DNA of 63,341 nt, filler included, from Octopus bimaculoides (Eukaryota): assembly GCF_001194135.2 (NCBI RefSeq). It is 4 parts of 4 records of this genome, joined end to end, with 100 filler letters (N's around TTAATTAATTAA, not from the genome) between each part and the next. Parts side by side here need not be neighbours in the genome. Positions count along the whole stretch, not along the records: positions 43,982 to 63,341 come from NW_026349933.1; 3 more parts are not named here. One strand, given 5' to 3'. Below are positions 1 through 63,341 of the stretch, one piece after another (the first letter of the stretch is position 1; every line of letters starts with the position of its first letter). The notes beneath the pieces are model-generated. The model had not been told where the DNA came from and made no database searches. It worked only from the letters and a program-made list of their open reading frames with translations. The position numbers and the translations under genes were made by a program.

Positions 1-35
<35 letters not shown>

Positions 36-39
36 CATG

Positions 40-480
40 TAGGTACAGGACGTCACCATCTATAAACAGCATGAAATACGAAAACAAATGAGTTCAATAT
101 GCAAACACCGAGAGAAGGAAATGGAAGACAGGACAAGTAACACAAAGAACGACCCTTCATCAGTTGTCGGTTGTCCATCTACTCCTCATTTCCAGCACTG
201 AACGACAATATGAGTCTTCGGAGGCAGTTGCTCCCATAAGTACCAAAATATAATTTGGGATATATGGAGGGTCAAAGTTGGAAACAAAGACAGGAAAGTG
301 AAGACACACAAGGAAACCGAACGAAAACAAACATGGAGGGTCGTTAGACCAGAACGAGTGTAAAATAGCGAACGCTGGAGAAATATTTTCTTTGAAAAGA
401 GAAAAGATAGAAGCGAACGATAGAATAAATCCAGCCCTTAGGACAGTCCTGAAAGAAAAGAAAGATGATCACGTGAGGAA
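40..480 (-). mobile_element. Interspersed repeat (family H, possibly a Penelope-like terminus) carrying a permuted hammerhead-like motif
   Basis: The reverse complement aligns by eye with 28500-28785: ACTTTGACCCTCC..CCAAATTATATTT vs ACTTTCACCCTCC..CCAAATTTTATTT, and shared AGTAGATGGA and ACAACTGA(T/C)GAAGGGT. Boundaries are approximate. Confidence 0.55.
151..215 (-). ncRNA. Candidate hammerhead ribozyme, non-circularly permuted (copy 1; stem II degenerate)
   Basis: Minus strand reads ACUCAU-A-UUGUCGUU-CAGUGCUG-GAAA-UGAG-GAGUAGAUGGAC-AACCGACAA-CUGAUGA-AGGGUC. Stem III is CUCAU/AUGAG, stem I is UUGUCG/CGACAA, the core is CUGAUGA plus GAAA, and the site is AUA. Confidence 0.5.
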
Positions 481-1358
481 CGTATATGTGCATGTATGTA
501 TATTATTAAACTCTCACGCATTTTCAGTGAGCAGTAGAATGTATTTCATTGACTTTTAGAACTTGAAAAGTACTAGATTTTTTTCACCACTCCATAGAGA
601 AAGATAAAGTTAGCCTTAACGGGATTTGAACTCAAAACGCAAAGAGACAAATTTGTCTGAGTCTGCACACGACAACATATACGCTTCAAACCATTAGCGA
701 TTATCAAGTGATTTTCATATGCAAGTGACAGTTTAGATACCTGTATAGATAACCATCTATAAGATCTGTAATATCTATACATCCATCAAAAGTATCTCAA
801 TTTTTCTTGCCTTGCTCCCTCTCTGTCTCTCTCTCTCTCTCTCGCGCGCGCTTCCCTCTCTCTTTCTATATATATGCCTCTTTATAAGCGTGCATACAAA
901 TGTATGTATGTATATATGTAGTTTTGTGTATATTTGTAAAGTTTTGCATGTTAAGTAATTCTATGTACTTGCAATTCTGTGGCCATATTTCTTTCACCTA
1001 TTAATACATTGTCGAATGCATTTAAATTCTCTTCACGTACGTTGCTAATGTCCCACCTGTCTATTAGCATGTATATTGTTACGTCTCATTTCACCTTCTA
1101 CCACCTCAACACCCGTACGTTTCTGCTTTGCCAACCAATCGATAATATATCGCTGGCCACCAACGTTACTTGCAAGCAAGCATATATCGACGAACCTGTG
1201 TTTTTATGTACGTATAATTATATTTTCGGTGTCACCACATATGCACAAATACATTTCATTCTTTCTGTAACTCTCTAGGCACACACAATCTGCTTCTCCT
1301 TTGGCACGCACACTCACATACACGCACTCATACATGCACACACTTAGACTTACGTTTG

Positions 1359-1362
<4 letters not shown>

Positions 1363-1416
<54 letters not shown>

Positions 1417-1430
1417 TATATATATATATA
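1363..1430. repeat. (TA)n microsatellite
   Basis: Direct reading. Confidence 0.95.
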
Positions 1431-2227
1431 TCGAGAGAGAGAGAGTATGTATATATGTACATATATAATATAGATGAATTTAGATATATGAAATATACAT
1501 CTACTTAGATGCATTTATATGTGTGTGTGTGCATGTGTATTTATATATACACACATCCATATATGAATATATACCTATACATATATATTTGTATATATAC
1601 GTGTGTATATAAACAGATACACATACATTCTCTTAATTCATCAGGTTCATTTAACTAAATGATAGTCTGTTTATGAAAACATACTGACAAGTTTCGATTG
1701 TTATTATTTAATGAAATAACGAAATTTTGCAAATATTTGCATATTTTCTGCTGTATTCTTCTCAATTCCATGGAGTGATTTGAAAGAAATTCTCTAAATA
1801 TGTACGCTTTTCATTGTAATCACAAATGCTTTAAATTTCCTGGCGATAAATGCATTTGTGAGAATATGATCATAAATATTCACCATTTTACTGGCATTTA
1901 AATAACATACATAATTGGACACCAATTAATTAGCTGAAGTAATGAACTTATATTTCACACCTTGAATGTGGTATTCTCTACATTATGTAAATGGAAATAC
2001 AAAATATTTCTTGCTAATTTGTTTCAGAATGTGTCTGTTTCTCTCTATCCCCCCCCTCTCTCTCTCTGTGATTCGTGCCTTTGAAACTACTATGACACAC
2101 ATACAAATTTTAAAACATTTTAAAAGCTGGCATTGACCAGAATGTATTACATGTCAATAGGGAATTCGATGACTGCGTTCGAAAACACTCAACGGGTAAT
2201 AAGGATGATAATGTTTATGACGATGGC

Positions 2228-2228
<1 letters not shown>

Positions 2229-2280
<52 letters not shown>

Positions 2281-2340
2281 AAGTTAGTAGTAGTAGTAGT
2301 AGTAGTAGTAGAAGTAGTAGTAGTAGTTAGTAGTAGTAGC

Positions 2341-2429
<89 letters not shown>

Positions 2430-2435
2430 CAGTAG
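2229..2435. repeat. (GTA)n microsatellite
   Basis: Direct reading; source of the poly-V/S/L/Y/T ORFs. Confidence 0.95.
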
Positions 2436-2630
2436 TTTGAAATTTTGGTACAAGGAAGCTATTTCGGGGAGGAGGAAAGTCGTTTACACTGACCTCAGTA
2501 CTCAACTCGACCCCGAAAGGATGGAAGGCAAAATTGACCTCGGCAGAATTTGAACGCAGAAAGTAAAGACGGACGAAATGCCGCTAAGCATTTTGCCCAG
2601 AGTTTTAAGGATTCTGCCCGCTCGCCGCCT
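2436..2630 (-). mobile_element. tRNA-derived SINE, family A
   Basis: Minus-strand head AAGGCGGCGAGCGGGCAGAATC, B-box-like GTTCAAATTC, central GGTCAATTTTGCCTTCCATCCTTTCGGGGTCGAG and tail TGTACCAAAATTTCAAAC. Several copies occur in the window. Confidence 0.8.
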
Positions 2631-2793
2631 TAATCATAATAGTAATGTTAATAATGAGGAATATAAAGGAAATCGAGATAGAGGACAGAGTAGACCTACG
2701 CATGCAAGACTACAGGAGTTCGAACAAAAACTGGTAGTAACCCGCTATCCACATTATTCCTACCAGGAATAAGACCGAACTGAGCCAAACCAA

Positions 2794-2848
<55 letters not shown>

Positions 2849-2946
2849 CCTACATGACACCTACATGAACTTCTAACTTGTTGTCTCTTGAGGTCTCTGG
2901 GTGAGACTTGGATCCAACTTGTACAAATGCAAAACAAAAGTCAAAC

Positions 2947-3030
<84 letters not shown>
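2794..3030 (+). repeat. (AAT)n tract interrupted by a ~104-bp insert (2846-2949) resembling the 3' UTR of an R4/Dong-like element
   Basis: (AAT)n flanks TTGTCTCTTGAGGTCTCTGGGTGAGACTTGG...AAAAGTCAAACATA on both sides. The 3' UTR identity is from recollection only. Confidence 0.5.
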
Positions 3031-3031
<1 letters not shown>

Positions 3032-5174
3032 TCGTGTACCATACAAATCGTGTACCATACAAATCGTGTACCATACAAATTAAAAACAGGTCTGTGCTTT
3101 ACCAGTGAGATCATTGGGGGAATAGTACTAACTTCTTCGCTGACACTTTGGCCAGAAGTATGTAATCACCATTTTTTTTATGAGCCGAAAATTATCCATG
3201 TGTTTTTCTTCGATCGGGTCCTTTCTCAGTGGTGCCACTACTCTTCAGCTCACATCAGTAGGAATTCTTCCGTTCTGCTGCGAGCTGTGGTTGACATCAG
3301 CTAAAACTCTATAAACCATGTGATCAGTCCTTCGAGTATCAAGCCACCACTTCCTGTATTTTAATGGCTACTACCGGCCATTCTCAACATTCCACTTCCG
3401 CCTTCAAGAATTGCGGCAGGTGATCGAGGTAGACATTGAAGTCCTTTCTGAAATTCAGTGCTCCACTCCCCATCGAGAAGCTGAGCGAATACCGTTGAAA
3501 AGCAGCACATATCTGCTTGTGATTGACTAACCAGCACTCATTATAGTCTACGAAAGATCGAATTGTAACTTGTTGCCACGTTGCGCCAGTGTCAAATCAG
3601 CCAATCGATCGGATTCCATTCTTTCATCCCTTACAGTATGTGCCTTAGCTCTGACAACATTGCCTTGGTGTTTCGCATTGAAGTATCTGTCGAGGGCCAA
3701 TCTCACTGCAACCACCTCGATCGCAGAGCCATTCCTTAGTGCTTCTTTTAATTGTTTAACTAGATCTCCCACTAATCTAGTTTCCTTTATTTCTCCTACT
3801 TTACTAAACTTTATCGTTACTACTTTAAACACGAATTTCCTGATGATGCTTCATTGTTCGCTTTATGAATTCCTTTTTATGTCTACTGTCGGTATAGATT
3901 GGGATTATGCTTGCGTTTGATGCGGTGTTTGTATTCATATTTGAGGTGTTGGTGCAGTTGGTGCTGGCATTGTATTGTGTGTTTTTGTCATATCTTCAAA
4001 CCTCACAAAACTTTGAGGGCAGAATTGTTTCATTCCATTTTTTTTCTCATTCTCTCCTTTCTTAAAGAGGCAGTTGTCCATTGTTTCTCTTTGACACTCT
4101 CCCTTCACGACATCTCTGAGGTACATAACATATCTGAAGCTTGAGGGATTCCGTTGTTGATGCTGGTCGATAGAGTTCCCATCTCTACACCTGATGTTTG
4201 CCTTGCAGCTATCGATATCTCTGTCTTTGCAGTTTTGTTGCACTCCCGGCTGTCATGTTTGGGTACTGCTGTTGGTATTGCTGTTTATGTCGTTGCTTTT
4301 GTGTCGGTGATGTCGACATCAGTTATGTATATTCGTCCTTCTTTATTTATGGACACAAAGCCCTCAATTAGTTTGTATCACCACATCAATGCCAGTTTGG
4401 CATTCTGTGGTCAACCAGTGCGTACACTTGCAAGTCCCCTGATAACTTGACTTGGTCTGGAATGTTTCATCGCTTTCTTGATCTGTTTGAATCAAAAGTC
4501 TCATCTGTGTGTGCGTGCGACCAGTACTATTGCACCCTAAGGACTTGCTACATATTCCCTTTTTTCCCTTCGATATCAAGTAAAACGGCCGCCACTAGAT
4601 TGCAGTCATTTATTTCTAGTGTCCCATTGACGACTTTTATAATTGCAAATCTCCGGCCGAGGTGATTGGGTAAGCGGACCAATTCATCCCTGTTTAGGTG
4701 TGTCGCAGAATATTTCCTGGCTTCCACGACGGTCGGAAATTACATCTCAACGATGCCGAACGCTTTCCCACTAAAATCTTTCATTGAAGACACTTCTCAA
4801 TCTGAGTTTCTGTCGCTTAATCCATTTTCCGGGCTTCAGTCATATGCACTAACGTATTATATTTTTTCCATGTGTATGCCCTCCTAGATTTGCGATATGC
4901 TTAAAAATACTGACCTACCACTTAGGAAACTTTTGGCAATTTTTAAAAACTGGGAAATTGGGAAATTGTCTTTAACACTAGCTTGTGAAATCCTAAATCA
5001 TTGATTTTCTAGCTGCGATATTGGCGTCATTTATGGCGTCAGTGTTGAAGATGGCGGTAGGGGGCGCTGTTGCTGATGGTTGTTTTGTTATTGGCGGTGG
5101 TTATAGTATTAGTATTTATATTGCTGCTGTTAATTCCTTTATTATTGTCATTCTCATTATCAGTTTTGTTGTTG

Positions 5175-5228
5175 CCGTCGTCGTCGTCATCATCGTCGTC
5201 GTCGTCGTCGTCGTCATCGTCGTCATCA

Positions 5229-5263
<35 letters not shown>

Positions 5264-5371
5264 ANNNNNNNNNNNNNNNNNNNNNNNNNNNNNNNNNNNN
5301 NNNNNNNNNNNNNNNNNNNNNNNNNNNNNNNNNNNNNNNNNNNNNNNNNNNNNNNNNNNNNNNNNNNNTCA

Positions 5372-5427
<56 letters not shown>

Positions 5428-5430
5428 GTG
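5175..5430. repeat. (GTC/ATC)n trinucleotide repeat spanning an N gap
   Basis: Direct reading. Confidence 0.9.
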
Positions 5431-5973
5431 GTCGTCATCGCTCTTGTTACCATTGCCGCTATTTATTGCAATGCCGGTGATGACGGTAGTGGTGATGTTA
5501 TTGTTGCCGTATATTATTTCGCTTTTGTTACTATTGTTCTTGTTTTTACTGTTGTTGCCATCGCCACCTGTTGCTGCAGCGGCATAGCTGGTAATGGAAG
5601 TGGTGCCTTGGCTTATGGCCATTAAGATCAAAAAGGCAGCATCAAGTTTACTATTTCAAACAATATTTTCCTCCCTGGGGTCTCTCGTCAAAGATTTCGA
5701 CGCCATGTTTTGAGCTTTAAGCAAATGATTAAGTTCAAGAGAAAACTAACAAATACTGTCCGGAAAGGCCAAAACTAATGGAACTGATCAGTTCCTTAGG
5801 ATCCTGGTCAATTTAAAGCACAGCAGTTTAAAAAGCTTAATGGTAGGCTTTTTAAAACGCAGTTAACAAATAACAAAATTGCGATCAATATAAAGAGGCT
5901 TCTGTAAGGGGATATAACCCACCGGAAAATTACACAGCAATAAATATAATAATGTATAGTATAGCACAAAATA

Positions 5974-6188
5974 TTGGTTTCAAATTTGCCACAAGGAAAG
6001 CCATTTTGAACGAGGAGATACGTCGATTACATCGACCACAGTGTTTCACTTGTATTTAAGTTATGGACTCCGGAAGGATGAAAGGCAAAGTCGACCTCGG
6101 TGGAGTTTGAACTCAGAAATTAGCGATGGGCGAAATACTGCTAAGCATTTCGTCCAGCGCGCAAACGATTCTTCCACCTCGCCGCCTT
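5974..6188 (-). mobile_element. SINE family A with probable target-site duplication
   Basis: Same head, centre and tail as 2436-2630. Flanked by TATAGCACAAAATA (5960-5973) and TATAGCACAAATA (6192-6204). Confidence 0.8.
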
Positions 6189-6204
6189 ATATATAGCACA
6201 AAAT

Positions 6205-6411
6205 AATCGTTTCTCCTAAAGGCACGAAGCCTGAAATTTTGGAGGACGGGGCTAGTCGATTAGATCGACCCCAGTACGTAACCGGTGCTTAATTTATCGA
6301 CCGCTAAAGGATGAAAGGCAAAATCGACCTCGGTGGAATTTGAGCTCGCAACGTAGCGACGGGCGAAATATCGCTAAGCAACTCGTCCAACGATTCTGCC
6401 AGCTCGCCGCC
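6205..6411 (-). mobile_element. SINE family A, adjacent tandem copy with an alternative tail
   Basis: GGATGAAAGGCAAAATCGACCTCGGTGGAATTTGAGCTC and GATTCTGCCAGCTCGCCGCC; tail TTTCTCCTAAAGGCACGAAGCCTGAAATTTT. Confidence 0.8.
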
Positions 6412-7273
6412 ATATTTATAGCTCTGAAATAATGAAAGCAAGATATGATTGAATAGAAAAAAAACATTTAGGGTCCGCGCCTATACACAGGAGTGAAACC
6501 AGTAGCTGGGCCAAGTTAGAGTACCTCACATCTTTACTCGTCTCCCATTGCTCGTACTGCTCTCGTGTGCCGTCGATGGTTCCCATTATCAAAAGCTGAG
6601 GATAAAAAACAATCCACCTTTTCAGGATACATCTTTCTTAGCTCGCTATAGTATTCTTATATTATTCTGTACCAATTTCTCTTCTTCAAATGTCTCCTAT
6701 ACTCCAGACCCCAGCTGCGTTTGAGTAATCAATGCAAACGTGGTATACTCCTTTTCTCACAAATATGTGATTCGGTCTATTAGTCTGTGAATTTCTTTTT
6801 TTTTTTTTGAGGACTAGTGCATCATAATTTTCGAGGACCAGTGCATCATAATTCCTCGTCTCCTCGCCATTGCCTTCATTATTGTTCTAAGAAGGGGCAT
6901 CACGGTTGTTTGAATTTTTATGTTCCTGACAATTCAGAGATAGTCTTCAGGACTCATAGTCTTCAGGATCCACCAAGACTTGCTTATCCATGTAGTCACT
7001 ATCCGACCATATGTCGTTGGGGGCCATCTGCACGTCCACCATTTTCAGCTAGCCTTCTCTACCGCAATAGTGACGATGACTGAAGGATTAACGTTGGCTC
7101 CGGAGTTTTTAACTGGGATCCATATAAATCTCTTCGATTTAGTTTGAAACAGAACAATTTCGTTCCTTTCTTTTTTACTCCGTCTTCGATGAAATCTTCA
7201 GGCAAGATGACATAGTCTCTTGTGAGATACCTCACATTTTAATTTCCCAAAAATCGACCTTGCCCAACATCCA

Positions 7274-7278
<5 letters not shown>

Positions 7279-7337
<59 letters not shown>

Positions 7338-7338
7338 C

Positions 7339-7369
<31 letters not shown>

Positions 7370-7375
7370 ACTCAC
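7279..7375. repeat. (CT)n microsatellite
   Basis: Direct reading. Confidence 0.95.
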
Positions 7376-7950
7376 TCACTGTCACTCTCTTTCTGACTTG
7401 CAACTCTTGTTATTGTTGCATTCAGCATTCAACTTCTGGCGGTTGTTACTTATGAGTGGTGAAGTATTGAAGTCTGTGTTTATAAGTGTCTGTCTGGGGA
7501 ACCGTCATTTACTTCTGTGTATTTTTTAAACCGTGATTGTCTGCGCTCGTGTGTTTCTTGTTTAAGTGTCATCATCTGTTTATGTTTATCATCTTTTTTT
7601 AATCTGTATTTTACTTTGAAATTTGTCATTGAAATTCATAGGGGAAGATTTATAGCTATCACGTTTGCGCTTGGCATCTGTTACTGCTGTACCAAAAGAC
7701 GTAACCATATTAAATTATTTGTAAACAATGTTGACTGAAATATAAAAATGTTCAAAATTCTCCAAGAACAAGTCGTATTTTTCTGCACAAAAGTAAACAA
7801 GAGAGATCGTCTGACGTTTAAAACTCCCACGTTGGTATTATGCAAAAACAAAAAAAAACTTGTATTAGTGAAATGTAGAAACTAGAACTTCTACGGTACT
7901 GTGCCAAATATGTGCCAAATTCACCGTAAAACACAATTGCATTTAACAAA

Positions 7951-8236
7951 ATTCTACTATAGGCACAAGGCCAGAAATTTTCAGGGGAGGATGTTAGTCA
8001 ATGTCGAATACATCATCCCACACCGGTTATTAATAATAGTAATCTTTTCTACTATCGGCACATGGCCTGAAACTCTTGGAGAAGGGACTAGTTGATAACG
8101 TCGAACTCGGTTCTCAACTGCTGAAAGGATGAAAACCAAAATCGATCTCGGTGGTATGGGAACTCAAAAGTAAAGACGGACTAAATGTCACTAAATATTT
8201 TGTCCGGCACGCTAACGATTCTGCTAGCACACCATC

Positions 8237-8238
<2 letters not shown>
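7951..8238 (-). mobile_element. Degenerate SINE family A plus an extra tail fragment
   Basis: Two TCTACTAT(A/C)GGCACA(A/T)GGCC tails, AAAGGATGAAAACCAAAATCGATCTCGG and GCTAACGATTCTGCTAGC. Confidence 0.65.
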
Positions 8239-8316
<78 letters not shown>

Positions 8317-8317
<1 letters not shown>

Positions 8318-8416
8318 TCTCTGGCTGCCCAGTCCTGGCTAAGAAGGAATATATTCACAGACACGACAGAGCTGGGACCTATATACACTGGAAGCTATGC
8401 CAATACTATGGAATAA
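8317..8416 (+). mobile_element. R4/Dong-like RLE non-LTR retrotransposon fragment directly after (AAT)n
   Basis: Translates ISGCPVLAKKEYIHRHDRAGTYIHWKLCQYYGI, the zinc-knuckle-to-RHD segment of RLE-clade elements. Truncated by a gap. Confidence 0.75.
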
Positions 8417-9823
8417 CNNNNNNNNNNNNNNNNNNNNNNNNNNNNNNNNNNNNNNNNNNNNNNNNNNNNNNNNNNNNNNNNNNNNNNNNNNNNNNNNNNN
8501 NNNNNNNNNNNNNNNNNNNNNNNNNNNNNNNNNNNNNNNNNNNNNNNNNNNNNNNNNNNNNNNNNNNNNNNNNNNNNNNNNNNNNNNNNNNNNNNNNNNN
8601 NNNNNNNNNNNNNNNNNNNNNNNNNNNNNNNNNNNNNNNNNNNNNNNNNNNNNNNNNNNNNNNNNNNNNNNNNNNNNNNNNNNNNNNNNNNNNNNNNNNN
8701 NNNNNNNNNNNNNNNNNNNNNNNNNNNNNNNNNNNNNNNNNNNNNNNNNNNNNNNNNNNNNNNNNNNNNNNNNNNNNNNNNNNNNNNNNNNNNNNNNNNN
8801 NNNNNNNNNNNNNNNNNNNNNNNNNNNNNNNNNNNNNNNNNNNNNNNNNNNNNNNNNNNNNNNNNNNNNNNNNNNNNNNNNNNNNNNNNNNNNNNNNNNN
8901 NNNNNNNNNNNNNNNNNNNNNNNNNNNNNNNNNNNNNNNNNNNNNNNNNNNNNNNNNNNNNNNNNNNNNNNNNNNNNNNNNNNNNNNNNNNNNNNNNNNN
9001 NNNNNNNNNNNNNNNNNNNNNNNNNNNNNNNNNNNNNNNNNNNNNNNNNNNNNNNNNNNNNNNNNNNNNNNNNNNNNNNNNNNNNNNNNNNNNNNNNNNN
9101 NNNNNNNNNNNNNNNNNNNNNNNNNNNNNNNNNNNNNNNNNNNNNNNNNNNNNNNNNNNNNNNNNNNNNNNNNNNNNNNNNNNNNNNNNNNNNNNNNNNN
9201 NNNNNNNNNNNNNNNNNNNNNNNNNNNNNNNNNNNNNNNNNNNNNNNNNNNNNNNNNNNNNNNNNNNNNNNNNNNNNNNNNNNNNNNNNNNNNNNNNNNN
9301 NNNNNNNNNNNNNNNNNNNNNNNNNNNNNNNNNNNNNNNNNNNNNNNNNNNNNNNNNNNNNNNNNNNNNNNNNNNNNNNNNNNNNNNNNNNNNNNNNNNN
9401 NNNNNNNNTATATATATATATACATATATATATATATTATTCTTTTTTCTACCAGTAATTACAAATAGAACAGGGTGAATTGCTTCTTTTCAAGGCCAAG
9501 GTCAGCGCTTTTGGTAGTCGCTGGTAGTAGTAAACACATTTCACCTCTGCTAACCCAAAGGGTCCGAAGATTCTTTTGTCCCTATGGCTGACCTCCTCAC
9601 CATCTGCCGAATCTATTTATAGACCAGAAGGATTTGATCTATTCACTAAGCTGCTACTCCTCCCCCAACTATTTCCTTCAACAGCCACATATTTATGATT
9701 ATCTCAAGTACAAAACAAAAGTTGAAAATAAAGAACTTTTAATAAAATCTGTTAATAATAAAACAAAATAGTAATAATGATAATAATAATAATAGTAGTG
9801 GTGGTAATAGTGATAAGGATAAA

Positions 9824-9893
<70 letters not shown>

Positions 9894-10324
9894 TGCTGCA
9901 GCTGCTAATAATACAACTACTACTATTCTGATAGCACAGGAATCTGAGGTCCAGCTACCACTACTACCACTACCCCCACCCCTACTACTATTGCTGTTGG
10001 TGCCACCACTGCTGCTACCACACACAGATACAACAATAAAGGCAGTAATTGACAACGGCGATAGAAAACTGAAGAAGAGCTTGTTCACCGAAGAAGATTA
10101 CAAGTGAACAATGGACTCTATGGAAAGTCGTTATGCATGACAGAACATCGCTGAGGATGGACAGATAAATAAAATGGTGTAATTTTCTATGCAGCTGTCC
10201 ATGTGAACAGCACTGGATATTGGTGCACCCCCTTGCCCTACATAGCCCTGTGTAACCTATGAATTTGTTAATATAACAATGACAAATAGTAAAACATCTA
10301 AAAACATTATCAGTGATATCAGTG

Positions 10325-10379
<55 letters not shown>

Positions 10380-10382
<3 letters not shown>

Positions 10383-11225
10383 AAGGAGAAAGTGGAGTCT
10401 CCTCTTGTCCTGATTAAGGATACATCTAGTCATGGTGTCACAAAAAAAACACTGGTAATTGCGCAACCTGATAATCGCTACCTCATATGAGTGACAATGA
10501 AAAGACAAAATATTGTGAATAACGGTGGTAATAAAACTGAAGCCATCGATGGTGACAATGTTGCACCAGGCAGGCTCAAATATTCTTTTTCGACTCCAGC
10601 CTGTCGATATCGAGAAAGGGACCACGGCGTAGATGGAGCAAGCAAAGTATTGCTGTGGTCATAGAGTGTTACTACCTGCGCAACCCGGTAGATGAATATT
10701 GTACTTAAATTAGGGGTTGTCAACAACGTGTGTATGATCATTTGAGGGAATGTGAGTTGTTTCAACTCACAGAACAGAGACTATGTGATCAAGTTAGAGC
10801 AATAAGAAAAAAATCGTTGGTTCACAGAAGTAGAGTTCGAAGCTATCAAAAGATGGGTCTTGGAAAATAGCAGCAGAGATAACAATGAAAATACAGTTCT
10901 TACTAATAAGAGTAATCTCATAGCACAGGAAAGGAGCAGTGGTAGTTTACTTAATGAGGGACATATAGATGATCTGAAAGAAGAAATAAAACTAATGGCG
11001 ATATGACAGATGAACGAAAAGTAATCTACGACAGAATAAAGGCAAGACTACAGGAGAACGATAGCAACATTATTTGCTACCTTAAAAAGTTGATCGGTAG
11101 AAATTGAACCAAGAAACGAAAGATGTCAATGAAATTCTGAAATACATCAAAACAATCAATATCAGAGGAACAAATAACTTGATCAAGGCAGCAAGTATTG
11201 CTGTAGCAGAAAACATGGGTGTTGT
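10380..11225 (+). mobile_element. R4/Dong-like element, decayed N-terminal region
   Basis: RRWSKQSIAVVIECYYLRNP (~10627), LTEQRLCDQVRAIR (~10766) and LIKAASIAVAENMG. Starts right after (AAT)n. Confidence 0.6.
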
Positions 11226-12835
<1,610 letters not shown>

Positions 12836-14142
12836 TTTAACCACATGTGGCTTTGTGTGGGCGGGTGGATGCGCGCGGGCGCGAGTGTATGTTTGTGTGT
12901 GTGTGCGATAGTGTTTCTGTCGACGAGATGTTGGAGAGTCGAATCAACGTTTCAAGCAAAAACATACTGAGCAACTTTGTTAAATCGCTTTGTCAAAATG
13001 ACTTAGTCCTTCTAATTATTAAGTTAAGAAAGTATCTAAGCTAACATAATCAACAATAATTCTTGAAGGTCGTGCCCTCGCTTCGACCCATATCAAATAT
13101 GGGAATGCATGATATTCTGACACAGCAACATACGTGTTTGATAAATACATAGGGCTACTTAGGTGGCATATATACCTGAACATCTGTTGAAACGCACGAA
13201 TTAGAAGATATCCTTCAGACAGCTAAATCACAAGACCAAGCTAAATAATCTATCTGCGTTAGAATTTGAGAGCCATAATTTTCTTGCCGAACAGGAAATC
13301 TATAAAGCTATCGATAACATTTCTTAAGTGAATATATTTCTAGTTAGATTTAACATCTGTCAGACGCCAAATAACCGGACTTTAAATTCGTTTTCAATAA
13401 AATTAGCAAATATGATTCTACCATTGAAAGCTGAGACAAGAGACTGAGATAATGACATCAACGACAGATAATTATTAAAAGTCTTGCTTAATTCTATGTC
13501 CTTACCTCAAACTAAATTACTGAAATTATCCAGAAATATTACTGACTAGGTGCTTAATTGATTTGAAATGAAAATCTCATATGTGACAAAATTAAATATA
13601 TTTTCAGTAACTGAGCTGTGTTGTTGCTTAGCTATTTTCCGTCTTCTGATTGTCAAGTTATTTCCCCTAGTTTGTTATGTCTTCAGCAGCAGAAATGAAT
13701 ACTCTGTAACTGAAAGCAAAATAGAGAATGGTCACGGTCAGAACAGCTTTGTGACTCTCAGATATATCTTTCCAACACGTGATGGTCATGACTGGAACGT
13801 CTTTGATAACAGAGTTGTTCAATCAAGAGCATCTTGAGGTTAAACGACTCTAGCGGGTTTTCAAGATAAGCAGAAACAGGTATTACCAACAGAGTCACAA
13901 GAATGCATCTATGCAATAAGTTGGCCTACTAGAAACAGCAGTCAAGTCTCACTTACTTCACATTGTTAGAAAATGAAGACATCAGGTAAGAAAGCTTTAG
14001 ATATGCAAGACTGAGTGGTCACGCTTGGGATGACTCCAATCCTAGTTCTTCTCTTGACGATCAAGGTTGAATCGCTAGTAAGATTTAGCAATATGCCATG
14101 TCATGAAACCCATTTCTAACTCATTCTCTCTGTCTCTCTCCT

Positions 14143-14181
<39 letters not shown>

Positions 14182-14404
14182 TTCTGTCTTTCATTCTCAC
14201 TCTCTCCCTCTTTCTTTCTCTTTCTTTCTCGGCTCTCACAGACATCTTACGAGTTCACGTGGGTAATAACACGTAAGGTGTAGAATTGTTAGATTCATTA
14301 CATATGGGTGATATACTGGTTGACTAAAACCACTGAAGTAAATGAAAGCATATGAAAATCAAAAATATATCGCAATAATTCACGGCCGGTTACAATGAAA
14401 TACT

Positions 14405-14620
14405 GATTCTAAATATTGGCACAAGGCCAGTAATGTTTTTGGTGGTGGGGGTTCGATAACATCGATCCTAGTACTCAACAAGTACTTACTGTTTTGACCC
14501 CGAAGGGATGAAGAGAAAAGTCGATCTCGTTGGAATTTGAATTCACAACGTAAAGACAGACCGAAATGCCGTTAAGCCTTTCACCCAGCGTGCTAAGTAT
14601 TCTGCCAGCTCACCACCATT
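14405..14620 (-). mobile_element. SINE family A
   Basis: TTCTAAATATTGGCACAAGGCCAG...GACCCCGAAGGGATGAAG...TATTCTGCCAGCTCACCACC. Confidence 0.75.
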
Positions 14621-16393
14621 TACGATAAAATATTGAAATCTTGTTTGGGGGATTTAATCATAGATATGGAAGGACTTTCGGGAAAAAAAGACACACTAGC
14701 TTGGATAAAGTTCTTGAAGTTGTAACTGTCTAATTCAATTTCTATTTACTGTTTCTGTGGTGTCAACTGTAAAATGGTACACTAAAAGATATCATAGTCA
14801 AGATAACTATGGAAAATGTATGTCGACGATATAGATTTTTAACATTTTCTGCTGGTTAAAAAATAAAGAGCCCATGACATTTTTCAGTGATGCTGGGATT
14901 GGTGGAAATTAAGGAAGTTAACATGTGACCTGAAACCTGGCTCGAATGCTTACAAGAGCGTGAATTTCTCTGAAGAAATACATGATTCTGAGAGTGATGT
15001 TAAACTGAGCTACTGTGTAACTTTACCACACAAAGGCAGGATTTGTTTATTCGACAGTCATTGAAGCATCATCCGTTTATGAAATTTAACCCACAAACCT
15101 TTAGTCCACCCGAAGCAATTATAGAAGCCACAGTGACAACTTCGAAACTCTACAGTTTACGAAACAAACGTCTTAACTATACTATCATAGTTATACCTTC
15201 ATAACCACGGTCTTATATTATATAGCTACGAGACCAAAACTGTGCTACGAAGCGAACTTCGTCAACTCATAGCCATGAATGTGCCATCTTAATCATACTG
15301 TCATATTTGTCTAGACACTAAAATATATTCAATCTCGCCTTATTTAGTTAAACAAAGCAGCTATTTTTACATACTTCCTTGCTACACTGAGGTGTCTCAA
15401 ATGCTGTCACTTCACCTCTTCTGTGCAAACAGTTAAACGAATTTTCTGTAATAAGGTGCCAGATTTATGATATTGTTTTTATAGTAAGAGTACATAACAT
15501 TCCTAAACTTCTAAACTCTTGCGTAGAATTTTCTTCCCGTTATGTTTGTTTTTTACATTTTTATCTTATTTATTTTTAACAACTTCTCACGGATGAGAAC
15601 ACAATGAACCTGAACAGATAACTACCATGTACCATAGAAAATAAAGATCATGTTTAAAAGATAGTGGGAAAATCTTCTTCCATAAATATATCCCAAGCTG
15701 CAGTTATCTATTCATACATAATAGATTCCCATAATATTATATTCAAGTCATTCTGCTTTTCGGCTGTTATATCGTTAATCGTTTCTTTCAGAAACCATGC
15801 CTCTATCTTAGGAATACACATACACATAAAAAGACCAACAAATATATTATATATGGAGATTTAAGCAAACCATTTTTCCTCTCTGTCTCACACACTCCCT
15901 CTCTCTTTCTCTCTCTATTTCTTTCTGTACGTCTGTCTGTATTTCTCTCTCTCTCTCCCCTCTCTCTCTCTCTCTGAAAATATATTCTTTTGTGGATTAT
16001 GAAGGATATCGATTTTCAATGTTTTTTTTTCTTCATATAACAGTTTTTTTTTTCTACCTCTGAAGAAAGAAATATATTTATTTGCGAGAATAAAGATATA
16101 GCTGACTTGAAATTTAATTATAAGGAATACAAAAAAATAACGTGTAGTAAGAGCAAAACCCTCGATTAGGAAGTTTCGGTAGATCGTGGACGCTGGAAGA
16201 AGATTGCAATCTTGGCATGGATTGTATTGACTAAAATTGTCTCTAACTCAAATGCGCTGATAATTTAATTATCTATCCATACTGAAACAAACAATCATTG
16301 CCATTTCATATCCACCTCGTTTTTACACGGAAAGAAAAAAGTATTATTGTCCTTTTCTAAGTTATTTCTAAAAATTCAAATGTAAACTTTTCG

Positions 16394-16455
16394 TTGCTGC
16401 TGCTGCTGCTGCTGTTGTTGTTGTTGTTGTTGTTGTTGTTCTTCTTCTTCTTCTT

Positions 16456-16486
<31 letters not shown>
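16394..16486. repeat. (GCT)n(GTT)n(CTT)n compound trinucleotide repeat
   Basis: Direct reading. Confidence 0.95.
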
Positions 16487-16488
<2 letters not shown>

Positions 16489-16612
16489 GCTGCAGTTGCT
16501 GCTGTCGTTTGTCACTGGGTCACTCACGAATGAAGAGACAAAAAAGCGAAGACATTAAAAAAACGTGATCATTTACACTTTTCGGTAATAATTCTCGTGC
16601 ATATAAAATATG

Positions 16613-16712
16613 NNNNNNNNNNNNNNNNNNNNNNNNNNNNNNNNNNNNNNNNNNNNTTAATTAATTAANNNNNNNNNNNNNNNNNNNNNNNNNNNNNNNN
16701 NNNNNNNNNNNN
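16613..16712. other. Artificial scaffold-join spacer (44N-TTAATTAATTAA-44N)
   Basis: Exactly 100 bp and identical at 34055 and 43882. TTAATTAATTAA places stops in all six frames. Confidence 0.9.
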
Positions 16713-16869
16713 GTCACTATAGTAACTCAATAACTGATCAGGGCTGGAGAATTTTGTTTTTGTTTGTCTATATGTCAATCGAAAACCGAGTTATGGTGGT
16801 TCGTATGTTGCTAGTGTTTATATATATATATATATAATCAAAAAAAGCAACACGGATTTTAAAGGTTAT

Positions 16870-16957
16870 TGCAGTACGCACGTTTCATGCTACTCCATTT
16901 ATTTAAGTAATGCGAGCATTACATTGAATGCAAAATGCAGAGCAATCTTCAGCTGCA
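16870..16957 (-). ncRNA. Candidate minimal type I hammerhead ribozyme (Penelope-like terminus)
   Basis: UGCAG-CUGAAGA-UUGCU...AGCAU-GAAA-CG-UG-CGUA-CUGCA. Stem I is UGCAG/CUGCA, stem III is ACG/CGU and the site is GUA. Confidence 0.5.
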
Positions 16958-19413
16958 CAAAGATATAGAAAATTTTCTGAAAACTTCAGCAGAATGGACA
17001 TATTACTATTGTGGCAACATTTAAAATCTAAGTGGGAATAAGAATACATAAAAGAACCATCTTGACATAGCCAAGGCTACGCAATGGAATAGGGATTTTA
17101 AATCCGGGCAGATATCTCATGAGCACTCTGGTAAAATCCAGACTTCGCTAGTTACATCAAATGACAGAAAACATTTAGAATCGTTTAGAATGAACAATTA
17201 AACTATGCTTCCTTTGACTGCTAGATCCTGACGTCGCTTCAATGGATTTCATGAAGGATACAGAGAATATCATCAAGACATAATAATGAAAATTGGGGAG
17301 TTATACGTCTTCAAAATATATTTATTAAGAAGCATTTTCTTTATATTACATTCCGACACGTGTTTCTGCTAAATAAGTGTCTTAGGATCCTTTGATATAA
17401 TAGTTTTGTGCATTTAGTCGTTTTATATTAAATCAATTATAGTACACGTTCAAATCCAAACCTTAACAATCCTATACAGCTTACTCGGTATATGTTCCAT
17501 ACGGGTGGGTGAAGCGCGAACTGAAGATTCAAGTATTAAACATAAGTTCCTAAAATACACTCTTGCTGAGGGAATATAAAACATTAGGTAAAAGACAGTG
17601 GAGATAGCAGTATATGATAATATATCCCGATCCATTTAAGGTGCCTCCTTCTAAGAGTAATTATCTGTTTCCATAATATCTGTAATGGTCATTACGCTTA
17701 AATAAAACCAGTACTATGTACATATCGTGTCTGATAGGAAATCTTTTACATGTTTATCCAAAATGTACAATTTTGTAATTCCTATTAGCAAATGAAACAT
17801 GTGTAGTGAAGAATAAATGATATTTTCTAGCTTCTTGTCTTGATATATAATATGTCTGCAAACAATATTTCCAAAATTTTCAACTCTAATATGATAGGTA
17901 CCTCACATAACTATAACAACTAGATTGTAATGCTGGATTGTAATACTGAAATATGCAGATGTGCTTCAAGACAACACAGCTTGGACATTAACCCTACCTA
18001 CATTATATACATGTGTGTGTGCGTGTGTATGTGTATAAATATATATATGTATGTATATATATATATATATATATNNNNNNNNNNNNNNNNNNNNNNNNNN
18101 NNNNNNNNNNNNNNNNNNNNNNNNNNNNNNNNNNNNNNNNNNNNNNNNNNNNNNNNNNNNNNNNNNNNNNNNNNNNNNNNNNNNNNNNNNNNNNNNNNNN
18201 NNNNNNNNNNNNNNNNNNNNNNNNNNNNNNNNNNNNNNNNNNNNNNNNNNNNNNNNNNNNNNNNNNNNNNNNNNNNNNNNNNNNNNNNNNNNNNNNNNNN
18301 NNNNNNNNNNNNNNNNNNNNNNNNNNNNNNNNNNNNNNNNNNNNNNNNNNNNNNNNNNNNNNNNNNNNNNNNNNNNNNNNNNNNNNNNNNNNNNNNNNNN
18401 NNNNNNNNNNNNNNNNNNNNNNNNNNNNNNNNNNNNNNNNNNNNNNNNNNNNNNNNNNNNNNNNNNNNNNNNNNNNNNNNNNNNNNNNNNNNNNNNNNNN
18501 NNNNNNNNNNNNNNNNNNNNNNNNNNNNNNNNNNNNNNNNNNNNNNNNNNNNNNNNNNNNNNNNNNNNNNNNNNNNNNNNNNNNNNNNNNNNNNNNNNNN
18601 NNNNNNNNNNNNNNNNNNNNNNNNNNNNNNNNNNNNNNNNNNNNNNNNNNNNNNNNNNNNNNNNNNNNNNNNNNNNNNNNNNNNNNNNNNNNNNNNCATT
18701 AAAAAGCCGTATGGCCAAACGCGAATCAGATGTTGAACGCTAGTGATATGACGAAGCTGGACAGAGAAAAAACAGTTCGTCTCGCCTTCATAGTGGCTGG
18801 ACCGGTCTTTCTTTATTCCTGGATGCGCTACTGTATGTATGCGGGTGTATATTCATCTATCTATCTATGAATCTGACTGTGAGAGTGTATATATGCGTTT
18901 GTTTGGGAGAGTGCGCGTATGTAGACGCGCTTGCACACCGACATCTAGTCTCCGTGTACGTATGTGTATATGTCAGTGTACGTGTATGTATGTATTAGGG
19001 TCTGTGCATTCTGTTGTGTGTCTATGTATACGTGCAGTATGTTTTGTGTGTGTGTTTGTGTGTGTGTGTGTACATGTCTATGTACATGTATAACATTGTG
19101 TGTATATGTATATATTATGTACTTCCGACTACGTGATTTTGACTATGTATGAGTTGACCTCTGTGTGTGTGTCTGTGTCTGTGTCTGTGTGTGTTCGTGT
19201 GTGAGCGTGTGTGTGTGTGTGCGTCCATGTGCGTGTGTTTGGGTGCGTGTGTGTTCCTAGCCATCTTCACAGCCTGTATTTACTAGTATCATGCTATGAT
19301 GGATACTACAAGGAGACACCCAGCTCCATCACTTCCTCAAATACTTCAATATCTCACGTCTTAACCCTGATTCCGTTTTCACTCATCACACCATTGTTAT
19401 TGAACAGATATAT

Positions 19414-19460
<47 letters not shown>

Positions 19461-19841
19461 ATATATATTTGAAAAGAATTAATGGAAATGGCTTTTATGA
19501 TCATTTTTCCACTCTAATAATTAAATGTTTATAAGTAATTATTAAAGTGGAAAAATAATCAGAAAAGCCATTTTTATNNNNNNNNNNAAGCCATTTTTAT
19601 TCATTTTTTCAAATATATAATACTGTACCAAAGATTTTCTATTTCTTATTCTACTACATGCATACATACATACATGCATACATACATACATTCATACATA
19701 CACGCACGCACGCACGCACACACACACACACACACACACACAGAATTAAGCACATAAGTGCAAAACAAGGTGGAAAAAATAGTACTTGAATACCAAAAGT
19801 TAAGTAATATACTTTTTATAAAAGCTGCAAAATTACCTCAG

Positions 19842-19883
19842 AACCCTTACTCAGAATTTCACGTTCCCGTTCGTCGGACAATT
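19842..19883 (-). ncRNA. Degenerate minimal hammerhead-like motif
   Basis: AAUUGU-CCGACGA-ACG-GGAA-CGU-GAAA-UUCUGAGUA-AGGGUU. The core has C at position 4 and stem I has a mismatch. Confidence 0.35.
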
Positions 19884-20246
19884 GTGATAAATATTTATCT
19901 GTTCTGTGATAATTTTGCAGTTTATATGTGTGTGTGTGTGTGTGTGTGTGTATACACGCATATTATTTATAATTTTCAATTTTATCGTTTTTGAAATCAG
20001 TGTATGATCTTAACGGAAATTTTATAAGCTAAAAAAGCAAGATGAGTTTAACCCTTGGCGTGGTGAGGGTCACTGATGAGTGTTAAGATGCATTAAGCAT
20101 CAGAACGCGAAATCATCGATGATCTGGCTGCGTCTGCGACCATAACGAGCTTGTCTCCCTTGTCAAGTCATGAAAATAGTGCTTTTGTTGGCTATTGGGT
20201 GGTTTTGACTCTTATTTCTAGCAATACTAGTACTGGTAAATATATA

Positions 20247-20640
20247 CAGGGTGCGTAAGATATTTGAGGACAGATTTATGTTTTTTTTAAAAAAAAACAA
20301 ATATAATGACAGATAAAATCTTTATTTATCAAAAAATGCTATGAGAATAAAAATAAACCTTTTCTATAATGTTATTCAATAAAGCTTCAACAAGTGTTTC
20401 TATATGAGATCCAAATTATGCTTGAATCAAGTAGTCCTGGTTCATTTTGGACATTACACTGACTATGGCAGCTTTCAAAGAATCTTTGGTGTTATGGACG
20501 TCTTTATTGACCTCTCTTTCAACAACGTTCCACATGTAATAGTCCAATGGATTGAGATCTGGGGAATTAGGAGGCCAAATGTTAGGGGTTATGTGATCAT
20601 GAAAATTTTCAGCCATCCATTCTTGTGTTACTAGAGCCAT
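20247..20640 (-). mobile_element. Tc1/mariner (ITm, maT-like) 3' fragment with one terminus
   Basis: ORF 20416-20640 contains WPPNSPDLNPLDYYMWNVVE. TA followed by CAGGGTG at 20245-20253. The other end is cut by (GATA)n at ~20644. Confidence 0.8.
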
Positions 20641-20644
20641 GTGT

Positions 20645-20700
<56 letters not shown>

Positions 20701-20859
20701 CGATGGGCTTTTTTTTCAGTTTCCGTCTACCACATCCACTCACAAGGCTTTGGTCGGGCCGAAGTTATAGTACAAGACACAAGCTGCATGCAGTGAGATT
20801 GAATTCGAAACCAGGTGGTTGGGAAGCAAATTTCTTACTACACAGACAAGCCTGCGCCT
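20701..20859 (-). mobile_element. tRNA-derived SINE family C, head portion
   Basis: CAGTTTCCGTCTACCACATCCACTCACAAGGCTTTGGTCGG...GGTTGGGAAGCAA...CCTGCGCCT, matching 29221-29642. Confidence 0.8.
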
Positions 20860-20919
20860 TACTTGGCAAAGAAATAAAAGTTATTTGAATGCGAACTCTG
20901 ATCGCTTCATTAATGATTT

Positions 20920-21127
20920 CTAAGTTTGACACAAGTCAACAAATTTAGAAGTGGGTAAATCGATTACATCGACTCCAGTGCTCGACTGGTACTTATTTTA
21001 TCGACCCCGAAAGGATGAAAGTAAAATCAACTTAGATTGAGCCATTGAACTCAGTACGTAAAGCCGGAAAAAATGCTTCTGAGCATTTTGTGCAACGTGC
21101 TAACTATTCTGCCAGCCAGGCACCTTG
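20920..21127 (-). mobile_element. SINE family A
   Basis: CTGGTACTTATTTTATCGACCCCGAAAGGATGAAAG and CTATTCTGCCAGCC. Confidence 0.8.
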
Positions 21128-21179
21128 TTCGATCTCCCCATTAATGAGGGAGCGGATCTGATAGTTCACTAGGGAGATC

Positions 21180-21310
21180 CTTCCGAGATCGACTTTGCCT
21201 TTCATCCTTTTGGGGTCGATAAAATAAGTACCAGTTGAGTACTAGGGTAAATGTAATCGACTTAAACCCTCCCCCGAAATTACTGGTCTTGTGCCAAAAT
21301 TTGAAATCAA
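21180..21310 (+). mobile_element. SINE family A, 5'-truncated, inverted relative to 20920-21127
   Basis: GATCGACTTTGCCTTTCATCCTTTTGGGGTCGATAAAATAAGTACCAG...TTGTGCCAAAATTTGAAATC. Confidence 0.8.
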
Positions 21311-21981
21311 TATTTGGGAGGGAGGATATTTGTCTTACGGTATCTGATGAGCTCAAACACAATCTCATTTCATTGACCAACGGGATCCAGCTGACGATGA
21401 TAGGGTCCAATGTTAGCATGGGCAATATCATCATCAATAGGAAGAGTAAACCCTGCACAGAGTGGAATAAATACAAGGACAGGTAGAAATAAATATTTCA
21501 CGTATCCTCTNNNNNNNNNNNNNNNNNNNNNNNNNNNNNNNNNNNNNNNNNNNNNNNNNNNNNNNNNNNNNNNNNNNNNNNNNNNNNNNNNNNNNNNNNN
21601 NNNNNNNNNNNNNNNNNNNNNNNNNNNNNNNNNNNNNNNNNNNNNNNNNNNNNNNNNNNNNNNNNNNNNNNNNNNNNNNNNNNNNNNNNNNNNNNNNNNN
21701 NNNNNNNNNNNNNNNNNNNNNNNNNNNNNNNNNNNNNNNNNNNNNNNNNNNNNNNNNNNNNNNNNNNNNNNNNNNNNNNNNGTCACCTTTATTGAACTGA
21801 AAATGTCTGACTGTGACAGACCAGCAGTACTTAGCTTTGCTTCAAACTGCTTTACTTTAACATTACAAATACTGGTCGAAACTGCAGAGTTGCCATATTT
21901 ATTTATAGAAAACACTTCACACCACCAAATTAGGTTGTGACTAACTGGCTGACTGACTGACTATCATTATTAATATTGCTA

Positions 21982-22054
<73 letters not shown>

Positions 22055-23620
22055 TACAGTATTTGCCGGATCTAAAAAATGATATCGACACCAGTCTCAG
22101 CTTGATCTCAGACAATTCTAATGTAACAGCCACCACTTTTCATTGTTCAGCAACATAGAGTATTCTTAGTCCTAAATCTCTGGAACATACAAGAAAATAA
22201 TTTTGTATACATCACATATATATACATATATAGATAAATCTATCTATCTATATATATAACTTCAGAAATCAGGTATGTTCAAATAATTATCTTTTGATTT
22301 CAACACCTTCTAGAAAAGTTTTTTTTTTACTTTAACTGAAAGATTCAACGTGTACGTAAGTGTAGCTGTGTGCATATGTGTAGCTCTGTGTGTGTATGTG
22401 TGTGTGCGTGTGTGTAATATTTTTTTTAATCATTTGAGTCATTGAACCCTGAAGTATGACATTTCATTATATTGATCCCAGTACTCAATGTGGTATTAAT
22501 TTTATCGATCTCTATCAATCGAAACGCTATGCCAATGTGTTTCAGTAGTATTCTGCCGACTCATCAATGATTAGGGGTCGTTTTAACTTCATTTTTCATG
22601 TTGTTATAGTTGTTATTGTTGTTACTGCTGCTACTGTTGTTGTTGATGTTGTTTTGTTGTTTACCCCCAGGTCAGACTTATCATCGATGTTATTCAAACT
22701 ATCTGGAACTACAGTTTAAAATGTATCCTTCCCGTTTTAAGATGGTAGCAAATATTTCAAGAGCAATTTGCCTGTTATTTCTAACAGGTAGAGTTATCGC
22801 ACCCATTCGTTAACTTATATTTAGTTAACTAATTATATGATATGTGAGAGAAAAAGAGGGCGAGAGAGTTAAAATAGAACAACACATCTGTAAAACTAAT
22901 ACATTACAGTTTCATCCAAGTCGTCTAGTAGTTAAAATTCTGCGTTCAACGAATTCTGTATTACATTTTGAACGATACATTGATAAGTAACAAATTACAG
23001 GTATATGTATCTGTTTGTGTATTATGGATCATTTTGTTCCCTTCCTCATCGTTTTCGTTTTTTAGTGTCTATCTTAGCCGTTCGTCTGTCAGTTGCTGAT
23101 GTAAAGACAAAATTCGTCTTCCATATTTCTGTTTCTATTTTTCAGCGTTTATGATGGTCATCCATCAACCAAAAGTAAGGTATTAAAGTAAAAGACAAAA
23201 GACTGTTTATCTTTTCCTTTGTACAACATTTACTCTTAAAACCAACCTTTACCAGGCTCTGTGCAGTTTTATTATCCAAAGTATGAGAATTATCTGTTGC
23301 GTATGAGTTATTGAACGATGTTTTTCTCCAAGAATCAACCATAATGTGAATTCAGGCAGTTTGATTCAAAAACTCGAAAAACTGAAGAATCTCCATGAAA
23401 AAGAACCAATTGGAATCGTTATAAATTACTTTTCTTCACATCGTACGAGCAACTGATTCTCTTTTGTGCAATCTATTAACTGATATTTGCTGATATAGAT
23501 CATCACTACTTATTGTTTGTATATTTTTTAGTGTAGTGGTTTTGTTTCAGCTAATATATATTGGCATATCTCATGATTAATCCATAGGTACCTTCTTTCT
23601 CCTCTGTTTTTGCTTTACTA

Positions 23621-24890
23621 TCAGGTCATCCCATAAGTTCTGTCCGATTTTACCTTTCTTTTTAAATTGAATGAAATTTGATAGTATTTTAGAATGTCTA
23701 ATGGATTTTAAAATTATCTTCATGCATTTGTGTACATTTAAACTAATTAAATATTATTTTACAGAATAATAGAATTAAAATTTCTTTGATTAAAACCCTT
23801 TCTAACATGGAAGTATCCAAAGAGCATTTGAGGCACATAATGCTTTATGAGTACAAAAAAGGAAACTCTGCAGCCGAAGCAACTCGAAACATATACTCAG
23901 TTTATGGGAAATAATACTTGAATGAAAAAACTTGCAGAAGATGGTTTGCAAAATTCAGAAGATGAAGATCGAACAGAACGTCCAGTTGAGTTTGATGATA
24001 AGCTCCTTGAGGCATTACTTGAAGAAACTTCTGCATTATTAGTTGAAGAATTGGCAATAAAGCTTAGTTCAAACGACACAGCTGTTCATCGTCATCTTCA
24101 ACAACTTGAAAAGGTTCCTAAACTTGGAAAATGGGTGCCTCATGAATTGTCCGAAAGCAACCGCAAATCCTGAGTTGACATCTGCTCTTCTCTCCATTCT
24201 CGCGAACTCATTTCGCCTTTTTTGGATAGACTTGTGACTGATGACGTAAAATGGATCTTCTATCGAAATGTTAAACGTCGTAAACAGTGGCTTGGTAAAA
24301 GGGAAAAAGCTCAACCACAACCGAGAAGGGAACTTAATGGGGAAAAGGTTATTCTCTCTATCTAGTGGGGTTGCAAAGGAGTAATTCACTTTGAACTGTT
24401 ACCACCTAATGCAACAATCAATGATCAAGTCTACTGTCAGCAATTAGAGCGTTTGAACCAAGCTTTGAAGAAAAAAAATATCCGCTTTAATGAATCGAAA
24501 AGGAGTGATGTTTCATCAGGACAATGCGTGACCCCACACTGCTAAGATCACATCACAGAAGATCGAAGAGCTTGGTTGGGAAAAAATTCCTCATCCATCT
24601 TATTCTCCCGACCTTGCTCCTTCAGACTACCATTTGTTTCGTAGTTTACGGAATTATTTGCGGGTATAATTTTCGCAAGCCGGGTGGAGGTCGAAACTGA
24701 CATTTCGGAGTTCTTCGGTTTGAAACTAAAAGTGTTTTACATTGATGGGATTAAAAAGCTTGTAAATAGATGAAAGAAAGTCATAGATAATCAGGGAAAG
24801 TACATTGATGATTAAATTTCATTTAAATATAACATTTGATCACTTGTTTTCTATATTCAAAATTCGGACAGAACTTATGGGATGACCTGA
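23621..24890 (+). mobile_element. Full-length mariner transposon (1270 bp) with perfect 27-bp TIRs and TA duplication
   Basis: TIR TCAGGTCATCCCATAAGTTCTGTCCGA at 23621-23647 and its exact reverse complement at 24864-24890. TA at 23619-20 and 24891-92. Confidence 0.95.
23807..24815 (+). pseudogene. Mariner transposase pseudogene
   Basis: MEVSKEHLRHIMLYEYKKGNSAAEATRNI start, then LGKWVPHEL, LVTDDVKWI, FHQDNA and PHPSYSPDLAPSDYHLFRSL. Several stops and frameshifts. Confidence 0.92.
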
Positions 24891-25012
24891 TATATTGACA
24901 CCAACTTGGCAAAGTGTGCGTTGTCCTAATACATTATGTATGTATGCTTATATATGTGTGTATTTATGTATGTATAAATGCATTTATGTTTGCGTGCATG
25001 CACGTAAGCATG

Positions 25013-25116
<104 letters not shown>

Positions 25117-25614
25117 TTTTCTGCTTTTAATTTTTGAATCTCTCACCAATGGAGAAAGAAAATGTTTCCTGCCTTCCATTGAGATTTAAATATCATCTGG
25201 GCAATCATGCATATGTACTTTTACTTGGAGATTTAAGTTTTCTCTCTTTGCAGAATTCAAGTTAGTGACTTCAGAGTGGCATGGTTCTTTTGTTTAAGTC
25301 AAGCTGTATGTATGTATAACTATATCAGTTTATGTATATTTGTGTGCACACATGTATGCATGTATATATGTATGCACATACATATGAATGTGCTCGCGCA
25401 CACGTGGTTTCGTGTATGAATGTCATTGCATTAGACGTGTTCCATGTGTGTATGAATTATTTCTTGGAGGCTTTATTTAAGTTTTTCCTTTGCAGAATTC
25501 AATCTGGTCACTAACAAAGTTTAAGTCAAGACAGTTCAGCGTGTGGATGCTTGAATTTGTTAGTGTGTGCATGTATGTTTATTTGGTCACGCGTTCGACC
25601 AAGAAACTTCAAAT

Positions 25615-26285
25615 GGAGAATCCCAAGAATGTTTTGCAAATTTTTATTGTAATACTAATCTATAATATTTGAAGAATGTAATTCAGTCAACTTTGCTCTT
25701 TCTTGGATACCCTTGCATTCCACGCTTGTATACAAATCAGTTGTTACATAGCCCGGTAATATGATAATAGGTACAAATGAACATCTATTGCAAGGATATA
25801 AGAGCTGTTGGTTTGTCAATAGTCATCCACAGTTGTTCGCCTTTTTCCCAATTTTTGATGAGACATTTAACATCCGCCTAGCCGCTGATCGCTTCATCAG
25901 AGCATCATTTTTATACCCCGTAAAAAATATCTGATCTATTGTATTTACACCGAGTTTCTGCTTTTATTGGAACATTCCACCAGTGTTCTTTATTTTTATG
26001 TGTGTATACGTTCTGGTTCTGGCGTGTCTTTGGGATCAGACCATGATTTAGTGACGATGTCACATTTCATGAAAATAATATCTTGCGGATATTTTTGGAC
26101 AGCTACTAATGATATTAGGAATATCTTCCATAATCGACATTTTCTATCACAACGTAGAAGTCTAGATGCATCCGGGTCTCTCTTGTTGATTATATATTTA
26201 GTAGATAACTACTGTTCGTGGATAGAAAATGCGTAGCCTTCTTGGCGAGATAAGATGTATTTATCGCACGTCCAGGAGAAATTAT
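25615..26285 (-). pseudogene. RLE-clade non-LTR retrotransposon C-terminal fragment (a different lineage from the 11.4 kb copy)
   Basis: Minus strand MEDIPNIISSCPKISARYYFH, KEHWWNVPIKAETRCKYNRSDI, FVPIII and terminal KICKTFLGF. Confidence 0.7.
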
Positions 26286-26336
26286 TATTCCTGTTACTAA
26301 TGTTGATATTCTTTAGTTTGCGGGATATGTATCTAT

Positions 26337-26580
26337 CTTTTATCTTTTATCATTTATCTTTTACTTGTTTCAGTCATTAAACTGCGGTCATGCTGGGACA
26401 ACCCAGGACTTATTTGTTCTAAGCTTGGTATATGTTCTATCGGACACCTTTTGCCGAACCGCTGTTTACCGGGACGTAAGCACACCAGCTTTGGTTGTCA
26501 AGCAGTGTTAGGGGATAAACAAACGCGCACACACACACACACACATACACACACACACACACATACATACATATATAAAT
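26337..26580 (-). mobile_element. SINE family C, tail portion
   Basis: TTTTACTTGTTTCAGTCATTAAACTGCGGTCATGCTGG...TTTTGCCGAACCGCT...GGTTGTCAAGC, as in 29221-29642. Confidence 0.75.
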
Positions 26581-26619
26581 ACATATATATAATATAGTTC
26601 TATATTTAAGAGATGAGGA

Positions 26620-26828
26620 ATTATGCACATTATTTACATTATTTACATTTGACGGATATTTGTCCTCATCTTGTTTGTTGTTAACACAACGTTTCGGCTG
26701 ATATACTCTCCAGCCTTCATCGGGTGTCTTGGGGGTTCTCATTCCTAAGGTATTTTTTGATGTTATTATTATTATTATTATTATTATTCAGGTCACTGCC
26801 TTGAATCGAACTCGGAATCTTGGGGTTA
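26620..26828 (-). mobile_element. Composite element: tRNA-like 3' half, (AAT)n, hammerhead-bearing segment and (AATGTAAAT)n tail
   Basis: Minus strand TAACCCCAAGATTCCGAGTTCGATTC (B box), (AAT)8, CATCAAAAAATACCTTAGGAATGAGAACCCCCAA, the hammerhead motif, then AAATGTAAATAATGTAAATAATGT. Confidence 0.55.
26683..26728 (-). ncRNA. Minimal type I hammerhead ribozyme of Penelope-like type (palindromic stem III; U4C variant)
   Basis: GACAC-CCGAUGA-A-GGCUG-GAGAGUAUAU-CAGCC-GAAAC-GUU-GUGUU. Stem II is 5 bp, stem I is 5 bp and stem III is the palindrome ACGU. Confidence 0.6.
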
Positions 26829-26907
26829 AGAGCGCAGGCTACTAACCCCAAGATTCCGAGTTCGATTCCATGCAGTGACCTGAACAATAATAATAATAAT
26901 AATAATA
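26763..26907. repeat. Near-perfect inverted repeat of a tRNA-like head plus flanking (TTA)/(AAT)
   Basis: Arm 26763-26828 vs arm 26843-26907, with spacer AGAGCGCAGGCTAC. Confidence 0.9.
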
Positions 26908-27361
26908 NNNNNNNNNNNNNNNNNNNNNNNNNNNNNNNNNNNNNNNNNNNNNNNNNNNNNNNNNNNNNNNNNNNNNNNNNNNNNNNNNNNNNNNNNNNNN
27001 NNNNNNNNNNNNNNNNNNNNNNNNNNNNNNNNNNNNNNNNNNNNNNNNNNNNNNNNNNNNNNNNNNNNNNNNNNNNNNNNNNNNNNNNNNNNNNNNNNNN
27101 NNNNNNNNNNNNNNNNNNNNNNNNNNNNNNNNNNNNNNNNNNNNNNNNNNNNNNNNNNNNNNNNNNNNNNNNNNNNNNNNNNNNNNNNNNNNNNNNNNNN
27201 NNNNNNNNNNNNNNNNNNNNNNNNNNNNNNNNNNNNNNNNNNNNNNNNNNNNNNNNNNNNNNNNNNNNNNNNNNNNNNNNNNNNNNNNNNNNNNNNNNNN
27301 NNNNNNNNNNNNNNNNNNNNNNNNNNNNNNNNNNNNNNNNNNNNNNNNNNNNNNTATATAT

Positions 27362-27500
27362 ACACGACAGGCTTCCTTCAGTTTCCATCTACCAAATCCA
27401 CTCGCATTCGTCGACCCGAGGCTATAGTGGAAGAAAATTGCCCAAGGTGCCGCACATTGGGACTGAACCCGGAACCATGTGGTTGGGAAGCAAACTTTTT
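27362..27500 (-). mobile_element. SINE family C, head portion
   Basis: CAGTTTCCATCTACCAAATCCACTC...GGGACTGAACCCGGAACCATGTGGTTGGGAAGCAA. Confidence 0.8.
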
Positions 27501-27664
27501 GTCACAGTCTCACCTGAGCTTATGCATAACTTTCAGCTGATATGATGTGTATTTCTCCTCCAAGTCGCTATTTAAATAGGTCAAACCAACCAATCTTAGC
27601 TCATTTAGATAGAACAGCATACTCAGGATACTATTTCATTCATACATACCTATTTACCTAAATA

Positions 27665-28467
27665 CAGGGTGTCCCAAAAGTCACCGATGGTTTCAATTTT
27701 TAATAACTTCCTGAACGTTATAAATAAATGCATGAAATTTTGATACAATATAAAGGACATACTGGAAATTAATATGCATAAGTCAAATTGTGCAACACCA
27801 CTACATCACATATGAAAAATGACATCGCTTAAACGGCAGCCATTTTCGACTTCACATGCCCGTGCTCTTTCCAAACCTTGCACCATAATACCCTCAAGAG
27901 TTTCAGACCCCACTTCTCTGATTTATCTATTAATGTTCTTCAGTTGCTCCAGAGTCTCCGGTTTTTTTACGTAGATCCTCTCTTTCAGGTATCCCCCACA
28001 AGAAAAAATACGGGTTAGTCAAGTCTGGGGAACGTGAAGGCCATTCAAAGTAGACCTCACACATGGTTCCAGCAAGATGAGGCAACTGCTCATACCGCAA
28101 GAAAAACAATGCAGTTGCTACGGTAGTGCTTTGGAGAGAGAATAATCTCCCGCTACGGCAATGTTAACTGGCCTTCACGTTCCCCAGACTTGACTAGCCA
28201 GGATTTTTTCTTGTAGGGAAACCTGAAAGAAAGGGTTTACGTCAGCAATTCGGAGTCCCTTGTGCAACTGAAGGAGAACATCAATAGAGAAATCAGAGAA
28301 GTGGGGTCTGAAACTCTTGAGGGTGTTATGGTGCAAGGTTTGGAAAGAGCACGGGCGTGCGAATCCGAAAATGGCTACCATTTAAGCGATGTTATTTTTC
28401 ATATGTGACGTAGTGGTGTTGCAAAATTTGACTTGTGCATATTAATTTCCATTATGTCCTTTATATT
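27665..28467. mobile_element. Palindromic Tc1/mariner (ITm) derivative made of two transposase 3' ends
   Basis: TA followed by CAGGGTGTCCC at the left end. Arms 27747-28043 and 28169-28467 are reverse complements. Plus strand reads WFQQDEATAHTAR...WPSRSPDLT...LKERVYV. Confidence 0.85.
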
Positions 28468-28499
28468 TTAGAAAACTTATTTCTGTCTCTTCTCTCATG

Positions 28500-28785
28500 C
28501 ACGTCTATCTTAAGCGTTCATAATAACTTTTCTATCGTCTTGGCTTAACAACCCTCACTGTTTGTTTTACTGTCTTGTTCTCACTGTCTTGTTCTTGTTA
28601 ACACTTTCACCCTCCGCAAAAGATTCCAAATTTTATTTAATTTGCTTTGCGGGAAGGACTGTTCCAACAAAGTCGCGTATTGTCCTTGCCTTCGAAACGC
28701 GAAGTAGATGGAACAAGGACAACTGACGAAGGGTTATACTCTTTATGGTGCATGTCTCGTTTCTCTGTTTGTTTGTTTTGGGATG
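28500..28785 (+). mobile_element. Interspersed repeat family H (copy 2)
   Basis: Homologous to the reverse complement of 40-480. Boundaries are approximate. Confidence 0.55.
28673..28733 (+). ncRNA. Candidate hammerhead ribozyme, non-circularly permuted (copy 2)
   Basis: UCGCGU-A-UUGUCCUUG-CCUUC-GAAA-CGCGA-AGUAGAUGGAA-CAAGGACAA-CUGACGA-AGGG. Stem III is 6 bp, stem I is 9 bp, the site is GUA and stem II is weak. Confidence 0.6.
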
Positions 28786-29220
28786 AACCTGAAACCGTGC
28801 GGTTGGGAAGCAAGCTTTTTACCACTCAGACAGATGGTTTAAATAATAGATATTATGTAAGATGTGATATTGTATGAGTTAATATTACCTAAGGGGTGAC
28901 ATTGTTTAAGGTCTGACACAAGATGTGACGTTTTGTAAGATATAACAGTATATAAGATGTGACGTTACGTGGCATAAAGGTAGCATTGTGCCTTTTACAG
29001 AAACTATTGCATTGCTTCATTAGTGTTATTGCGTATGAGGCAGTAAAGGTCGTATGATGTAAAGGTCGCATTTCGTAAGGAGTGACATTAAATAAGAGTG
29101 ACATTGCAAAACGGAGATATTGCGAAACGGATGAAAATATGTGTGGATGGCATTACGTAGGTGTGGAAATTTCTCAAAAAGTTTTTTATATAAGGATTCG
29201 TTAGGGAGGTTTATATTTGA

Positions 29221-29642
29221 TTACTCTTTTACTCTTTTTACTCTTTTACTTGTTTCAGTCATTTGACTGCGGCCATGCTGGAGCACCGCCTTTAGTCGAG
29301 CAAATCGACCCCAGGACTTATTCTTTGGAAGCCTAGTACTTATTCAAACGGTCTCTTTTGCCGAACCGCTAAGTTACGGGGACGTAAACACACCAGCATC
29401 GGTTATCAAGCGATGGTGGGGGACAAACACAGACACACAAACACACACACACATGTATATATATATACATATATATACGACGGGCTGTTTTCAGTGTCCG
29501 TCTACCAAATCCACTCACAAGGCTTTGGTCGGCCCGAGGCTATAGTAGAAGACACTTGCCCAAGGTGCCACGCAGTGGGACTGAACCCAGAACCATGTGG
29601 TTGGTAAGCAAGCTACTTACCACACAGCCACTCCTGCACCTA
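29221..29642 (-). mobile_element. Full-length SINE family C (tRNA head, CORE-like segment, internal CA/TA microsatellite, repeated tail)
   Basis: Minus-strand A box GTGGCTGTGTGG, B box GGTTCAGTCCC, GGCACCTTGGGCAAGTGTCTT and tail (GAGTAAAA)n. Confidence 0.85.
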
Positions 29643-29850
29643 TATTGGTCATTTATTTCATTAGAAGTGATTAAATCCAGAGCAAGGAATGTTTAGGTTG
29701 AGTATAGAGAAGAATCTAGGATATTTTGAGGGACGGCGTTATATATGATGAGGCTGAACGTTGTTGTTGTTTAGCGCCAGATCAATGTTATTATCAAAAA
29801 TGTTCAAGTCGTGACCACCTTGTCTTTCTTTTCAGATATAGTGTATCTAT

Positions 29851-30237
29851 GTGGAGGCGCAATGGCCCAGTGGTTAAGGCAGCGGACTCGCGGTCATAGG
29901 ATCGTGGTTTCGATTCCCAGACTGGGCGTTGTGAGTGTTTATTGAGCGAAAACACCTAAAGCTCCACGAGGCTCCGGCAGGGGATGGTGGTGAACCCTGC
30001 TGTACTCTTCCACCACAACTTTCTCTCACTCTTTCTTCCTGTTTGTGTTGTACCTGTATTTCAAAGGGTCAGCCTTGTCACACTGTGTCACGCTGAATAT
30101 CCCCGAGAACTACGTTAAAGGTACACGTGTCCGTGGAGTGCTCAGCCACTTGCACGTTAATTTCACGAGCAGGCTGTTCTGTTGATCGGATCGACTGGAA
30201 CCCTCGACGTCGTAAGCGACGGAGTGCCAACAAGACA
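29851..30237 (+). mobile_element. Full-length tRNA-derived SINE family B with 10-bp TSD
   Basis: A box TGGCCCAGTGG, B box GTTTCGATTCC and 3' GGAGTGCCAACAAGACA. TSD AGTGTATCTA at 29840-29849 and 30238-30247. Confidence 0.9.
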
Positions 30238-30834
30238 AGTGTATCTAAAACTGCATTGTTCAAAACTTCCAAAAGTGTAAGATGCCACAGTAATGGTAAT
30301 ATTTAACAAAAAGTCATTAAAAGCAATGCTTTTTAAAACTTACTCTTGACCAAACTTTATTCCCTGTGGATTATGCCAAAATTTAATTCTTAGATTCGAA
30401 ACTTTTTCATAACATTCTTCTCAACTCTGAACCCAACATTAGCAAACGTTAACGGACGTAACTAAATACTGGAAATGCATTTAATTCGGCATTCTTCCAG
30501 TCTACCCCTTTGGTAAGTTAAGTCATGTTGACTCTAAGAAATATATAGCATAAAATCTTTGGGGTACGTGTGTGTGTTTGAGTACGTGTTAGTGTACTTA
30601 TGTCTATTTGTATATATGTAAGTGTATGAGTGTGTATGTTGTGTTGTTTGTGGTGTGAAATGCTGGACATAAATGAGAATTTTGTCATCTTTTTCATTTC
30701 GAGTTTTAAAAAACCTACCGAAATCAATTTCATAGTAAAATCAACGATGCATTGGTATCGAATCGATCGATTGTGTCTTCCACAAACTTGTAATCGTGCT
30801 GCAATCATTATTTTGAAACTGACTTGACAGTGAA

Positions 30835-31045
30835 CTGACAGAATCGTTAGCGCGTCGGACAAAATGCTTAGCGAAATTTTTTCCGGTTGTTTACGTTCTG
30901 AGTTTCAAATTCCGCCGAGGTCAACTTTGTTTTTTATCCTTTCATTATCACTAATAAAATAAAGTACCAGTCAAGTATTGGTGTCCATGTAATCAACTTG
31001 CCCCCTCCCCTCAAAACTATTGACCTTGTGCTGAAATTAAAAAGA
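30835..31045 (+). mobile_element. SINE family A
   Basis: CAGAATCGTTAGCG...GAGTTTCAAATTCCGCCGAGGTCAACTTTG...AAAGTACCAGTC...CTTGTGCTGAAATT. Confidence 0.8.
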
Positions 31046-31304
31046 ACTATTTCGAAACTGACTGTAGTAGAATCGTTAGCGTATCGTGCAAACTGTATTT
31101 CATTCAGGTCCTTTACGTTAATTAATGTTGAGTTCGATACTGAGAAATATGAAAAATTAGAAAAGTTTCGAATCTGAAGAATTGATTACAAGCATAATCG
31201 AAAAGAAAGAGAGACTGGGCAAGAGTTTTAAGTACATATAAAACTATAAAACTCTAATTCCTATACATTATTGTCAAAAATTACCGTTATTGTGGCATTC
31301 TACT

Positions 31305-31428
31305 ACCTTGGAAGCATTGAATAATGCGGTCCTGAATACACTATATCTAAAAAGAAAGATAGAGTGGTCCCGACCAGAACGCTTTTGATAAGAGAACTGA
31401 TCTGGGGCGGCGAAGCAACAACAGCAAC
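31305..31428 (-). mobile_element. Unclassified interspersed repeat (family E); uninterrupted counterpart of 29760-29849/30248-30280
   Basis: The reverse complement matches CCAGATCA..TTATCAAAA..GACCAC..TCTTTCTTTT(C/T)AGATATAGTGTAT and continues across the SINE B insertion site. Confidence 0.6.
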
Positions 31429-31627
31429 GACATTTTCACTACCGTCAGACTCTCCTGATTCAATTCTATATTCATCCTTAAGCAGTCCTTACCCTGAATC
31501 ACATCAGTTCTGATTCAGCTATATCGAAACAACATTGTCCCGTATATCCCACCTTTTTTTTTTTTTTTTTATCAGCGGGATTGATTTGTGGAAGTTGTTG
31601 CTGCTATTTCTAACAGGTCGAGTGACT

Positions 31628-31683
<56 letters not shown>

Positions 31684-32029
31684 GCGCGTGCGTCTGTGTG
31701 TTTGAGTATGTATTAGTGTTTATGCGTTTGTGCATGTTCTAGGGAGTGTTAGTTTGTGTGTTTGTACTCTGTGTATGAATGCGTTTGTGAAAGAAAGTAG
31801 ACAGATAAAGAGGGAGAGTAATTTGAGATGGAAAGAGAGAGAATAATTAAGTGAGCAATAACAAGCAGGTGTCATACTTGAAGTCCTTCTTTGCTAACAA
31901 GACAAGTCTACTTCCAATAATGTACACAACACTACAGATGTGTACATTTTACTGTCGGTCTTACAAAAAACAAAATGAAGCAACACTCGAACGGGACACC
32001 AAAGAAACAATAACAATGGAAACTATAGG

Positions 32030-32165
32030 AGAATCGGCAGAGTCGTTAGACTGTCGGAAAGAATATTTCGTGGCATTTTCTTTGATTCTCAACGTTCTGG
32101 GATCAAATCCGCCGATGTCAACTGTGTCTTTCATCTTTTTTGAGGTCGATAAAAATGTGCCAATC
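32030..32165 (+). mobile_element. Degenerate SINE family A
   Basis: GGCAGAGTCGTTAG...GGATCAAATCCGCCGATGTCAACTGTGTCTTTCATC...GAGGTCGATAAAA. Confidence 0.65.
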
Positions 32166-32199
32166 CTGGGTGATTAGAACTGCAGGAATGTCGAACTAG

Positions 32200-33880
32200 A
32201 TACCTAATGGTATTTGGTTCAGCACTTTGTGTCTTGGATGCCTTTAGTAGAGTCCATTCTGTTGCAAGCACTCGGCCAGGTCTCCAGTTTGAAGATACCT
32301 TCTTCCATTCACACCTCCCGCTAGTCTTTATTATTTTGGTGTTCGATATAATCGTCTCCCATCAACATAACAACTCCTCAGTTTTCTACTTCTCATTCAT
32401 AGTTGTGAAACATGGGTTTGATAGGTTTACACACGTCCTTAACAGAATGCTTCCAATAGCTTACTCGCTTTTATTCTCATTTTTTTTTTTTTTTACCTTT
32501 CTCCAAGTTCTATCGTCTCATCGCCAAGACGATGAGAAGATGATGGAGCCTGGAGAAGTGGACAACAAGAATGAGATAGAGTTTGCAACCCTCTAGACGT
32601 CCCTGTTCTAAAGGAAAAGATCACTTGGTTTATCAGTACCCTACATCGTCCCTTACCTGATATTTCGCTCGCCTTTGCCTCTTCTTTGGCTATCCTTACA
32701 GCTCCGACTAAAAGTGCTTCAGAAACATTAATAGCAGCAGCCATAATCTTCCCCTCCGGGGCCTGGTTGTATTGTTGTTGTGGTTGTAATTGTTGCCTCT
32801 GATAATGTCTACCACCCTCTTGTTTCTTACGCTTTCCCTCATCTTCTGAACTGAAAGCTCTCAAATGGCCTTTACTCCAACCTTTATGACCTGCACTACT
32901 AGTGTGACTGACCCCCATCTCTGCTGCTTCAGTGAACTGTAAATCTGAAATAATCTTATTGTTGCTGGTCACCTTCATACTTATATGTTGTACAAAGTTG
33001 ACGAGAAAGCTAGGGTCATCCTTCGTGCTAATATTTCAATTCATAATGCTTGTATTCGTGAGATGCATCAACTGTGGAGTCAGCCTTCAGGAAGGTGTGT
33101 GGTATACTAGTGCTGTCTGTAACCGTATCAAAGATCATTCTTGCTGCTAGCACGTCGGTTGCAATGCTTTTAGTAATCGCCTCTTTCGATGTTTCTGGAG
33201 ATGTACCTGGAGGTACACAAGCAACAGCAGCTTCAGTGGCCTGCAGTTACTGGGCTTTCTTTTCTTTTCTTTTTCTTTTGTTCTTTTTGTCTTGTGCTTT
33301 GTTTTTGTTTGGCGGGAGTTGTTCTTTTTATCTTACGTTTTGTTGTCGTTTTTGTTCTTTTTTTTTCCTGAACTTTTCTAACTCTTCTGAGCAGAAAGCC
33401 CTTAACTTATCCATACTATCACATGCGTAGCAGCTGGGTTTTCTGCCCTGAATATGATATTTTTCTCTAGGTAACCATCAGAGGACACAACTCCGGGGCC
33501 TCTTGTGACGTCATGAAGACTTACCTGTCCTCAGAGACATATCACTCTACTACATATGATCAAAAGTCAAGTCGTTGATAATAACCTGTTCTAATTGTGC
33601 AGGAGTCAACGTTGTGACCGATGACTTTAACATCGGCGACGAAGTTGTTTTGTTGTGACACTAGTCTCTGGACAGGTGTGTGCCACTAACTGAGCATCTC
33701 TCTTCACCCCTTCACTTTTTTAAAAACAGCACCCAGTATGATATATAACCCCGCCCATCAACTGATACAGAAAATCTCGCTCCACATATCCTCAAGTACT
33801 ACCGTCAACTGTTCTTTGAAATGTGCAGAGAATGTTCCTGTGGCTTTAGCAATACACAGTTAAGTTACTTTCTTTTTTGC
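32200..33880 (-). mobile_element. Possible decayed LINE ORF1 region
   Basis: Minus strand HIQGRKPSCYACDSMDKLRAFC (~33390-33455) has CX2CX4[H>K]X4C knuckle spacing, followed by a K/E/R-rich stretch. No RT motif seen; extent uncertain. Confidence 0.3.
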
Positions 33881-33901
33881 GCTTATATGACAGTTTCAGG
33901 A

Positions 33902-34054
33902 GTGGAGGCGCAATGGCCCAGTGGTTAGGGCAGCGGACTCGCGGTCATAGGATCGTGGTTTCGATTCCCAGAACGGGCATTGTGAGTGTTTATTGAGCGA
34001 AAACACCTAAAGCTCCACGAGGCTCCGGCAGGGGATGGTGGCGAAACCCTGCTG
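33902..34054 (+). mobile_element. SINE family B, truncated by scaffold join
   Basis: Near-identical to 29851-30000. Confidence 0.9.
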
Positions 34055-34154
34055 NNNNNNNNNNNNNNNNNNNNNNNNNNNNNNNNNNNNNNNNNNNNTT
34101 AATTAATTAANNNNNNNNNNNNNNNNNNNNNNNNNNNNNNNNNNNNNNNNNNNN
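34055..34154. other. Artificial scaffold-join spacer
   Basis: 44N-TTAATTAATTAA-44N. Confidence 0.9.
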
Positions 34155-34190
<36 letters not shown>

Positions 34191-34191
<1 letters not shown>

Positions 34192-35050
34192 GATCTAATA
34201 AATATGTACCCGGACTGTTGCCATAGTAACGAAGCTGAATCGTGGAAAGTACAACCACTTAGCACAGATTGAGATTGATCTCTGCTGTTCATGTGCACTG
34301 CATTTCTCGCTCACTTTCGCTGTTTACAGCAGTACTTGGAAGGAACGTGTGTAGTGTGTGATCGTCGCATTGATCACGACAGAGAATGTTGAGAAGAGAA
34401 TCTCAATCAAATTTTGCCAAAAGCTTGGTGATACCTGTTCAGAGGCCTACGCAAAGTTGTCAAAAAATTTTTTTGTTTTCGACACAATCAATGAGATCTA
34501 GTGGAACAGAAACCTGATTGTCTTTTTGGCCAGCTAAAAGTAGTTTTAGCACAAACTTGACAGACACGCGTCTCATTCTGAAATCTTCAGTGATAATGGA
34601 CTGAAGCGAACCGTTACTAATCTGTATATTCTCTGATAACTCACGGATGGTGAATCGACGATTTTCCCTCACTGCAGCATGCACATCTGCGATGTTTTTC
34701 TCAGTTCTGCTGATTGTGGGTCTCTCAGAACGTTCGTCAATATCGACATTGTTTCGGCCATTTTGGAAACGTCTGAAACACTTCTACACTTGTGTGCTGC
34801 TCATACAATTCTCTCCATAGACTTTCTGCAACTTTGCGTAAGCCTGTATGCAGGTATCGCCATGACAACTTTCTCTGTCATGGTCAATACAACGATCACA
34901 CACTGCACATATTCCTTCCAAGCACTGCTGTAAGCAAAGGAAGTAAGCTAGAACGTTAAAACTTATTGCACCTGCACAGCAAGCGCTTTACTCTGCGTGT
35001 TTAGCTTTGTTACTATGACAACAGTCCGGATACTTATTGATCAGACCCAG
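34191..35050. mobile_element. Palindromic mariner derivative made of two transposase 5' ends
   Basis: Arms ~34191-34459 and 34829-35050 are reverse complements. The right end is CCGGATACTTATTGATCAGACCCAG followed by TA. Plus strand has EKRISIKFCQKLGDTCSEAYAKL; minus strand has AKLQKVYG...RENRRFTIRELS...MRRVSVKFV. Confidence 0.85.
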
Positions 35051-35051
35051 T

Positions 35052-35547
35052 ATGTATGCATATGTGTGTGTATATATATGTATATACGTATATATATATA
35101 TGTATATATATATATGTATATATATGTATATGTATATATGTATATATACGTATATATTTATGTATATATGTATGTATATGTATATATATATATATATATG
35201 TATATATATGTATATATATATGTATATATATATGTGTGTGTATATATNNNNNNNNNNNNNNNNNNNNNNNNNNNNNNNNNNNNNNNNNNNNNNNNNNNNN
35301 NNNNNNNNNNNNNNNNNNNNNNNNNNNNNNNNNNNNNNNNNNNNNNNNNNNNNNNNNNNNNNNNNNNNNNNNNNNNNNNNNNNNNNNNNNNNNNNNNNNN
35401 NNNNNNNNNNNNNNNNNNNNNNNNNNNNNNNNNNNNNNNNNNNNNNNNNNNNNNNNNNNNNNNNNNNNNNNNNNNNNNNNNNNNNNNNNNNNNNNNNNNN
35501 NNNNNNNNNNNNNNNNNNNNNNNNNNNNNNNNNNNNNNNNNNNNNNN

Positions 35548-35594
<47 letters not shown>

Positions 35595-35657
35595 TAAACC
35601 ACTTAGAAATGTGTATTTATCTATGTATGTTCGCATATATGTATGCCTTTATGTACG

Positions 35658-35715
<58 letters not shown>
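35052..35715. repeat. (TA)/(TATG)/(CTAT)n microsatellite complex with gap
   Basis: Direct reading. Confidence 0.9.
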
Positions 35716-36270
35716 GACATGTGCTTTCCTACACTTACTTACATATATACAATGTCTGAAGTTTCGTTCTGTGAACGTGACAAAGTGTGCCGGCATGTGT
35801 GCCTTTCTGAGTGTGTGCATAAGTTTCTTACATATTTAAGGCTTTTCTTACGTTTATTTACATAGTTTCAGCTTTAGCAAAAGTAGCATATTTTGTCAGA
35901 CTTTATCTTGTCTAAATCTATTATTTGTCGCTTTGATTAAGCTATTTTCGATTTACTTGGAAAACACATCAATTTTCTAAAATGAATAAAAAATAAAGAT
36001 GTAATTTTATTTTCTACTCTTATACAAATGACTTAATAATGTATAAATCCTTTTCTCTTTTCCTTCCTTTATATACTTTTAAAATCTTGATTTGTTTTCA
36101 TTTCTCTGTTATTAAGTTTCACATATCTTCAATACCCTCTGTTTTTGCTTATAATACGAGGAATCGTAAGCCGAAGTAAATACCTATTTTGTAAGATACA
36201 CTATCGTAAGATTAATATGTTTGTCTGTCTGTCTCTCTGTCTGTCCGTCTGTATGTATATATGTACGTAA

Positions 36271-36302
<32 letters not shown>

Positions 36303-36346
36303 CTCTTTGACTATCTGACTCTCCCTCCCTCCCCTGTCTGTCTGCG

Positions 36347-36464
<118 letters not shown>

Positions 36465-38164
36465 AAGGGAGAGTGAAAATGAATTAAAAGATGGATAGCA
36501 GTTGCTAATGGCACCAAATCATTTATAAAATAGTTAGGCAGAAGTATAAAGACACACACATACACCCATATACACACACACTCACACACATATATATGTG
36601 TATATGTATATACACATATATATATAAAGAGAAAGTTAACTATAAATAAAGAATATATCATAATTTTGCTAGGTTTTTCAGAACGAACGAAACTAGAGAA
36701 AGGCAATAGTTATATTATGCTATAATTTATTTTATGCATACAAGCCCGAATGTACACCATATTATATAATAACAAAATAGATACCACAAAGAGTACATAT
36801 GTGTATAATTATTTAAAACGATATAATTATATATAATAATTGTTATTTTATTTATTTTGTTGTGTCGACGCCTCCAAGTGAAGAAGTAGGGTCGCCCAAG
36901 ACATATAAATAGAGGTAGTCTGACCGTGGTAGAGTGTTGAGTGACTGTTGAGTAGCCGTCGTGTAGCGGTTGAGTAGAGATCATCCGAAGGTGCTAGATA
37001 GCAGTAGCTTGAGACATAACATATTTGTATTTATGTAACCATTATTCCTAGTACAAAATACTAAATTGCTTAGTTTATAAGAAGAAGAAATATCTGCAAA
37101 TCAGAGCTTATATATAGATAAATTAAGTACCTACAGAAAAATAGCCGGAATTACGTACTTGGAATATAAAAGTTTTTGATCACAATATAGCATCATATGA
37201 AATTATTCATTTATTATTATTACTACAATAAACTAATAAATTCAATGAATACATTTATAAATGTATAGTTATTTAATATAACGAAGATAGTGTACTTAAA
37301 ATTTATTATTAAAATTTAACTACGAATATAATGTATTTTACAGTCAGTACAAATAAGGACAAATGTGTCATGGCCAACAGGAAATGGTGTTTCCTAGGGC
37401 TAAATAGCAGTAGCATTCTTCCCTTTCATGGGACTGTCACATTAAGTTGACAACATACCATCGTGCTGCTACTGTATAAATCTCTGTGAGAGATTTAGAA
37501 ACAAATATTTTTATTAGTACTTAAAACAAAACATTATAAAGAAATCCACTGAAAAAAAATTTCAGATATCCACATTAATATACTATTCAAAATAACAAAC
37601 CTCTACTCACAATACAAGAAATTTACAAACTATTCAGTATAAAGACAAAAATTTATTTTGCCTAAAACAATAAAAATTTAGCTAGAATAAAAACCTAGTT
37701 AGAATAAAAATATAAGTTAAGCAGAAAAACAGGAATGTCAGTAAAGTGAGATTTCATAATAAAGCTTCATAGATATATATATATCCTGAAAGTCCATACT
37801 TTAATAGATTATAAAAGAGAAAAAAAGGATGCGAGAAGCCTTTTAGAGAGGTTTATCCTGGACAGGTAAATAAAAATCCTATGTAGGCACTTAAAAGTTC
37901 TAAGGGTTAATTCTCAAACCCCTTATATATCAACTTCGATTATGAACTCTCAGAGTTTTTAAATGTCTTTCCAGGAGAAACCAGCGAAAATGATTACGCG
38001 GACTCTCCTCTCTTTCTCATTGTGACATTAGAGTATGAACTTTAATGATATATACTTATATATGAAGATTTACACTGAAAACAAGTGAGACTGAAACTGG
38101 AACCAAGTTATTGGCAAGCAAGCTACTTATCACGTAGCCACTCCTGCATTTTCCATTTTCATAA

Positions 38165-38550
38165 TGAATTTAGAGATATTAAATGTGAAGTTTATAGAGA
38201 TGATGCGCTATTTTTGATTGATAGTCTATCAAAGAGGAAATCGGACCAATATGCGAAAAAATCCATAGATATTTTAAAGGTTCGGTTTATCTATTTCTAT
38301 TGAAAATGAACATAATTTTGTTAATTACTTATATGTTAATCTGAACCTTGTTACTGGCCAATATATTCCATAGCATAAACCTAACAATAATTTGAAATAT
38401 ATTAACTTGAATAGTAATTATCCTAAAGCAATTACACGAACTTTAGTTAATAATATTTCGAGGCGTTTTTCATATCTATCTTCTAATGAGGAAATCTTTA
38501 ATAATAATGTAGAATATAATAATGTTGTTCTTAAAGAAGCGGGACATTTG
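38165..38550 (+). pseudogene. Penelope-like element reverse transcriptase fragment
   Basis: VYRDDALF; VNYLYVNLNLVTGQY; KPNNNLKYINLNSNYPKAITRTLVNNISRRFSYLSSNEEIF. Confidence 0.75.
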
Positions 38551-38689
38551 CATAGCATTAGATATTGTAATAAAAATGAGGACTGTAATAAATCTTATTA
38601 TAAGGAGGACTGCAATAAATCTTATTATAATAATCCATTGACAATAGAATGTGTAGATTTAATAGCGGAGATTTGTGCAATTTGATAAA

Positions 38690-39790
38690 AAAAAGACGGG
38701 CAGATGGAAGCGTCGGGAAACTGGGAAAGTTGGAAGGTGCGTAAGTAACAAGTGGCATCGGGTTCATTATAAGCAAGAATAGGCTTCGAAAATTGTTTCT
38801 TGCCAATTGCCTTCATCATGCATTGGAGTGCTATACATTTGTCTCTCAAGAAATACCACTCTGAAGATCATCCAGACCTAGGCTCCCATAAATAAGAGCG
38901 AAGACGACAAAGTGGAAGAATTCAACCAAAAACTAGAGAAAGCGCGAGCTCACAAATTCATTTACACCATAGTGATAGGAGATTTCAACGCAAAGATTAG
39001 AAAAAAGACGAAAGGGAGAGAAATATGTTATTAAGTTTGGATAATGAAAGAGAAACAAAAGTGGAGAAAGTTTGGTTACCACGGCCTAAACAAGAAGCAA
39101 ACTGGAAGGAGATGGACCTGGATAGCCCCAAATATTCAGCAAAAAAATGAAAGTGACTACATTCTGCTGGAAATCTGAGTAGTAGCGCCATTCATCACGA
39201 GCTGTAATCATCGCTTGCTGCGGGTAAAGATCGTGATAAGTGAAATCAAGGAGAAAAAGGCTCTGCGTATCTGAATGAAGAATCAACTCGTCAATGCCTT
39301 TGATGTGAAACAGTTACAGAAGGTATGAAGAAGGAAATTTGGAGTCAACATGAGTAGCTCAATGACAACACAATTTGCTAGTCTAGGGAATTGAAAGCTG
39401 CCTATGGAAAGCAAAAACCACAAGCCAGCGGGAGCCTGGCGGATGAATCTCGGAAGAGACAAAGAAAATGTAAGAAAAACGGGAAACAGTGAAGAACATG
39501 ACAGATCGCTTCGAATATTCCATTCTTTGCTAAGCGATCAGACAACATCTAAGAAATAACTTCAAAGATTATAGACCGAAGTAATCGATGCAGATTGAAG
39601 AAGAAAAGAAAAGTTTAAAAAGATGCAGGAAAGGGCTGACACTCTAGAGGTGAGAGGCAATGGAGTTTAAGAAGACAGATGGGCTCACGGTGACAAACAA
39701 AGGGGAGATAGGAAAGGTATGCAAAACCTTCTACACCAACCTTTTAAAATCATCAGTGAATCTCGATCCTACACCGCACTTTCACCGTTC
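38690..39790 (+). pseudogene. RTE-like LINE fragment (APE endonuclease and linker)
   Basis: GIGFII; TLKIIQ; TIVIGDFNAKI (~38970); WTWIAP; KVCKTFYTNL. Many stops. Confidence 0.75.
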
Positions 39791-40026
39791 AGGCTACCTG
39801 ATGTCAGCCACCGTCAGGAATTCTGTAGTGTTCGTTGAATTTATAATGAGTGAGGGAAACGAAAAATGGAGTTAGCAAGAATCTTTATTCAACACAAGGA
39901 TCGTTTAGACACGTCCTGCATCTGTTCCTTACGAGTGGGATGTTGCACAGCTGGTTGTGTTGCATCCATCAATGTAGGCTGTGTCTCGTCAGGTGTCCTC
40001 GTTGAAATACGATACTTTGCTACATA

Positions 40027-40422
40027 TTCTTTTATTCTTTTACTTGTATTAGACTTTTAACTGCGGCTATGCTGGAGCACCGCCTTTAGTTGAACAATTC
40101 GAACCCAGTACTTATTCATTGTAAATCTAGTAATTATTCTACCGGTCTCTTTTGCCGGAGAGACGTAAACGCACCAACATTGGTTGTCAAGCGATAGTGG
40201 CGGGGGGAGGGGGAAACAGACGCACAAACATATATCTATGTATTTATCTATCTATATATATATACGACGGGCTTCTTTTAGTTTCCGCGTACCAAATCTA
40301 CTCACAAGGCTTTGGTCGACCCGAGTCTATAGTAGAAGCTACTTGTCCAAGATGCCACGCAGTAGGATTGAACCCAGAACCATGTGGTTGGGAAGCAAGC
40401 GTCTTACCACAATCACGCCTAT
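40027..40422 (-). mobile_element. Full-length SINE family C
   Basis: Collinear with 29221-29642. Confidence 0.85.
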
Positions 40423-41075
40423 GTTGTGGCGGCCCGTTATCACCGGTAGTGGGATCTAGCTATTGTTCACAGTGAATGCATAGCATAAGGTAAAGTAATA
40501 AAAGATAGAGAATAAAACATGACAAAGGAAACGAATTAAAACATAAAATGAAGAAAGATAGATATACACATGTTGACATGAACACACATATAGACATACA
40601 CACACACCTCACTCGATCACCCCGTTAAGGAGATGTCAGTGAATATGGTCATAAACAACCAAGATGGTCATATTAGAGGCAGACAGATAAACGCTATGTC
40701 TCCCTGTTGCACAGCCAGTCAACAGTCGGTTATAGATGACCGGGCCGGCGTATTTAGCGGCGGTTTGGCACACGCACACCCAGATATACAAGTATTTATA
40801 TATATACATAGGCACATACTCATATATATAGACTGAATGATCAGAATGCTTTTAAATTGAGAGATTTATTCTTAATTTTTAATAATTATCTCATTTCTTA
40901 TTTTTTAAAGCTTTTTTTTTTAGAGTGTCTCACAATTGCTGCGAGGAATTTTCTCTTCTTTACTTCCTAAGAGGGAAATTTCTATATATTAATTACTTGC
41001 AATGAACAGCATTCACTGTTTTAGGGTTTTAATTAATTACTAGAATTCATATACTTCGCATTATTGAAATATATA

Positions 41076-41109
<34 letters not shown>

Positions 41110-41207
41110 CATAGAAACCGGCTCTTTCTCTATTGGCAAGAAATCTTGAAATAAAGCTGAATAATGACACACACACACACACACATTTATGTATGTGTGT
41201 GTATACA

Positions 41208-41239
<32 letters not shown>

Positions 41240-41562
41240 TATAAATATATATACATACCTACGTATATATATGTATGTATATATGTATGTATGTGGGTGT
41301 GCGTGCATATATTTATGCATGTTGGTGTATATATGTGTGTGAATATGAATGTATACACACACACATGTATAAGAACATGTATACATAAATATTCTTGCTA
41401 CTATTCTAAAGACTAATTAGACCCTATGTATAATTTAGTGAAATTATTTAAATTATTAAATGTATATTTTGTTTTGCTTGCTTTGGGAGTAACACATCTT
41501 AATGTCGAATGTGGGTAATACATGTTCTTAATGTCACTTATAAAAATTCTATTTCATGAACG

Positions 41563-41594
<32 letters not shown>

Positions 41595-42451
41595 NNNNNN
41601 NNNNNNNNNNNNNNNNNNNNNNNNNNNNNNNNNNNNNNNNNNNNNNNNNNNNNNNNNNNNNNNNNNNNNNNNNNNNNNNNNNNNNNNNNNNNNNNNNNNN
41701 NNNNNNNNNNNNNNNNNNNNNNNNNNNNNNNNNNNNNNNNNNNNNNNNNNNNNNNNNNNNNNNNNNNNNNNNNNNNNNNNNNNNNNNNNNNNNNNNNNNN
41801 NNNNNNNNNNNNNNNNNNNNNNNNNNNNNNNNNNNNNNNNNNNNNNNNNNNNNNNNNNNNNNNNNNNNNNNNNNNNNNNNNNNNNNNNNNNNNNNNNNNN
41901 NNNNNNNNNNNNNNTGGAAGCATATTTTAATAAAGATTTTTTCTAACCGGTTTTCATTGCGAAAAAGCAAATTATCAAGAAGAAGGAGAATGAAAATGTT
42001 TTTTTACAAAGAAGTACAAAATGAAGAAAATAACATATAAAACAATAATATATAAAAAAAAAACAATAATATATAAAAAAATAAATATACCCATACATTA
42101 TATTGTCTTTGAGCTTTTGTAGTTCAATAGTAGTTCATGTATAAATTGGTAGGAAAAATAAGGATGCATGAGAGTTGAGAGTTTTGTTAGGTTTTAAAAA
42201 AGGGTTAAAAGTTTGTGTTAAGCAGGAATATATATATATAGATATATATTGACAGAAAAGTCGTCAGAATTTTGGAAATAAAATTCTTTTCATTTCTTCA
42301 TTATTATTAGCGATTTCGTTCCTTTCTCGAACTTGTGAAATAAAATTTTGTGAATGTACAAACAGCTTGTTCATTTATACAAAACATGTTTTTTGAGCGA
42401 TTTTTGTTTAGAAGACAACATTGTTTTTGTTTCTTTTGGGTGGGGTTCAAA

Positions 42452-42782
42452 ACGCATGGCTGAGTGGTTAGATCGTCGGGCTCATAATCATCACCAGTTT
42501 GTGAGTTCAATTCTAAGACCGGACTGTGTATTGTGTTCTTGAGCAAGACTTTATTTTACGTTGCTCCAGTTCACTCAGCTATAGAAATGACTTGTGACAT
42601 CGCTGGTGCCAAGCTGTGTCGGCCTTTGCCTTTCCGTTGGATAACATCAGTGGCGTGAAGAGGGGTGGCATGGTATGCATGGGTGACTGCTGGTCTTCTA
42701 TAAACAACCTTGCCCAGATTTGTGCCTCGGAGAAGAACTTTCTAGGTGCAAACTCATGGTCATTCATGACCGAAGGGTGTCT
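42452..42782 (+). mobile_element. tRNA-derived SINE family D with CORE-like domain
   Basis: A box TGGCTGAGTGG, B box GAGTTCAATTC, GTGTTCTTGAGCAAGACTTT...TTGCTCCAGTTCACTCAGCT and 3' CATGACCGAAGGGTGTC. Confidence 0.7.
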
Positions 42783-43314
42783 GTACATACATAGAATACG
42801 TGCATACATACACACAGATATAATCTTATATACGTTTATTATTTATTTTTCCAGGTACGTGACAACATGAAAAACGAGGCTCCAAATGAGGACACGATTC
42901 CTGCAGATGAACGAGTAAACAAAAATTGCTCCACGAAGTTTTAATAATGTTCCAGATTTTTGTTTAAACTACATCAGCAGTTAAAGATATTAATTTTAAA
43001 GTCTAATTCCTATTTTAATATACAGTTATAACAATTATAAACTACAGCCACGTCCAATAATTAAAATTACAAATTAACGCTTCATTAATACGTCTTCACT
43101 TCTTGGTAATACGTGATCGTTAACTATAAGATATAAGGCAAATATTTGAAGTAAAACAGAGAAACCCACATATTTAACCATTTATACTTCATCGAATAAA
43201 CTCATCGGTAACATTAAATCGTATTCCAATGAATTCAATCTTGAATCAAAATAACTGGAAAGTGAACTTTAATAAAATATTCTTCCTAATTTTTATTAGC
43301 TAGCAGGGAAATGG

Positions 43315-43612
43315 GGAGGCGCAATGGCCCAGTGGTTAGGGCAGTGGACTCGCGGTCGGAGGATCGCGGTTTCAATTCCCAGACCGGGTGATGTATGTGT
43401 TTATTGAGCGAAAACACCTAAAGCTCTACAACGCTCCGCAAGGGGGTGGTGGCGACCCCTCTTGTACTCTTTCGCCTCAACTTTCTGTCGCTCTTTCTTA
43501 CTGTCTCTTGAGTAGCGCTGCGATGGACTGGCGCCCCGTCCATCTGGGGAACACATACGCCATAGAAATCGGGAAACCGGGCCCATGAGCCTGGCTAGGC
43601 TTTAAAAGAGCG
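43315..43612 (+). mobile_element. SINE with family B head and a different 3' half
   Basis: GGAGGCGCAATGGCCCAGTGGTTAGGGCAG... matches family B to about ACTCTTTC, then diverges (GATGGACTGGCGCCCCGTCC...GGCTAGGCTTTAAAAGAGC). Confidence 0.8.
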
Positions 43613-43881
43613 GAAAAAAGCAAGGAAATGGCGATTCACATGATATCTACTATAAATCCCTCTCTGTCTCTCACACTCTCTTTTCTGTCTGTTTCTGTCT
43701 CTGTCTCTCACTCCTTATCTATCTTCTTGTCTGTCTGTCTGTCGATCTATCTATCTACACACGCACATATTGCGATATGATGTATATATATGTATATATT
43801 TATACATATGTAATAGATGTATATATATACACGCATATATGAATATATATACTTATATATATATATATACATATATTGTTT

Positions 43882-43981
43882 NNNNNNNNNNNNNNNNNNN
43901 NNNNNNNNNNNNNNNNNNNNNNNNNTTAATTAATTAANNNNNNNNNNNNNNNNNNNNNNNNNNNNNNNNNNNNNNNNNNNN
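43882..43981. other. Artificial scaffold-join spacer
   Basis: 44N-TTAATTAATTAA-44N. Confidence 0.9.
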
Positions 43982-46900
43982 CTCCTCTGTCTTGCTCTTC
44001 TCTGTCTCTCTCTCCCTCTTCCCTCTCCCTCCCTCTTCTCTCTCGCCCTCTCCTCTCTCTCGCTCCTCTCGCTCCCCTCTCTCTCGCAATTCTGTCTCTC
44101 TCTCGCTCCTCTCTCTCACTCGTCTCTCTCTCGCTCGTCACTCTCTCGCTAGTCTCTCTCTCGCTCGTCTCTCTCTCGCTCCTCTCTCTCTCGCTCCTCT
44201 CTCTCCCAATCCACTCTCTCTCTCTCACTCTCTCTGTCTCCCTCTCACGCTCTCTCTCAGACTCTCTCTCTATCTCAGACTCTCTCTCTCTCGCTCCACT
44301 CTCTCACTCTCTCGCTCCTCCATCACTCGCTCTTCTCTCTCTCTCTCGCTCCTCTCTTTCTCTCGCTATTTACTCTCTCTTGCTCCAACCTCTCTCTCAC
44401 TCCTCTCTCTCCTTTGCTCGTCTCTCTCTCTCTCTCTCGCTATTCTGTTTCTCTCTCGCTCCTCTCTCTCTGGCTCCACACTCTCTCTCGCTATTCTGTT
44501 TCTCTCTCGCTCCTCTCTCTCTCGCTCCACACTCTCTCTCGCTCCTCTCTTTCCTTAGCTCCTCACTCTCTCGCTCCTCTTTCTCTCTCTGGCTCCTCTT
44601 TCTTTCTCTCGCTCCTCTCTCTCTTTTCATTCTGTCTTGCTCCTCTCCCTCTTCCTTCTCACTCTCTTGCTCCTATCTCGTTCCTCTCTCTCGCCCTATT
44701 CACTCTTATCGTTCCTCTCTCTCTGTCTCGCTCCTCTCACTCTCGCTCTTTTCTCTCTCTCGCTCCGCACTCTCTCTCATTCCTCTATCTCCCTTGCTCC
44801 TATCTCTCTCTCGCTATTTTGTTTCTCTCTCNNNNNNNNNNNNNNNNNNNNNNNNNNNNNNNNNNNNNNNNNNNNNNNNNNNNNNNNNNNNNNNNNNNNN
44901 NNNNNNNNNNNNNNNNNNNNNNNNNNNNNNNNNNNNNNNNNNNNNNNNNNNNNNNNNNNNNNNNNNNNNNNNNNNNNNNNNNNNNNNNNNNNNNNNNNNN
45001 NNNNNNNNNNNNNNNNNNNNNNNNNNNNNNNNNNNNNNNNNNNNNNNNNNNNNNNNNNNNNNNNNNNNNNNNNNNNNNNNNNNNNNNNNNNNNNNNNNNN
45101 NNNNNNNNNNNNNNNNNNNNNNNNNNNNNNNNNNNNNNNNNNNNNNNNNNNNNNNNNNNNNNNNNNNNNNNNNNNNNNNNNNNNNNNNNNNNNNNNNNNN
45201 NNNNNNNNNNNNNNNNNNNNNNNNNNNNNNNNNNNNNNNNNNNNNNNNNNNNNNNNNNNNNNNNNNNNNNNNNNNNNNNNNNNNNNNNNNNNNNNNNNNN
45301 NNNNNNNNNNNNNNNNNNNNNNNNNNNNNNNNNNNNNNNNNNNNNNNNNNNNNNNNNNNNNNNNNNNNNNNNNNNNNNNNNNNNNNNNNNNNNNNNNNNN
45401 NNNNNNNNNNNNNNNNNGTAAATAACGGAAACTAGCGGAAACAAACGGGAACTAAAGGAAACCTACGAAAACTAACGGAAATAAACGGAAATAACAGAAA
45501 GTAACGGATACTAACAGAAAGTAAAGGAAACTAACGGGAATTAACGGAAACTATCGGAAAGTAACGCAAACTAACGGAAACTATCGGAAAGTAACGGAAA
45601 CTAATGGAAACTAACGGAAACTAACGGGAACTAACGGAAAGTAACGAAACTAACGGAAACGAACATAGATTAACGGAAAGTAACGGAAACGAACGGATAC
45701 TAACGGAAATAACGAAAACTACAGGAACCAACGGAAACTAACGGAAATCAACGAAAATAACAGAAACTAACGGAAAGTAACGGATACTAACGGAAACTAA
45801 CATAAAAAGTAACAGAAACTGACGCAAACTTACGGTAAGTAACGGAAATTAACGGAAACTAACGGGAATTAACGGAATGTAACGGAATCTAACGGAAACT
45901 AACGGAAACTAGCAGAAAGTAACGGAAAGTAACGGAAATTAACTGAAACTATCGGAAAGTAACGGAAACTAACGGAAACTAGCGGACACTAAGGAAAAGT
46001 AACGGAAACTAACGGAAACTAACGGAAGGTAACGGAAAGTAAGGGAAAAAACGGAAAGCAACTGAAACTAACCTAAATAACGGAAACTAGCGGAAACAAA
46101 CGGGAACTAAAGGAAACCTACGAAAACTAACGGAAATAAACGGAAATAACGGAAATAACACAAAGTAACGGATACTAACAGAAAGTAAAGGAAACTAACG
46201 GGAATTAACGGAAACTAACGGAAAGTAACGGAAATTAACGGAAACTATCGGAAAGTAACGCAAACTAACGGAAACTATCGGAAAGTAACGGAAACTAATG
46301 GAAACTAACGGAAACTAACGGGAACTAACGGAAAGTAACGAAACTAACGGAAACGAACATAAATTAACGGAAAGTAACGGAAACGAACGGATACTAACGG
46401 AAATAACGAAAACTACAGGAACCAACGGAAACTAACGGAAACCAACGAAAATAACAGAAACTAACGGAAAGTAACGGATACTAACGGGAACTAACATAAA
46501 AAGTAACAGAAACTGACGCAAACTTACGGAAACTAATGGAAACTAACGGAAAGTAACGGAAATTAACGAAAATAACGGGATCTAATGGAAAGCAACGGAA
46601 AGTAACGGAAAGTAACGGAAAGTAACGGGAACTAACGGTAAGTAACGGAAATTAACGGAAACTAACGGGAATTAACGGAAAGTATCGGTAACTAACGGAA
46701 ACTCACGGAAATTAACGGAATGTAACGGAATCTAACGGAAACTAACGGAGATTAACGGAAACTAACGGAAACTAGCAGAAAGTAACGGAAAGTAACGGAA
46801 AGTAACTCTTTGTCGCCCTCTCTGTCTCTCTCTCAGTCTCTCTCTGTTTCCCTCAATCTCAGTCTCTCTGTCCCTGTCTCTGTCTCTGTCTGTCTGTATT

Positions 46901-49900
46901 TCTTTCACTCTGTCTCCCTCTCCAAAGAGATGGATGTACGTACGTGCCTAAGTTAATATGTATGCTCCTCTGTCTTGCTCTTCTCTCTTTCGCTACACTC
47001 TCTCTCTCCCTCTTCTCTCTCTCTCCCTCTTCTCTCTCTCTCTCCCTCTTCTCTCTCTCCCTCTTCCCTCTCTCTCCCTCTTCTCTCTCGCCCTCTCCTC
47101 TCTCTCGCTCCTCTCGCTCCCCTCTCTCACTCGCAATTCTGTCTCTCCCTCGCTTCTCTCTCTCTCTCGCTCGTCTCTCTCTCGCTCATCTCTCTCTCTC
47201 TCGCTCCTCTCTCTCTCTCGCTCCTCTCTCTCCCAATCCACTCTCTCTCTCACTCTCTCTGTCTCTCTCTCACACTCTCTCTCACACTCTCTCTCAGACT
47301 CTCTCTCTATCTCAGACTCTCTCTCGCTCCTCTCTCGCTCTCGCTATTTACTCTCTCTTGCACCACCCTCTCTCTCACTCCTCTCTTCTTTGCTCGTCTC
47401 TCTCTCTCTCTCGCTATTCTGTTTCTCTCTCGCTCCTCTCTCTCTCGCTCCACACTCTCTCTCGCTCCTCTCTTTCCTTAGCTCCTCACTCTCTCGCTCC
47501 TCTTTCTCTCTCTGGCTCCTCTTTCTCTCTCTCGCTCCTCTCTCACTTTTCATTCTCTCTTGCTCCTGTCCCTCTTCCTTCTCACTCTCTTGCTCCTATC
47601 TCGTTCCTCTCTCTCGCCCTATTCACTCTCTATCGTTCCTCTCTCTCTGTCTCGCTCCTCTCACTCTCGCTCTTTTCTCTCTCTCGCTCTGCACTCTCTC
47701 TCATTCCTCTCTCTCCCTTGCTCATATCTCTCTCCCTTGCTCATCTCTCTCTCTCGCTATTCTGTTTCTCTCTCGCTCCTCTCTTTCCCTTGTTCCTCTC
47801 TCTCTCGCTCCTCTCTCCCTCTTTTTTCTCTTGTTTCTCTCCCTCTTCCTCCTCACTCTCTTGCTCCTATTTCTTTCCTCTCTCTATCTTGCTCCTCTCT
47901 CTGTTGCTCCTCTCTCTCTGACTCTCTTACTAATGAAAACTAACGGAAAGTAACGGAAACTAACGAAAGAAACAGAAAGTAACGGAAACTAACGAAAAGT
48001 AACGGAAACTAGCGGAAACTAACGGGAAGTAACGGAAACTAACGGAAATTAACTGAAACTAACGGGAAGTAACGGAAACTAACGGAAGGTAACGGAAAGT
48101 AAGGGGAAAACGGAAACTAACGTAAATAACGGAAACTAGCGGAAACAAACGGGAACTAAAGGAAACCTACGGAAACTAACGGAAACTAACGGAAATAACA
48201 GAAAGTAACGGATACTAACAGAAAGTAAGGGAAACTAACGGGAATTAACGGAAACTAACGGAAAGTAAAGGAAATTAACGGAAACTATCGGAAAGTAACG
48301 CAAACTAACGGAAACTATCGGAAACTAATGGAAACTAACGGAAACTAACGGGAACTAACGGAAAGTAACGAAACTAACGGAAACGAACATAAATTAACGG
48401 AAAGTAACGGAAAGTAACGGATACTAACGGAAACAACGGAAACTAACGGAAACTACAGGAACCAACGGAAACTAACGGAAACTAACGGAAGCCAACGAAA
48501 ATAGCAGAAACTAACGGAAAGTAACGGAAACTAACGGGAACTAACGGAAAGTAACAGAAACTAACGCAAACTTACGGAAACTAACGGAAATTAACGAAAA
48601 TAACGGGATCTAATGGAAAGTAACGGAAACTAACGGTAAGTAACGGAAATAAACGGAAGCTAACGGGAATTAACGGAAAGTATCCGAAACTAACGGAAAC
48701 TCACGGAAACTAACGGAAACTAACGAAAAGTTTCCGTTAGTTTCCGTTACTTTCCGTTGCTTTCCGTTAATTTCCGTTAGTTTCAGTTACTTCCCGTTAG
48801 TTTCCGTTGGTTTCCGTTACTTTACGTCAGTTTCCGTAACTTTCCATAGTTTCCGTTACTTTCCGTTAGTTTTCATTAGTTTCCGTTAGTTTCCGTCATT
48901 TTTCGTTACTTTCCGTTATTTTCCTTCACTTTACGTTAGTTTTCCTTACTTTCCGTTAGTTTTCGTTAGTTTCCGGTAGTTTCCGTGAGTTTTCGTTAGT
49001 TTCCGTTACTTTCCGTTAGTTTACGTTACTTTCCGTTATTTTCCGTTACTGTCCGTCTGTTTCCGTGACTTACGTTAGTTTTCGTTAGTAAGAGCGGTAG
49101 AGAGAGAGGAGCAACTGAGAGAGGAGCAAAAATGAGTAAGAGAGTCTGAGAGAGAGAGAGAGTCTGGGAGAGAGAGAGTCTGTGAGAGAGGGAGAGACAG
49201 AGAGATTGAGAGAGAGAGAGTGGAGTGGGAAAGAGAGGAGCGAGAGAGAGAGGAACGAGAGAGAGATGAGCGAGAGAGAGAGGAACGAGAAAGAGAGGAG
49301 TTTCCGTTATTTTCCGTAAGTTTCCGTTACTTTCCGTTGGTTTCCGTAACTTTCCCTTAGTTTCCGTTACTTTCCGTTATTTTCCGTTACTTTCCGTTAC
49401 TTTCTGTTAATATCCGTTAGTTTCCGTTAGTTTCCGTGAGTTTCCGTTAGTTCCCGTTACTTTCCGTTACTTTCCGTTAGTTTCCGTTAGTTTCCGTTAG
49501 TTTCAGTTACTATCCGTTAGTTTATGTTAGTNNNNNNNNNNNNNNNNNNNNNNNNNNNNNNNNNNNNNNNNNNNNNNNNNNNNNNNNNNNNNNNNNNNNN
49601 NNNNNNNNNNNNNNNNNNNNNNNNNNNNNNNNNNNNNNNNNNNNNNNNNNNNNNNNNNNNNNNNNNNNNNNNNNNNNNNNNNNNNNNNNNNNNNNNNNNN
49701 NNNNNNNNNNNNNNNNNNNNNNNNNNNNNNNNNNNNNNNNNNNNNNNNNNNNNNNNNNNNNNNNNNNNNNNNNNNNNNNNNNNNNNNNNNNNNNNNNNNN
49801 NNNNNNNNNNNNNNNNNNNNNNNNNNNNNNNNNNNNNNNNNNNNNNNNNNNNNNNNNNNNNNNNNNNNNNNNNNNNNNNNNNNNNNNNNNNNNNNNNNNN

Positions 49901-52900
49901 NNNNNNNNNNNNNNNNNNNNNNNNNNNNNNNNNNNNNNNNNNNNNNNNNNNNNNNNNNNNNNNNNNNNNNNNNNNNNNNNNNNNNNNNNNNNNNNNNNNN
50001 NNNNNNNNNNNNNNNNNNNNNNNNNNNNGAGAGAGAGGGCGAGAGAAGGAGAGAGGGCGTGAGAGAGAGACACATTGAGAGAGAGAAAGACAGAGAGAAA
50101 GAGATATTCAGAGAGAGATAGAGAAACAGAGAGATAGAGAAACAGAGAGACAGAGAGTCAGAGATTGAAAGAGAGAGACAGAGAGGGGAGGAAAGAGATA
50201 CTTTCCGTTAGTTTCCGTTACGGGAATTATCGGAACCTAACGGAAAGTAACGGAAAGTAACGGAAACTCAGTCTCTCTCGCTCCTCTAAGGAAAGTTATG
50301 GAAACTAACGGAAAGTAACGGAAACTCTGTCTCTCTCGCTCCTCTCTCTTTTGCTGCACTCTCTCTCCCTCTTCTCTCTCTCCCTCTTCCCTCTCTCACC
50401 CTCTTCACTCTCTCTCTCTCTTCTCTCTCTCCCTCTTCTCTCTCTCTTTCTCTCACTCTTCTCTCTCTCCCTCTTCTGTCTCTCTCCCTCCTCTCGCTCC
50501 TCTCTCTCACTCCTCTCTCACTTGCTCCACTCTCTCACTCTCTCGCTCCTCCAGCACTCACTATTCTCTCTCTCTCGCACCTCTCTTTCTCTCGCACTTT
50601 TCTCTCTCTCCTCTCTCTCCCTTGCTCCTCTCTTTCTCGCTATTCTTTTTCTCTCTCGCTCCTCTCTCTCTCTCGCACCTCTCTCTCTCGCTCCTCTCTC
50701 TCTCGCTCTTCTCTCTCTCGCTCCACACTCTCTCTCGTTCCTCTCTTTCCATTGCTCCGCTCTCTCTCGCTCGTCTTTCTCTCTCTGGCTCGTCTTTCTC
50801 TCTCTGGCTCGTCTTTCTCTCTCTCGCTCTCTTCTCCCTCTCCCTCTCCCTACTCTCCCTTGCTCCTCTCCCTCCACTCTCTTGCTCCTCTCCCTCTGCC
50901 TCCTCACTCTCTTGCCCCTATCTCGTTCCTCTCTCTATCTTGCTCGTATCATTTTTGCTCCTCTCTCTGTTGCTCCTCACTCTCTACCGCTCTTACTAAC
51001 GAAAAGTAACTTACAGTAACGGAAACTAACGGAAACTAGCGGAAACTAACGGAAACTAGCGGAAACTAACGGAAAGTAACGGAAAGTAACGGAAACTAGC
51101 GGAAACAAACGGAAAGTAACGGAAACTAAAGGAAAGTAACGTAAACTGACGCAAACCAACGGAAATTAACGGAAACATAGGAAAATCACGGAAAGTATGG
51201 AAGGTAACGGAAACTAACGGAAACTAACGAAAAGTAACGGAAGCCAACGGAAACTAACGGAAACAAACAGAAACTAGCGGGAACGAACGGAAACTGATGA
51301 AAACTAAGGAAAAGTAACGGAAACTAACGGACCCTAACAAGAACTAACGGAAATAACGGAAACTAACGGAAGGTAACGGAAAGTAACGGAAACTAACGGA
51401 AAGTAGCGGGAACGAACGGAAACTGGTGAAAACTAAGGAAAAGTAACGGAAACTAACGGACTCTAACAAGAACTAACGGAAGGTAACGGAAACTAACGGA
51501 AAGGAACGGAAACTAACGGAAAGCAACGGAAACTAACGGAAAGTAACGGAAACTAACGGAAATTAACGGAAAGTTACGGAAACTAACGGAAAGTAACGTA
51601 AATTAACGGAATCTAACGAAGAGTAACGGAAAGTAACTCTTTCTTGCCCTCTGTCTCTCTCTCTTTCTCTCAGACGCTCTGTTTTCTCTCTGTCTCTGTC
51701 TCTGTCTCTATTTCTGTCTCTCTGTCAACCTCTCTCGAGAGAGAGAGATGGATGTACGTACGTGCCTACGTTAATATGCATGCTCCTCTCACTTGCACTT
51801 CTCTGTCTATCTCGCTCCTCTCACTTTCGCTGCGCTCTCTCTCCCTCTTCTCTCTCTTTCGATAAGCTCTCTCTCTCCCTCTTCTCTCAGTCTCCCTCTT
51901 CTCTCTCTCTACCTCTTCTCTCTCTCCCTCAACTCTCTCTCTCCCTCTTCTCTCTCTCTCGCTCCTCTCTCTCTCGCACATCTCTATCTCTCGCTCCACA
52001 CTTTCTCGCGCTCTTCTCTCTCCCTTGCTCCTCTCTCTCTCTCGCTATTCTGTTTCTCTCTCGCTCCTCTCTCTCTCGCTCCTCTCTTTCCCTTGCTCCT
52101 ATCACTCTCGCTCCCCTTTCTCTCTCTCGCTCCTCTCTCACTCTCCCTCCTCTTTCTCTCTTGCTCCACTTCCTCTTCCTCCTCACTCTCTTGCTCATAT
52201 CTCATTCCTCTCTCTATCTTGCTCCTATCATTTTTACTCTTCTCTCTGTTGCTCCTTTCTCTCTACCGCTCTTACTAACGAAAAGTAACGGAAAGTAACG
52301 GAAACTAAAGGAAAGTCACAGAAACTAACGGAAAGTAAAAGAAACTAACGGAAACTAACGGAAAGTAATGGAAACTAACGTGAAACTAAGGGAAAGTAAC
52401 GGAAACTAATGGAAACTAAGGAAACTAACGATGACGGAAAGTATCGGAAACTAACGGAAAGTAACGGAAACTAACGGGAACTAACGAAAACTAACGATGA
52501 CTCACGGAAACTAACGGAAACACGGACACTAACGGAAAGTAATGGAAAGTAACGGGAAATAATGGAAATTAACGGAAAGTAACGGAAAGTAACGGAAACA
52601 AACGGAAACTAACGGGAAATAACGGAAAGTAATGGAAACTAACGGAAACTAACGGAAACTAAAGGAAACTAACGGAAACTAACGGAAACTAACGGAAACT
52701 TAAGGAAACTTACGTAAAACTAACGGAAACTAACGGAAACTAGGGAAAATCTCGGAAACTGACGGAAAGTAACGGAAAGCAACGGAAACTAACGGAAACT
52801 CACGGAAACTAACGGAAACTAACGAAAAGTAACGGAAACCAACGGAAACAAACCGAAAGTATCGGGAACTAACGGAAAGTAGCGGAAACGAACGGAAACT

Positions 52901-55900
52901 GGTGAAAACTAAGGAAAAGTAACGGAAACTAACAGAAAGTAACGGAAACTAACGGAAACTAACGGAAACTAACGGGAATTCACGGAAACTAGCAGAAAGT
53001 AACGGAAACTAACGGAAATTAACGGAAAGTAACGGAAACTAACGGGAACTAACGGAAAGTAATGGAAAGTAACGGAAACTAACGGAAACTAACGGATACT
53101 AACGGAAAGTAACGGGAACTAACGGAAATTAACGGAAAGTAACGGAAACTAACGGAAAGCAATGGAAACTAACGGAAAGTAACGGAAACTAACGGAAACT
53201 AACGGAAAGTAACGTAAATTAACGGAATCTAACGGAGAGTAACGGAAAGTAACTCTTTCTCGCCCTCTGTCTGTCTCTCTCTCTTTCTCTCAGTCCCTCT
53301 GTTTTCTCTCTGTCTCTGTCTCTGTCTGTATTTCTGTCTCTCTGTCTACCTCTCTCGAGAGAGAGATGGATGTATGTACGTGCCTACGTTAATATGCATG
53401 CTCNNNNNNNNNNNNNNNNNNNNNNNNNNNNNNNNNNNNNNNNNNNNNNNNNNNNNNNNNNNNNNNNNNNNNNNNNNNNNNNNNNNNNNNNNNNNNNNNN
53501 NNNNNNNNNNNNNNNNNNNNNNNNNNNNNNNNNNNNNNNNNNNNNNNNNNNNNNNNNNNNNNNNNNNNNNNNNNNNNNNNNNNNNNNNNNNNNNNNNNNN
53601 NNNNNNNNNNNNNNNNNNNNNNNNNNNNNNNNNNNNNNNNNNNNNNNNNNNNNNNNNNNNNNNNNNNNNNNNNNNNNNNNNNNNNNNNNNNNNNNNNNNN
53701 NNNNNNNNNNNNNNNNNNNNNNNNNNNNNNNNNNNNNNNNNNNNNNNNNNNNNNNNNNNNNNNNNNNNNNNNNCTCTCTTGCTCCACTTCCTCTTCCTCC
53801 ACACTCTCTTGCTCATATCTCATTCCTCTCTCTATCTTGCTCCTATCATTTTTACTCTTCTCTCTGTTGCTCCCTTCTCTCTACCGCTCTTACTAACGAA
53901 AAGTAACGGAAAGTAAAAGAAACTAACGGAAACTAACGGAAAGTAATGGAAACTAACGTAAAACTAAGGGAAAGTAACGGAAACTAATGGAAACTAAGGA
54001 AAGTCACGGAAACTGACGGAAAGTATCGGAAACTAACGGAAACTAACGGGAACTAACGGAAACTAACGATGACTCACGGAAACTAACGGAAACACGGACA
54101 CTAACGGAAAGTAATGGAAAGTAACGGGAAATAACGGAAACTAACGGAAAGTAACGGAAAGTAACGGAAACAAACGGAAACTAACGGGAATAACGGAAAG
54201 TAATGGAAACTAACGGAAACTAACGGAAACTAAAGGAAACTAACGGAAACTAACGGAAAGTGGCGGAAACTTACGTAAAACTAACGGAAACTAACGGAAA
54301 CTAGGGAAAATCTCGGAAACTGACGGAAAGTAACGGAAAGCAACGGAAAGCAACGGAAACTCACGGAAACTAACGGAAACTCACGGAAACTAACGGAAAC
54401 TAACGAAAAGTGACGGAAACCAACGGAAACAAACCGAAAGTATCGGAACTAACGAAAGTAACGGAAACTAACGGAAAGTAGCGGAAACGAACGGAAACTG
54501 GCGAAAACTAAGGAAAAGTAACGGAAACTAACTGACTCTAACGGGAACTAACGGAAATAACGGAAACTAATGGAAGGTAACGCAAAGTAACGGAATCTAA
54601 CGGAAAGTAGCGGGAACGAACGGAAACTGGTGAAAACTAAGGAAAAGTAACGGAAACTAACGGACCCTAACAAGAACTAACGGCAATAACGGAAACTAAC
54701 GGACTCTAACAAGAACTAACGGAAAGTAACGGAAACTAACGGAAAGCAACGGAAATTAACGGTAAGCAACGGAAACTAACGGAAAGCAACGGAAACTAAC
54801 GGAAAGCAACGGAAACTAACGTTAATAACTGAAACTAGCGGAAACGAACTGAAACTAAAGGAACCCTTCGGAAACTAAAGGAAACAAACGGAGATAACAG
54901 AAATAACAGAAAGGAACGGAAACTAACAGAAAGTAATGGAAAGTAACGGAAACTGACGGAAACTAACATTAAGTAACGGAAACTAACGGATACTAACGGA
55001 AAGTAACGGGAACTAACGGAAACTAACAGAAACCTACGAAAATAACGGAAACTAATGGAAAGCAATGGAAACTAACGGAAAGTAACGTAAATTAACGGAA
55101 TCTAACGGAGAGTAACGGAAAGTAACTCTTTCTCGCCCTCTGTCTGTCTCTCTCTCTTTCTCTCAGTCCCTCTGTTTTCTCTCTGTCTCTGTCTCTGTCT
55201 GTATTTCTGTTTCTCTGTCTACCTCTCTCGAGAGAGAGATGGATGTACGTACGTGCCTACGTTAATATGCATGCTCCACTCTCTTGCACTTCTCTGTCTA
55301 TCTCGCTCCTCTCACTTTCGCTGTGCTCTCTCTCCCTCTTCTCTCTCTTTCGATAAGCTCTCTCTCCCTCTTCTCTCAGTCTCCCTCTTCTCTCTCTCTA
55401 CCTCTTCTCTCTCTCCCTCATCTCTCTCTCTCCCTCTTCTCTCTCTCGCACATCTCTCTCTCTCGCTCCACACTCTCTCTCGATCTTCTCTCTCCCTTGC
55501 TCCTCTCTCTCTCTCGCTATTCTGTTTCTCTCTCGCTCCTCTCTCTCTCGCTCCTCTCTTTCCCTTGCTCCTATCACTCTCGCTCCCCTTTCTCTCTCTC
55601 GCTCCTCTCTCACTCTCCCTCCTCTTTCTCTCTTGCTCCACTTCCTCTTCCTACTCACTCTCTTGCTCATATCTCATTCCTCTCTCTATCTTGCTCCTAT
55701 CATTTTTACTCTTCTCTCTGTTGCTCCTTTCTCTGTACCGCTCTTACTAACGAAAAGTNNNNNNNNNNNNNNNNNNNNNNNNNNNNNNNNNNNNNNNNNN
55801 NNNNNNNNNNNNNNNNNNNNNNNNNNNNNNNNNNNNNNNNNNNNNNNNNNNNNNNNNNNNNNNNNNNNNNNNNNNNNNNNNNNNNNNNNNNNNNNNNNNN

Positions 55901-58900
55901 NNNNNNNNNNNNNNNNNNNNNNNNNNNNNNNNNNNNNNNNNNNNNNNNNNNNNNNNNNNNNNNNNNNNNNNNNNNNNNNNNNNNNNNNNNNNNNNNNNNN
56001 NNNNNNNNNNNNNNNNNNNNNNNNNNNNNNNNNNNNNNNNNNNNNNNNNNNNNNNNNNNNNNNNNNNNNNNNNNNNNNNNNNNNNNNNNNNNNNNNNNNN
56101 NNNNNNNNNNNNNNNNNNNNNNNNNNNNNNNNNNNNNNNNNNNNNNNNNNNNNNNNNNNNNNNNNNNNNNNNNNNNNNNNNNNNNNNNNNNNNNNNNNNN
56201 NNNNNNNNNNNNNNNNNNNNNNNNNNNNNNNNNNNNNNNNNNNNNNNNNNNNNNNNNNNNNNNNNNNNNNNNNNNNNNNNNNNNNNNNNNNNNNNNNNNN
56301 NNNNNNNNNNNNNNNNNNNNNNNNNNNNNNNNNNNNNNNNNNNNNNNNNNNNNNNNNNNNNNNNNNNNNNNNNNNNNNNNNNNNNNNNNNNNNNNNNNNN
56401 NNNNNNNNNNNNNNNNNNNNNNNNNNNNGGCGAAAACTAAGGAAAAGTAACGGAAACTAACTGACTCTAACGGGAACTAACGGAAATAACGGAAACTAAT
56501 GGAAGGTAACGCAAAGTAACGGAATCTAACGGAAAGTAGCGGGAACGAACGGAAACTGGTGAAAACTAAGGAAAAGTAACGGAAACTAACGGACCCTAAC
56601 AAGAACTAACGGAAATAACGGAAACTAACGGAAGGTAACGGAAACTAACGGACTCTAACAAGAACTAACGGAAAGTAACGGAAACTAACGGAAAGCAACG
56701 GAAACTAACGTTAATAACTGAAACTAGAGGAAACGAACTGAAACTAAAGGAACCCTTCGGAAACTAAAGGAAAGAAACGGAGATAACAGAAATAACAGAA
56801 AGGAACGGAAACTAACAGAAAGTAAATGAAACTAACGGAAACTAACGGGAACTAACGGGAATTCACGGAAACTAGCAGAGAGTAACGGAAACTAACGGAA
56901 ATTAACGGAAAGTAACGGAAACTAACGGGAACTAACGGAAAGTAATGGAAAGTAACGGAAACTAACGGAAACTAACATTAAGTAACGGAAACTAACATTA
57001 AGTAACGGAAACTAACGGATACTAACGGAAAGTAACGGGAACTAACGGAAACTAACAGAAACCTACGAAAATAACGGAAACTAACGGAAAGCAATGGAAA
57101 CTAACGGAAAGTAACGGAAACTAACGGAAAGTAACGGAAACTAACGGAAATTAACGGAAAGTAACGGAAACTAACGGAAAGTAACGTAAATTAACGGAAT
57201 CTAACGGAGAGTAACGGAAAGTAACTNNNNNNNNNNNNNNNNNNNNNNNNNNNNNNNNNNNNNNNNNNNNNNNNNNNNNNNNNNNNNNNNNNNNNNNNNN
57301 NNNNNNNNNNNNNNNNNNNNNNNNNNNNNNNNNNNNNNNNNNNNNNNNNNNNNNNNNNNNNNNNNNNNNNNNNNNNNNNNNNNNNNNNNNNNNNNNNNNN
57401 NNNNNNNNNNNNNNNNNNNNNNNNNNNNNNNNNNNNNNNNNNNNNNNNNNNNNNNNNNNNNNNNNNNNNNNNNNNNNNNNNNNNNNNNNNNNNNNNNNNN
57501 NNNNNNNNNNNNNNNNNNNNNNNNNNNNNNNNNNNNNNNNNNNNNNNNNNNNNNNNNNNNNNNNNNNNNNNNNNNNNNNNNNNNNNNNNNNNNNNNNNNN
57601 NNNNNNNNNNNNNNNNNNNNNNNNNNNNNNNNNNNNNNNNNNNNNNNNNNNNNNNNNNNNNNNNNNNNNNNNNNNNNNNNNNNNNNNNNNNNNNNNNNNN
57701 NNNNNNNNNNNNNNNNNNNNNNNNNNNNNNNNNNNNNNNNNNNNNNNNNNNNNNNNNNNNNNNNNNNNNNNNNNNNNNNNNNNNNNNNNNNNNNNNNNNC
57801 CACACTCTCTCTCGCTCCTCTCTTTCCCTTGCTCCTATCACTCTCGCTCCCCTTTCTCTCTCTCGCTCCTCTCTCACTCTCCCTCCTCTTTCTCTCTTGC
57901 TCCACTTCCTCTTCCTCCTCACTCTCTTGCTCATATCTCATTCCTCTCTCTATCTTGCTCCTATCATTTTTACTCTTCTCTCTGTTGCTCCTTTCTCTCT
58001 ACCGCTCTTACTAACGAAAAGTAACGGAAACTAACGGAAAATAACGGAAAGTAATGGAAACTAACAAGAACTAACGGAAATAACGGAAACTAACGGAAGG
58101 TAACGGAAACTAACGGACTCTAACAAGAATTAACGGAAAGTAACGGAAACTAACGGAAAGCAACGGAAACTAACGGTAAGCAACGGAAACTAACGGAAAG
58201 CAACGGAAACTAACGTTAATAACTGAAACTAGCGGAAACGAACTGAAACTAAAGGAACCCTTCGGAAACTAAAGGAAACAAACGGAGATAACAGAAATAA
58301 CAGAAAGGAACGGAAACTAACAGAAAGTAAGGGAAACTAACGGAAACTAACGGAACCTAAAGGGAATTCACGGAAACTAGCAGTAAGTAACGGAAACTAA
58401 CGGAAATTAACGGAAAGTAACGGAAACTAACGGGAACTAACATTAAGTAACGGAAACTAACGGATACTAATGGAAAGTAACGGGAACTAACGGAAACTAA
58501 CAGAAACCTACGAAAATAACGGAAACTAACGAAGAGTAACTGAAACTAACGGAAAGTAACGGAAACTAACGTAAAATTAACGGAAAGTAACGGAAACTAA
58601 CGGAAAGTAACGTAAATTAACGGAATTGAACGGAGAGTAACGGAAAGTAACTCTTTCTCGCCCTCTGTCTGTCTCTCTCTCTTTCTCTCAGTCCCTCTGT
58701 TTTCGCTCTGTCTCTGTCTGTATATCTGTCTCTCTGTCTCCCTCTCTCGAGAGAGAGATGGATGTACGTACGTGCCTACGTTAATATGCATGCTCCTCTC
58801 TCTTGCACTTCTCTATCTATCTCGCTCCTCTCACTTTCGCTGCTCTCTCTCTCTTCCTCTTCTCTCTCTTTCGCTAAGCTCTCTCTCTCCCTTTTCTCTC

Positions 58901-61900
58901 AGTCTCCCTCTTCTCTCTCTCTACCTCATATCTCTCTCTCCCTCATCTCTCTCTCTCCCTCTTCTCTCTCTCTCCCTCCTCTCGCTCTTCTCTCTCTCGC
59001 ACATCTCTCTCTCGCTCCACACTCTCTCTCGCTCTTCTCTCTCCCTTGCTCCTATCACTCTCGCTCCCTTTCTCTCTCTCTCCCTCATCTCTCTCTCTCT
59101 CCCTCTTCTCTCTCTCTCCCTCCTCTCGCTCCTCTCTCTCTCGCACATCTCTCTCTCTCGCTCCACACTCTCTCTCGCTCTTCTCTCTCCCTTGCTCCTC
59201 TCTCTCTCGCTATTCTGTTTCTCTCTCGCTCCTCTCTCTCTCCACACTCTCTATAGCTCCTCTCTTTCCCTTGCTCCTATCACTCTCGCTCCCCTTTCTC
59301 TCTCTCGCTCCTCTCTCACTCTCCCTCCTCTTTCTCTCTTGCTCCTCTTCCTCCTCACTCTCTTGCTCATATCTCATTCCTCTCTCTATCATTTTTGCTC
59401 TTCTCTCTGTTGCTCCTTTCTCTCTACCGCTCTTACTAACGAAAAGTAACGGAAAGTAACGGAAACTAACGGAAAGTAACAGAAAGTAACGGAAAGTAAA
59501 AGAAACTAACGGAAACTAACGGAGACTAACGTAAAAAAACGGAAACAAACGGAAACTAACAGAAACTAACGGAAAGTAACGGAAACTAACGGAAAGTAAC
59601 GGAATCTAACGGAAACTAACAGAAACTAACGGGAACTAACGGAAAGTAATGGAAATAATCTGAAAGTAACGAAAACTAACGGAAACTAACGGAAAGTGAC
59701 GAAAACTAACGGAAACTAACGGAAACTAACGTAAAACTAACGGACAGTAACGGAAACTAACGGAAATTAACGAAAACTAACAGAAAGTAAGGGAAACTAA
59801 CGGAAACTAACGGAAACTAATGATAAGTAACGGAAACTAACGGAACGCAGCGGAAACTAACGGAAAGTAATGGAAACTAACGTAAAACTAAGGGGAAGTA
59901 ACGGAAACTAATGGAAACTAAGGAAAGCCACGGAAACTGACTGAAAGTATCGGAAACTAACGGAAAGTTACGGAAGCTAACGGGAACTAACGGAAACTAA
60001 CGGAAACTAACGATGACTCACGGAAACTAACGGAAACACGGATACTAACGGAACGTAATGGAAAGTAACGGAAAATAACGGAAAGTAATGGAAACTAACG
60101 GAAAGTAACGGAAACTAACGGAGACTAAAGGAAACTAACGGAAACTAACGGAAACTAACGGAAAGTGACGGAAACTTACGTAAAACTAACAGAAAGTAAC
60201 GGAAACTAAGGAAATTCACTGAAAATGACGGAAAGTAACGGAAAGCAACGGAAACTAACGGAACCTCACGGAAACTAACGAAAAGTAACGGAAACCAACT
60301 GAAACAATCCGAAAGTGTCGGGAACTAACGGAAACTAACGGAAAGTAGCGGAAACGAACGGAAACTGGCGAAAACTAAGGAAAACAAACGGAAACTAACT
60401 GACTCTAACGGAGATTAACAGAAATAACGGAAACTAACGGAAGGTAACGGAAAGTAACGGAAGGTAACGGAAAGTAACGGAATCTAACGGAGAGCAACGA
60501 AAACTAACGGAAAGCAACGGAAACTAACGGAAATAACGGAAACTACCGGAAACGAACGGGAACTGAAGGAACCCTTCGGAAACTAACGGAAACAAACAGA
60601 GATAAAGGAAATAACAGAAAGGAACGGAAACTAACAGAAAGTAAGGGAAACTAACGGACACTAACCGAAACTATTAGAAAATAACGGAAACTAAAGGAAA
60701 GTAACGGTAAGTAACGGAAACTAACGGAAACTAACGGGAACTAACGGAAACTAACGAAAAATAACGTAAGGCAACGGAAATTAACGGAAACTAACAGAAA
60801 CTAACGGAAAGTAACGGAAACTAACGGAAACTAACGGAAACTAACGGAAACTAACTCTTTCTCGCCCTCTCTGTCTCTCAGTCTCTCTCTTTCACTCAAT
60901 CTCCGTCTCTCTGTCTCTGTCTCTGTCTCTCTGTATTTCTGTCTCTCTGTCTCCCTCTCTCGAGAGAGAGAGGAATGTACATAGGTGCCTACGTTAATAT
61001 GTATGCTCCTCTCTCTTGCTCTTCTCTGTCTCTCTCGTTCTTCTCTTTCGCTGCGATCTCTGTCCCTCTTCTCTATCTTTCGCTGCGCTCTCTCTCTCCC
61101 TCTTCTCTCTCTCTCCCTCCTCTCTCTCTCCCACTTCTCTCTCTCTCACTCTTTTCGCTCCTATCTCTCTCGCACTTCTCGCTCTCTCACGCTCCGCTCT
61201 CTATCACGCTCCGCTCTCTCTCGTTCCTCCCTTTCTCGCTCATCTCTCTCACTCTCGTTTCTCTCTCTCACGCTCCTCTCTCTCAATCGCTCCTCTCTCT
61301 CCCACTCCACTTTGTCTCTCTCTCTCACTCTTTCTCTGCCTCTCATTCTTTTTTCTCTCGCAGACTTTTTCTCTCTCAGACTCTCTCACACCCTCCTCTC
61401 TCTCTCTCCTCTCTCTCGCTCCTCTCTCTCGCTTCTCGCTCACTTGCTCCACTCTCTCTCTCTCGCTCCTCCATCACTCGCTCTACTCTCTCTCTCGCTC
61501 CTCTCTTTCTCTCGCTCCTCTCTTTCTCTCGCTCCTCTCTCTCGCTCCACTCTCGCTTCTCGTTCACTTGCTCCACTCTCTCTTTCTCGCTCCTCCATCA
61601 CTCGCTCTACTCTCTCTCTCGCTCCTCTCTCTCTCGCTCCTCTCTTTCTCTCGCTCCTCTCTCTCGCTCCTCTCTCTCGCTTCTCGCTCACTTGCTCCGC
61701 TCTCTCTCGCTCCTCCATCACTCGATCTACTCTCTCTCCCGCTCCTCTCTCTATCTATCGCTCCTCTCTTTCTCTCGCTCTTTTGTGTCTATCGCTCTTC
61801 TTTGTCTCTCTCGCTCTCTTTCTCTCAGTCGCTCCTCTCTCCCTCCTCATTCACTTTCTCGCTCCTCTCTCCCTCCTCATTCTCTCTTGCGCCTCTCCCT

Positions 61901-63341
61901 CTTCCTCCTCAGTCTCTTGCTCCTATCTCGTTCCTCTCTCTATCTTGTTCCTATCATTTTTGCTCTTCTCTCTGTTGCTCATCTCTCTCAACTGCTCTTA
62001 GTAACGAAAAGTAACGGAAAGTAACGGAAACTAACGGAAAGTAACGGAAACTAACGGAAAGTAACGGAAAGTAACGGAAACTATGGGAAACTAACGGAAA
62101 CAAACGGAAAGTAACGGAAACTAACGGAAAGTAACAGAAAGTAACGGAAACTAACGGAAAGTAATGGAAACTAACGCAAACAAACGGAAAGTAACGGAAA
62201 CTAAAGGAAAGTAACGGAAAGTAACAGAAACTAACGGAAAGTAACGGAAACTAACGAAAACTCACGGAAAGTAACGGAAACTAACGGAAAGAAACGGAAA
62301 CTAACGGAAATTAACAGAAAGTAAGGGAAACTAACGGAAACTAGCAGAAACTAAGGAAAAGTAAGGGAAACTAGCGGAAACTAACGGGAACTAACGGAAA
62401 TAACGGAAACTAACGGAAGGCAACAGAAAGTAACGGAAACTAACGGAAAGTAACGGAAACTAACTGAAAGTAACGGAATCAAACGGAAAGTAACGGGAAC
62501 AAACGGAAAGTAATGCAAACTAACTGAAGGTAACGAAAACTAACGGAAACTAAAGGAAAGTGACGAAAAGTAACGGAAAGTGACGAAAAGTGACGGAAAC
62601 TAACGGAAACTAACTGAAAGTAACGAAAACGAAACTGACGGAGACTAACGGAAAGTGACGGAAACTAACGGAAACTAACGGAAACTAACGTAAAACTAAC
62701 GGAGAGTAACGGAAAGTAACGAAAAGTAACGGAAACTAACATGAAGTAACGGAAACTGACGGAAAGTAACGGAAACTAACGGACACAAACGGAAACTAAG
62801 GAAAAGTAACGGAAACTAACGGAACCTAACGGGAACTAACGGATATAACGGAAACTAACGGAAGGTAACGGAAACTAACGGACACTAACGGAAACTATCG
62901 GAAAGTAACGGAAAATAACGGGAACTAACGGAAAGTAACGGAAACTAACGGAAAGTACCGTAAATTAAAGGAAAGTAACGGAAACTAACAGAACCTAACG
63001 GAAGGTTACGGAAAATAACGGAAACTAACGGGAACTAAATGAAACTAACGTAAGGCAAGGGAAAGTAACGGAAACTAACGGAAAATAAAGGAAACTAACT
63101 CTTTCTCGCCCTCTCTGTCTGTCTGTCCCTGTCTCTGTCTCTGTCTGTCTGTATTTCTTTCACTCTGTCTCCCTCTCGAGAGAGATGGATGTACGAAGGT
63201 TCCAACGTTAATATGTATGCGCCTCTCTCTTGCTCTTCTCTGTTTCTCTCGCTCCTCTCTCTTTCGCTGCGGTCTCTCTCCTCTCTCTTTCGCTGCACTC
63301 TCTCTTTCCCTCTTCTATCTCTCTCCCACTTCTCTCTCTCC
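43982..63341. repeat. Composite macrosatellite: alternating 10-bp AACGGAAA(C/G)T arrays and CT-rich blocks with a conserved linker
   Basis: CT-block starts ((G/C)TAACTCTTT..CGCCC) at 46802, 51633, 53249, 55122, 57221, 58647, 60851 and 63095. CT blocks end in CTCTTACTAACGAAAAGT. Runs off the window end. Confidence 0.92.
48731..50220 (-). repeat. Inverted segment within the macrosatellite
   Basis: TTTCCGTTAG repeats and GA-rich blocks (49090-49300, 50029-50200). Both junctions lie in called sequence. Confidence 0.85.

What the first reader, a model, noticed from the sequence alone, without database searches (positions are those of the whole stretch)
28673..28733. Hammerhead ribozyme with non-circularly permuted, fully pseudoknotted strand order
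Seen in sequence: all hammerhead core parts are present, namely CUGACGA (28723-29), GAAA (28694-97) and a GUA site (28677-79). Stem III is UCGCGU/ACGCGA (6 bp) and stem I is UUGUCCUUG/CAAGGACAA (9 bp), each abutting the core exactly as required. The order is cleavage strand, GAAA strand, CUGA strand. This is not a circular permutation of types I/II/III, and all three stems cross. Established: hammerheads occur at Penelope-like element termini. From memory, a few natural non-circular permutations have been reported, so novelty needs checking. Inference: a cephalopod repeat family encodes a rearranged self-cleaving RNA that standard type I-III searches miss. Weak point: stem II is only G-C plus two G-U, and CCUUC can mispair with GAAGG across the core.
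Basis: partly seen in the sequence, partly recalled or inferred. Interest (0 to 1): 0.9.

Follow-up and report, generated by a model that had tools for sequence, protein, structure and literature searches.

The report
Probable chance look-alike of permuted hammerhead
A 61-base stretch of repeat-rich animal DNA carries every hammerhead-ribozyme core word in a rearranged order that was already published in 2023, but one of the three required helices is nearly absent, no related copies could be found, and it is most likely a coincidence.

Summary
GUA (28677-79), GAAA (28694-97) and CUGACGA (28723-29) are joined by a 9-bp stem I and a 6-bp stem III, in the order cleavage strand, GAAA strand, CUGA strand.

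That order is not new. It is the "type SGC" hammerhead of Eckert et al., NAR 2023 (583 sequences, three validated).

The match is unusual for a 17-kb piece: the expected number of chance matches is about 1e-4 to 2e-4. Scaled up, that gives about 30 matches per 2.7-Gb genome in any order and about 7 in SGC order.

The family-specific tests go against it:
- Stem II is only G-C plus two G-U (+3.3 kcal/mol), against 5-6 bp in validated ribozymes.
- The fourth helix that SGC-3 needs for activity is no better than in shuffled sequence.
- The two strands meant to form stem II pair far better in another register (CCUUCG/CGAAGG, -9.5 kcal/mol), which buries G12, C7, G8 and A9.

I found no second copy in the piece, no Penelope-like element, no Rfam hit and no relative in any searchable collection, so covariation is untestable.

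Most likely this is a chance match inside a cluster of short inverted repeats (about 0.75). A genuine type-SGC ribozyme remains possible (about 0.1).

The parts
28673..28688 (+). Putative S block: stem III 3' strand UCGCGU (28673-78, U28678 = U16.1), A28679 = H17 (predicted cleavage 3' of it), stem I 5' strand UUGUCCUUG (28680-88)
   Evidence: Sequence read; helix lengths confirmed by the descriptor scan
28689..28702 (+). Putative G block: 2-nt linker CC (28689-90), stem II 3' strand UUC (28691-93, C28693 = C11.1), GAAA (28694-97), remainder of the stem III 5' strand CGCGA (28698-702)
   Evidence: As an isolated helix, stem III scores -6.5 kcal/mol
28703..28713 (+). Linker AGUAGAUGGAA between stem III and stem I. 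In validated type-SGC ribozymes this segment forms a fourth helix with the 3' tail
   Evidence: Its best duplex with the 3' tail is -5.0 kcal/mol, and 64% of shuffles do as well. The validated ribozymes score -6.9 to -15.0
28714..28733 (+). Putative C block: stem I 3' strand CAAGGACAA (28714-22), CUGACGA (28723-29), extra A28730, stem II 5' strand GGG (28731-33)
   Evidence: As isolated helices, stem I scores -9.7 and stem II +3.3 kcal/mol
28689..28732 (+). Competing helix CCUUCG (28689-94) / CGAAGG (28727-32): 6 Watson-Crick bp between the same two strands as stem II, pairing G12, C7, G8 and A9
   Evidence: RNAduplex finds this register as the best one, -9.5 kcal/mol. In SGC-1, SGC-2 and SGC-3 the best duplex is stem II itself and leaves the core free
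28660..28716 (+). Nested alternative hairpin: UGUUCCA (28660-66) / UGGAACA (28710-16), concentric with stem III. The inner CUUCG (28690-94) / CGAAG (28700-04) hairpin is a further competitor
   Evidence: This is the minimum-free-energy fold of the 91-nt context, -23.8 to -25.3 kcal/mol. Stem III has pair probability 0.95 and stem I 0.04 in the nested ensemble
28778..28840 (-). tRNA-like SINE head fragment (A-box and B-box region) lying immediately 3' of the candidate in + strand coordinates and read on the opposite strand; the candidate lies about 45 nt beyond its end
   Evidence: 80-86% identity to the heads of three full SINE copies at 20694-20848, 27356-27510 and 29469-29630. The bodies do not align

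Best explanation
The stretch is a chance match to the hammerhead descriptor, not an evolved ribozyme.

It lies in non-coding, transposon-rich animal DNA, between a rearranged mariner remnant and a SINE head fragment. It sits inside an ~80-nt cluster of short direct and inverted word repeats:
- AAGGAC twice, plus its complement GUCCUU.
- GGAACA and its complement.
- CGAAG twice, plus CUUCG.
- CGCG twice.

Two of these inverted repeats happen to be separated by a single A and to be flanked by GAA and CUGACGA. That reproduces the skeleton of the published type-SGC hammerhead.

If transcribed, the RNA is predicted to fold into nested hairpins. The two strands that should form stem II are predicted to pair in a 6-bp register that buries G12, C7, G8 and A9, so little or no self-cleavage is expected.

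Shown here: the anatomy, the chance rates, the competing pairings, and the absence of a second copy in the piece. Inferred: lack of catalytic activity and lack of biological role.
For: 1. Chance matches of this total quality are expected about 30 times (any order) or about 7 times (SGC order) per 2.7-Gb genome. The piece itself holds 264 word-free three-helix skeletons at least as strong, 57 of them in SGC order.
2. Stem II is 3 bp (one G-C, two G-U) and scores +3.3 kcal/mol as an isolated helix. The three validated type-SGC ribozymes have 5-6 bp at -4.3 to -6.6. Disrupting stem II abolished cleavage of SGC-3.
3. There is no credible fourth helix: best duplex -5.0 kcal/mol, matched by 64% of shuffles, against -6.9 to -15.0 in the validated ribozymes. 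That helix was also required for SGC-3 activity.
4. The best duplex between the two stem-II strands is CCUUCG/CGAAGG (-9.5 kcal/mol), which consumes core residues. In all three validated ribozymes the best duplex is stem II itself.
5. The window is in the top 2-3% of the piece for self-complementary 5- and 6-mers, so stems are cheap here. In 121 nt of context the fold z-score is only -0.41.
6. There is no second copy in the piece, no Rfam hammerhead hit at E<=10, and no RT/GIY-YIG frame nearby.
7. Eckert et al. state that such pattern searches yield false positives and accepted only candidates with covariation.
Against: - For a single 17-kb piece the match is improbable: 1e-4 to 2e-4 in any order and 4e-5 in SGC order.
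- It is the top hit against 3000 shuffles and 2700 decoy cores.
- Several details agree with validated type-SGC ribozymes beyond the core: a 2-nt linker from stem I to stem II, and one extra nucleotide between A9 and G10.1, A here and U in SGC-1, SGC-2 and SGC-3. With the short-linker requirement, the chance expectation drops to about 0.2-0.9 per genome.
- Stems I and III are entirely Watson-Crick.
- The sum of the three isolated helix energies (-12.9 kcal/mol) equals that of the validated ribozymes (-11.6 to -13.0).
- A singleton type-GCS match in a bacterium did cleave in vitro.
- Family membership could not be tested, because no genome of the source organism was searchable.
Confidence: 0.75

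Rival explanations
1. It is a genuine type-SGC hammerhead ribozyme, active or recently decayed, carried by a low- or medium-copy element of an animal genome. It would fold into the triple-crossing structure, with stem I partly open and stem II made of G-C plus two G-U, and cleave 3' of A28679.
For: - The full core is present with all-Watson-Crick stems I (9 bp) and III (6 bp) abutting it exactly.
- It is the best hit against shuffles and decoys.
- With the SGC layout constraints, fewer than one chance match is expected per genome.
- The local CpG observed/expected ratio is 1.3 against 0.78 for the piece, which could mean young or constrained sequence.
Against: - Stem II and the fourth helix, both shown to be necessary in SGC-3, are respectively marginal and indistinguishable from shuffles.
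- The preferred register of the stem-II strands destroys the core.
- There is no second copy, no covariation data and no ribozyme-bearing element context.
- All type-SGC examples reported by Eckert et al. that I could trace carry IMG/M metagenome or metatranscriptome accessions. Their RefSeq-wide search reported no eukaryotic family.
- Restoring a 5-bp stem II would need about four substitutions, including transversions, so simple recent decay is not a parsimonious explanation (sequence).
Confidence: 0.1
2. It is an accidental ribozyme: not selected for, but close enough to the hammerhead consensus that a small fraction of transcripts cleave at A28679 in vitro, with no biological role.
For: - The hammerhead is a minimal motif that arises easily. 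The authors of PMC10085705 note that it is a frequent outcome of in vitro evolution.
- The singleton GCS-1, which had no covariation support, cleaved in vitro.
- Stems I and III tether both stem-II strands to the junction.
Against: The same structural objections apply: a stem II at +3.3 kcal/mol, the competing -9.5 kcal/mol register, nested folds of -24 to -25 kcal/mol, and no helix IV.
Confidence: 0.1
3. The self-complementary cluster is a functional or structural part of something else. One possibility is the body of a variant SINE transcribed from the minus strand. Another is a hairpin-forming non-coding RNA. On either reading the hammerhead words are incidental.
For: - On the minus strand a tRNA-like SINE head (28840-28778) lies just upstream, and an (AACAAG)-like simple-repeat stretch (28604-28560) lies downstream. 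Together they would give a SINE-sized unit of about 270 bp.
- A concentric hairpin with 15/19 complementary arm positions centres on stem III.
Against: - The body matches no other sequence in the piece, although three full SINE copies are present.
- The only Rfam matches are SNORA38 at 15 bits (E 0.47) and hairpin ribozyme at 12.5 bits (E 4.3), both far below threshold.
- The fold z-scores are modest.
Confidence: 0.05

Closest known systems
Type-SGC hammerhead ribozymes (HRIMA-1 motif and type-SGC variants; Eckert, Friedrich, Weinberg & Weinberg, NAR 2023, PMC10085705)
   Same: - Identical block order: cleavage-site block, GAAA block, CUGAnGA block.
- All three helices cross.
- Full conserved core.
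- Short (2-nt) linker from the stem I 5' strand into the stem II 3' strand.
- One extra nucleotide between CUGAnGA and G10.1.
- Stem III of 5-7 bp in the validated examples, 6 bp here.
   Different: - Validated members have a 5-6 bp, G-C-rich stem II; here it is 3 bp with two G-U.
- They have a 6-8 bp or longer fourth helix between the G-to-C linker and the 3' tail; here there is none above the shuffle level.
- Their stem-II strands prefer the productive register; here they prefer a register that buries the core.
- They show abundant covariation; none is obtainable here.
- The published accessions come from metagenomes and metatranscriptomes, proposed to be circular RNA replicons that also carry hairpin ribozymes, not an animal chromosome.
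Type-GCS hammerhead singleton GCS-1 of Caballeronia peredens (same paper)
   Same: A single sequence that fits a non-circular permutation descriptor, with no homologues and so no covariation. The authors called its biological relevance unclear.
   Different: GCS-1 has a clean 4-bp Watson-Crick stem II (GACC/GGUC), long stems I and III, and partial cleavage demonstrated in vitro. The present candidate has a weaker stem II and is untested.
Type I hammerheads of Penelope-like elements and metazoan retrozymes (Cervera & de la Pena 2014; Lunse et al. 2017; from my own knowledge)
   Different: Those are circular-permutation type I motifs (order C-G-S), located in pseudo-LTRs beside an RT/GIY-YIG gene or in tandem repeats. 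Here the order is S-G-C, no such gene or repeat is present, and the Rfam hammerhead models give no hit.

Membership tests
Hammerhead ribozyme (any topology) | Conserved core: C3 U4 G5 A6 N7 G8 A9; G12 A13 A14; A15.1-U16.1 pair; H17 (not G) at the cleavage site | tested here: met
   CUGACGA 28723-29; GAA 28694-96; A28697-U28678; A28679
Hammerhead ribozyme (any topology) | Stems I and III abut the core directly | tested here: met
   Stem I has 9 Watson-Crick bp, 28680-88/28714-22. Stem III has 6 Watson-Crick bp, 28673-78/28697-702. There are no spacer nucleotides
Hammerhead ribozyme (any topology) | A stable stem II beginning with G10.1-C11.1 | tested here: not met
   Only G-C, G-U and G-U after skipping A28730, scoring +3.3 kcal/mol as an isolated helix. 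The same strands prefer CCUUCG/CGAAGG at -9.5 kcal/mol, which pairs G12, C7, G8 and A9
Hammerhead ribozyme (any topology) | Site-specific, Mg2+-dependent self-cleavage abolished by core mutations | not testable with these tools
   Needs an in vitro transcription and cleavage assay
Hammerhead ribozyme (any topology) | Covariation supporting the helices across homologues | not testable with these tools
   No homologue was found in the piece, in the metagenome scan, in the viral scans or through protein-word and exact-ORF routes. A positive control with a SINE reading frame also failed, so the protein route cannot see this genome's repeats
Type-SGC hammerhead (Eckert et al. 2023) | 5'-to-3' order: S block, G block, C block | tested here: met
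   S block 28673-88, G block 28689-702, C block 14 28714-33
Type-SGC hammerhead (Eckert et al. 2023) | Stem I joined to stem II by a short linker, typically 3 nt | tested here: met
   The linker is CC (2 nt). Rebuilt SGC-1, SGC-2 and SGC-3 give 0-2 nt by the same maximal-extension measure
Type-SGC hammerhead (Eckert et al. 2023) | Stem II of about 5 bp, required for activity (SGC-3 mutants M4/M5) | tested here: not met
   3 bp here against 5-6 bp in SGC-1, SGC-2 and SGC-3; the mutational requirement is
Type-SGC hammerhead (Eckert et al. 2023) | Fourth helix tying stems I and II together, between the G-to-C linker and the 3' tail, required for activity (SGC-3 mutants M8/M9) | tested here: not met
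   The best duplex is -5.0 kcal/mol and 64% of shuffles are as good. AGUA/UACU offers only 4 bp. The validated ribozymes score -6.9 to -15.0
Type-SGC hammerhead (Eckert et al. 2023) | Extra nucleotide between CUGAnGA and G10.1 (seen in all three validated sequences; my reading of the oligo table) | tested here: met
   A28730 here; U in SGC-1, SGC-2 and SGC-3
Penelope-like-element hammerhead | Type I motif inside a pseudo-LTR next to an RT / GIY-YIG reading frame | tested here: not met
   No Rfam hammerhead hit at E<=10 in the whole piece. Stop-free segments show only DDE_3 and HTH (mariner) matches. The Pfam scan covered only the ten longest or most relevant segments, not all six frames

The most novel reading that the evidence does not exclude
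The stretch is the first type-SGC (non-circularly permuted, fully pseudoknotted) hammerhead found in an animal chromosome. It would belong to a so-far-unrecognised repeat, lying beside a tRNA-SINE head fragment, and would work with an unusually short G-U-rich stem II.
Probability: 0.08. Interest if true: 0.75.

Novelty: not a real feature. Interest (0 to 1): 0.25.

Why it matters
If genuine, this would move non-circularly permuted hammerheads from uncultured RNA replicons in metatranscriptomes into animal genomes. It would also show that retroelement-style repeats can carry ribozymes invisible to all standard type I-III models.

As it stands, the main value is a caution. A complete hammerhead core with two perfect helices can arise by chance several times per large genome. 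The discriminating features are the quality of stem II, the fourth helix, the preferred pairing register and covariation, not the presence of the core words.

Tried and rejected
- Rfam cmscan of the whole piece and, with laxer filters, of 28620-28790. No hammerhead hit appeared, only sub-threshold SNORA38 and hairpin-ribozyme matches.
- Search for a second copy in the piece (blastn, word size 7, and the repeat finder). Only the adjoining SINE head fragment repeats.
- Search for relatives elsewhere. The metagenome pattern scan gave two bacterial coding-sequence chance hits that lack the S block. The viral scans gave none.
- Protein-word search of the reading frame across the candidate. It found nothing. 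A positive control with a SINE reading frame also found nothing, so that route is blind to this genome's repeats and the negative result carries no weight. Exact look-up of ten reading frames also found nothing.
- Attempt to retrieve natural type-SGC examples from viral contigs for a larger family profile. None was found. The supplementary alignments are images, so only SGC-1, SGC-2, SGC-3 and GCS-1 could be rebuilt.
- Covariance model of type SGC. Rejected, because all three helices cross and a covariance model can represent only one of them.
- Two arguments I first favoured and then dropped after calibrating against the validated ribozymes. The first was 'the nested minimum-free-energy fold is about 10 kcal/mol better than the sum of hammerhead helices'; this is equally true of SGC-1 and SGC-2. 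The second was 'a 9-bp stem I is sterically incompatible with a 2-nt linker'; SGC-3 can extend stem I to 8 bp with a 0-nt linker by the same measure.
- A canonical reading with the local hairpin 28730-28742 as stem II. Rejected because no GAAA follows it.
- The other loose descriptor hits at 20007-20129, 24125-24246, 31097-31260 and 28006-27865 (minus strand). They are weak: stems of 2-4 bp or a single long helix. One lies in a mariner TGDEKW-type codon stretch.
- Host identification from the mariner pseudogene. Inconclusive.

Full report
**Observation.** The sequence at 28673-28733 (+) reads UCGCGUA UUGUCCUUG CC UUC GAAA CGCGA AGUAGAUGGAA CAAGGACAA CUGACGA A GGG.
- GUA is at 28677-79, GAAA at 28694-97 and CUGACGA at 28723-29.
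- Stem III is 6 Watson-Crick bp (28673-78/28697-702), and its junction pair is the canonical A15.1-U16.1.
- Stem I is 9 Watson-Crick bp (28680-88/28714-22).
- Both stems abut the core with no spacer.
- Stem II is only G28731-C28693, G28732-U28692 and G28733-U28691, and only if A28730 is treated as an extra nucleotide after A9.
- The three helices cross one another, so the order of strands is not a circular permutation of types I, II or III.

**The layout is already known.** Eckert, Friedrich, Weinberg and Weinberg (NAR 2023, PMC10085705) divided the hammerhead into an S block (cleavage site), a G block (GAAA) and a C block (CUGAnGA). They showed that the non-circular order S-G-C occurs naturally: 583 sequences, copious covariation, and cleavage at the predicted site. 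They also described type CSG and a single type-GCS sequence. The candidate has exactly the SGC order, so the permutation itself is not novel. What would be new is an example in an animal chromosome. A full-text search found no paper reporting that.

**Chance.** I wrote a descriptor that accepts all six block orders, contiguous Watson-Crick or G-U helices abutting the core, and zero or one extra nucleotide after A9. It scores G-C 3, A-U 2 and G-U 1.
- The candidate is the best hit in the piece, with score 43 (stem I 22, stem II 5, stem III 16).
- None of 3000 dinucleotide shuffles reached 43.
- On the real sequence, the true core words rank first among 2700 decoy cores made by permuting the letters of CUGANGA and GAAA, 43 against the next best 37.
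- 600,000 Markov-1 contexts give P(score >=43) = 1e-5 per CUGANGA, about 1e-4 per piece, which holds 14 CUGANGA.
- A semi-empirical null counts word-free three-helix skeletons with the right junction lengths on the real piece. It finds 264 with score >=43, 57 of them in SGC order. Multiplying by the composition probability of the core words (7.5e-7) gives 2e-4 per piece in any order and 4e-5 for SGC order.

Scaled to a 2.7-Gb genome, this is about 30 and about 7 chance matches. Adding the short linker from stem I to stem II brings it to roughly 0.2-0.9. So the hit is unusual for one piece but not beyond what a large genome produces by chance. The original authors likewise expected false positives from pattern searches and accepted only candidates with compelling covariation.

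**Calibration against validated ribozymes.** I rebuilt SGC-1, SGC-2 and SGC-3 from the published oligonucleotide table and measured them with the same code.

Two of my initial objections did not survive this. The validated ribozymes also have nested minimum-free-energy folds far more stable than the sum of their hammerhead helices. They can also extend stem I to 6-8 bp with a 0-2 nt linker. I dropped both arguments. The candidate also shares with them the extra nucleotide after CUGAnGA.

Three features do discriminate:
1. Stem II is 5-6 bp and scores -4.3 to -6.6 kcal/mol in the validated ribozymes. Here it is 3 bp and +3.3 kcal/mol.
2. The fourth helix, between the G-to-C linker and the 3' tail, scores -6.9 to -15.0 kcal/mol in the validated ribozymes. 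Here the best duplex is -5.0 kcal/mol, and 64% of shuffles do as well.
3. In all three validated ribozymes, the best duplex between the two stem-II strands is stem II itself and leaves the core free. Here the best duplex is CCUUCG (28689-94) / CGAAGG (28727-32) at -9.5 kcal/mol, which pairs G12, C7, G8 and A9.

Disrupting either stem II or the fourth helix abolished cleavage of SGC-3.

**Local structure.** The region is a tangle of short repeated words.
- AAGGAC occurs at 28655 and 28715, with its complement at 28682.
- GGAACA occurs at 28710, with its complement at 28660.
- CGAAG occurs at 28700 and 28727, with its complement at 28690.
- CGCG occurs twice.

This gives several mutually exclusive folds. 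One is a hairpin concentric with stem III (UGUUCCA/UGGAACA). Another is a nested stem I plus a CUUCG/CGAAG hairpin. A third is a 3' hairpin that sequesters G8 through G10.3.

The window is in the top 2-3% of the piece for self-complementary 5- and 6-mers and the top 5% for CpG. Fold z-scores are -2.4 for 81 nt and -0.4 for 121 nt.

**Context.** The piece looks like a draft animal genome. It has N gaps, microsatellites and GC of about 0.35.
- It holds mariner/DDE transposase pseudogenes at 23747-24700 and 20419-20715. An inverted duplication of a mariner C-terminus lies at 27736-27939/28275-28478, just upstream of the candidate.
- Three full copies of a tRNA-derived SINE lie on the minus strand, with simple-repeat tails. 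A head-only fragment of it lies at 28778-28840, next to the candidate.
- The candidate itself has no second copy in the piece.
- No reverse-transcriptase or GIY-YIG frame is present.
- No canonical hammerhead is detected anywhere in the piece.
- If the candidate belonged to a variant SINE sharing that head, the hammerhead reading would be antisense to the SINE transcript.
- The host lineage could not be confirmed. The closest named mariner relatives come from Oratosquilla, Limulus and Octopus, and the best (91%) comes from an unnamed sequencing-run assembly.

**Relatives elsewhere.** None could be found.
- The viral scans were empty.
- The protein-word and exact-ORF routes were empty. A positive control with a SINE reading frame was also empty, so these negatives say nothing about copy number.
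- Covariation, the decisive criterion, is therefore untestable with the tools at hand.

**Verdict.** The stretch is a formal match to the published type-SGC hammerhead. It fails the two family features shown experimentally to be required (a real stem II and the fourth helix), and its stem-II strands prefer a register that destroys the core. It has no detectable family and no ribozyme-bearing element around it.

My estimates are:
- About 0.75 that it is a chance match inside a cluster of short inverted repeats.
- About 0.1 that it is a genuine type-SGC ribozyme or a relic of one.
- About 0.1 that it is an accidental sequence with some in vitro cleavage but no role.
- About 0.05 that the hairpins belong to some other element.

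A genome-wide copy search with covariation analysis, and a simple in vitro cleavage assay with G5 and G12 mutants, would settle it.

Noticed in passing
window 20694-20848, 27356-27510, 29469-29630 (all minus strand); head-only fragment 28778-28840: A tRNA-derived SINE, with A-box and B-box-like head on the minus strand and simple-repeat tails such as (TATC)n and (TA)n, is present in three full copies 80-90% alike. A fourth copy consists only of the head and is followed by unrelated sequence. ARAGORN calls none of them a tRNA.
   Followed up: partly
window 27736-27939 and 28275-28478: An inverted duplication with 204-nt arms, 91% complementary and 335 nt apart. It encodes the C-terminal part of a mariner-type transposase (WPSRSPDLT...FFLWG motif) in both orientations: a rearranged, palindromic transposon remnant.
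   Followed up: partly
window 23747-24700 (+) and 20419-20715 (-): Mariner/SETMAR-like transposase pseudogenes with in-frame stops. The first is 91% identical to a protein from an unnamed sequencing-run assembly and 65-75% identical to proteins of Oratosquilla and Limulus. The second gives a weak DDE_3 match.
   Followed up: partly
window 26357-26570 versus 29242-29478: A second interspersed repeat of about 220 bp (72-93% identity across three blocks). Each copy ends in a microsatellite, and the second directly abuts a SINE copy.
   Followed up: no
window 29851-29997 versus 33902-34048; 29760-29846 versus 31336-31422: A 147-nt direct repeat at 96% identity, 4 kb apart, reaching to within a few bases of the end of the piece. 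Beside it is an 87-nt inverted repeat at 77%. Probably another repeat family.
   Followed up: no
window 26764-26907: A near-perfect palindrome with 70-nt arms, 93% complementary and a 4-nt spacer, ending exactly at an assembly gap (N run 26908-27354). It could be a foldback element or an assembly artefact.
   Followed up: no
window 16713-34054, both strands: CTGANGA occurs 14 times against about 6 expected from composition. Loose hammerhead-descriptor matches fall at 5 loci against about 0.3-0.7 expected, the highest count among 2700 decoy cores. The four other loci are individually weak: 20007-20129, 24125-24246, 31097-31260 and 28006-27865 (minus strand). One sits in mariner codons.
   Followed up: partly
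window 28724-28770 (-): A hairpin-ribozyme (RF00173) match of 12.5 bits, E 4.3, against a gathering score of 65. It lies on the strand opposite to, and directly beside, the candidate. It is not significant. I note it only because published type-SGC hammerheads were found together with hairpin ribozymes.
   Followed up: no
window 18007-18077, 19659-19731, 24936-25002, 25328-25393: mir-297 and mir-1277 'hits' of 30-48 bits, well below the gathering scores. They are (TG)n/(TA)n microsatellites folding on themselves, not microRNA genes.
   Followed up: no

What the first reader, a model, noticed from the sequence alone, without database searches (positions are those of the whole stretch)
43982..63341. 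Two-component macrosatellite alternating a purine-rich 10-mer and a pyrimidine-rich block
Seen in sequence: at least about 10 units over 19 kb. Each has roughly 0.6-1.4 kb of AACGGAAA(C/G)T and roughly 0.6-1.1 kb of CT-rich sequence built on CTCGCTCCT(CT)n, with fixed junction words GTAACTCTTTCTCGCCC and CTACCGCTCTTACTAACGAAAAGT. Successive starts from 51633 are 1616, 1873, 2099, 1426, 2204 and 2244 bp apart (some span gaps). The R/Y skew flips within every unit. Inference: two simple repeats were captured into one amplified unit, a candidate centromeric, pericentromeric or subtelomeric satellite. Polypyrimidine blocks can form H-DNA (established property of such tracts). I do not recognise this as a named family.
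Basis: partly seen in the sequence, partly recalled or inferred. Interest (0 to 1): 0.75.

Follow-up and report, generated by a model that had tools for sequence, protein, structure and literature searches.

The report
Two-domain kilobase tandem repeat (macrosatellite)
This 19-kb stretch is a real, non-coding tandem repeat whose 1.4-2.3 kb units each join a purine-rich 10-base array to a pyrimidine-rich CT block through fixed junctions and a small unique core; it is an ordinary kind of satellite DNA, and its chromosomal role could not be tested here.

Summary
From 43982 to 63341 there are nine direct arrays of TAACGGAAA(C/G), about 888 copies and 71-74% purine. They alternate with ten CT-rich blocks that are 11-17% purine.

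Both junction words recur 7-8 times, where shuffles give none.
- a conserved CTGT-rich stretch of about 95 bp after junction J1;
- a unique palindrome-rich core of about 40 bp in every complete unit;
- an inverted, rearranged segment at 48729-50232.

The CT blocks of different units are homologous (94-100% among neighbours). The order of 10-mer variants is also conserved between neighbouring units (z = 20-82 against shuffled order). So whole units were copied after the 10-mer arrays had already diverged. Two unit subfamilies occur: type I (units 3-7) is flanked by type II (units 0, 1, 8, 9).

At the four gaps in the direct part, the flanks lie on the same strand and in the expected order, and the gap lengths are plausible.

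There are no genes, Pfam domains, tRNAs, Rfam families or telomere repeats. No relatives turned up in any collection I could search, and none of those collections holds eukaryotic genomes or repeat libraries.

Verdict: a real composite satellite, and a new member of a known kind. The centromeric or subtelomeric reading is unsupported.

The parts
43982..44831 (+). B0: CT-rich block, cut at the piece edge on the left and by a gap on the right; subfamily II
   Evidence: 12% purine; 97.6% identical to B1 over 331 bp
44832..45417 (.). Assembly gap (586 N). It spans the end of B0, J2 and the start of A0
   Evidence: Flanks map to 47734(+21) and 48122 of unit 1, same strand and order; 366 bp predicted
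45418..46801 (+). A0: 10-mer array of 139 units, with an internal duplication of about 655 bp
   Evidence: TRF score 1472; 71% purine; internal duplication with 37 of 41 tokens identical
46802..47945 (+). B1: J1 (46802-46818), CTGT-rich stretch, core (46930-46968), long CT block holding a 92-nt pure pyrimidine tract (46998-47089), and a diverged J2 (47922-47945); subfamily II
47946..48728 (+). A1: 10-mer array of 79 units. It ends head-to-head against an inverted array
   Evidence: In register with A0, z = 57
48729..50232 (-). Inverted, rearranged partial units: reverse-complement 10-mers (48729-49076), reverse-complement J2 (49077-49100), GA-rich sequence (49101-49298), reverse-complement 10-mers (49299-49531), gap (49532-50028), then GA-rich reverse complement of the J1/CTGT region (50029-50232)
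   Evidence: Only 83-89% identical to the direct units, and the arms around 48728/48729 are not copies of each other, so this is not a simple fold-back artefact
50233..50328 (+). Short direct 10-mer runs interleaved with two copies of CTCTCTCGCTCCTC (a 58-bp duplication)
   Evidence: 50242-50287 and 50300-50345 are 95.7% identical
50329..51007 (+). B2: CT block lacking J1, the CTGT stretch and the core; ends with J2 (50984-51007)
51008..51632 (+). A2: 10-mer array of 62 units
   Evidence: In register with A4 (z = 20) and A5 (z = 14.5)
51633..52286 (+). B3: complete subfamily I CT domain with J1 (51633), core (51748-51786) and J2 (52263-52286)
   Evidence: 94.3% identical to B5 over 637 bp
52287..53248 (+). 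A3: 10-mer array of 96 units
   Evidence: In register with A4, z = 82; 86.4% over 938 bp against about 80% off register
53249..53904 (+). B4: J1 (53249), core (53366-53404), gap (53404-53773, 370 N), distal CT block and J2 (53881-53904)
   Evidence: Flanks are 99% and 97% identical to unit 5; 351-370 bp predicted missing
53905..55121 (+). A4: 10-mer array of 122 units
   Evidence: In register with A3, A5, A6 and A7
55122..55758 (+). B5: complete subfamily I CT domain with J1 (55122), core (55239-55277) and J2 (55735-55758)
55759..57226 (+). A5: gap (55759-56428, 670 N) followed by 80 10-mer units (56429-57226); the last bases are the start of J1
   Evidence: Right flank is 99.5% identical to 54500-54699; 595 bp predicted missing; z = 68 against A4
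57227..58022 (+). B6: gap (57227-57799, 573 N), then the distal CT block and J2 (57999-58022)
   Evidence: 100% identical to B3 over 218 bp
58023..58646 (+). A6: 10-mer array of 62 units
   Evidence: z = 66 against A5
58647..59447 (+). B7: subfamily I CT domain with an internal duplication of about 125 bp; J1 (58647), core (58758-58796), J2 (59424-59447)
   Evidence: Two overlapping HSPs against B3
59448..60850 (+). A7: 10-mer array of 140 units
   Evidence: TRF score 1546; partly in register with A3 and A4, z = 25-38
60851..62012 (+). B8: subfamily II CT domain; J1 variant CTAACT... (60851), diverged core (60971-61009), 124-bp higher-order period x4.3 (61392-61929), diverged J2 (61989-62012)
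62013..63094 (+). A8: 10-mer array of 108 units, not in register with any other array
63095..63341 (+). B9: J1 variant (63095), diverged core (63185-63223) and the start of the CT block; cut by the piece edge
   Evidence: 91% identical to B1 over 135 bp

Best explanation
This is a genuine, non-coding composite satellite (macrosatellite).

The ancestral unit, read on the + strand, was:
1. J2;
2. the (TAACGGAAAS)n array;
3. J1;
4. a CTGT-rich stretch of about 95 bp;
5. the palindrome CTCTCTCGAGAGAG;
6. a unique core of about 40 bp;
7. a CT-rich block;
8. a non-repetitive distal segment of about 130 bp.

It turns over on two levels.
- Shown: whole units of 1.4-2.3 kb are duplicated head to tail. 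Inferred mechanism: unequal exchange or gene conversion between misaligned units. This produced a local expansion of subfamily I (units 3-7) inside older subfamily II units (0, 1, 8, 9).
- Shown in part, mechanism inferred: inside each domain, slippage and small unequal exchanges add and delete 10-mers, 17/32/124-bp CT sub-repeats and larger internal segments. This changes unit length and erases register between older units.

Nothing in the sequence indicates a product. Its most likely cellular state is repeat-rich, probably heterochromatic DNA.

Inferred effects only: the alternation of a purine-rich and a pyrimidine-rich strand segment every 1-2 kb gives some capacity for triplex (H-DNA) formation in the CT domain, and a 10-bp-phased array of one short motif in the other domain.
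For: Tandem order is seen inside gap-free contigs. Contig 57800-63341 holds three J2 and three J1 in strict alternation; 50029-53403 holds two of each.

The copies differ from one another, so they are separate genomic copies rather than one copy reused. CT domains are 81-100% identical, and the junction alignments have 79-81% mean column identity with subfamily-specific variants.

Whole-unit amplification:
- The order of 10-mer variants is conserved between arrays: A3-A4 z = 82, A4-A5 z = 68, A5-A6 z = 66, A0-A1 z = 57.
- In-register base identity is 86-99.5%, against about 80% off register.
- Individual 10-mers match their consensus only about 77%.

Internal turnover: a 655-bp duplication in A0, a 124-bp higher-order period in B8, a duplication of about 125 bp in B7, and array lengths of 62-140 units.

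Non-coding:
- TAA recurs every 10 bp, so it falls in all three frames of the purine arrays.
- ORFs in the CT blocks are low-complexity L/S strings with no Pfam match.
- There are no tRNAs, no Rfam family and no related protein among 5.8 and 1.84 billion sequences.

Strand asymmetry and mirror repeats.
Against: The assembly is gapped: five N runs, all inside repeat blocks. The number and order of units may therefore be wrong, and the inverted segment 48729-50232 may be a misjoin.

I could not search eukaryotic genomes, Dfam or Repbase, so a transposon-derived or already catalogued origin is not excluded.

Arrays A8 and A0/A1 share no register with A2-A7. The 'single ancestral array' step therefore rests on the junctions and CT domains only.
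Confidence: 0.75

Rival explanations
1. Assembly artefact. A few dispersed or short repeat loci were chained and scaffolded into an apparent 19-kb array, or a much longer array was collapsed and shuffled.
For: There are five gaps, each inside a repeat block. One region is scrambled and inverted, with a head-to-head 10-mer junction at 48728/48729 and a CT block lacking J1 and the core. A0 carries a 655-bp internal duplication that could be a mis-assembly.
Against: Head-to-tail alternation with distinct sequence variants is present inside uninterrupted contigs of 3.4, 4.1 and 5.5 kb. Gap flanks fit the unit order and strand, and the predicted lengths are within about 0-220 bp of the N counts. 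The inverted part is 83-89% identical to the direct units and is not a near-identical fold-back.
Confidence: 0.12
2. Transposon-derived array. The unit is, or derives from, a non-autonomous mobile element carrying two internal tandem-repeat regions, as in Helitron- or MITE-borne satellites of molluscs. It later became tandemised.
For: Each unit has conserved non-repetitive parts between the two arrays that could be remnants of an element: J1 to the core, about 155 bp, and the distal 130 bp plus J2. Knowledge-based lead: such satellite-carrying elements are described in bivalves.
Against: No terminal inverted or long terminal repeats, no poly(A), no target-site duplications and no coding capacity were seen. 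Units abut directly with no foreign flank anywhere in 19 kb. No dispersed copy could be looked for.
Confidence: 0.08
3. Functional chromosomal satellite. The array is the species' centromeric or pericentromeric repeat, or a subtelomeric one. The 10-bp-phased YAACGG motif and the CT/GAGA tracts act as binding platforms.
For: The array is tandem with kilobase-scale units, at least 19 kb long, and open at both ends. It holds 505 matches to the MYB-site consensus YAAC(G/T)G with a modal spacing of 10 bp (consensus as quoted in PMC2797782). These are compatible with the idea, not evidence for it.
Against: There is no positional, chromatin or abundance information at all. No telomere repeat is present. 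Motif matches follow automatically from a repeated 10-mer.
Confidence: 0.1

Closest known systems
Macrosatellites (for example human D4Z4, DXZ4, RS447); from my own knowledge
   Same: Tandem head-to-tail arrays of kilobase-scale units, with unit-level homogenisation and local subfamilies.
   Different: Those units are mostly complex sequence, some with ORFs (DUX4 in D4Z4) or CTCF sites. Here about 90% of each unit is two internal short-period arrays, and unit length varies from 1.4 to 2.3 kb.
Complex G+C-rich satellite of the land crab Gecarcinus lateralis (unit about 2.1 kb; work of Skinner and colleagues in the 1980s); recalled from memory, papers not found in the library
   Same: A satellite unit of about 2 kb in which conserved domains alternate with variable domains made of homopurine/homopyrimidine and other simple tracts. 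Length variation is concentrated in those tracts, and non-B DNA potential has been proposed.
   Different: No sequence relationship was tested or is expected. The crab unit has no 10-mer array occupying half the unit.
Higher-order repeat satellites (for example primate alpha satellite)
   Same: Two-level organisation: diverged short monomers (about 77% matches here), with much higher identity between higher-order copies (86-100%).
   Different: Here the higher-order unit joins two unrelated repeat types and unique junctions, not multimers of one monomer.
Sub-repeat arrays in rDNA intergenic spacers
   Same: Blocks of different short sub-repeats in a fixed order within each copy of a tandem kilobase-scale unit.
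   Different: No rRNA gene or any Rfam family lies in the 19 kb, and the unit is far shorter than an rDNA repeat.
(GA/CT)n and polypyrimidine tracts that form H-DNA
   Same: The CT domain holds pure pyrimidine runs of up to 92 nt and 24 perfect mirror repeats.
   Different: Most of the domain is interrupted every 6-12 nt by G or A (CTCTCTCGCTCC). Mirror arms are only 10-15 nt.

Membership tests
Satellite DNA / macrosatellite | Units arranged head to tail in tandem | tested here: met
   J1 and J2 alternate 7-8 times on the + strand, including within gap-free contigs
Satellite DNA / macrosatellite | Unit of 1 kb or more, homologous over its whole length between copies | tested here: met
   J1-to-J1 spacing of 1426-2244 bp. 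CT domains are 81-100% identical. Arrays are in register, z = 20-82
Satellite DNA / macrosatellite | Long arrays or high copy number in the genome | not testable with these tools
Satellite DNA / macrosatellite | No protein-coding or structured-RNA content | tested here: met
   Pfam 0, Rfam 0, tRNA 0, no homologous proteins
Centromeric satellite | Association with CENP-A chromatin or the primary constriction | not testable with these tools
   No chromatin or cytological data
Subtelomeric repeat | Adjacency to telomere repeats or a chromosome end | tested here: not met
   No TTAGGG/CCCTAA dimer in the piece. The flanks of the array are not in the piece, so this is weak evidence
H-DNA-forming tract | Homopurine-homopyrimidine mirror repeat | tested here: met
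   24 perfect pyrimidine mirror repeats with arms of 10-15 nt and spacers of 8 nt or less, against 2.4 in shuffles. The longest pure pyrimidine tract is 92 nt
H-DNA-forming tract | Actual triplex formation under supercoiling | not testable with these tools
   Needs S1 nuclease or chemical probing
Transposable element | Terminal repeats, target-site duplications or transposition genes | tested here: not met
   None seen in direct reading or among the ORFs. Solitary copies elsewhere could not be searched for
Already catalogued repeat family (Repbase/Dfam/literature) | Sequence match to a named family | tested here: inconclusive
   No paper in the library holds any 15-mer of the 10-mer dimer.

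The most novel reading that the evidence does not exclude
The array is the host's principal centromeric or pericentromeric satellite. Its architecture may matter for chromatin organisation or for strand-specific transcription and R-loop or triplex formation. That architecture is a 10-bp-phased array of YAACGG (MYB/SANT-type) sites alternating every 1-2 kb with a CT/GAGA-type polypyrimidine domain of opposite strand bias. If so, it would be a bipartite centromere repeat not described before.
Probability: 0.08. Interest if true: 0.6.

Novelty: new member of a known kind. Interest (0 to 1): 0.3.

Why it matters
If the family proves abundant, it would be a well-resolved example of a satellite whose unit of amplification is a fusion of two unrelated short-period arrays with opposite strand composition. 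That makes it useful for three things:
- studying two-level repeat turnover;
- use as a cytogenetic or assembly-quality marker in a large, repeat-rich genome;
- testing non-B DNA formation in vivo.

As it stands, it is a clean description of one more lineage-specific satellite and changes no general view.

Tried and rejected
- **Sequencing runs.** No read depth, long-read or RNA evidence is available.
- **Exact-protein look-ups.** Five CT-block ORFs were looked up and nothing is on record.
- **Protein searches with the ORF spanning core to J2.** The 5.8-billion set gave no hit. The 1.84-billion set gave four weak low-complexity matches that are unrelated on inspection.
- **Core word in metagenome contigs.** Two hits, both chance matches inside unrelated AT-rich coding DNA. 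It has no hit in prokaryotic genomes.
- **10-mer trimer.** It has no hit in viral contigs. In prokaryotic genomes there are three hits, all 3-6-copy intergenic runs in bacterial MAGs and unrelated.
- **Literature.** No paper contains the repeat's 15-mers. An 8-mer search returned only primers. Cephalopod satellite and centromere searches found nothing relevant. The crab-satellite papers are not in the library.
- **Coding, tRNA and Rfam readings.** Rejected.
- **Hairpin at the core.** Not significant, z = -1.8.
- **Fold-back (missed-adapter type) artefact at 48729.** Rejected, because the arms are not copies of each other.
- **CpG-decay signature as evidence of methylation.** Not seen: C4-to-T is 4.6% and G5-to-A is 8.3%, against 7.1% for G6-to-A at a non-CpG site.
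Full report

Yes. The piece 43982-63341 holds 16,664 read bases and five N runs.

- TRF reports nine direct 10-bp arrays with consensus TAACGGAAAC, scoring up to 1546. They alternate with CT-rich arrays of period 2/15/17/32.
- J1 (GTAACTCTTTCTCGCCC) occurs 7 times with at most 1 mismatch. J2 (CTACCGCTCTTACTAACGAAAAGT) occurs 8 times with at most 3 mismatches, one of them on the minus strand. Dinucleotide-preserving shuffles give 0.00 for both.
- Purine arrays are 71-74% purine. CT blocks are 11-17% purine, so the R/Y skew flips in every unit.

**2. Gaps, tested first**

I mapped 200-nt flanks of each gap onto the rest of the piece. For the four gaps in the direct part, both flanks lie on the + strand and in the order a unit predicts.

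| Gap | N count | Missing length predicted from closest homologous unit |
|---|---|---|
| 44832-45417 | 586 | 366 |
| 53404-53773 | 370 | 351-370 |
| 55759-56428 | 670 | 595 |
| 57227-57799 | 573 | 408-425 (589 if like unit 7) |

These gaps are therefore consistent with simple unread stretches of the same array. The fifth gap (49532-50028) sits in an inverted, rearranged region, and its continuity cannot be judged.

**3.

Between J1 and the CT block, every complete unit carries three further elements:
- a conserved CTGT-rich stretch of about 95 bp;
- the perfect palindrome CTCTCTCGAGAGAG;
- a unique core, ATGGATGTACGTACGTGCCTACGTTAATATGCATGCTCC.

The core has 7 copies, where shuffles give 0. 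The last 130 bp or so of the CT domain before J2 are also non-repetitive and conserved.

The CT domain is a mosaic rather than one motif:
- pure CT/CCCT runs near the core, with a longest pure pyrimidine tract of 92 nt at 46998-47089;
- CTCTCTCGCTCC-type 17/32-bp repeats in the middle;
- a 124-bp higher-order period x4.3 in B8.

**4. Is the composite unit what gets amplified?**

Three lines of evidence say yes.

- *CT domains are homologous over their length.* B3-B5 are 94.3% identical over 637 bp, B3-B6 100% over 218 bp, and B0-B1 97.6% over 331 bp.
- *The 10-mer arrays share variant order.* I parsed them into 888 units with a wrap-around alignment. The consensus is TAACGGAAA[C 58% / G 30%], and 36% of units are exact. 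Treating each variant as a token, local alignment of token strings between arrays far exceeds 30 shuffles of token order:

| Array pair | z |
|---|---|
| A3-A4 | 82 |
| A4-A5 | 68 |
| A5-A6 | 66 |
| A0-A1 | 57 |
| A4-A6 | 36 |
| A3/A4-A7 | 25-38 |
| A2-A4 | 20 |

  Pairs across the groups (A0/A1 against A2-A7, and A8 against all) are at noise level.
- *In-register identity beats the background.* At base level it is 86-99.5%, against about 80% for off-register alignments. Single 10-mers match their consensus only about 77%.

So the 10-mer arrays had already diverged when whole units were copied, and older units have since lost register through internal turnover.

Junction variants define two subfamilies:
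- Type I covers units 3-7. It has core ...ATGCATGC and a CT domain of 0.64-0.80 kb.
- Type II covers units 0, 1, 8 and 9. It has core ...ATGTATGC, J1 variant CTAACT in units 8 and 9, and a CT domain of about 1.15 kb.

Type I units are flanked by type II units, as a local expansion would leave them.

**5. Irregularities**

- At 48729 the direct array A1 meets an inverted 10-mer array head to head. The following sequence, to 50232, holds a reverse-complement J2, GA-rich stretches and a reverse-complement J1/CTGT region.
- B2 (50329-51007) lacks J1 and the core.
- The inverted material is only 83-89% identical to any direct unit, and the arms around 48729 are not copies of each other. It is therefore not a simple fold-back artefact.
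- It may be a true inversion inside the array or a contig-level misjoin. Only long reads can decide.
- A0 contains an internal duplication of about 655 bp.

**6. What it is not**

- The purine arrays carry TAA every 10 bp, which falls in all three frames.
- ORFs in the CT blocks are L/S low-complexity strings with no Pfam match.
- There are no tRNAs, no Rfam family and no telomere repeat.
- The ORF spanning core to J2 has no relatives among 5.8 billion proteins. Among 1.84 billion it has only four unrelated low-complexity matches.
- Five exact look-ups found nothing.

**7. Relatives elsewhere**

- The core word hits two metagenome contigs, both chance matches in unrelated DNA.
- It has no hit in prokaryotic genomes.
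- The 10-mer trimer has no hit in viral contigs.
- In prokaryotic genomes the 10-mer trimer occurs only as 3-6-copy runs in three bacterial MAGs.
- No paper in the library contains the repeat's 15-mers. Searches on cephalopod satellites and centromeres found nothing relevant.
- None of these collections holds eukaryotic genomes or repeat libraries, so 'unrecognised' is not the same as 'new'. The organism could not be identified.
Copy number, long-read validation and transcription are therefore untested.

**8. How it most likely works**

- *Shown:* this is a tandem array of composite units, with unit-level duplication and within-domain length change.
- *Inferred:* the mechanisms are unequal exchange or conversion between misaligned units, plus slippage and small unequal exchanges within domains. 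This is the established model for satellite turnover.
- *Inferred:* the DNA has no product and is probably packaged as repeat-rich chromatin.
- *Potential properties only.* The CT domain has moderate triplex capacity: 24 perfect pyrimidine mirror repeats with arms of 10-15 nt, against 2.4 in shuffles. Each 10-mer carries the MYB-site consensus YAAC(G/T)G, as quoted in PMC2797782. There are 505 such sites, with a modal spacing of 10 bp, about one helical turn. The latter follows automatically from the repeat and is a lead, not evidence of binding.
- The CpG of the 10-mer is not preferentially decayed.

**9. Comparison and verdict**

It works like a macrosatellite or higher-order repeat. The closest classical analogue I can recall is the land-crab complex satellite of about 2.1 kb, with conserved domains interleaved with purine/pyrimidine simple tracts. 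That is from memory and untested.

It meets the tested defining features of a satellite: tandem order, kilobase-scale homologous units, and no coding content. Abundance and location remain untestable here.

The proposal that two simple repeats were 'captured' is not shown, and in-situ expansion fits equally well. The centromeric, pericentromeric or subtelomeric reading has no support yet.

Novelty: a new member of a known kind. Interest is modest.

Noticed in passing
window 46930-46968, 51748-51786, 53366-53404, 55239-55277, 58758-58796, 60971-61009, 63185-63223: A unique core of about 40 bp in every complete unit, packed with short palindromes (TACGTA, ACGT x3, TTAA, ATGCAT, GCATGC). It is preceded by the perfect palindrome CTCTCTCGAGAGAG. 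It is the only non-repetitive, non-skewed sequence in the unit. Its single-strand fold is not significant (z = -1.8).
   Followed up: partly
window 48729-50328: An inverted, scrambled segment inside the array: a head-to-head 10-mer junction, a reverse-complement J2, GA-rich pieces, and a 58-bp duplication at 50242-50345. It is either a real inversion or a misjoin.
   Followed up: partly
window 45418-46801 (A0): An internal duplication of about 66 units (about 655 bp) within one 10-mer array; 37 of 41 aligned variant tokens are identical.
   Followed up: yes
all direct 10-mer arrays, e.g. window 59448-60850: Every 10-mer contains the MYB-binding-site consensus YAAC(G/T)G: 505 sites in 8878 bp, with a modal spacing of 10 bp (consensus quoted in PMC2797782). 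Position 10 tends to alternate between C and G: G follows G 18% of the time, against 41% after C. This gives a weak 20-bp dimer.
   Followed up: partly
all direct 10-mer arrays: The CpG in the 10-mer is retained in 86-88% of copies. Its transitions (C-to-T 4.6%, G-to-A 8.3%) are no more frequent than at the neighbouring non-CpG G (7.1%). There is therefore no signature of methylation-driven decay.
   Followed up: yes
window 53404-53773: The N run of 370 equals exactly the length missing by homology with unit 3 (51786-52155). This may be coincidence, or a hint about how gap sizes were set.
   Followed up: no
L005 3880-4120; L003 2655-2700; L004 1075-1115: Bacterial MAG contigs (Elusimicrobia, Opitutaceae, Clostridia) carry short intergenic runs of the same AACGGAAA(C/G)T 10-mer. 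In L005 direct copies are followed by inverted copies. They are unrelated to the satellite, and may be iteron-like or regulatory repeats.
   Followed up: no
window 61392-61929 and 58946-59190: The CT domains have their own higher-order structure: a 124-bp period x4.3 in B8, and a duplication of about 125 bp in B7 relative to B3.
   Followed up: partly
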